NCBI GenBank assembly: GCA_048886185.1 | Contig: JBHLKY010000010.1 | Span: 78,526-110,525 of the forward strand | Source of the DNA: Candidatus Hermodarchaeota archaeon | GTDB lineage: Archaea > Asgardarchaeota > Heimdallarchaeia > Hodarchaeales > Hodarchaeaceae | DNA: 32,000 nt | Direction of reading: 5' to 3' | In this document: in pieces, positions 1 through 32,000 of the stretch | Position numbering within the stretch: position 1 is the stretch's first letter | Layout of the letters: the number at the start of each line of letters is the position of its first letter | Made by a program: the position numbers and the translations under genes | Notes under the pieces: model-generated | Seen by the model: the letters and a program-made list of their open reading frames with translations, nothing else | The model's database searches: none | What the model was told of the DNA's origin: nothing

Positions 1-587
1 GGGGCGCGAATCCACAACGCAAAATCTTGTGGATTACGTTTTTCAGGATTTACAGCTATTCTAGCTCCTGCGGATTCATCGGAATAAGTCGAAGGACTAA
101 GTTCTCCATATGTTGGAAATTTTGTAACATCATAATAGATTGAACCATTTACCTCGTACGCATATCCCTTTTCCAACAAATCTTTTACAAATTCAATCAT
201 TTCAGGAATTTCTCCTGTAGCACGAGGGTAGATGTCAGATCGTTGAATATTGAGGGCATCCATATCTTCGAAAAATCTCCGAATTTGACTCTCCACTAAA
301 ACCATAGGTTGAATTTCTTTTGCCTTAGCTGTTCGAATTATTTTATCTTCTCCACTGTCAGCGTCATCAGTTAAATGACCAACATCTGTGAAATTCTGAA
401 CCCAAAAAACATTATAATTCCTCCAGCGGAGATACCGAACTAGGATATCCCAGTAGGAATAAGTTCTTGCGTTTCCAATATGAGCATCCTCATAAACTGT
501 CTGACCACACGAGTAAAAATGGACTTTTTTATCCTCAATAGGGATAAATACTTCTTTCTCTTGCGTTAAAGAGTTATATAGCTTCAT
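1..587 (-). CDS. cysS: Cysteinyl-tRNA synthetase, N-terminal part (runs off window start)
   Basis: Not in ORF track. Manual translation from ATG at 587: MKLYNSLTQEKEVFIP...YSCGQTVYEDAHIGNARTY...NFTDVGHLTDDADSGEDKII...YPRATGEIPEMI...KRNPQDFALW. Contains the class I HIGH-type motif (HIGN) and CysRS signature segments. Confidence 0.96.
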   Translation of the reverse strand, partial: MKLYNSLTQEKEVFIPIEDKKVHFYSCGQTVYEDAHIGNARTYSYWDILVRYLRWRNYNVFWVQNFTDVGHLTDDADSGEDKIIRTAKAKEIQPMVLVESQIRRFFEDMDALNIQRSDIYPRATGEIPEMIEFVKDLLEKGYAYEVNGSIYYDVTKFPTYGELSPSTYSDESAGARIAVNPEKRNPQDFALWIRA

Positions 588-763
588 CCGGATTAATTCC
601 AAGTATATATGTTAAATTCAGTTTCTAGCTCTAAAATGTTTTAATATTTATTTAATGTTTGAAAATTTAGAATAATCTAATAAGGATTTCAACTAAAATA
701 TCCAAATATACTTACCCATAAATAGTTAATAATATTGGCACTAAGAGAAGTATTGTTTATCTT

Positions 764-1582
764 TTGAAATCTGATAATGAAGGAATGATGATGGATTTTT
801 CAAAAACATGTTTTGATTGGGCATCATCATTCTACGATTACTCTCGCGCCGTTCCTGATGACTTAATTAATAAAATCAGTATAATCTTAAAGAAACATAT
901 AGAAATATTATCTACTTCAAAAATTCTGGAAGTTGGTGTTGGAACAGGGAGAATTGCGATTCCACTTTCAAAAAAACTAAACATAACAACAATTGGAGTT
1001 GATATCTCTTATAAAATGCTACAGAAATGTCACACGAAAATAAAATCTTCTAATTCACTTCAATTGCTTCTTGCTGATGCTCTTTCATTACCTTTCTCAA
1101 ATACTCAATTTGATGTAATTCTTACTTGTCATCTACTCCATCTTTTACCAAACATTTTCGATTTCATAAAAAATTTAAAACCAATATTAGTTCGACACGG
1201 ATATTTTATTAATTTAGAAGCATACATTAATTTTCATCAGACTATTCCTTTTGTGATTTATTATGGAAAACTGGCTGAAAATGGATTTCATCATATCTTC
1301 AGAGGGGATATCGTTCGACGAAGCCTTATCATTTACTTAACTAGAAAAGGGTGGAGTCATACTCAGTATGTAGTTGAAAGTAATAGATATATTCTAATGA
1401 ATGATCTTGTGCGTTTCATTCGTGAGCGTGTTTTTTCACATCAGCGAGCTATTGCAGATGATCTTCATCTACGTTCGTTAGAATATCTCAATATGGAAAT
1501 CGAAAGAAAAATTATTGATTTATCAGAAGAAGTAATTGTACCTGCTACCTCTCGTATCAATATATTTCAGTGCCCTAATTAG
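764..1582 (+). CDS. Class I SAM-dependent methyltransferase (UbiE/Methyltransf_11-like)
   Basis: Motif I ILEVGVGTGR, acidic GVDIS, ADALSLPF..QFDVI. True start may be one of the ATGs near 785-791 rather than the TTG at 764. Confidence 0.85.
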   Translation: MKSDNEGMMMDFSKTCFDWASSFYDYSRAVPDDLINKISIILKKHIEILSTSKILEVGVGTGRIAIPLSKKLNITTIGVDISYKMLQKCHTKIKSSNSLQLLLADALSLPFSNTQFDVILTCHLLHLLPNIFDFIKNLKPILVRHGYFINLEAYINFHQTIPFVIYYGKLAENGFHHIFRGDIVRRSLIIYLTRKGWSHTQYVVESNRYILMNDLVRFIRERVFSHQRAIADDLHLRSLEYLNMEIERKIIDLSEEVIVPATSRINIFQCPN

Positions 1583-1614
1583 CGAAGAAGTGAAGTACAA
1601 GGAGCCAAACTACT

Positions 1615-2844
1615 ATGGATAATGAAAATTTGGATAGTTTATTCCCAGAGGAAAAGACGGAAAAAACCTCAACAGAACCAATTTTAGTGACCGAATTTGA
1701 TCCCGAACGTCGTGAGTTAGCAATTGCTTATACGCGTACTTCTCGTCGTTACAGTGTTCGATTAATGATTATCTCTTTCATAATCTCTCTATGTGTTCTT
1801 CTTACAAGAATTTCTGTATTCTTTCAAAACTTACTCAAGGAATTCACCCTATCGGATCCTTTCATTCTCACTGGTATTTTTTTCATTATTGGTTTTCTAA
1901 TAGTAAACGTTGCAGAGCTACCTGTATCTTTTTACCTACACTCTAGATTGTCCCGTAAATATGGTTTATCTAAATTAACAAACAAGAAGTGGTTTTGGCG
2001 TTATGTAAAAGGTAATTTTTTAAGTTTTATAATTGGTTTTCCTCTGTTTGAAGGATTCTATTGGATATTGAGAACATTTCCAAATTCTTGGTGGATATGG
2101 GCAACATTGATACTGACTGTGTTTTCTATTATTCTTTCCAATCTTATACCCATAATTTTATTACCTCGCTTTTATCAATTTGACCCATTAGAAGATTTTA
2201 ATCCCGATTTAGCAGCCGAACTTTCAGATATGACCCAAAAGATTGGTATTAAAACAACTGACGCGTTCATTTGGCGTGTAGGGGAGGTAGCAACAATTTC
2301 AAATGCAGCCCTCTTAGGTCTTGGGAATACCCGAAGAATCATTATCGCTGATACTATGCTAGGTAAATACACCAATAATGAAATCAAATGGATTCTAGCT
2401 CATGAAATCGGCCATTTCAAGCATCATGATTTTTGGAAAAGAATTATTCTAGCAAGTATCACAACTTTTCTTATATTCCTTCTCACCCATCTAACTTTTT
2501 CTCCTGTTGCAGATTTCTTCGGGTACTCATTAGTAATTGGAGATGTTAGTGGTATTCCTGCTCTCGGTCTATGTTTTTGGTTTTTCTCTTTCATAATTGA
2601 GATACCCTCTCTTTATTACTCCAGGAGACAAGAAACAGCAACAGATGACTTTGCTTCTTCAATTATTCCTGACCCCATTACAACGAAAAGCCTGTTTATT
2701 AAAATGGCGGACCAAAACCTCTCGGATATTGATCCACCTTGGTGGGAAAAAGTGTTCTTTATGTCTCACCCATCGATTATTGATCGAATCAAGCGTATGG
2801 AAAAAAAGTCGAGAACTCACAATCAATTCAACTCCTTGATTTAA
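1615..2844 (+). CDS. M48 family zinc metalloprotease, Ste24/CAAX-protease type, multi-pass membrane
   Basis: HEIGH zinc motif, NAALLGLGNTRRIIIADT segment, RRQETATDDFA third-ligand region, C-terminal SHPSIIDRI, several TM helices. Confidence 0.92.
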   Translation: MDNENLDSLFPEEKTEKTSTEPILVTEFDPERRELAIAYTRTSRRYSVRLMIISFIISLCVLLTRISVFFQNLLKEFTLSDPFILTGIFFIIGFLIVNVAELPVSFYLHSRLSRKYGLSKLTNKKWFWRYVKGNFLSFIIGFPLFEGFYWILRTFPNSWWIWATLILTVFSIILSNLIPIILLPRFYQFDPLEDFNPDLAAELSDMTQKIGIKTTDAFIWRVGEVATISNAALLGLGNTRRIIIADTMLGKYTNNEIKWILAHEIGHFKHHDFWKRIILASITTFLIFLLTHLTFSPVADFFGYSLVIGDVSGIPALGLCFWFFSFIIEIPSLYYSRRQETATDDFASSIIPDPITTKSLFIKMADQNLSDIDPPWWEKVFFMSHPSIIDRIKRMEKKSRTHNQFNSLI

Positions 2845-2916
2845 TATTCTCAATTGTGATTTAAGAAGAATTATGTTTTTAAATCGCATATATAAACAGG
2901 TAAAGTTGAAAACACA

Positions 2917-3105
2917 ATGAAAATTACATCTAAACTAACTTGTCCGAAGTGTAGTTTCACTGAAACATTGGAAATGCCTGTTGATCATTGCGTGGTTCTT
3001 CATAAATGCATCAACTGTCAGTATATACTTCAACCTAAAAACGAGAACTGTTGTATATTTTGTTCGTATGGTGATACTCCTTGTCCTTCCAAACAATCAA
3101 CCTGA
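2917..3105 (+). CDS. Small Cys-rich metal-binding protein, GDCCVxC-domain family
   Basis: 62 aa, 9 Cys: TCPKC...EMPVDHC...CINC...LQPKNENCCIFCSYGDTPCP, matching the family pattern TCPxC..MPxxxC..CxxC..KPxxGDCCVFCSYGxxPCP. Confidence 0.85.
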   Translation: MKITSKLTCPKCSFTETLEMPVDHCVVLHKCINCQYILQPKNENCCIFCSYGDTPCPSKQST

Positions 3106-3181
3106 ACATTCAACTGTTTCCAAATTTCAAAATTAAATCAATGTCAGTTGCAACTAGTACTAGGTTTCATTCTCCTCATTT

Positions 3182-3931
3182 TTAACTCAAGAGATTCATT
3201 AAATAAACAATATCTGCTTCTTCAATATTCAAAAATATGGTTCTAATAAAAAAAATCGCTAGTATGAGTGTCAAAGGGGCTAGGATTCCAGCAAGTGACA
3301 CAATTGTAGACCAAAAGCCGACACCAATGAGAATGATGATCCAGTAAAATCCAAGATCTACTAAAGCACCTATAAATAGAATTACTGCTGTACCAGCTAG
3401 AGTTTTTATGAAACCTCTATCCTCAGGAGTGAGTCTATCTTCTTTTAAAAGCTGATAAGACCTAAGTACAATTCTTATAACAAGGATAGTTATTAGGATT
3501 AATGGAATAAGGTAAGCTATTAAGAGGAGTATCGAAAACCATGGATCTGTTTCACTTATTCCTAATATAGCAAAAGATAATCCAGTGGTAATACCGAATA
3601 GAAATGGGATATATTTCTCCCAGAGAGTTCGTCTATTTGTGAATGCTGTGACATAAAATAGACTCATTTCAAGAGATAATATCGAGTACGCAATAGCAAC
3701 AACTCTTTTAATTAGAAATAAACTGATATCTGAATCCTCAGCAAAACCTACTATTAACATAACAATGAGAAAATAGAAGACCAATCCAAAGCTTAACATT
3801 ACGATGTGAAACAAAGATTCTTCACGAAATTTTCTCCAGATTTTAAAAAATTTAATGGCTACATAAAGAAATAAGCTCGCCAATGAAAAGATGCTAATCA
3901 TAGCACTCAATTGGAGTATAACATCAATCAT
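3182..3931 (-). CDS. Hypothetical integral membrane protein with about 7 TM helices
   Basis: Seven hydrophobic segments and a charged loop (RSYQLLKEDRLTPEDR) between helices 5 and 6. Start overlaps the stop of the upstream RHH gene (TAATG). Confidence 0.75.
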   Translation of the reverse strand: MIDVILQLSAMISIFSLASLFLYVAIKFFKIWRKFREESLFHIVMLSFGLVFYFLIVMLIVGFAEDSDISLFLIKRVVAIAYSILSLEMSLFYVTAFTNRRTLWEKYIPFLFGITTGLSFAILGISETDPWFSILLLIAYLIPLILITILVIRIVLRSYQLLKEDRLTPEDRGFIKTLAGTAVILFIGALVDLGFYWIIILIGVGFWSTIVSLAGILAPLTLILAIFFIRTIFLNIEEADIVYLMNLLS

Positions 3932-4137
3932 TAGTGATCCCCTATTATTTCTTTGGAAATATTCTCTGCATATTCATGTACCCATTCATGTAGCTTGTCT
4001 TGTAGCACATAAGCACAAAGCACGGAAGGGCGTAATTTAGTGACTTCTGATAATCTTTCAATTTCATGTAAAATCTTTAGTGGCAACCTGACTGTTATTG
4101 TTGATGTTCGCATGTAGAGCACCCTCTGGAATGACAT
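3931..4137 (-). CDS. Ribbon-helix-helix (CopG/MetJ-like) DNA-binding protein
   Basis: STITVRLP beta strand with alternating residues, then helix LKILHEIERLSEVT and helix RPSVLCAYVLQDKL. Alternative start at Met9 (4113). Confidence 0.7.
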   Translation of the reverse strand: MSFQRVLYMRTSTITVRLPLKILHEIERLSEVTKLRPSVLCAYVLQDKLHEWVHEYAENISKEIIGDH

Positions 4138-4147
4138 TTAAGGGGTT

Positions 4148-4162
4148 GTGCACACTGTACAC
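4148..4162. promoter_or_regulatory. Palindromic candidate operator GTGCACA-C-TGTACAC
   Basis: Imperfect palindrome (6/7 arm match) 10 bp upstream of the RHH start. A related copy lies at 11874-11888. Confidence 0.55.
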
Positions 4163-4167
4163 GAGAA

Positions 4168-4177
4168 TATTTATTAA
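4168..4177 (-). promoter_or_regulatory. Possible TATA box (TTAATAAATA) for the RHH-7TM operon
   Basis: AT-rich box 31-40 bp upstream of ATG 4137. Position fits an archaeal promoter, but specificity is low in AT-rich DNA. Confidence 0.3.
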
Positions 4178-4279
4178 TCGATTTCTAAAAGGAATGCAAT
4201 CCTCTCTGAAGTGGATAGGATCCATACAACTAGCAAAGAATTTAATTATGTAAGAAAATCTATAAAAGAAAATAATTAG

Positions 4280-4696
4280 GTGATTAGTATGTCGACTGAA
4301 CGAATAAAATATGAAACTAGTCCAATTGGACCTCGTATTATCGCCCTTGTTGTCGATCTCGTTATTGTATTGATCTTGGCTATAATATTTACATTTTTAG
4401 GTCAAATCGATTGGTTTTTTCTACAGCAATTACTTTCCCTTGATGTTGAGTACATTGAAGTAATCCCGATGGTTTTTGTATTTATGGTGATATTTAGTAT
4501 TCTGGTTTATTTCATTCTGGTGCCAAGCTTTACTAATGGTCAAACCATTGGAAAATTAATACTGGGTCTTCATGTAGTCTATGATGATAACTCAAACACG
4601 AAAATGAAATTTGTTACTCATGCAAAGCGACTCTTTTTCATGCGAGGAGGAACAAAAGTCGTTAAAGTGGTTGATGAACGACCCGAAGGTCTTTGA
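4280..4696 (+). CDS. RDD family membrane protein (short)
   Basis: IGPRIIALVVD (R..A..D) and GQTIGKLILGLHVV motifs, ending in GTKVV. Confidence 0.85.
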   Translation: MISMSTERIKYETSPIGPRIIALVVDLVIVLILAIIFTFLGQIDWFFLQQLLSLDVEYIEVIPMVFVFMVIFSILVYFILVPSFTNGQTIGKLILGLHVVYDDNSNTKMKFVTHAKRLFFMRGGTKVVKVVDERPEGL

Positions 4697-4750
4697 GAGC
4701 TGTGAAATCCAAGAGAGTATATTCTTCTTTTTTTATTAAAAATCCAATTT

Positions 4751-5497
4751 TTACCAGTATAGTTCCTTTGCAGGAATAAATTTCTGGGTATAATCCTCAA
4801 CAATTTTTCCATCTGATAATCGAATTACCCGATCACCTAGTGGGCAAATTGCTTCATTATGCGTAACAATGATTACTGTGCGGTTTAGTTTCTTCCCAGT
4901 CATGGCTTCCATTATTTCTAAGACTTGTCTACCTATCTTAAAGTCCAAATTTCCTGTAGGTTCATCAGCTAAAAGTATCTCAGGTTCTTTTGCTAGTGCT
5001 CTAGCAATAGCAACCCTTTGTTGCTCACCACCGCTTAATTGGGCTGGAAAATGATTAATTCGATCGTATAAACCAACTCTATTTAAGTACTCGATAGCAG
5101 TATTACGAATCACTTTTGAATCAAAAGACATTTCATCATTTTTTCCTGTTTTCACACCAACTAGTTCTAATGCATATTCAACGTTTTCTATAGCTGTTAG
5201 ACGAGAAATAAGGTTAAAAAATTGGAATACAACACCCACTTTTCTTCTTCGATAAATTGTTAGCCACTTATCTGATAATGTTGAAACATTAATCTTTCCA
5301 ACTTTTACCAGACCTGATGTCGGAATATCTAATCCTCCAATCATGTTAAGAAGTGTTGTTTTACCAGCTCCAGATGGCCCAAAGATAACGACAAGTTCTC
5401 CGAGTTCTATATGTAGATTGATTCCGCTCAAAGCTGGGATCGTGGTTTCCCCTAATGAATAGTTTTTGTAAATATTCTCGAGGGTGATAAATGCCAA
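4751..5497 (-). CDS. ABC transporter ATP-binding protein, MacB/LolD/FtsE family
   Basis: Walker A GPSGAGKTT, Q-loop VFQFFNL, signature LSGGEQQRVAIARA, Walker B LLADEPTGNLD, H-loop VTHN. TTG start supported by AGGAGG upstream. Confidence 0.96.
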   Translation of the reverse strand: MAFITLENIYKNYSLGETTIPALSGINLHIELGELVVIFGPSGAGKTTLLNMIGGLDIPTSGLVKVGKINVSTLSDKWLTIYRRRKVGVVFQFFNLISRLTAIENVEYALELVGVKTGKNDEMSFDSKVIRNTAIEYLNRVGLYDRINHFPAQLSGGEQQRVAIARALAKEPEILLADEPTGNLDFKIGRQVLEIMEAMTGKKLNRTVIIVTHNEAICPLGDRVIRLSDGKIVEDYTQKFIPAKELYW

Positions 5498-5504
5498 TTC
5501 TTAA

Positions 5505-5510
5505 CCTCCT
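5505..5510 (-). promoter_or_regulatory. Shine-Dalgarno AGGAGG for the TTG start at 5497
   Basis: CCTCCT on + strand, 7 nt from the TTG, overlapping the permease stop codon. Confidence 0.6.
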
Positions 5511-8052
5511 AGATTACTCGTTCTTTTGTGGCCTCTGCGAGATTCAGATTCAATGCTCGCCTCAATGGGAAGAATTGAGCCACTAATACACCAATGAAAG
5601 TGAGGCCAAATGAAATTAGAATTGTTTCATTACTCATGAACAATTTTACTCTGAAGAATTCTAAATCTAATACAACCCGCATGAAGAACCATAACATGAT
5701 CCATCCTAAGATTAATCCCATAACAGTACCAATTAAAGTTATAACTAAATTCTCAACAGTTACATTGCGAATAAGACGTCTTCCCGGGGTTCCTATAGTA
5801 AGGAGTGTTGCAATCTCTCGTTGTTGTTCTTGTAAATTAATATAGATGGTGTTATATACAATCGAACATGAAAGGATTACAGCAAAAACTGCTACGATGT
5901 AAATGATGAAATAAATTAAATTAAGTAAATCTAAGAAATCACTGCTCTGTTCTTCCCTAGTAAAGATATTTCTTATGTTGTAACTAAATTTTCCATAAAT
6001 TTCCTCCCGAATTAATTCTAATCTCTCCTGTGTAGGATTATCTACCTTGATTAGTATAGTATTAGCAGGTTGGCCAAAGTCATCAAAATTACTTACTGTA
6101 ATTAGCTTATCCAATCCCATATATGCGACTAGTCCGTTGAATTCATCCACAATTCCACTGATCCGAAATGAAACATTAACCATTTCAAAATGGGCTCTTA
6201 ATGGAGCAGAGCTCACTAGTTTTGTAAGGCGGGGAATCTCAAGATTGACAAAATCCTTTTCCCACACTTTAAGTTTTTCTGCTACTGGCCTACTTAATAT
6301 AATTCCACTGGGATCCCATTTCCCCGCATCAAATTCGAATATATGTGCAACATACCCATTCAAATCTTTCATTCCGATTAATTGAACCTGCTTACCTATA
6401 TTTGATCTATTTGATGTAACTGTCGCACCTGAAAGAAGGTGGTAGGTTACATTTGTGACACCATCAAGGGTATTGATAGCTCTTGCGATTTCTGAAGCAT
6501 TGGGTGGAATTTCGGAGTAATCTATACGCAAATCCCAGTCTTCAGCTACTTCATATTGAAATGCTAAGGCATAAGCCATTGATTCCATCATTCCAAAGGT
6601 CATGGATATCAATGATACCGAAACGATAACCGCAAAAACAGAACTGAAGGTTCTTCGTTTACTACGAAAGAAATTCCTTAAAGGAATCTTGTAGCCAGTG
6701 ACTTTCAGGTGAATCCTAAACTTACTTAATATTTGTTCGACAAGGGGGACTCGTCCAGTTGTAATGTGCAGTGATGGATCATATCGAAGACTTTCTGCAG
6801 GAAGAGGTTGTATTGCTCCCCGAATAGGCAGATATCCTCCAATTAATCCCGTAAAAATGCCTAAGAATAATCCTACTATGAGGATAGGATATTCAATAGT
6901 GACCTTAGGCTTGAAAGGAATTGTAAGCATCTGTGTGTACATAGGGCCAAACCAATCTAGGAAAAATAATCCCAAAATCGACCCCAAGATAGTTCCAATG
7001 AGTGTTACAATCATCGCAATTCCAAGATATTGAAGAATGATGGTTCTTCGACTATATCCGAGTGCTTGGGCAACACCAATATCCTTTCTTTCTGCTACAA
7101 CCATTCTTCCCAATAACACATACAATCCGCCCATAGCCATCACAAGAATAATTAATGGCAAAACATATCCAAATTCCCTAGCTTCTTCAATATCTAATTT
7201 GAGAACATAATAAGCAGGTTGTTTATCTCGATCTATGGGGTCACTTAATTTCAAATCATGGGTATCTTCAAGGAATGTCTTCAAATCCTCTGCTACCTGT
7301 TCTCGTTGGCGAGTAAAGAGATCAGGTTCTAGAAGTACAGAAATTTCATTTACACGTCTTGGAACATTAAGTAATCTTTGAGCAACTCTTAATGGTATAT
7401 ATATAACACCAAAACGACGTGGACTAGGCATAATATCTGCATACGATCCCATATTTATCAGATACTCTGGTGTACCAAGTGTTCCCAGAATTTCAAAAGG
7501 AACATTATTATCTCCCACTCCAATGAATTCCTGCTGTTCTAGCTTCCAATACGTTGCTAGATGCGTCTCGACAAGGCAAACATTTCGGTACTGGCTTATT
7601 TCCGAAAATGGGTCTCCATTAAGTATTTTAAATCCATTTACATTTGGCTGTGGGCGATAATTCCCAGCTTCATCAACAATACTGTATGCAACTATCCGAC
7701 CGTTTTGACGAGTACCTCGGATTTCAAATACTGTATCATAAATGATCCTTAATTCATAAGCTATTACTTTATTTCCTTCTTTTTTGTTCATAAATTCATC
7801 CATGTATTTTGTTAGATTATTATAATCTATCCAAGCATCTTCTCCTGTATCCCCTGGATTAGCTGTTTGCATAGTGAAACTTGCCATGTTATGATCAGTA
7901 AAAGCCTGGTTATATGTGCGGTTCATAACCACAAATGCAGTTATCATCCCATTAAATGAGGTTATCCCTATGGCTATTACTAGTGCAATAGTGAAGAAAC
8001 GAATTTTATGAGCTTTTAACGCGCGAAATATATTTTTAGTTGTTTTAGCCAT
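5509..8052 (-). CDS. FtsX/MacB-like ABC permease with two repeats (type VII ABC)
   Basis: Two units of TM, large extracytoplasmic domain, then 3 TM. Both have the conserved ERKDIGVAQALGY and QQREIATLLTIGT motifs. Confidence 0.93.
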   Translation of the reverse strand: MAKTTKNIFRALKAHKIRFFTIALVIAIGITSFNGMITAFVVMNRTYNQAFTDHNMASFTMQTANPGDTGEDAWIDYNNLTKYMDEFMNKKEGNKVIAYELRIIYDTVFEIRGTRQNGRIVAYSIVDEAGNYRPQPNVNGFKILNGDPFSEISQYRNVCLVETHLATYWKLEQQEFIGVGDNNVPFEILGTLGTPEYLINMGSYADIMPSPRRFGVIYIPLRVAQRLLNVPRRVNEISVLLEPDLFTRQREQVAEDLKTFLEDTHDLKLSDPIDRDKQPAYYVLKLDIEEAREFGYVLPLIILVMAMGGLYVLLGRMVVAERKDIGVAQALGYSRRTIILQYLGIAMIVTLIGTILGSILGLFFLDWFGPMYTQMLTIPFKPKVTIEYPILIVGLFLGIFTGLIGGYLPIRGAIQPLPAESLRYDPSLHITTGRVPLVEQILSKFRIHLKVTGYKIPLRNFFRSKRRTFSSVFAVIVSVSLISMTFGMMESMAYALAFQYEVAEDWDLRIDYSEIPPNASEIARAINTLDGVTNVTYHLLSGATVTSNRSNIGKQVQLIGMKDLNGYVAHIFEFDAGKWDPSGIILSRPVAEKLKVWEKDFVNLEIPRLTKLVSSAPLRAHFEMVNVSFRISGIVDEFNGLVAYMGLDKLITVSNFDDFGQPANTILIKVDNPTQERLELIREEIYGKFSYNIRNIFTREEQSSDFLDLLNLIYFIIYIVAVFAVILSCSIVYNTIYINLQEQQREIATLLTIGTPGRRLIRNVTVENLVITLIGTVMGLILGWIMLWFFMRVVLDLEFFRVKLFMSNETILISFGLTFIGVLVAQFFPLRRALNLNLAEATKERVI

Positions 8053-8079
8053 TTTAATTGCTCCTTTCTTTCTCTTCCA

Positions 8080-9771
8080 TTACCAATTAATCTCCATTGC
8101 GGGTGTTGGTATTTGAGATTCAATAGAATCTACTTTACCAGAACGTAATCGGATCACTGTGTTTCCAATTAAAGAGATTTTCTGATTGTGAGTAACAAGT
8201 ATCACTAGGATGTTTGGTCTATCTTTAATTATTTCTTGGATAACAGCTAGAACTTTTTTTCCTTCATTTACCGATAGTTCTCCAGTTGGTTCATCACATA
8301 ACAATATATCAGGCTCTTTGGCAAAAGCGCGAGCAGCAGCTACCTGTTGTTGTTCTCCTCCCGAAAGTTGAGATGGAAACAAAAATCGTTTTTCCCATAA
8401 TCCAACCTTTTTGATATATTCCTCTGTTTTAGTTTTTACCTCAATTCTAGACATTTTTCTTTTTTTAGAGAGTTCTACAGCGTACTCAATATTCTCAAAG
8501 GCATTTAACACAGGTATAAGATTGAAGAATTGGAAAATAAATCCACACTTCTCACGACGGTACTTGGTAAGCTTCCTTTTGTTTAATTTTGTTACAGTGA
8601 TATTTCCTACCTCAATTGTTCCCTTACACCTGTCAATTCCACCGATGACGTTTAATAGAGTGGTTTTACCCGAGCCCGATGGGCCTAATACCACGATTAT
8701 TTGGCCACTAGCTAATTCTAATGATACATTTTTCAAAGCGTATATTGTTTGATTTCCTAATTTATATGCTCTCTCAACATTTGTCAACCTAACAAAGCCA
8801 TCAGCTTTACTAACATCTTGATAAGTTGTTATCATATGTGGGGAGGTCTCCTTTTGCTCTGTAATATACAACATCTTCTTTAATAAAGGTGTGGAAAGCG
8901 TTGTGATTACATCTCGGCCTGGGTTCGTCACCGTGGTTAGAAGAATCTCATTCCGTACGTACACATCATATATTTTATCTAGTGAGGCAATAGATTCCAT
9001 AATTTCTAATGCTTCATCATTATCAATGAGGCAGCTCATTTTAAAAGCGTTGGAATGAGGTCCGAGAATCCTCGCGAGAGTTTGGAAGGATTTCTCTTCA
9101 GGAAAAGCTGAGAAAAATTGACGAGTGGTTTCTTTGGTCCCAATCTCGCAGAATTTGTTTAGGGGTCTCTTTAGGTGGTCTGGTAGAGGGAAAAATGATA
9201 AAACACCAAGATTTTCTACCTTTTCTATAATTTTTTCAATCGCTAAATAGTCCTCTTCAACGACAAAGAACATTCTTGAAGTTACCTGTTCAAGACTCAC
9301 CTGATAATCATGTGCAAAACCTGCTAGGAGAACAAGAGCAGATCGAACTCCTTCAGCAGTTTTAGGAAGTAGAAAAAGTGATTGAGAAGGAAAATTAATC
9401 ACCCTATTGAAACAATCCAACGCTGAAAAATTGGCCTCAACCTTTCCCTGTAAATATTCTTCAATTAAATTTAAAATAACCCGTAAAACTGGTAACACTC
9501 GTTTTGTCGGAACATTTAGAGGTACTAACACTATTGCTACCAGTGACGAAAATTCAGGCTTTTGAGACGTTAAAAAAACCATATTATGCATGTTAAATTT
9601 AATAAAGTTAATCTTTTCACCTTTCAGAATCTTTTGGGAAAAAAGAGTCAAGATATTGGCAAGGGTGCGAGAAATTTCAGGGTATTTTGTTAGCTTTCCT
9701 ATTCCAGAATAAAAAATAACTTTATCTTGATTGACAACCAGAATATCTGAAGGGGAATGTCGATAGCTCAT
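8080..9771 (-). CDS. ABC ATPase (MacB/LolD family) fused to a ~320-aa N-terminal region beginning with a longin-like domain
   Basis: C-terminal NBD: GPSGSGKTT, FQFFNL, LSGGEQQQVAAARA, LLCDEPTG, VTHN. N-terminal aa ~8-125 show a longin-like pattern (b-b-a-b-b-b-a-a); this domain call is by eye. Confidence 0.85.
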   Translation of the reverse strand: MSYRHSPSDILVVNQDKVIFYSGIGKLTKYPEISRTLANILTLFSQKILKGEKINFIKFNMHNMVFLTSQKPEFSSLVAIVLVPLNVPTKRVLPVLRVILNLIEEYLQGKVEANFSALDCFNRVINFPSQSLFLLPKTAEGVRSALVLLAGFAHDYQVSLEQVTSRMFFVVEEDYLAIEKIIEKVENLGVLSFFPLPDHLKRPLNKFCEIGTKETTRQFFSAFPEEKSFQTLARILGPHSNAFKMSCLIDNDEALEIMESIASLDKIYDVYVRNEILLTTVTNPGRDVITTLSTPLLKKMLYITEQKETSPHMITTYQDVSKADGFVRLTNVERAYKLGNQTIYALKNVSLELASGQIIVVLGPSGSGKTTLLNVIGGIDRCKGTIEVGNITVTKLNKRKLTKYRREKCGFIFQFFNLIPVLNAFENIEYAVELSKKRKMSRIEVKTKTEEYIKKVGLWEKRFLFPSQLSGGEQQQVAAARAFAKEPDILLCDEPTGELSVNEGKKVLAVIQEIIKDRPNILVILVTHNQKISLIGNTVIRLRSGKVDSIESQIPTPAMEINW

Positions 9772-9792
9772 ATAATCTCAGTCCACAATAAT

Positions 9793-11796
9793 TCAAGAAG
9801 ATTTTCTAGACTCTTTTTTTCTGTAGAAAACAATTGTAATTGTAATCAGAGACAACAGTGTGGTAATTACTTCAAATGATGGAATCTGACCACCCCCAGG
9901 AGTTATTGATTTTACACTGGTTATTTCACCTGTATTTACTAGTGCAAAATGATGGACATAACCTTCATAAGTAGCTTGCCAGCTGTAAGAAATTTCATTA
10001 TAAACAGTTGTTATATTTAGCCACTGATTCGATTCAACATCCCACCGTTTCCACTGATATTCGGGGAACTCACTAGTTTTTGATGACAATTGTAACGTAA
10101 GAGTGATGTAAATAATTTCCTCAGGTTTCTCACAATTGAACTCGATCACATATTCCATTTTATCCGTTCTTGTGGGGAATGAATCTTCTGGTATGACTGA
10201 AAGGTTTATGTATTGATCAATCGATGAAGTCAAAGTTAGAAAAAACCAAAGGTGTCCCGAGGAATTGATAATATTAATTGTTTTTGGAATGTACGCTTTT
10301 ATTTCCCAGTTCCAATTAAATGCACTTACATAAATTGAAAATGTTAATTTTGTACGATTTATATTTTGGGCTTCATCTACGGCGTAAATAATTAATTCAT
10401 GAGTTCCATTCTCAAGTTCTGGAAGCTTTTCTTCATAAGATTTGTTAAATTCTGCGAAGTAACTTTTTATTACCACATTGTTTAATTCAAAAGTAAGATT
10501 ACAGTCTTCTGATGGTCTTATCTGAAACCTGACCGATCCTTTAAGAACTGTATTATTATTTAAGTTTTGGAGTGAGAAGGATGGTGGAGAGTTATCTACA
10601 CTAAAAATGAATCTCTTACTTGCCCAGTTAACACCATTATTAATGTAGACATTTAATTCGTATTCTGTCTCAATATTTGGAATAATAATGGGCGTATTCT
10701 CCGTTATTGTTGTATTTCCATTTCCGTTCCAATTAAAGATTATTGAGCCATTTCCATTCGAAATTACCAACATTATTTGACTCGATCCTTGGATGTGACT
10801 ATTATTCGTAAAATCTTTAAGAAAAATCCCTGGGATCGTATAATCAGTGAAGTACAAAAAGTAAAAATGGCTAAAAATACCTATATTGTCCTTTACAATT
10901 ATATACAACTCATGGGAACCATTTTCAGATGGAATTATCGTTTGTAACGTAATAGAAGTTTGATTTTCAAAAGAATCCCATTGATAATTGATAAAATCTA
11001 TACCATAAGGAGAAAAGAACTGAATACTAATTATTGAACCATTTGAGATATATGAATTGTTTTTAGGTGAGATTTGTCCAATAGTAGGACCGTTATATTC
11101 AGGTGAGAGTTCAGCAATTTCAGCAGTAGTTAAATTATACCAAAATATCGAGAAGTATCTAAAATAAAGGCTTAGAAACAGGCCATCTTTCGAATACCAG
11201 TATGTCATTGGATCAAGATTTGCTTCAAATGTGATATTAACCTTCCAAGCATTGAAACTCCCCACACCATCTAATGATATTGTTTCCTCATTAATTACAG
11301 TCATGTTTAATTGACCGAATGAATATTCATGTCCAATGAAGAATCCTGATGTATTAATCCAGAAATCAAATGAAGGCTGATAAAATCCAAACCAATTATA
11401 ATAATTATCTGCAATAAATGTGTGATTGAGACTAGATCGCGTCACTGAGGTGCTGAAACCATTAGGAAATTCTTTACCTTCCCAATCCAAGCTTCGTGAA
11501 TAATCACAGGCAATCTGCCAATGAGATGCATTTATTACTTGAATAGAGGCATTATAAAAGTAGTTGGGGAAACCATCTTGAAATTCTGTGACTGAGAAGT
11601 TAGATCTTGGTAACAGGGTTTTATTGGGATTAATTATCTGCTGATGCTTAAGAAAAGTTTTGCTCAAAAAAGAATGATCATTTAGACCTGTTAATGGTGT
11701 TTGAACGGTTGATTCAGAAAAATTATTGCTGTTTGGTAGAATAAATATAAAGATTAGAGATAACGTAATAAAATAAGACTTGTAATGCTTTTCCAT
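9793..11796 (-). CDS. Secreted, C-terminally anchored surface glycoprotein with Ig-like repeats and a CTERM-like sorting signal
   Basis: N-terminal hydrophobic signal, about 25 N-x-S/T sequons counted, Ig-like segments (..TDYTIP, ..VDNSPP, YAVDEAQN), and a C-terminal IPSFE-TM-RKK tail. Confidence 0.8.
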   Translation of the reverse strand: MEKHYKSYFITLSLIFIFILPNSNNFSESTVQTPLTGLNDHSFLSKTFLKHQQIINPNKTLLPRSNFSVTEFQDGFPNYFYNASIQVINASHWQIACDYSRSLDWEGKEFPNGFSTSVTRSSLNHTFIADNYYNWFGFYQPSFDFWINTSGFFIGHEYSFGQLNMTVINEETISLDGVGSFNAWKVNITFEANLDPMTYWYSKDGLFLSLYFRYFSIFWYNLTTAEIAELSPEYNGPTIGQISPKNNSYISNGSIISIQFFSPYGIDFINYQWDSFENQTSITLQTIIPSENGSHELYIIVKDNIGIFSHFYFLYFTDYTIPGIFLKDFTNNSHIQGSSQIMLVISNGNGSIIFNWNGNGNTTITENTPIIIPNIETEYELNVYINNGVNWASKRFIFSVDNSPPSFSLQNLNNNTVLKGSVRFQIRPSEDCNLTFELNNVVIKSYFAEFNKSYEEKLPELENGTHELIIYAVDEAQNINRTKLTFSIYVSAFNWNWEIKAYIPKTINIINSSGHLWFFLTLTSSIDQYINLSVIPEDSFPTRTDKMEYVIEFNCEKPEEIIYITLTLQLSSKTSEFPEYQWKRWDVESNQWLNITTVYNEISYSWQATYEGYVHHFALVNTGEITSVKSITPGGGQIPSFEVITTLLSLITITIVFYRKKESRKSS

Positions 11797-11873
11797 ACTT
11801 ACTGAATCACCTAGAGATATAAGCGAAATCTGAAAACTAATTCAATACAGAATCCAAATGAATTAAAAAGTTA

Positions 11874-11888
11874 GTATACACTGTGCAC
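11874..11888. promoter_or_regulatory. Palindromic candidate operator GTATACA-C-TGTGCAC
   Basis: 13/15 identical to the reverse complement of the 4148-4162 site. Lies in the divergent intergenic region, 78-92 bp upstream of the surface-protein/ABC operon. Confidence 0.5.
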
Positions 11889-12108
11889 AGACAATTACCA
11901 AAGTATATGGAAATACTGGTAAGACCCCTAAATATTTAATTTTCATAAACGACAGAAATAACGAAATAATCTTAAAAAAGACGCTTTAGTGGATTTTAAA
12001 CCAATAGACTTTTGATTCCTCGGCCACCTTTTTCATTCTGTGTTTCGTATCAAGAAGAATAAAAGATAATATTTAAGTTGTATTTTAGAATCTATCGAAG
12101 GCGAATTA

Positions 12109-12801
12109 ATGGCAAGAAAAACAATAAAACTACCTCAAAAGGATTCAAAAGAAGTAAATATGACACAGAGTGAGAAAATTAGTGATATTGTCTCATCTAT
12201 AGATTCGATTCAAGGAAAACAACGTAATCTAAATTCTGTAAAGACAACTTCAGTATCTAAAACAAAGGTTGTTATGGTTTTTGCCTTTTTTTCAATAATT
12301 GTTCTTGGTCTACTGTCATTAAGTTCTTATCCTCAAACACTATCCAATCTTACAAATAATAATGGAGACAGTTCAGATGGGAATCTTGACGGTATCTCTG
12401 AAGAGTTAAATTTTGAAATTCAGCTCTTAGATGGCCGTACTGTAATGTTAAAAGATTATGCTGGGAAACCAATTATCCTTGATCTTATGGCGACATGGTG
12501 TGTCCCGTGTAAAACCCAAATTGTTGAATTAAGAACTTTAGCAGAGAATTTTCCCAATGTTCAAATAATTTCTGTTTCAATTGATCCTAGTTATGATTCT
12601 ATGAGTAGATTGAGTCAGTATAAGGAAGATAATGAAATAACATGGGTACTAGGACGAGACATGACCCAGGCTGGAAAAGAAGCTTTTTCTGCCAGATCCA
12701 TACCAACAGTAGCATTTATAAACTCTGAAGGTAACCTAAAAGGATATAATAATGGTGTTGTCTTTTATGACACATTAGTAGATTGGATCAAGTTTGGATA
12801 A
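12109..12801 (+). CDS. Membrane-anchored TlpA/ResA-like thiol-disulfide oxidoreductase
   Basis: LKDYAGKPIILDLMATWCVPCK CxxC motif, SIPT cis-Pro loop, single TM near aa 53-72. Confidence 0.92.
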   Translation: MARKTIKLPQKDSKEVNMTQSEKISDIVSSIDSIQGKQRNLNSVKTTSVSKTKVVMVFAFFSIIVLGLLSLSSYPQTLSNLTNNNGDSSDGNLDGISEELNFEIQLLDGRTVMLKDYAGKPIILDLMATWCVPCKTQIVELRTLAENFPNVQIISVSIDPSYDSMSRLSQYKEDNEITWVLGRDMTQAGKEAFSARSIPTVAFINSEGNLKGYNNGVVFYDTLVDWIKFG

Positions 12802-12810
12802 TTTTGAAGG

Positions 12811-13581
12811 TTGTCAGTGATGTTTATCTTTGGGATTGAAGTCACGGAGTCACTAGGACTTCCTTTATTCTTTCTAGTTGGGCTTTATGTGGCTTTATCC
12901 CCTTGCCTTTTTCCTATCATGCCATTGACTGTTTTTCGAATAATGAGTAAAACAGTTACCGATGAATCTGGTAAGGAACAGCAACCATCAAAAAAAATGG
13001 TTTTTCAATGGGTCATAATATTAACTAGTGGTATCATCATAACTTTTTTTCTAGCTATTTTTATTTCAGCTTATGTTTGGACTAATTTAGGTTTCTTTTT
13101 GAGTGATATTTTTATTGAGCTTACCTTTCTTTTGGGTATATTATTGATAGTTATGGGATTATTTTTAATATTCCCAGTTTTGGGAGAATTTACTTTTGCT
13201 CGAATTTCTATCCCTCAGCGAGTTACGAACTCTTTCCAACGTGAAGAGTATCATAACCTAGATCTTTTTTTAATCGGTTTTGGCTATACTTTCATTGCAT
13301 TACCTTGCGCTTTTCCCGTGTTCCTTATATTATTGTCCATTATCCCACTTTTTGGGAATTCTTTTTCTTTATTGATAGGGATGGGGCTTTTCTCTCTTGG
13401 TTTATTTATTCCTTATCTTATTCTGGTTCTAGTAACCGCTGAAGCTAGAACACGAGCAGCTACTCTACTAGCAGAAAAGTTTCGTATTGTAGAAATTATT
13501 ACAGGAATCTTTGTGATCATCTTTGGACTACTTTTCATTTGGCCCAGTTTCGGAGGTCCATATCTTTTCTCTTTGGTCTAA
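12811..13581 (+). CDS. ccdA: CcdA / DsbD transmembrane-domain protein
   Basis: Two catalytic Cys in ALSPCLFPIMP and ALPCAFPVF, about 6 TM, adjacent to the TlpA gene. Confidence 0.88.
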   Translation: MSVMFIFGIEVTESLGLPLFFLVGLYVALSPCLFPIMPLTVFRIMSKTVTDESGKEQQPSKKMVFQWVIILTSGIIITFFLAIFISAYVWTNLGFFLSDIFIELTFLLGILLIVMGLFLIFPVLGEFTFARISIPQRVTNSFQREEYHNLDLFLIGFGYTFIALPCAFPVFLILLSIIPLFGNSFSLLIGMGLFSLGLFIPYLILVLVTAEARTRAATLLAEKFRIVEIITGIFVIIFGLLFIWPSFGGPYLFSLV

Positions 13582-13598
13582 TTTTGTGAGAGATCACT

Positions 13599-14756
13599 TT
13601 AAGTTTCAAAAGGAAAATCCATTTTCATCACCAAACAGTAGTTTGAAGAAATAGTATCTTTTTCACTAAAAGTTTCAAAATCACAAATGGTTATATCCCC
13701 TTGAAAGTTATCAACAAGATCGAGAAACTTTTCAATGCCTTTGAGTTCAGTTCCGGCAAGGCCAATCTCATTAATAACTATTTCATTTGTCAAAACTAAA
13801 AAAAGAGTCTCAAATCGTGGATTTAATAACAGGCTTTTTCCTAAATCTTTGTAAGTATTTCGGGTTTCGTTCCATTTGGCAATATAATCATGGAGACTAT
13901 TTTGCTTTTGAGTCCCCCATTCACGCAACTTTTCTGCATCCCATGTATTCTGTTCAAGTAATTGGGCAAAACTAGGAAGAGAGGAAGTACTAATGAGAAA
14001 AACGAAGGGATTTTGATAAAGATAACGAAAAACTTGAAACATAACCTTAAAATTAAATTTTAACTCTCTATATTCTTTTAGTTCGATCCACCACTCTTTT
14101 CCTTTCCACTGAGCTATCATATCAGGTGCAAGTATTATTCCATCAAGATCTTGAAGTTGTTCCTCGGCTACCTCAGTTGCTTCTTGTAGGTCATTAAATC
14201 CATTTTTTTCTAAGAATTTCCGTAAATTAATAATACTTGTTGCAGAATGATCGCTCTCTGGTGTTTCCAAAATATCATCAGCATATCTTCGGTTCTTAGC
14301 TCGTTTAATATAACGATTCAAAATCTCTATTTCATCAGTAAATCGTCCATCGAAATCTTGATCAATCATATTCTGTAAGTATTCCAAATCTTCAATTCGG
14401 GGGCGTAATTGTCTTTCTACAGCCTCATTTCTATAAAATATAGATGAGAAACGGCCTTTTTTCCGATCAGTGCGAGTAGGCATACCAAAACAGGCCCTTA
14501 AAGAATTGGGAGTATGATATAACATAGGATATTCCCGAACGAATTGTATTCCTGCCGCTAATGCAGTATCTCGAAATAATTTTCTGTCTGGGACGTTCCA
14601 TCGCAAAGTCTCAATCGGTGAGAACTCGTCTAATCGTCTTATCAAGCTACTTAACCGGTTTTGATCAAGGCTACGTACTCCCTTCATTTCTTGAGGGTGT
14701 TTCCGTAGATAGGTTCTAATTCTCCTTAGAATTGTTTTTCGAGTTTGGGGACTCAC
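13599..14756 (-). CDS. Hypothetical protein with a PD-(D/E)XK nuclease-like motif set
   Basis: PDMIAQWKGKEWWIELK (14076-14126) followed by QVFRY, a QxxxY motif (14022-14036). GTG start 7 bp after the GNAT stop. Confidence 0.6.
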   Translation of the reverse strand: MSPQTRKTILRRIRTYLRKHPQEMKGVRSLDQNRLSSLIRRLDEFSPIETLRWNVPDRKLFRDTALAAGIQFVREYPMLYHTPNSLRACFGMPTRTDRKKGRFSSIFYRNEAVERQLRPRIEDLEYLQNMIDQDFDGRFTDEIEILNRYIKRAKNRRYADDILETPESDHSATSIINLRKFLEKNGFNDLQEATEVAEEQLQDLDGIILAPDMIAQWKGKEWWIELKEYRELKFNFKVMFQVFRYLYQNPFVFLISTSSLPSFAQLLEQNTWDAEKLREWGTQKQNSLHDYIAKWNETRNTYKDLGKSLLLNPRFETLFLVLTNEIVINEIGLAGTELKGIEKFLDLVDNFQGDITICDFETFSEKDTISSNYCLVMKMDFPFET

Positions 14757-14763
14757 TTATATT

Positions 14764-15327
14764 TCACTCCCTTTCATCTTTCAGAGTATTGACGAATTCT
14801 GAAGCAAGAATGTCCATTAAAATAATATCGTGATATTGCCCATTGATAAAATGAGCTTCTCTTTTTTTGCCCGTTTCAACAAATCCAACTTTCTCATAAC
14901 ACGTCTGTGCTCGCTTGTTATAAGAAAAAACCTTTAATTCGATGCTATGTAAATTTAGGGAGGAAAATGCAAAATTAAGTAGTAAGTGAATTGCTTCTGA
15001 ACCTAATCCCTTATTCCAATAAGCTGGATTAAAAATGACTACACCAAGGGATCCCCTTTGGGAAATCTTATTATCGATTCCGATTTCAATGTTCCCGATG
15101 TACAGATTGTTTTCAATGAGGATTATACCAAAAATATAAGCCTCCCCCTTTTGACGTCGTTCCCAAGTGCTACGAATCCAATTAATTTCTTCGTCTCTTG
15201 ATGCAATTAGTGGACCAGAAAGAAATTCTTGAAGTTCAGAGTTGTTCCAGAATTTCATTAGTTCATCAACGTCAGAGAGTTCTAATCCTCTTAATAAGAT
15301 GTTTTTTCCTTGTAGAATCGTTTTCAA
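14764..15327 (-). CDS. GNAT N-acetyltransferase, RimJ/RimL family
   Basis: ILLRGLELSD start, YWNKGLGSEA acetyl-CoA motif, NKRAQTCYEKVGF, G..YHDIILM. GGAG upstream of the TTG start. Confidence 0.92.
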   Translation of the reverse strand: MKTILQGKNILLRGLELSDVDELMKFWNNSELQEFLSGPLIASRDEEINWIRSTWERRQKGEAYIFGIILIENNLYIGNIEIGIDNKISQRGSLGVVIFNPAYWNKGLGSEAIHLLLNFAFSSLNLHSIELKVFSYNKRAQTCYEKVGFVETGKKREAHFINGQYHDIILMDILASEFVNTLKDERE

Positions 15328-15723
15328 CTCTCCTTTTCAGAGCGATATCTAGCCCTGTCAGTCTATGATTTAGAATCAGAAAAAAATCTTAGATTTTCGC
15401 TGATTTATAATTTTATATCCATTTTTAACAGAATTTAGGTTTTTTCCAAAAATGTTTTGAATTTATTTTTAAGTAAGAGATTCAATTCAGAAATGTTACT
15501 CTCACACCCATGATGCTAGTATTCTTTTAATACTCTCTTTTACGATAGACAACTCTGTAAAGTCACTGGGAATTGCTACAATGAGTTAATCCTTGCTAAA
15601 TAAATTGGAATATTTTTTATTTTAGCCTTTAATTATATGTTTACAAATGATTCTTTTTATTATGTTGCGGATATCACAATTCTTTTTTAATCTATAAAAT
15701 TAAAGCTGCAACGGCAGCTAAAA

Positions 15724-17439
15724 ATGCGAAATAAACTGTCTTATTTCATTCTTTTTTTACTTCTAGCACTGCCTCTGATTACTACTCAAATTCAGGTTTT
15801 TTCAATAGGAACATTTTACATAGTTCAGGAAGGAAAAAACAACCAAATTGTACGAGATTGGTCAAGTATTTCTTTAATCTATCCTGATAAATATCACACT
15901 CCAAACCAATTGATAGAGGAGTTGTTACAGATGAACAATACAGCACCAGAAATAATTGATCTCTACAGCATTGGAAAAAGCATCGAGGGTAGAGACATCT
16001 TCTGTTTACGGGCTACTAATGAGCAAAATGTTATTCCTAAGGCTGGTGTTCTGTTTGTTGCTCATCATCATGCACGAGAACAAATAACGATCGAAATGAT
16101 TCTTCGATTTATGCTTATTCTAGTTAATAATTACAGGATTAACGAAGATATCACTGAATACATTGATAACTTAGACATTTACTTCATACCAACTCTCAAT
16201 CCAGATGGCCTTTACTATAGTCTTGGAAATGATTTCGTACAAGGGAATCCATGGTTCCGTAAAAATTTACGGGATTTTGATGATGATAAAGATGGTCGTT
16301 TTAACGAAGATCCCCCAGAAGACACTAATGGAGATGGATTAATCTCAGAATTCGAGGTGGTCAATAAAATCACGGATAAAATCGTTGATGTTTACCTAGA
16401 GGGGATTGATAATGATGGCGATAGTAGAATAAATGAAGATCCACTTGGTGGAGTCGATTTGAATAGAAACTATAATTATCGCTGGAATGATCCTGCTTGC
16501 CAGAGTGGATCTAGTGATAAAACAACTTCTGCAGATTACCCTGGAACTGATGCTTTTTCTGAACCTGAAACTCGTGCATATCAAAATTTTGTGGAAGATA
16601 AGCGGTTTGCTACAGCTATTTCACTACATTCTGGTATTAATGCTACATATTTTCCCTGGGCTTCTGAAGGGTATTGGACGGAAGGCCCCTTATACAATAA
16701 AATTCGGTCTGATCTATATACGATCCTACCAAATGGGTATATAACAGAACAGGAAGCCTCTCTGGCAACTTATACGACTTGTGCTGGAGAATGGGGGGAC
16801 TTTATGTATGCAAAAAGGGATTGTTTAGTTCCGATGACTTTTGAAATTTATCATAATGTATCTTCTGAAAGTGAATACCAATTTGTGTCTTCAAATGATA
16901 CACACGAAATCTGGCGATGGGACGGTATCTTTGGTTACTTCAATCCCGAGGAAGCAGCGATTCATGCTGTATGGGAAGATATCCAAGGTATCTTCATTTA
17001 TTGGTTGTGCTTAAATCCCCGTTTGAAACCATCAGTAAAATCGATAACAGGGGGAACAAATTTGAGTGATTCACTGGAAATAAAACTCTCAATTGAAAGT
17101 TTAAGTCCATATATAGGAAGTATAGATGAATTGAAGGTTTTAAAAACTGATTTCAGTTTTATAGAGGATAAGGGATCACCAGTAACCATCCCAGCAATAC
17201 CTGCAGGAAAAGTAGTGGAAAGATCCTTTGAATTTAAATTAGAGGAAGAACTTTCCATTGGAACAAATTTAACGCTCTTTATAGGGAATGATTATGTAGG
17301 GTTTAGTTCAATTGTGATTGAAGCCAATGAAATCAAAGCAGCTCAAAATGTATCAATAAGCTTTTTTTCATCATTACTTGCAATCTTGGCTGTTACGATG
17401 CAAAAATATTTCAAATCAAAAAGAAATACTTTTTATTGA
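15724..17439 (+). CDS. Secreted M14 zinc carboxypeptidase with Ca-binding DxD/NxDG insertion and C-terminal membrane anchor
   Basis: Signal peptide, SIGKSIEGRDI, HHARE zinc motif, NPDG, GVDLNRNY, FSEPET, SLHS, FEI, and a hydrophobic plus basic C-terminus. Confidence 0.92.
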   Translation: MRNKLSYFILFLLLALPLITTQIQVFSIGTFYIVQEGKNNQIVRDWSSISLIYPDKYHTPNQLIEELLQMNNTAPEIIDLYSIGKSIEGRDIFCLRATNEQNVIPKAGVLFVAHHHAREQITIEMILRFMLILVNNYRINEDITEYIDNLDIYFIPTLNPDGLYYSLGNDFVQGNPWFRKNLRDFDDDKDGRFNEDPPEDTNGDGLISEFEVVNKITDKIVDVYLEGIDNDGDSRINEDPLGGVDLNRNYNYRWNDPACQSGSSDKTTSADYPGTDAFSEPETRAYQNFVEDKRFATAISLHSGINATYFPWASEGYWTEGPLYNKIRSDLYTILPNGYITEQEASLATYTTCAGEWGDFMYAKRDCLVPMTFEIYHNVSSESEYQFVSSNDTHEIWRWDGIFGYFNPEEAAIHAVWEDIQGIFIYWLCLNPRLKPSVKSITGGTNLSDSLEIKLSIESLSPYIGSIDELKVLKTDFSFIEDKGSPVTIPAIPAGKVVERSFEFKLEEELSIGTNLTLFIGNDYVGFSSIVIEANEIKAAQNVSISFFSSLLAILAVTMQKYFKSKRNTFY

Positions 17440-17479
17440 AGTAGTTGGTACCTCCTATTTAATCCCAACTTTCTCAACA

Positions 17480-18121
17480 TTAAGAAGACCTTCTTCGCTC
17501 AATCTCTTCTTCTACTGCTCGTAAAGTATCTTGAATCATAAGAATACTATCTTCAAGTTGTCTTTTTTCACTTTCAAGATCAGGTAAACTAGCGTTTTTC
17601 AACAATTCAGAGAGTTCTTCATCAGAGAGCTCTAATTTAGATTTTATCATCTGTAAATGAGGAGCTGGTGGTTGATTGCGGCGTGGGTGCATCCTAAACG
17701 ATTTTGCAAATTCTATTCGTGCTTGTTCTAACTTTTGCGCTACTTTCAAACCATAATCCGTTAGCTGGTAATTTTTCGTGAATCGTTTCCTTTCTTTATT
17801 AGACTGGTCTTCAATTTCTGTAATTATTCCCTCCTCTTCGAATTGATTCAGTATTGGATAAATAGATGCTGTTGTAGGCTTCCATCTTTCATCTGTGATT
17901 TCTTCAATTGCTTTAGCAATGTGGTATCCATGGATCTTTTTTCGAAAAGGGCTTTCTTCTGGTTTTATATCGTTTTTATATTCCCTTTCGTGACGTAATA
18001 AATGTAAAATGAAAAATCGTAAGCTACCTCGATGAAAACCTTGGATCCACTTCTCCACAAGCTGATCAGAAATTTCTTTGTCTTCTTTTTCAGATTCCAA
18101 ATAATTGAACCTTCTATTCAA
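17480..18121 (-). CDS. PadR family transcriptional regulator with C-terminal coiled coil
   Basis: HGYHIAKAIE...PTTASIYPILNQFEEEGII...RKRFTKNYQLTDYG winged-HTH pattern. Confidence 0.9.
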   Translation of the reverse strand: MNRRFNYLESEKEDKEISDQLVEKWIQGFHRGSLRFFILHLLRHEREYKNDIKPEESPFRKKIHGYHIAKAIEEITDERWKPTTASIYPILNQFEEEGIITEIEDQSNKERKRFTKNYQLTDYGLKVAQKLEQARIEFAKSFRMHPRRNQPPAPHLQMIKSKLELSDEELSELLKNASLPDLESEKRQLEDSILMIQDTLRAVEEEIERRRSS

Positions 18122-18127
18122 GATGTC

Positions 18128-18154
18128 AGTGATAACTTATGGCTCAATATCACT
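18128..18154. promoter_or_regulatory. Inverted repeat AGTGATA-N13-TATCACT (candidate PadR operator)
   Basis: Perfect 7-bp arms, 6 bp upstream of the PadR start, in the divergent promoter region. Confidence 0.45.
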
Positions 18155-18178
18155 TAAATAATCATTAAAGTTAACATA

Positions 18179-18204
18179 TAGGAAACCTATATATAGTTTT
18201 TCTA
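18179..18204. promoter_or_regulatory. Imperfect palindrome TAGGAAACCTATATATAGTTTTTCTA centred on a TATA-like element
   Basis: 11 of 13 pairs match, core CTATATATAG, 48 bp upstream of the ABC exporter start. Confidence 0.35.
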
Positions 18205-18252
18205 GCTATTGTTTGAATAAAGAAATAAATCAATATAATGGGAAGATAAATT

Positions 18253-20058
18253 ATGCAAGTATCCCAAACAGCTTCAATCGATGCACAACAGAGAAACTAC
18301 ACTCCATTGCCAACAAAAAAGTATCGTTCTGCGACTCATTGGTATTTAAGTTTTTTCTGGCGAAGTCCAGGTCTTGTTTTGTTAAGTTTAGTAATTTCGT
18401 TGATAAGCGTATTTTTAACACTTTTTCCTAGTATTCTTCTTGGACAAGCGTTTAGTATTCTCCAATCTGAAGGATTTTCACAAACATTCTTACTTGTTTG
18501 TCTAGCGATAATAGTTACTGCTATCATAAGTTTTGGAATAACATTTATCGCTAACTATTCGTGGACTGTAGCCGCTTTTAGATACGAGAGAGACATTCGA
18601 CAAGAGTTTTTTGATATCATTCAAGAGCATTCCATGACATTTCATGATGAGATTGATAGTAGTAGCCTGTTATCCATGGCAATGAATGAAATAAGTCAAA
18701 TGAGAATGGGTGTTAACCCTAGTATGCGAATGCTCTCTAGTTCCTTCTTAAGTATGATATTTATTACGTCTATCTTCTTAGTTTTTAATCCTACTTATTT
18801 TCTAATTGCGATAATTGGATTTCCACTATATCTTCTCTTAGTGATTCGATATTCTAAAGTGATTGGGCCAATTCGTGAGGAGCTTGCATCTAGATTAGCG
18901 ATTGTGACACGGGATTCTCAAGAAATCTTTCGTGGTATTGAAGTTGTTCGAAGTTTCAACCGAGAAAATCATGAGAATAAGCGATTTGCGACTACTAGTA
19001 ATAATTACGCTGATATAGTAACAACTGAAGGCCGTTTGTCTGCTTTCTTTTGGCCTGCATTAGTATTGATCGCTCTAACCGCTTTAATCTTTGGGTTGGG
19101 ATTAATCAATTTAGCTGATAATCCAGCTTCCATTGATACATTTACCTCATCTGTTTCCATGTTGTTGTCACTTCAATTCCTTAATTTCATGCTGCCAATG
19201 GCAATTCTAAATATTCGTGCTGGAAAAGCTAATGCAGACCGCATCTGGTCCAAAATGACTTGGCAAGATCCAGTCCCTGACACAGCTCAGGAAGGTGTCG
19301 TTCCGGGTTGGAGTGGAGATATTGTTTTTGATGAGGTTAGTTTTAGCTATGGAAGCTCATCAAAACTTGCATTAAAGAATATTAATATCACAATTCCTTC
19401 TGGTTCGAGAGTTGCTGTAATTGGAGGTCCAGGATCCGGGAAATCAACCTTTCTTAAGTTACTTCTTCGGTTATATGACCCAACAGAAGGACAGATTAAG
19501 ATCAATGGTACGCCTTTAACAGAAATCCCTGCTAAAGAAATCCGCAAAGGAGTAACTATGGTTGAACAGGAAGTATTTCTCTTTTCCGCTTCAGTAAGAG
19601 AGAATATTGCTTTTGCCAATCCTAAAGCTTCATACGAAGAAATTATCTCTGCAGCGGAAAAGGCCCAAGCACTTAAATTCATTGAGAAACTTCCTAAGGG
19701 ATTTGAGACGAGGATTGGAGAACGTGGATCAAAACTTTCAGGCGGACAAAGACAGCGTGTTGCAATTGCGCGAGCTATCCTAGCAGATCCGAAGGTATTA
19801 TTGCTTGACGATTCTGCTTCCGCTATTGACTCCAAGACTGAGCTACTTCTTCGTAGAGCACTTGATAAACTGATGGAGGATCGAACTTCTATCGTTGTAA
19901 CACAACGATTAAGAACACTTATTGAATCTGATTTTATAGTCCTATTTGATAAAGGAGAGATTTGTGCCTATGGATCCCATGAAGAAATGCTTAGGTCATG
20001 CCCTCAATATCAAACGATATTTAAAGCACTTCCAGAGGTTATAGGAGGTCGACTCTAA
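18253..20058 (+). CDS. Heterodimeric ABC exporter, subunit with degenerate NBD (TM287/TmrB/LmrC-like)
   Basis: Six-TM TMD plus NBD. GGPGSGKST, LSGGQ, Walker B LLLDDSAS (D replaces the catalytic E), switch TQRL (Q replaces H). Confidence 0.94.
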   Translation: MQVSQTASIDAQQRNYTPLPTKKYRSATHWYLSFFWRSPGLVLLSLVISLISVFLTLFPSILLGQAFSILQSEGFSQTFLLVCLAIIVTAIISFGITFIANYSWTVAAFRYERDIRQEFFDIIQEHSMTFHDEIDSSSLLSMAMNEISQMRMGVNPSMRMLSSSFLSMIFITSIFLVFNPTYFLIAIIGFPLYLLLVIRYSKVIGPIREELASRLAIVTRDSQEIFRGIEVVRSFNRENHENKRFATTSNNYADIVTTEGRLSAFFWPALVLIALTALIFGLGLINLADNPASIDTFTSSVSMLLSLQFLNFMLPMAILNIRAGKANADRIWSKMTWQDPVPDTAQEGVVPGWSGDIVFDEVSFSYGSSSKLALKNINITIPSGSRVAVIGGPGSGKSTFLKLLLRLYDPTEGQIKINGTPLTEIPAKEIRKGVTMVEQEVFLFSASVRENIAFANPKASYEEIISAAEKAQALKFIEKLPKGFETRIGERGSKLSGGQRQRVAIARAILADPKVLLLDDSASAIDSKTELLLRRALDKLMEDRTSIVVTQRLRTLIESDFIVLFDKGEICAYGSHEEMLRSCPQYQTIFKALPEVIGGRL

Positions 20059-22091
20059 TGGCACATCCTCGAGGTCGTGGTCCTCATGGGCTCTTTGTGG
20101 ATACAAAATATAAGAAAGTACGATCCACAAAACAATTACTTAAAATGTTATGGGGCTACCTAGCTCCTTTTAAAGGATTTCTTATACTTTCAGGACTCTT
20201 GATATTAGCTTATGCCATTGGATCAATTATTTCTCCACTAATAATAAGTGAAGGCTTGGATGCAGCTGTTGCTACTGATAAACCTGATGTCGAATTTATT
20301 ATTCTCTTATTCGCCATTTTTTTAGCTTTATCTCTTATTATCTGGTTCATTAATGCCTTAAACACTTATATTCTAGCTCGATTGAGGGCTAAGATGCTCC
20401 ATAATGTCCGAATTGATGTTTTTGAGCGTTTGGTCTCCGCTGATATGTCCTTTCATAAACAAGAACAGAGTGGTAATGTAACCAGTCGTGTGACTAGTGA
20501 TACTGATGAATTGGCTGTTGGAATCACAGTGGTTACTAATGCGAGTTCCCAGCTTCTTTTGACTTTTGGTACCTTCTTTCTTCTTTTAGCTACTAGTTGG
20601 ATTATAACTGGGATTGCATTACTAGCAATACCTGCAGCAGCGCTATTAGCTACTATTCTTGGCACACTTGGCCGAAAAATCATGTACCGTGTCCGAAAAT
20701 CCTATGGTGAAGTGTCAGGACAAATGGCAGAGAGTCTTGCCGGAGTGTCAATTGCAAAATCGTTCAATCGTGAGATATGGTCTTCTTCTATCCTTTATGA
20801 GCTTAATCAAAGAACTTATCAATATTTCAAGCAAATGGGTGCCATTTTTAATTTCATGTTCCCTGCAGTATCTGTGGTTTCTACAACTTTAGTTGCATTG
20901 ACTCTTATTGTAGGCGGATGGCTGCCAGAGTCAGCGATCACTCTTGGATCAATTTATTTAGGAACAATTCTTGTCCAGCGGTTTTTGGATCCCATACTTC
21001 ACTTAGCAATGTATTATCCCCAACTTCAGTCCTCATTAGCAGCTATGGACAGAGTAGCGGACGTTCTAGAGCAAAAACCCCAAGTAACTGACACATTAAA
21101 TGCGAAAATCCTAACTTTAGAAGATACAAGTGTCACTTTGGATAATGTTTCTTATGAATATCTTAAAGGAACCCCTGTTCTCCAAGAAGTCACTTTCAAG
21201 GTTGAGGAAGGAGAAAAGATCGCGATTGTCGGGCATACAGGAGCTGGCAAAACAACATTGGCAGCTCTTCTCACTCGTTTTTATGATCCAACCGAGGGTC
21301 GGATTTTAATTGGCGATCAAGACTTACGTGACATCAAGCTGGAAAGTTTGCATACATCCATTGGATTAATTCCCCAAGAACCGTACCTCTTCGCAGATAC
21401 AGTTCTTGAGAATATTCGTTATGGTAATCCAGAGGTGAGTGATCGTGAAATCTTTGAATTATGTAAACTTATAGGAGCTGATGACTTCATCGAAGCATTA
21501 CCAAGTGGATATCAGACATTGTTACAGGAAAGTGGTAAGGGTTTAAGTTCAGGACAAAGGCAGATGATTACGATTGCTCGGGCAATGCTTGCTGATCCAA
21601 AGATTCTCGTACTTGATGAGGCCACATCCCGTCTTGATGCCTATTCTGAGAGTTTGGTTCAGCAGGCGCAAAAAGCTTTATTTCAAGGGAGGACAACTTT
21701 TGTTATTGCTCACCGGTTAACAACCATTCGGGATGTAGATCGGTTAGCAGTCTTTCAGAAAGGAAAATTAGTTGAACTTGGCACACATGAAGAGCTTCTT
21801 GCCAAAAATGGAGTTTACGCTGAATTATACCATACTTATTATGCACATCAAGGATTAGAAGAGTTGGCTGAAGTTTATAAAGCTCCTCCAGCTAAACTTA
21901 CTTCTATGCCTGGAGTTATGCCTCCAGCTATTGAGAAAATGATACAAGCTCATGGTATGAATCCTGATCGCATAAATGCCATGATGAAAGAAAGGGGTAT
22001 AAATCCTGAAGAAATGCACAATATAATGAGACAAAAAGGATTTACTCCTGAAAAAATGCGTGAACGGATGAAAGAGAAAGGTTCCGATTAA
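20058..22091 (+). CDS. Heterodimeric ABC exporter, subunit with consensus NBD (TM288/TmrA/LmrD-like) and a Met-rich C-terminal tail
   Basis: GHTGAGKTT, LSSGQ, VLDEATS, IAHRL. TAATG overlap with the partner gene. Confidence 0.94.
   Translation: MAHPRGRGPHGLFVDTKYKKVRSTKQLLKMLWGYLAPFKGFLILSGLLILAYAIGSIISPLIISEGLDAAVATDKPDVEFIILLFAIFLALSLIIWFINALNTYILARLRAKMLHNVRIDVFERLVSADMSFHKQEQSGNVTSRVTSDTDELAVGITVVTNASSQLLLTFGTFFLLLATSWIITGIALLAIPAAALLATILGTLGRKIMYRVRKSYGEVSGQMAESLAGVSIAKSFNREIWSSSILYELNQRTYQYFKQMGAIFNFMFPAVSVVSTTLVALTLIVGGWLPESAITLGSIYLGTILVQRFLDPILHLAMYYPQLQSSLAAMDRVADVLEQKPQVTDTLNAKILTLEDTSVTLDNVSYEYLKGTPVLQEVTFKVEEGEKIAIVGHTGAGKTTLAALLTRFYDPTEGRILIGDQDLRDIKLESLHTSIGLIPQEPYLFADTVLENIRYGNPEVSDREIFELCKLIGADDFIEALPSGYQTLLQESGKGLSSGQRQMITIARAMLADPKILVLDEATSRLDAYSESLVQQAQKALFQGRTTFVIAHRLTTIRDVDRLAVFQKGKLVELGTHEELLAKNGVYAELYHTYYAHQGLEELAEVYKAPPAKLTSMPGVMPPAIEKMIQAHGMNPDRINAMMKERGINPEEMHNIMRQKGFTPEKMRERMKEKGSD
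21954..22079 (+). repeat. Three in-frame 42-nt (14-aa) degenerate repeats
   Basis: GMNPDRINAMMKER / GINPEEMHNIMRQK / GFTPEKMRERMKEK, with exact 42-nt periodicity of the Gly codons (21954, 21996, 22038, 22080). Confidence 0.8.
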
Positions 22092-22111
22092 TCTCTTTAT
22101 TTCTTTCTTTT
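22092..22111 (+). terminator. Possible archaeal oligo-T terminator
   Basis: T-rich tract TCTCTTTATTTCTTTCTTTT immediately after the exporter stop codon. Confidence 0.35.
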
Positions 22112-22225
22112 ACATTTGTAAGATAAAGTAGATAAGGATCATTTCTTAAATAAAGTAGGTGTCTATATTTAGATAACTACTCATAAAGAAAAAATTTAAC
22201 ATTTTCTTATAGTCATAATTCTAAA

Positions 22226-23722
22226 GTGATGGAAACGATTTCCATGGCTAAGAATCATTCCAATGGTACTACTTTTGGCTTTGAAGAGAAATTGTGGAGA
22301 TCTGCTGAAAAATTACGAAGCGATTTGGATGCATCAGAATATCGTACTGTAGTTTTGGGTCTCATCTTCCTGAAGTATATTTCTGATCGTAGTAGTGAAA
22401 ATAGAGGTAATTTACAAAAAACCCTCTTAATTCCACAGGCAGCTCGTTGGGATTATATAAAGAAGCTTGTCAAACAAAAGAAATTAGAAATAGGAAAAAA
22501 TATCGATTTCGCAATGGAAACAATAGAGCAAAAAAATCCCTCATTGAAGGGGATCCTACCGAAAATATATTCAAAAGACTCATTAGATAGAGAACGTTTA
22601 AGTGAATTAATTGAATTAATAGAATCAATTGGTTTAGTAGAAGAGGAAGTAAAAAATGTTGATATACTTGGTAGAGTATTTGAATATTTTTTAGGCCAAT
22701 TTGCGCTATCTGAAGGTAGGAAAGGTGGCCAGTTTTATACTCCTCCTAGTATCGTTAGACTCCTTGTCGAAATGATCAAACCGTATAAAGGGAAAGTATT
22801 TGATCCTTGTTGTGGATCAGGAGGGATGTTTATACAAAGTGAAAAGTTTATTGAATCACAAGGAGGGAAAACTGCTGATATTTTGATATATGGGCAAGAG
22901 TCTAATCGAACTACATGGGCTCTTTGTAAAATGAATCTTGCAATTCATGGGATTAATGGTAATATTATGTGGGGAGATAGTTTTTCTAATGATTTGCATA
23001 AGAATCAAAAATTTGACTTTGTTCTAGCAAATCCTCCGTTTAACGTTAAAGATTGGAAAGGGGATACACTTACTCAAGATTACCGATGGATATATGGCAT
23101 ACCACCATTTAGAAATGCTAATTTTGCTTGGGTACAGCATTTCATACATCATCTAGATGAAAAAGGGATTGCAGGTTTTATTCTTACTAATGGATCGTTA
23201 AGTTCTACAATGTCAAATGAAGGAAATATCCGAAAAAATATTGTAGAAGCTGGTCTTGTTGACTGTATAGTAACATTACCAGATAAGCTATTCTATAATA
23301 CAGGGATTCCAGCTTGTTTATGGATCATTAAGCGGAATACAAAGAATAGAGATGGTAAACATGAAGTTCTTTTTATTGATGCGAGACGTTTAGGGGTTCT
23401 AGTCGATAGGATGCATAAACAGCTGAGTGAGAACGACATCCAAGTAATTTCAAAGACATACATTAATTGGAAAACTGAAACAGGAGAATATTTGGATATC
23501 CTAGGTTTTTGTAAATCTAGCACTATTGATCAAATTCGTAATCATAATTATATTCTCACTCCTGCACGCTATGTTGGCGTGGCAGAAACTGAAGATAAAA
23601 ATGGATCTTTTAAGGCAAAAATGGACTGGCTTACATCTGAAATTGCGGAACAGTTTAAAGAGTCGGAGAAATTTAAGGAAAAAATACAGGAAAATCTTAG
23701 TGATCTTGGATTTGAGCTTTAA
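22226..23722 (+). CDS. hsdM: Type I R-M methyltransferase subunit
   Basis: LWRSAEKLR, GQFYTP, motif I FDPCCGSGGMF, YGQE, motif IV ANPPF, LFYNTGIPACLW, YILTPARYVG. Start may be Met7 (22244). Confidence 0.96.
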   Translation: MMETISMAKNHSNGTTFGFEEKLWRSAEKLRSDLDASEYRTVVLGLIFLKYISDRSSENRGNLQKTLLIPQAARWDYIKKLVKQKKLEIGKNIDFAMETIEQKNPSLKGILPKIYSKDSLDRERLSELIELIESIGLVEEEVKNVDILGRVFEYFLGQFALSEGRKGGQFYTPPSIVRLLVEMIKPYKGKVFDPCCGSGGMFIQSEKFIESQGGKTADILIYGQESNRTTWALCKMNLAIHGINGNIMWGDSFSNDLHKNQKFDFVLANPPFNVKDWKGDTLTQDYRWIYGIPPFRNANFAWVQHFIHHLDEKGIAGFILTNGSLSSTMSNEGNIRKNIVEAGLVDCIVTLPDKLFYNTGIPACLWIIKRNTKNRDGKHEVLFIDARRLGVLVDRMHKQLSENDIQVISKTYINWKTETGEYLDILGFCKSSTIDQIRNHNYILTPARYVGVAETEDKNGSFKAKMDWLTSEIAEQFKESEKFKEKIQENLSDLGFEL

Positions 23723-23723
23723 G

Positions 23724-25019
23724 ATGAATCCAAATTATAAAAACACTGAAGTTGGAACCATTCCTTCTGAGTGGAAAGTTAAGAAAGTTAAGCAAATAGC
23801 AAATATCAATGAGCTGAATATTGATAAAAATTTCAAGTGCGAAGAAATAGATTATATTGATATCTCTTCTATTAAGGAGGGAAGGATTACTAAGACCAAA
23901 AGATTTCTAACCGATCAAGCTCCAAGTAGAGCTAAGAGAATTGTTCGGGACAATGATATACTTATTTCTAGTGTCAGACCAAATTTGAGGCATTACACGT
24001 TCATAAAAAAAAGCGCAAAACGGTTAATAGCTTCCACTGGATTTACAATAATTACCTCAAAAAGGATCAATCCCCATTATTTATATTATTATTTAACAAG
24101 TGATTATTATACTAGATTTCTTACATGTATTGCCGATACTCATACATCAGCGTATCCAGCTTTCACTCCTGATGTGATTGGATCATCACTGATCCCGTAC
24201 CCTCCTGATAATGAGCAGGATAGAATTGGAAACATTCTATCGAATTTTGATACCAAGATAGAGCTTAACATTAATTTGAATCGCAACCTTTTATTAATAA
24301 GCCGAACATTATTTAACTATTGGTTTATAGATTTGGAATTTCCTAATGATTCTGGTAATCCTTACAAATCTAGCGGAGGTAAAATGGTTTTTTCAACTAA
24401 ATTAGGTGATGAGATTCCAGAGACTTGGAATGTTGGTTCAATCGGGGATTTAGTTCAAGTTCAGCCAGGATATGCATTTAGGAGTGTAGACTTTTTAGAG
24501 AATGGCTCTATTGGTGTTGTGAAAATTAGGAATATTTTGGATAATATTGTTGATATTAAAAATACTCAATATGTTTCACGAGAAATAATTTCTAATTTAG
24601 ATGATAAATATTCAATTAACCCTGGATCTATTCTCATTGCGATGACAGGAGCCAATGTAGGGAAGATTGGTATTGTTCCAAAAACAAAGAGGGAACTCTG
24701 GTTGAATCAAAGAGTAGGTATGTTTAAGGAGAAAATTGACAAAGGATTATACATTACATATTTCATGTTAACCAATGATAAATTTCAGAGAATTTTAAGG
24801 AATAGAGCATTTGGAACTGCTCAACAGAACATTAGTTCTACCGATATTGAATCCATAGAAATTGTTATTCCTCCCAGAGAATTAATTGCAAGGTTTGGTC
24901 TGTTTTTTGAGCCATTTTACCAAGGAATAATCCAAAATCTTTATGAAAATGAGAAGCTGTCTGAATTAAGGGATACTCTTTTACCAAAGTTGGTTTTCGG
25001 CCAACTTAGAGTCGAATGA
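23724..25019 (+). CDS. hsdS: Type I R-M specificity subunit
   Basis: Start reassigned to ATG 23724 (MNPNYK), 1 bp after the hsdM stop. Two TRDs with conserved repeats IPSEW / IPETW, PYPPDNEQDRI, LSELRDTLLPKL. Confidence 0.93.
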   Translation: MNPNYKNTEVGTIPSEWKVKKVKQIANINELNIDKNFKCEEIDYIDISSIKEGRITKTKRFLTDQAPSRAKRIVRDNDILISSVRPNLRHYTFIKKSAKRLIASTGFTIITSKRINPHYLYYYLTSDYYTRFLTCIADTHTSAYPAFTPDVIGSSLIPYPPDNEQDRIGNILSNFDTKIELNINLNRNLLLISRTLFNYWFIDLEFPNDSGNPYKSSGGKMVFSTKLGDEIPETWNVGSIGDLVQVQPGYAFRSVDFLENGSIGVVKIRNILDNIVDIKNTQYVSREIISNLDDKYSINPGSILIAMTGANVGKIGIVPKTKRELWLNQRVGMFKEKIDKGLYITYFMLTNDKFQRILRNRAFGTAQQNISSTDIESIEIVIPPRELIARFGLFFEPFYQGIIQNLYENEKLSELRDTLLPKLVFGQLRVE

Positions 25020-25086
25020 CAATAAATAATAATAAAAACAATGACAATTGGTCATAAAATGTATTTCAAGTTAATGGGGACCTAAG

Positions 25087-25719
25087 ATGATATTCGATTA
25101 TACAACTGTTGGACTTTTTTTTGCAATTAATCTGACAATTTATTTTTTAATTAGTCTTCCTTTGGATTACTTCACTTATTTTCGAAAAAATTCTGAGCGT
25201 AAAAGAAGGAATTCTCAAGATCTTGACATCACTTTTACAATGATTATAACTTTTCTTGTTTCTGCATATATGTGGCTGATATTTCTTTTGGTTCCTCTAG
25301 ATGTTCTGGTTGGTTTGAATATTTTCAATGATCAATTATTATCAGCTTTTGAACCATTTGCCACGGTGATCCAAGTTTTAGGTTTTGGAATAGTAATCAT
25401 TGCCACATTAATTGCTTCTTGGGGCCGTATATCAAGGGGAAACCGTGCTTTCTCCTGGGGGATTCCTAAAAAGCTAGAAAAGGAAGGGATGTATCGTTAT
25501 ATTAGACATCCTCTTTATGCCTCCTACTGCTATTATTTCTTGGGTTTTTCAATGATTCTCCAACATATATTGATTCTTCCCCTTTTATTTGGTATTTATG
25601 GTTATTATGACCTTTCAAATTATGAAGAGTCAATTTTAGTTGATCATTTCGGAGAAGAATATCTGCAATACAGAGAAACAGTTGGCCGGTTCTTTCCTCG
25701 ATTGCAAAAAAAGGATTAA
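25087..25719 (+). CDS. Isoprenylcysteine carboxyl methyltransferase / PEMT family membrane protein
   Basis: LEKEGMYRYIRHPLYASY and EESILVDHFGEEYLQYRETVGRFFP motifs. Confidence 0.9.
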   Translation: MIFDYTTVGLFFAINLTIYFLISLPLDYFTYFRKNSERKRRNSQDLDITFTMIITFLVSAYMWLIFLLVPLDVLVGLNIFNDQLLSAFEPFATVIQVLGFGIVIIATLIASWGRISRGNRAFSWGIPKKLEKEGMYRYIRHPLYASYCYYFLGFSMILQHILILPLLFGIYGYYDLSNYEESILVDHFGEEYLQYRETVGRFFPRLQKKD

Positions 25720-25749
25720 GTAATCCAACAGAGGATGACATCTAATATA

Positions 25750-28545
25750 CTAGGTAGATATGGATTTAGATAAAAAGGCTTCTGGCCATCCTTGATATTG
25801 TAGTATTATACTATCTATTTTTTCCATCAACCTGATCGTTTCTTGAATCACTTTCACGATTCTTCCAAAGAATAATATATCATTTTTTGTAAGGATTTTG
25901 TCTCTATAATTTCTTAACCATCTCCGACAGACCTGATATCCTCCAATGTGAAATTCATAGACTTCTTCTGATACCCCCTCAAAAAAATGGCTTGAGTTTA
26001 TTCTGATTTTATTGTCTGATGTGAAAGAAACTCGTTTAACCTTTGAAGAATCAACATTATCACTCCCCCTCAATCTGACATTATGATCATTTATATTAAC
26101 TGATTTCATCAAATATAATTCAGCTAATTCTCTTCCGATTTCATGTAATTCGAAGAATAAATCTGGGTTTGTTGGAAAAGGAATCCTGGGAAAATCAATT
26201 TTCAAAAAACTTTCATATCTTGTTCGATATTCTTTTGAGTGGAGTATAGCATAAATATAATACATTACATCCACTACTGAAGATTTACCCCCTAAACCAT
26301 ATTTTAATTTAATATATCTTTTGAATTTGTTTGAAAAATTTACTTCTTTTTTATAACCATTAGTGGTTTCCCTAAATAAGAATAATGGAAAAATTGGTGC
26401 ATTATTACCTGGTCTTGTCGCCATTACTCCTAATTCGATAATATCTTCTGTAATTTGAATGTCTCTCCAAGAAGCAGGTCTAGAGTTTCTTGAAACAACA
26501 AGTCCTAAATTATCACCATTAATCATGTGTCTCATAACTTTACTCCTTGGTCTCTCATGAAACCCCCGTGATCTGCCAGTATAAAACGTAAACCGTTTGT
26601 CAAATGGCCGATAAAGAATTGGAACAACCTTTTCTTCAATACGATTATTGAGTTCATCTATTGCCATATTTTGATTTAAACCAAGGCTTTGAATGTCGTG
26701 GATAGCTTTTATTAAGGCCCATTGCCGTTTTTCTTTCTTCAAATCGTATTTTTGTCTAAATTTAGTTTTGGAAAGGAGAATAAGATCTTCAATGACCTCT
26801 CGAACTTGTTCTCGTTCTTTATGTATTGTGATCTTATCCTGTCCAGTCATAATACCGACAGAATGAATTGGAAAAATATCAGTTATTATCCATCCTGATT
26901 TATACTCTTTCCATCTCTTCATATCCAATTGATAAAACATATACCAGGGACTAAATGAATCAATTTTATTCCATTTTATCGTTGAAATATCGTTATTATT
27001 GAGAAATTCATACTTTTGGTTCCTCAAACCCCATACATCATATCTGAAAATTTCTATACTTCCCTTTTTATTAGGATTTTTGATGAAAAATGAGATACAA
27101 ACACCTTGTTGGATGTCAAATACATTTTCATCTTTCAAACCACTAGGAGTTTTCTCATTCCTTCTTGTATTTCCATGAAGGTCAATAATGAATATGTCTG
27201 TAAAGGATTTCATTAGCTGTTGTCTCATACCTCGAAAAGTAGGGTTATCTAGAAAGCTATGATTAGTAATAAATGCTACAACACCATACCCTGTTTTTTC
27301 TATCCGCCATTGACCAAACCTAATGAATTTCACATAATCATCATTTAACCATTTAGGATTTTTTTCCCCTAATAGTTTCCCATCAACCTCAAAATAGTTA
27401 CACGCCCTTGTCTCATCTATTTTCTTTCCGTGTAAGAGATCAGTGATCCACTGCGACTTATTAAGAGAATGTCCTGAATAAGGGGGATTACCTATAATCA
27501 CTGAAATCGGGTATTCCATTTTTATTTCGAGAGCTTTCTTTCCCTCTCTTGATAGAAAACTAAATGGGTTTAAGTACTTTTCTAAATCTTTAATACTCTT
27601 AAATGGATCTTCTAAAGTGTTTGCTAAGAATACTCCTAAACGATTGTGACTTTGTAACGTGTAACCAGTTTCCTGTAATTTTAATCCGAGTTTGATGTTT
27701 GCAATGACATATGGGGCCATCAATAACTCAAAGGCAAAAACTCTCAATAAAAGAGATTTATCGACATAAATTTCCCATTTGTTTTGTAGTAAACTACTAT
27801 TTAACGATTTATACTTTTCCTTGAATAGTTTGTAGGATAATTCAATAATATGATTAAGAAAAGTACCTGTTCCTGCTGCTGGGTCTAGAATCTGAATTTT
27901 TGGTAGTATATTACCATTTATCGTCACTTGCGATTCATCTACAAGACCATCTTCACAATTAAAGTATGTTTGAAGAATATGATTAACAGAATGTACTATA
28001 AACTTAACCAAGGCATCTGGAGTATAAAAAACACCCCGATCAATTTTTTGGCTTGAATCATATTCATGCAAAAATTCTTCATAAAAATGCATTATAGGGT
28101 CTTCAGATTTCTCATATTTACTAAAATTTGCCATTACTAAAGCAATATTTGTGGTTTTCATTAATTGTAGAAGTTTATTGATGCCAATACTTTTTAAATT
28201 TAATTTTGTAGATTGATCCTCAATTAATCTCAATATATTTTCCAAAAAATTATGTAGAAATGAATTTTTATTTGATAATCTAAAAGAATTAAGGTCAAAT
28301 CCCTCCCCTTGAAATATTTTCAGAGAAAATAAGCCATAAGTAATCGTTTGGGCATAAATGTCAGCAAAATGTTCTAATGTAAGATTTTTCATTAATTTAA
28401 ACTGGATTTCTTGGAAAATTTGGTGAAGGTGCCCAGTTTCTTCCTCCACTAAAAATAATTCTTTTATATTCTCTCGGATACTAATAGCAGCTTGAGCGAG
28501 CTTTCTAGCGAGTTCCTCTGATGTTGTTATGACTTCATTCATCAA
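25750..28545 (-). CDS. N6-adenine DNA methyltransferase with type ISP/IIG-like C-terminal specificity domain, no N-terminal nuclease seen
   Basis: FADIYAQTITYGLF, GVFYTP, ILDPAAGTGTFL, IIGNPPY, DLHGN, YIYAILHS..YR.RY..FLKIDFPRIP, IGGYQVCRRWL. Confidence 0.88.
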   Translation of the reverse strand: MMNEVITTSEELARKLAQAAISIRENIKELFLVEEETGHLHQIFQEIQFKLMKNLTLEHFADIYAQTITYGLFSLKIFQGEGFDLNSFRLSNKNSFLHNFLENILRLIEDQSTKLNLKSIGINKLLQLMKTTNIALVMANFSKYEKSEDPIMHFYEEFLHEYDSSQKIDRGVFYTPDALVKFIVHSVNHILQTYFNCEDGLVDESQVTINGNILPKIQILDPAAGTGTFLNHIIELSYKLFKEKYKSLNSSLLQNKWEIYVDKSLLLRVFAFELLMAPYVIANIKLGLKLQETGYTLQSHNRLGVFLANTLEDPFKSIKDLEKYLNPFSFLSREGKKALEIKMEYPISVIIGNPPYSGHSLNKSQWITDLLHGKKIDETRACNYFEVDGKLLGEKNPKWLNDDYVKFIRFGQWRIEKTGYGVVAFITNHSFLDNPTFRGMRQQLMKSFTDIFIIDLHGNTRRNEKTPSGLKDENVFDIQQGVCISFFIKNPNKKGSIEIFRYDVWGLRNQKYEFLNNNDISTIKWNKIDSFSPWYMFYQLDMKRWKEYKSGWIITDIFPIHSVGIMTGQDKITIHKEREQVREVIEDLILLSKTKFRQKYDLKKEKRQWALIKAIHDIQSLGLNQNMAIDELNNRIEEKVVPILYRPFDKRFTFYTGRSRGFHERPRSKVMRHMINGDNLGLVVSRNSRPASWRDIQITEDIIELGVMATRPGNNAPIFPLFLFRETTNGYKKEVNFSNKFKRYIKLKYGLGGKSSVVDVMYYIYAILHSKEYRTRYESFLKIDFPRIPFPTNPDLFFELHEIGRELAELYLMKSVNINDHNVRLRGSDNVDSSKVKRVSFTSDNKIRINSSHFFEGVSEEVYEFHIGGYQVCRRWLRNYRDKILTKNDILFFGRIVKVIQETIRLMEKIDSIILQYQGWPEAFLSKSIST

Positions 28546-28773
28546 TTTTATTATTTATACGAGCCTTAAAAAAACGATTTCTTCTTCTCATCTGAATCGA
28601 CACATTTTAGAAAGCTACAAAAACTATGATTTTCATTAAAAAACAATGTATGAAAATCTGGAACCCCATGAATATATATATTTATAGGTCTATTTGAAGT
28701 AATATAATACAATAGAAGATCTATAATGCGAGTTACAATACAGATACAAACTGATGCTTTTCAGAGGTTAAGA

Positions 28774-29643
28774 ATGATGAATATGAGACGCTTATGGCGA
28801 GTAAAAACTCGTGGAGTAACTCCAGTCATTGCTACAGTACTTCTGATTGGTTTAGTCGTAATAGCTGGGATAGCTGTTGCTTTAGTAGTTTTTGGGACAA
28901 TTAATACCCCTGCACCTATTGATGTAGAAATCCTTTCAATTTCAGGTTTTCAAACAACTGATTCCAACACTCTAATAGATCAATTTTCCGTGACTCTTCA
29001 AAATGACGAGCGTACTGATGTTCGGATAGAACCTGATGCATTTACTTTAGAGCTTTTTGAAACTGTAGGTGATGATACCCCCATTATTCCAGGATGGAGG
29101 ATGAGTATTGATCAATCCTTTATTCTATCTGCTAGAGCGATAGAAACAATTATTTTAGTTTGTGATCCATTTGAAGGTGTTGAATTAACTCCTGATGAAG
29201 ACATAATCTATATTGAAGTCAAGGTTTATCCTAAAGACAGTACTAATGAACGTTTAGCTCGAATTTTCCGCTCAGATATCTTATCTATCGGAAGTACGCA
29301 CGGGCCTATATTTGTGGAATACGAGACATCTACAATGAATTTGGAAGCTGCAGGATTAACCATCAATTTCTCTGTAATTAATAATGGTAGTGCAGACCAA
29401 GTTCTGGATTTTGAATTATTTACAGATTCTCCAGAAAGAATAACTTTTGCTATAGATGCTATTAATCGTACAACGTTCTCATTCTCGTTGTCTGGATATG
29501 GTAGCACAATTTTAAATGCGACAATTTTTCCAACAGATAAAGCTACTCTTGATGATACATATCTTGTGCTAGTTTTCCTCTGGAGTCAAGAAAACTTTCA
29601 ACTTGTAGCATCTATGAGTATTATTATGTCTTATGTGGGCTAA
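28774..29643 (+). CDS. Archaeal type IV pilin/archaellin-like protein (class III signal peptide)
   Basis: Basic leader, then KTRG|VTPVIATVLLIGLVVIAGIAVALVV, followed by beta-rich domains. Start is likely ATG 28774-28783 rather than 28726. Confidence 0.85.
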   Translation: MMNMRRLWRVKTRGVTPVIATVLLIGLVVIAGIAVALVVFGTINTPAPIDVEILSISGFQTTDSNTLIDQFSVTLQNDERTDVRIEPDAFTLELFETVGDDTPIIPGWRMSIDQSFILSARAIETIILVCDPFEGVELTPDEDIIYIEVKVYPKDSTNERLARIFRSDILSIGSTHGPIFVEYETSTMNLEAAGLTINFSVINNGSADQVLDFELFTDSPERITFAIDAINRTTFSFSLSGYGSTILNATIFPTDKATLDDTYLVLVFLWSQENFQLVASMSIIMSYVG

Positions 29644-29690
29644 AAAAAATCTTAAAAGCTTATAAATAACGTGATTCTTGAAAGATACTT

Positions 29691-31814
29691 CTAGGAGCTT
29701 AATTCTTTATCTATGATTGCATCTATTCTTTCAATTAAATCTTTTTTATGAACTGTATTTATAGATTTCAATTCTTGTGATAGGGCAAGTAAACTCTTTT
29801 TCGATTTAGTGGTAATCTTGAATGGATTCAGAATTAATGTTTTCAGCATTTCTCTTGGCTCTATTTTCAATGTATTACCACCATAACATCTTCCTACATT
29901 ACGTAAAGAGTCAAATGTTATATTTGAGTTTAAAATAACCCAAAAGAGGATTAAAAATTCCTTAGATAATTTTCTATTTTTTTTGGGATATATCATAAGA
30001 AATGTGTTAAGTGGTCTAATTTGGGCTTCATTTAGTATGAATCTTGGATTACCACGACTCAAATATGTATAAATAAAATAGGGGATATCTCTTTTTTCCG
30101 TTTTATACCAATGTTTTCGAGTTTTAACTAAGTTCCCATTATGTACATTTTGACTTAATCCTAATTCAAGATAATCAGATAAGTTTTGATCATGAATGTC
30201 ACTGATATCTTCCTGTATATTTAATAACCACATTTTTTTTTCTTGTTCTGATAAATTGTTAAAATCTTCTTTTGAGAAGCAATATTTTTGAACATATCGT
30301 GTCCTAGTTAGGGTTGGAACCACAAATTCATCTTTAATTTTATAAGACGCTAATTCTTTTGTAGTAAATGTAAAAAAACTATTATTTCCAGTAGCAATAC
30401 CTCTCATAACTTTGAAAAATTTTGATAATTCAACAAGTTTTTCATTGATTTCATAATTAGTGAAGGCATCTGGATTTGTCCAATTCCGTTCAGGATCTAT
30501 ATCAATCTGTCTTTTACTATGGAGTTCACCATCTGACCACTTAAAAACCTCATTACTTTCAATTTTCAAGTAATTAAAGATTTTCTCCTTAGAAGTCCAC
30601 TTTTTCACTACTAGTAGCTTTGTTATTTCATCTTCCCTTGGTTTTCGCCCCTCTATTACAAAAATACATGCAGCAGTATCCACTCCAGGAAATATATCTA
30701 GTGAATGATGAAATACGATAATATAAGGAACTCTATATCTCTCCTTCAAGATCATCTTAAGATAATCGCTATTTCTTGATTCAAAAATTATTGTTGGAGT
30801 TATAAAGACCATTCTACCGTCCTTAATTAGAAGTTTCAATGATTTAAGGATGAAGTACATGAATAGACTGGATATTCTATTGAATTTTCCTCCGAAATTT
30901 TGCTCAATCTCATTTCCAATCCTATCTTTTATTCTTGATGAAAGCATATGATGTCGAGAATAAGGGGGATTGCAGATAATACAATCAAAACCATTTGATT
31001 TAGTTTTTAGAAATGAATCAAGGCCTTCTGCTGAAGATATGGCTAGTTCATCGTGAATACTATTCTCAAAGTTATTTTCAGCTGTTGTTAAGAAATCTCC
31101 TTGCTTCAGTTCCAGTTTAAACTGAGAATTGTACAGATTCACCTTACATATCTCATATAACAGGGGATGAAGTTCAATACCAGTTATTTTCCCTTGAAAG
31201 TCTTCCGAAATCGACTGGAGAGCTTGAATAAAGGTTCCTGGCCCAGTACATGGATCGAGGATATTCCTTGGGTTATTTTCTAGTGATAATGTAACCATGA
31301 ATTCTGCAATATGTTTAGGCGTCCAAAATTGGCCTAATTTTCGTCTGAACCGTTGATTTAATACTTTTAAAAATAATAACGATAAAATATCTGATGATTG
31401 ATTCAGTAATCGTTGATCAAATTGGAGTATTGTCTGTGAAATAACCAATGTGCTGGAATTGGCTATAGAATCAACTATAGAGGAGGTGAACATTTGAGGA
31501 TAAGTTTGCTTTAAAAGATCAGAAGTTGTTTGATATGTGGCATAGATTGTTTTACTGTCTAGTGGTCCTTTTCCATAGGAAACGATAAATCTAAGACGAT
31601 TAAGGATAAGTAGGGCGGCAAGTTGTCTATATGTATCGACAGATTTTAAAGGAATATCACACATCTTTGAGAAAGAAGATAACTCCTTTTGATCGTGAAT
31701 ACTAATCCTTTCATTAAAATTGAGTGGAATGGAGTTAATTATTGTTTGAAATGTTTTCCCTATCTCATTTGGTAATTCTTCGGTCATTTTCTCCGTATCC
31801 GCTGATATTGCCAA
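29691..31814 (-). CDS. Stand-alone N6-adenine DNA methyltransferase (gamma class, Eco57I/XhoI-like TRD region)
   Basis: LGQFWTP, ILDPCTGPGTF, ICNPPY, RGIATGNNSFF, GRCYGGNTLKIEPREM. Confidence 0.88.
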   Translation of the reverse strand: MAISADTEKMTEELPNEIGKTFQTIINSIPLNFNERISIHDQKELSSFSKMCDIPLKSVDTYRQLAALLILNRLRFIVSYGKGPLDSKTIYATYQTTSDLLKQTYPQMFTSSIVDSIANSSTLVISQTILQFDQRLLNQSSDILSLLFLKVLNQRFRRKLGQFWTPKHIAEFMVTLSLENNPRNILDPCTGPGTFIQALQSISEDFQGKITGIELHPLLYEICKVNLYNSQFKLELKQGDFLTTAENNFENSIHDELAISSAEGLDSFLKTKSNGFDCIICNPPYSRHHMLSSRIKDRIGNEIEQNFGGKFNRISSLFMYFILKSLKLLIKDGRMVFITPTIIFESRNSDYLKMILKERYRVPYIIVFHHSLDIFPGVDTAACIFVIEGRKPREDEITKLLVVKKWTSKEKIFNYLKIESNEVFKWSDGELHSKRQIDIDPERNWTNPDAFTNYEINEKLVELSKFFKVMRGIATGNNSFFTFTTKELASYKIKDEFVVPTLTRTRYVQKYCFSKEDFNNLSEQEKKMWLLNIQEDISDIHDQNLSDYLELGLSQNVHNGNLVKTRKHWYKTEKRDIPYFIYTYLSRGNPRFILNEAQIRPLNTFLMIYPKKNRKLSKEFLILFWVILNSNITFDSLRNVGRCYGGNTLKIEPREMLKTLILNPFKITTKSKKSLLALSQELKSINTVHKKDLIERIDAIIDKELSS

Positions 31815-31829
31815 AACTCATTAAGGTAT

Positions 31830-32000
31830 TCACACAATGTATGGTAATTTTGCTGGGGTTACACCTAATAAGCGGTAATAAACAAGTATCTGGCCTCGAT
31901 GTTGAATGTTATGTTCTAACATCTCCAAGAGCATTTCCGCTTTAGTCGCAGGCCGATTAAAATCATTATACAGATCAAAGAGAGTAGTGGGAGGTAATTT
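31830..32000 (-). CDS. DinB/YfiT family protein, C-terminal part (gene starts beyond window end)
   Basis: Not in ORF track. Manual translation: ...KAEMLLEMLEHNIQHRGQILVYYRLLGVTPAKLPYIV*, carrying the DinB HxxxHRGQ..Y.R..G..P motif. Confidence 0.82.
   Translation of the reverse strand, partial: KLPPTTLFDLYNDFNRPATKAEMLLEMLEHNIQHRGQILVYYRLLGVTPAKLPYIV

Follow-up and report, generated by a model that had tools for sequence, protein, structure and literature searches.

Our analysis suggests that an operon of Candidatus Hermodarchaeota archaeon (Hodarchaeales) encodes a type VII ABC machine in which two unlike ATPases, NBD1 and NBD2, form a heterodimer on a single fused permease and act by mechanotransmission on a co-encoded surface protein. 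We regard this reading, which would describe a machine specific to Hodarchaeales, as probable, albeit not strongly so. What is understood of type VII machines comes from bacterial systems in which the ATPases are identical and, for this reason, we know of nothing on how such machines use asymmetry on the motor side. The locus offers a natural case of this asymmetry, combining a fused LolC/LolE-like permease, two ATPases that are non-equivalent and, judged by their motifs, catalytically competent, and a D-loop difference that is fixed throughout the family.

The four ORFs of the operon all lie on the minus strand of the window (the whole stretch of contig analysed, 32,000 nucleotides; Table 1). 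A first-pass annotation had described the order surface glycoprotein, longin-ATPase fusion, double permease and plain ATPase, with gaps of 21, 27 and 11 nt, and the ORF coordinates match this description exactly. Shine-Dalgarno-like motifs are present 5' of the starts of the three downstream ORFs (P0002, P0003 and P0004), a T-tract lies 3' of the final stop (P0004), and the spacing of the four genes suggests that they are co-transcribed. The system extends further than that annotation had recognised, as it also includes an RDD-family protein, a ResA/TlpA-like and CcdA pair, and an operator with a pair formed by a small regulator and a 7-TM protein.

Table 1. Positions in the window of the genes, domains and putative operators of the system
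Feature	Position	Strand	Remark
P0001, surface protein, 667 aa	9793-11796	-	ORF
Trp-rich C-domain of P0001, residues 486-636	9889-10341	-
Heimdall-CTERM anchor of P0001	9796-9897	-
P0002, N-module + NBD1 ATPase	8080-9771	-	ORF
N-module, P0002 residues 1-310	8842-9771	-	predicted structure, pLDDT 89, pTM 0.87
NBD1, P0002 residues 326-563	8080-8796	-	MacB/LolD/FtsE-type ATPase, variant D-loop TGELS
P0003, fused double FtsX permease, 847 aa	5509-8052	-	ORF
P0004, NBD2, plain ATPase, 248 aa	4751-5497	-	ORF; TTG start after AGGAGGT
7-TM membrane protein, 249 aa	3182-3931	-	stop/start overlap with regulator gene
Putative DNA-binding protein, 60 aa	3931-4113	-	RHH-like strand-helix-helix pattern
Palindrome, second copy	4148-4162	none	between small regulator gene and RDD gene
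RDD-family membrane protein, 138 aa	4280-4696	+	Pfam RDD
Palindrome GTRYACA-N-TGTRYAC, 15 bp, putative operator	11874-11888	none	78 nt upstream of P0001 start
ResA/TlpA-like membrane-anchored thioredoxin-fold protein	12109-12801	+	TM 54-72, WCVPC
CcdA/DsbD_TM-type 6-TM electron conduit, two invariant Cys	12811-13581	+

The permease contains two stretches that match the FtsX module (PF02687; 104.6 bits against a cut-off of 25.5) and two that match MacB_PCD (PF12704; 58.5 bits against 27), with ectodomains at residues ~43-296 and ~490-708 and eight TM helices (4+4) predicted from hydropathy; the two halves differ from each other. FtsX module, ectodomain and ATPase clade together place the locus among the type VII ABC (MacB/FtsX fold) systems, of which we class it as a variant; it is not an orthologue of Lol, FtsEX or MacB. 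NCBIfam equivalog cut-offs were missed widely for LolCDE (lolCE, 72.8 vs. 362 bits; LolD, 165-192 vs. 308 bits), FtsEX (FtsE, 157-195 vs. 265 bits; FtsX models, at most 24 vs. 225-255 bits) and MacB, and those of the duplicated-permease models were missed as well (ADOP, 68.3 vs. 622 bits; YbbP, 14.7 vs. 999 bits). The Lol-like action proposed in the first pass is therefore useful as an analogy but not as a statement of membership. LolCDE likewise pairs two unlike 4-TM units of the FtsX type into an 8-TM pseudo-dimer, in which both units carry a MacB_PCD ectodomain; lolCE is the best NCBIfam match of the permease; and LolCDE acts on a membrane-anchored protein, as we propose for the Hodarchaeales system. 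However, the permease halves are fused here into one chain, two different ATPases (18/18 informative loci) stand in place of the LolD homodimer, and the system has neither a LolA/LolB partner nor a lipobox cargo, with no LolA-like gene in the cluster; archaea, in contrast to the hosts of LolCDE, have a single membrane. YbbAP and BceAB also carry two FtsX modules in one polypeptide with separate ATPase subunits, but their TM helices number 10 and their ATPases are of a single kind (PMC11466899), whereas the permease described here has eight TM helices and two full ectodomains and is encoded with two different ATPases. The ATPases of the well-studied type VII systems are homodimeric throughout, and all eight systems of B. 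subtilis are tabulated with identical NBDs (PMC11466899).

The claim that both ATPases retain their catalytic motifs was borne out, in the window and across orthologues. The motifs read GPSGSGKT, LSGGEQQQ, DEPTGELS and THN in P0002, where Pfam places ABC_tran at residues 346-496, and GPSGAGKT, LSGGEQQR, DEPTGNLD and THN in P0004; every NBD1 and NBD2 examined (17 NBD1 and 14 NBD2 sequences plus two distant loci) has kept an intact Walker A, Q-loop, signature, Walker B Glu and H-loop. No degenerate catalytic site was found among the 17 NBD1 and 14 NBD2 sequences, the D-loop alone being different. This loop reads TGELS in 17/17 NBD1 sequences, with TGELS and TGELN in two more distant loci, and TGNLD in 14/14 NBD2 sequences and in the same two distant loci; the GELS/GNLD asymmetry first noticed in the window is fixed family-wide, down to 50% permease identity. 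The accompanying difference, QQQ vs. QQR, is present in the window proteins but is not a family trait on comparison with orthologues, and QQQ is a recent substitution. Two non-equivalent ATPase genes flank the permease in all 18 informative loci, which upholds the proposal of two different ATPases serving one double permease. The two are anciently distinct and fall into separate, non-sister clades of the tree; the top NCBIfam matches of both are DevA, LolD, FtsE and MacB (E, 1e-46 to 1e-58), all under the equivalog cut-offs. Heterodimeric ABC transporters with one degenerate site, such as TAP1/2 and TM287/288, likewise possess two different ATPase domains per transporter and a built-in asymmetry. 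However, those are of fold class type IV and ours is of type VII, and both subunits here keep the Walker A Lys, Walker B Glu, H-loop His, Q-loop Gln and LSGGE. The conservation of the pair leads us to infer that NBD1:NBD2 is an obligate heterodimer.

The surface protein consists of a signal peptide, Ig-like repeats, a Trp-rich C-domain and a Heimdall-CTERM anchor; a DUF3108-like N-domain is a lead only. Homologues are few, with only 17 among 5.8 billion proteins, and each of them comes from a Hodarchaeales-type MAG; the protein also diverges far more rapidly than the permease (34-68% vs. 62-85% identity). The CTERM assignment of the first pass is sustained by a tripartite signal (PGGGxIPSFE, a TM helix at 638-656 and an Arg/Lys tail) that is kept in 13 orthologues, while the model itself (NF045529, cut-off 24) scores 26.2 bits in a six-frame genome search and 19.8 bits in a whole-protein scan; we found no mention of Heimdall-CTERM in the literature searched. 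The same annotation had called the protein a glycoprotein, and its 25 N-x-S/T sequons, where shuffled sequences give 11.6 +/- 3.0, are in keeping with this, glycosylation itself being a prediction. A contact between this protein and the permease was examined by complex prediction with only residues 486-636 as the partner. The score was 0.60 in three runs, as against 0.00 for the best control, and lies in a range (at most 0.60) in which just 7 of 80 solved complexes passed, plus both of the mismatched pairs that did so; at any score, 58 of the 80 solved complexes reached the mark, as did 2 of the 110 pairs that were mismatched. Contacts coincide between the runs to at least 96%, with a partner pLDDT of at least 75. 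These predictions weakly support docking of the membrane-proximal domain on the permease. Mechanotransmission, in which an ectodomain controls a co-encoded extracytoplasmic protein, is the working model that we take over from FtsEX with EnvC, PcsB or RipC. In contrast to those partners, the surface protein is C-terminally anchored and sequon-rich, with no hydrolase or coiled-coil domain detected, and the ATPases, in contrast to those of FtsEX, are probably heteromeric.

We propose that each half of the pseudo-heterodimeric permease carries one of the two ATPases, NBD1 or NBD2, and that both ATP sites would be catalytic, the asymmetry residing in the D-loop pair (ELS vs. NLD). The ATP cycle would be transmitted outward to the two ectodomains, which may hold, release or reshape the Heimdall-CTERM surface protein via its conserved membrane-proximal domain, while the ResA/TlpA-like reductase and CcdA would keep exposed thiols reduced. 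The small regulator would bind the palindrome and set expression of the whole set. In the sub-clade of the window, NBD1 would have gained a cytosolic longin-led module that may provide a regulatory or recruiting input on one ATPase.

Comparison of orthologous loci separates a core from its accessories. The core, found in all informative loci, consists of the RDD protein, NBD1, the permease and NBD2. The surface protein, by contrast, is the first operon gene in 18 of 19 loci and is missing from one (L061). The absence of the glycoprotein from a homologous locus, which the first pass had named as grounds for refutation, is seen this once, and no informative locus lacks either NBD. L061 has kept its RDD-NBD1-permease-NBD2 core along with operator and regulator pair but has neither surface protein nor redox pair, and a further locus, L062, is without the adjacent redox pair; hence, surface protein and redox pair are both accessories, and the core must have a function of its own. 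An apparent locus without permease and NBD2 (G056) proved to be an assembly break, with permease residues 1-47 after NBD1 and the rest elsewhere in the concatenated record. In the other gene order found among these loci, the RDD gene is part of the operon itself and separates the surface protein gene from NBD1. An HMM built from RDD orthologues recovered the window's own copy only and was replaced by a search with the Pfam family (PF06271), which placed RDD proteins of this genome with two of the three two-ATPase double FtsX systems and with none of the single-ATPase ones. No link between RDD proteins and FtsX systems was found in the literature searched, and this widespread, uncharacterised family gains a concrete candidate partner.

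The putative operator matches twice in the window (0 expected) and exactly three times in the 4.84-Mb genome. The copy upstream of the operon is common to the surface protein gene and the divergent redoxin gene and has kept its position in 13 of the 16 other orthologous loci, the most divergent (L061) among them; the site was duplicated upon rearrangement of the cluster. The divergent pair of small regulator and 7-TM protein accompanies the system throughout. The regulator (52-97% identity across loci) is unmatched in Pfam, NCBIfam and PDB, and its strand-helix-helix pattern suggests an RHH-like DNA-binding protein; the 7-TM protein has no family match.

A dedicated operator and a membrane-protein partner would suit an inducible response, and the system may instead be one of regulated detoxification or efflux, similar to MacB or Bce, in which the core would export a membrane-active compound or give protection from it, stress would be sensed by the 7-TM protein and regulator, and the surface protein and redox pair would be envelope proteins linked to the core by co-regulation alone. 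Survival of the core in L061 without these two accessories fits this explanation, as do the occurrence elsewhere of receiver-domain-NBD fusions with double FtsX permeases and a sister architecture in this genome with a PadR regulator at its head, PadR proteins being usually associated with stress or efflux genes. However, the surface protein heads the operon in all loci but one and docks, if weakly, on the permease in models whose controls do not, and the locus offers neither an adaptor or duct partner nor a substrate clue. We consider efflux a credible but rather unlikely function.

The redox pair would provide the link to exposed thiols in the mechanism that we favour. The WCVPC motif and TM helix of the ResA-like protein and the two conserved Cys residues of CcdA fit a ResA/TlpA-CcdA reducing pathway, and the Cys pairs of both proteins are invariant across orthologues. 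The best matches of the former are ResA, StoA and TlpA, all under their cut-offs, and the latter scores 26.7 bits for DsbD_TM against a cut-off of 27.1. Near this reductase are encoded Cys555 of the surface protein, which is invariant in orthologues, and Cys159 of the permease, which 12 of the 15 permeases share. Of the genomes with the other gene order, six have contigs that extend far enough to show the redox pair, and in all six the pair and the operon are co-linear. This co-linearity and the one invariant Cys of the surface protein would also suit a role in envelope maturation, in which the Heimdall-CTERM protein would be processed or anchored by the ABC motor together with the RDD protein, reductase and CcdA, a sorting or lipid-anchoring route of its own that would stand in for an archaeosortase; a search of this 96%-complete genome for exosortase/archaeosortase (PF09721) gave no match, and the genome encodes at least 18 Heimdall-CTERM proteins above the cut-off. 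Such a role is improbable, as there is a single ABC system of this type for dozens of CTERM proteins, the adjacent redox pair is missing from L061 and L062, and the cluster is without a peptidase or transferase domain.

Other systems of this genome bear on the pairing of the ATPases. There are nine other FtsX-type permease genes, eight of them double-size, each with a single ATPase gene, and two further loci (L057 and L058) in which PadR, RDD and double FtsX genes are accompanied by two ATPases, one plain and one with a long N-terminal cytosolic extension. These two loci differ from the system described here in several respects: their extension is helical, ~390 residues long and not related to the longin-led module; the genes follow a different order, with both ATPases downstream; the regulator belongs to the PadR class; neither a surface protein nor a redox pair is encoded; and the ATPases fall in other clades. 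That a second, independent family repeats the pairing of a plain with an extended ATPase argues against the idea that NBD2 homodimers do the work and that NBD1 forms an alternative homodimeric complex or is a non-motor regulator. Homodimers in all well-studied type VII systems (PMC11466899) and the faster evolution of NBD1 (60-79% identity across loci, vs. 72-87% for NBD2) speak for this idea, but we give it little credence: both ATPase genes are kept in every locus with catalytic residues intact, a fixed and complementary D-loop difference is hard to square with one ATPase being dispensable, and the unlike permease halves imply a different docking site for each.

The extension of NBD1 in the window, the N-module, comprises in the predicted model a longin-fold domain (residues 9-107), an alpha/beta domain (115-210) and a helical domain (228-309). 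Residues 9-107 have the b-b-a-b-b-b-a order of longin domains (DSSP on the predicted structure) and align with the Mon1 longin (5ldd_D) at Z 11.1 and an rmsd of 3.9 A over 102 residues, and with MglB, Roadblock and LAMTOR at Z 10-11; across longin and Roadblock domains overall, the rmsd is 2.5-3.9 A over ~100 residues. The model thus indicates a longin fold for the first ~110 residues, and the longin assignment of the first-pass annotation holds at the level of fold for this part, the rest of the module being without a confident assignment. Sequence searches gave no family match for residues 1-320 (Pfam, NCBIfam and PDB profile search) and no match of the module to longin, Roadblock or DENN families; in a Pfam scan, 1 of 24 family members touched Fuz_longin_1 (E 0.15), the window protein being unmatched. 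As a whole, the module resembles the tri-longin GEF subunits (Mon1/Fuzzy and Ccz1/Inturned clusters) weakly (TM 0.45-0.50 over 185-222 residues), and residues 112-320 match RecJ/DHH at Z 8-10 but with an rmsd of 5-8 A. A DENN identity was not established: DENND10 appeared in a Foldseek flexible alignment only (E 2e-3, TM 0.22), with no DENN entry among the top 50 of the structural-neighbour searches.

Mon1-Ccz1, Fuzzy-Inturned, MglB, LAMTOR and DENN proteins are longin/Roadblock platforms that regulate small GTPases, and eukaryotes regulate Rab, Rag and Arf GTPases via longin-type platforms. The N-module resembles these in residues 9-107 but differs in being fused to an ABC ATPase. It also lacks the GP loop motif known in Asgard longins of the FLCN/SMCR8 type (PMC12290439), its strand 1-2 loop reading N-Q-D-K. 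It appears to have been copied from a Hodarchaeales protein (P0124/P0028) whose gene adjoins Ras-like and Arf-like GTPase genes in two genomes; the C-domain of P0124 has weak SIS-like structural matches only (TM 0.44). A longin-led module would then have moved between a protein of a GTPase neighbourhood and a membrane motor, which is of interest for Asgard biology. It is doubtful, though conceivable, that this platform is wired to one ATPase so that small-GTPase signalling gates the handling of the surface protein; if true, this would couple an archaeal GTPase switch to cell-surface remodelling, with no counterpart known to us, in the lineage nearest eukaryotes.

The N-module family is small, with only 22 clusters among 1.84 billion representatives, and the module is fused in eight genomes, split in two, a relic in one and absent from eight loci. 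It is an accessory, about half of the family doing without it, and the earlier statement that only one side is regulated may apply only to the sub-clade with the module. The f2 homologue used to root the permease tree sits on a branch of length ~10 and did not polarise gain and loss of the module. Where split, the module has a gene of its own immediately 5' of NBD1; the two genes overlap by 4 nt in one genome and are 84 nt apart in the other, and this Rosetta-stone arrangement suggests that the module works with NBD1. The presence of fused, split, relic and absent states among close relatives constitutes a natural experiment on what such modules bind.

On gene order and sequence, two unlike ATPases are a fixed feature of this type VII ABC system (so classified by fold). 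The operon encodes a surface protein (P0001), two ATPases and, between them, a permease (P0003) with two MacB_PCD and two FtsX domains and 4+4 predicted transmembrane helices. Residues 326-563 of P0002 form a MacB/LolD/FtsE-type ATPase (NBD1), preceded by about 310 residues (the N-module) without a family match, while P0004 is a plain ATPase (NBD2) with 47% identity to NBD1. The gaps between successive genes are 21, 27 and 11 nt, Shine-Dalgarno-like motifs (GGACTGAG, AGGAG and AGGAGGT, the last overlapping the permease stop) lie at the three internal junctions, and a T-tract follows the last stop. A single transcript is likely from this layout, because the gaps leave no space for internal promoters.

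Coordinates of the operon and related features (window positions unless a locus or contig is named)
Feature	Position	Strand	Length
P0001 ORF	9793-11796	minus	667 aa
P0001 N-domain, residues 57-236	11089-11628		
P0002 ORF	8080-9771	minus	563 aa
P0003 ORF	5509-8052	minus	847 aa
P0004 ORF	4751-5497	minus	248 aa
Methyltransferase and CAAX protease genes	764-2844		
385-aa ORF and GNAT acetyltransferase	13599-15327		
Third palindrome copy	G000:C19:14014-14028		
Parent protein, this genome (P0124)	L003:9440-11353 (G000:C6)		
Parent protein, second genome	L060:8001-9785		
Split N-module and NBD1 genes	L042:1188-2935 (G051)		
Split N-module and NBD1 genes	L040:2998-4757 (G068)		
N-module relic	L053:3805-3960 (G063)		60 aa
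Further two-ATPase system	L057 (G000:C12:72000-82000)		
Further two-ATPase system	L058 (G000:C17:33000-44000)		
Metagenome run with receiver-domain-ATPase fusion	L059:4446-9840		

We compared 19 further loci. Their sources were 16 congeneric genomes, a genome from a sister family, two contigs from metagenomes, in which the permease is more divergent, and a gene table with no accompanying DNA. In each of the 18 loci that show both sides of the permease gene, it is flanked by the two ATPase genes. NBD1 and NBD2 fall into separate clades in a tree of the genome's FtsX-linked ATPases and are not mutual nearest relatives, and the catalytic motifs of both are all intact. The motif differences described in the first-pass annotation are real, and that in the D-loop extends across the family: all 17 NBD1 sequences have TGELS (the two distant loci have TGELS and TGELN), as against TGNLD in every NBD2. 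The second difference, QQQ as opposed to QQR after the signature motif, is present in NBD1 of the window but is not a family trait, as QQQ occurs solely in six fused forms that are close relatives, the remaining NBD1 copies all having QQR, and so represents a recent substitution. The simplest reading of these sequences is that NBD1 and NBD2 would form a heterodimer on a pseudo-heterodimeric permease, as first proposed, and an obligate one. As a control within the same genome, each of nine other FtsX-type permease genes (eight encoding proteins of ~800-890 aa) has a single adjacent ATPase gene, and in B. subtilis each of the eight type VII systems is listed with identical ATPases (PMC11466899). 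The permease orthogroup is sharply bounded: Hodarchaeales-type MAGs supply all of its ~60 clusters, which lie at 50-100% identity, and the next match falls to 26%. Both ATPases carry a conserved C-terminal tail, ...PA-x-E/D-(I/L)-x-W, whose terminal Trp is present in all orthologues.

Two more systems of this kind occur in the genome, each with a double FtsX permease (1031 and 1139 aa), a plain ATPase and an extended ATPase of 607 or 608 aa. Each kind of ATPase, extended or plain, has a clade to itself, and the soluble, helical N-terminal extension of ~390 residues is unrelated to the N-module. One of these systems (L058) is headed by PadR and a small RDD-family membrane protein; of the genome's seven RDD genes, two adjoin two-ATPase systems, and no single-ATPase system has one next to it. 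The locus studied here is thus a second family on the same plan as the PadR-RDD-double FtsX-two ATPase operon.

Comparison of gene orders indicates that the ABC system comprises more than four genes. In a co-linear order, found in six genomes with long enough contigs, the surface protein, RDD, NBD1, permease, NBD2, a ResA/TlpA-like redoxin and CcdA follow one another on one strand, with a gene for a 60-aa putative regulator and a 7-TM gene divergent upstream; a seventh genome starts alike before its contig ends. The sub-clade of the window differs in that RDD and the redoxin-CcdA pair lie inverted on the flanks, with adjacency kept. The window contains two copies of a 15-bp palindrome, GTRYACA-N-TGTRYAC (0 expected), and the whole 4.84-Mb genome has only three. 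The co-linear order has one copy, between the regulator and surface-protein genes, and the rearranged order two: the first precedes the regulator, and the second stands 77-78 nt ahead of the surface-protein gene, or 54 nt by our own ORF call for one locus; the palindrome is kept even in the most divergent locus (permease 50% identity). We read it as a putative operator whose duplication kept the two parts of the divided cluster under common control. The 60-aa protein, which has a strand-helix-helix pattern and no match in the databases searched, may bind it. The third exact copy sits between two divergently oriented ORFs, one Cys-rich (227 aa) and the other of 394 aa, with a Heimdall-CTERM protein gene ~2 kb off. 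A methyltransferase gene and a Ste24-type CAAX protease gene (Peptidase_M48_N + M48) adjoin the 7-TM gene, a position they hold in most orthologous loci. After CcdA, a 385-aa ORF without a family match (49-81% identity across the genus) and a GNAT acetyltransferase are both syntenic.

The surface protein, P0001, has a signal peptide, weak Ig-like matches, 25 N-x-S/T sequons (11.6 +/- 3.0 in shuffles) and a C-terminus composed of PGGGQIPSFE, a helix and a basic tail, which scores 26.2 bits against the Heimdall-CTERM model in a genome search (cut-off 24) and 19.8 bits in a whole-protein scan. At least 18 ORFs of the genome carry this signal above the cut-off (42 at E <= 0.1), and no match to exosortase/archaeosortase PF09721 was found in this 96%-complete genome. 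Homologues of P0001 number only 17 among 5.8 billion proteins. The protein evolves fast (34-68% identity, versus 62-85% for the permease), its best-conserved parts including the CTERM signal and a Trp-rich membrane-proximal domain (residues 486-636) with one invariant Cys. The N-domain resembles DUF3108 and DUF3108_like in its Atlas model (TM 0.64, about 170 aligned), with no match at sequence level, and we offer the likeness as a lead only. DUF3108-type domains also occur fused to M16 and S9 peptidases. That the surface protein is a partner of the system, as the first-pass annotation suggested, is consistent with its gene, which heads the operon in 18 of 19 loci. When the whole permease was modelled with residues 486-636, the complex scored 0.60 in three runs (best control 0.00), with at least 96% of contacts agreeing and a partner pLDDT of at least 75. 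This was graded as weak support: of 80 solved complexes, 58 reached the mark, compared with 2 of 110 mismatches, and scores at the mark but no higher than 0.60 were obtained for only 7 of the 80 solved complexes, yet for both passing mismatches. Because the operon link is conserved, we give direct binding roughly an even chance. However, one locus (L061) keeps the regulator pair, putative operator, RDD, NBD1, permease and NBD2 and lacks both the surface protein and the redox pair, which counts against a cargo-centred model. The main rival is that the locus encodes an inducible efflux or detoxification module. Mechanotransmission onto the surface protein is our leading hypothesis, which we rate slightly above an even chance.

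Model scores ruled out orthology with LolCDE, FtsEX, MacB, ADOP and YbbP. By analogy, the system would work most like a covalently fused LolC/LolE or like FtsEX with its partner. It differs from both in its putatively heteromeric, fully catalytic ATPases, in the constant presence of a candidate RDD subunit, and in a dedicated putative operator with a regulator/7-TM pair, to which many lineages add the CTERM-anchored surface protein, the thiol-reducing pair and the longin-led N-module.

The label 'longin' applies to only the first domain of this module. A model from a 24-sequence alignment (pLDDT 89, pTM 0.87) gives residues 9-107 the longin order of strands and helices, matching the Mon1 longin domain (Z 11.1, rmsd 3.9 A, 102 aligned) and MglB, Roadblock and LAMTOR (Z about 10-11, rmsd 2.5-3 A). 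Residues 112-310, an alpha/beta part and a helical part, have only loose matches, such as RecJ/DHH (Z 8-10 at rmsd 5-8 A). The whole module, which may be DENN-like, reaches TM 0.45-0.50 against tri-longin GEF subunits (Atlas), and a Foldseek match to DENND10 has an E value of 2e-3 but a TM of 0.22. The family comprises 22 clusters among 1.84 billion representatives, in one order only. Its main form is a cytosolic parent protein of 594-675 aa, found in 24 of 24 genomes searched in the order, in which the module is followed by a low-complexity linker and a C-domain without assignment ending ...GFSRW; this unrelated domain, like the two ATPases, ends in Trp. In two genomes the parent gene lies behind genes for a gelsolin-like protein (a Pfam match in this genome only), a Ras-like GTPase, an Arf-like GTPase and Sua5. 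The module is fused to NBD1 in eight surveyed genomes, with further cases among database matches, is a separate gene upstream of NBD1 in two (4-nt overlap in one, 84-nt gap in the other), persists as a relic in one and is absent from eight loci. The separate upstream genes are an argument for a true functional link between the module and NBD1, and the patchy distribution shows that the module is an accessory. An independent parallel comes from an unrelated metagenome contig, where a run with a single ATPase gene encodes a PAS protein, a 490-aa receiver-domain-ATPase fusion and a double FtsX permease, another route to a regulatory domain on a MacB-type ATPase.
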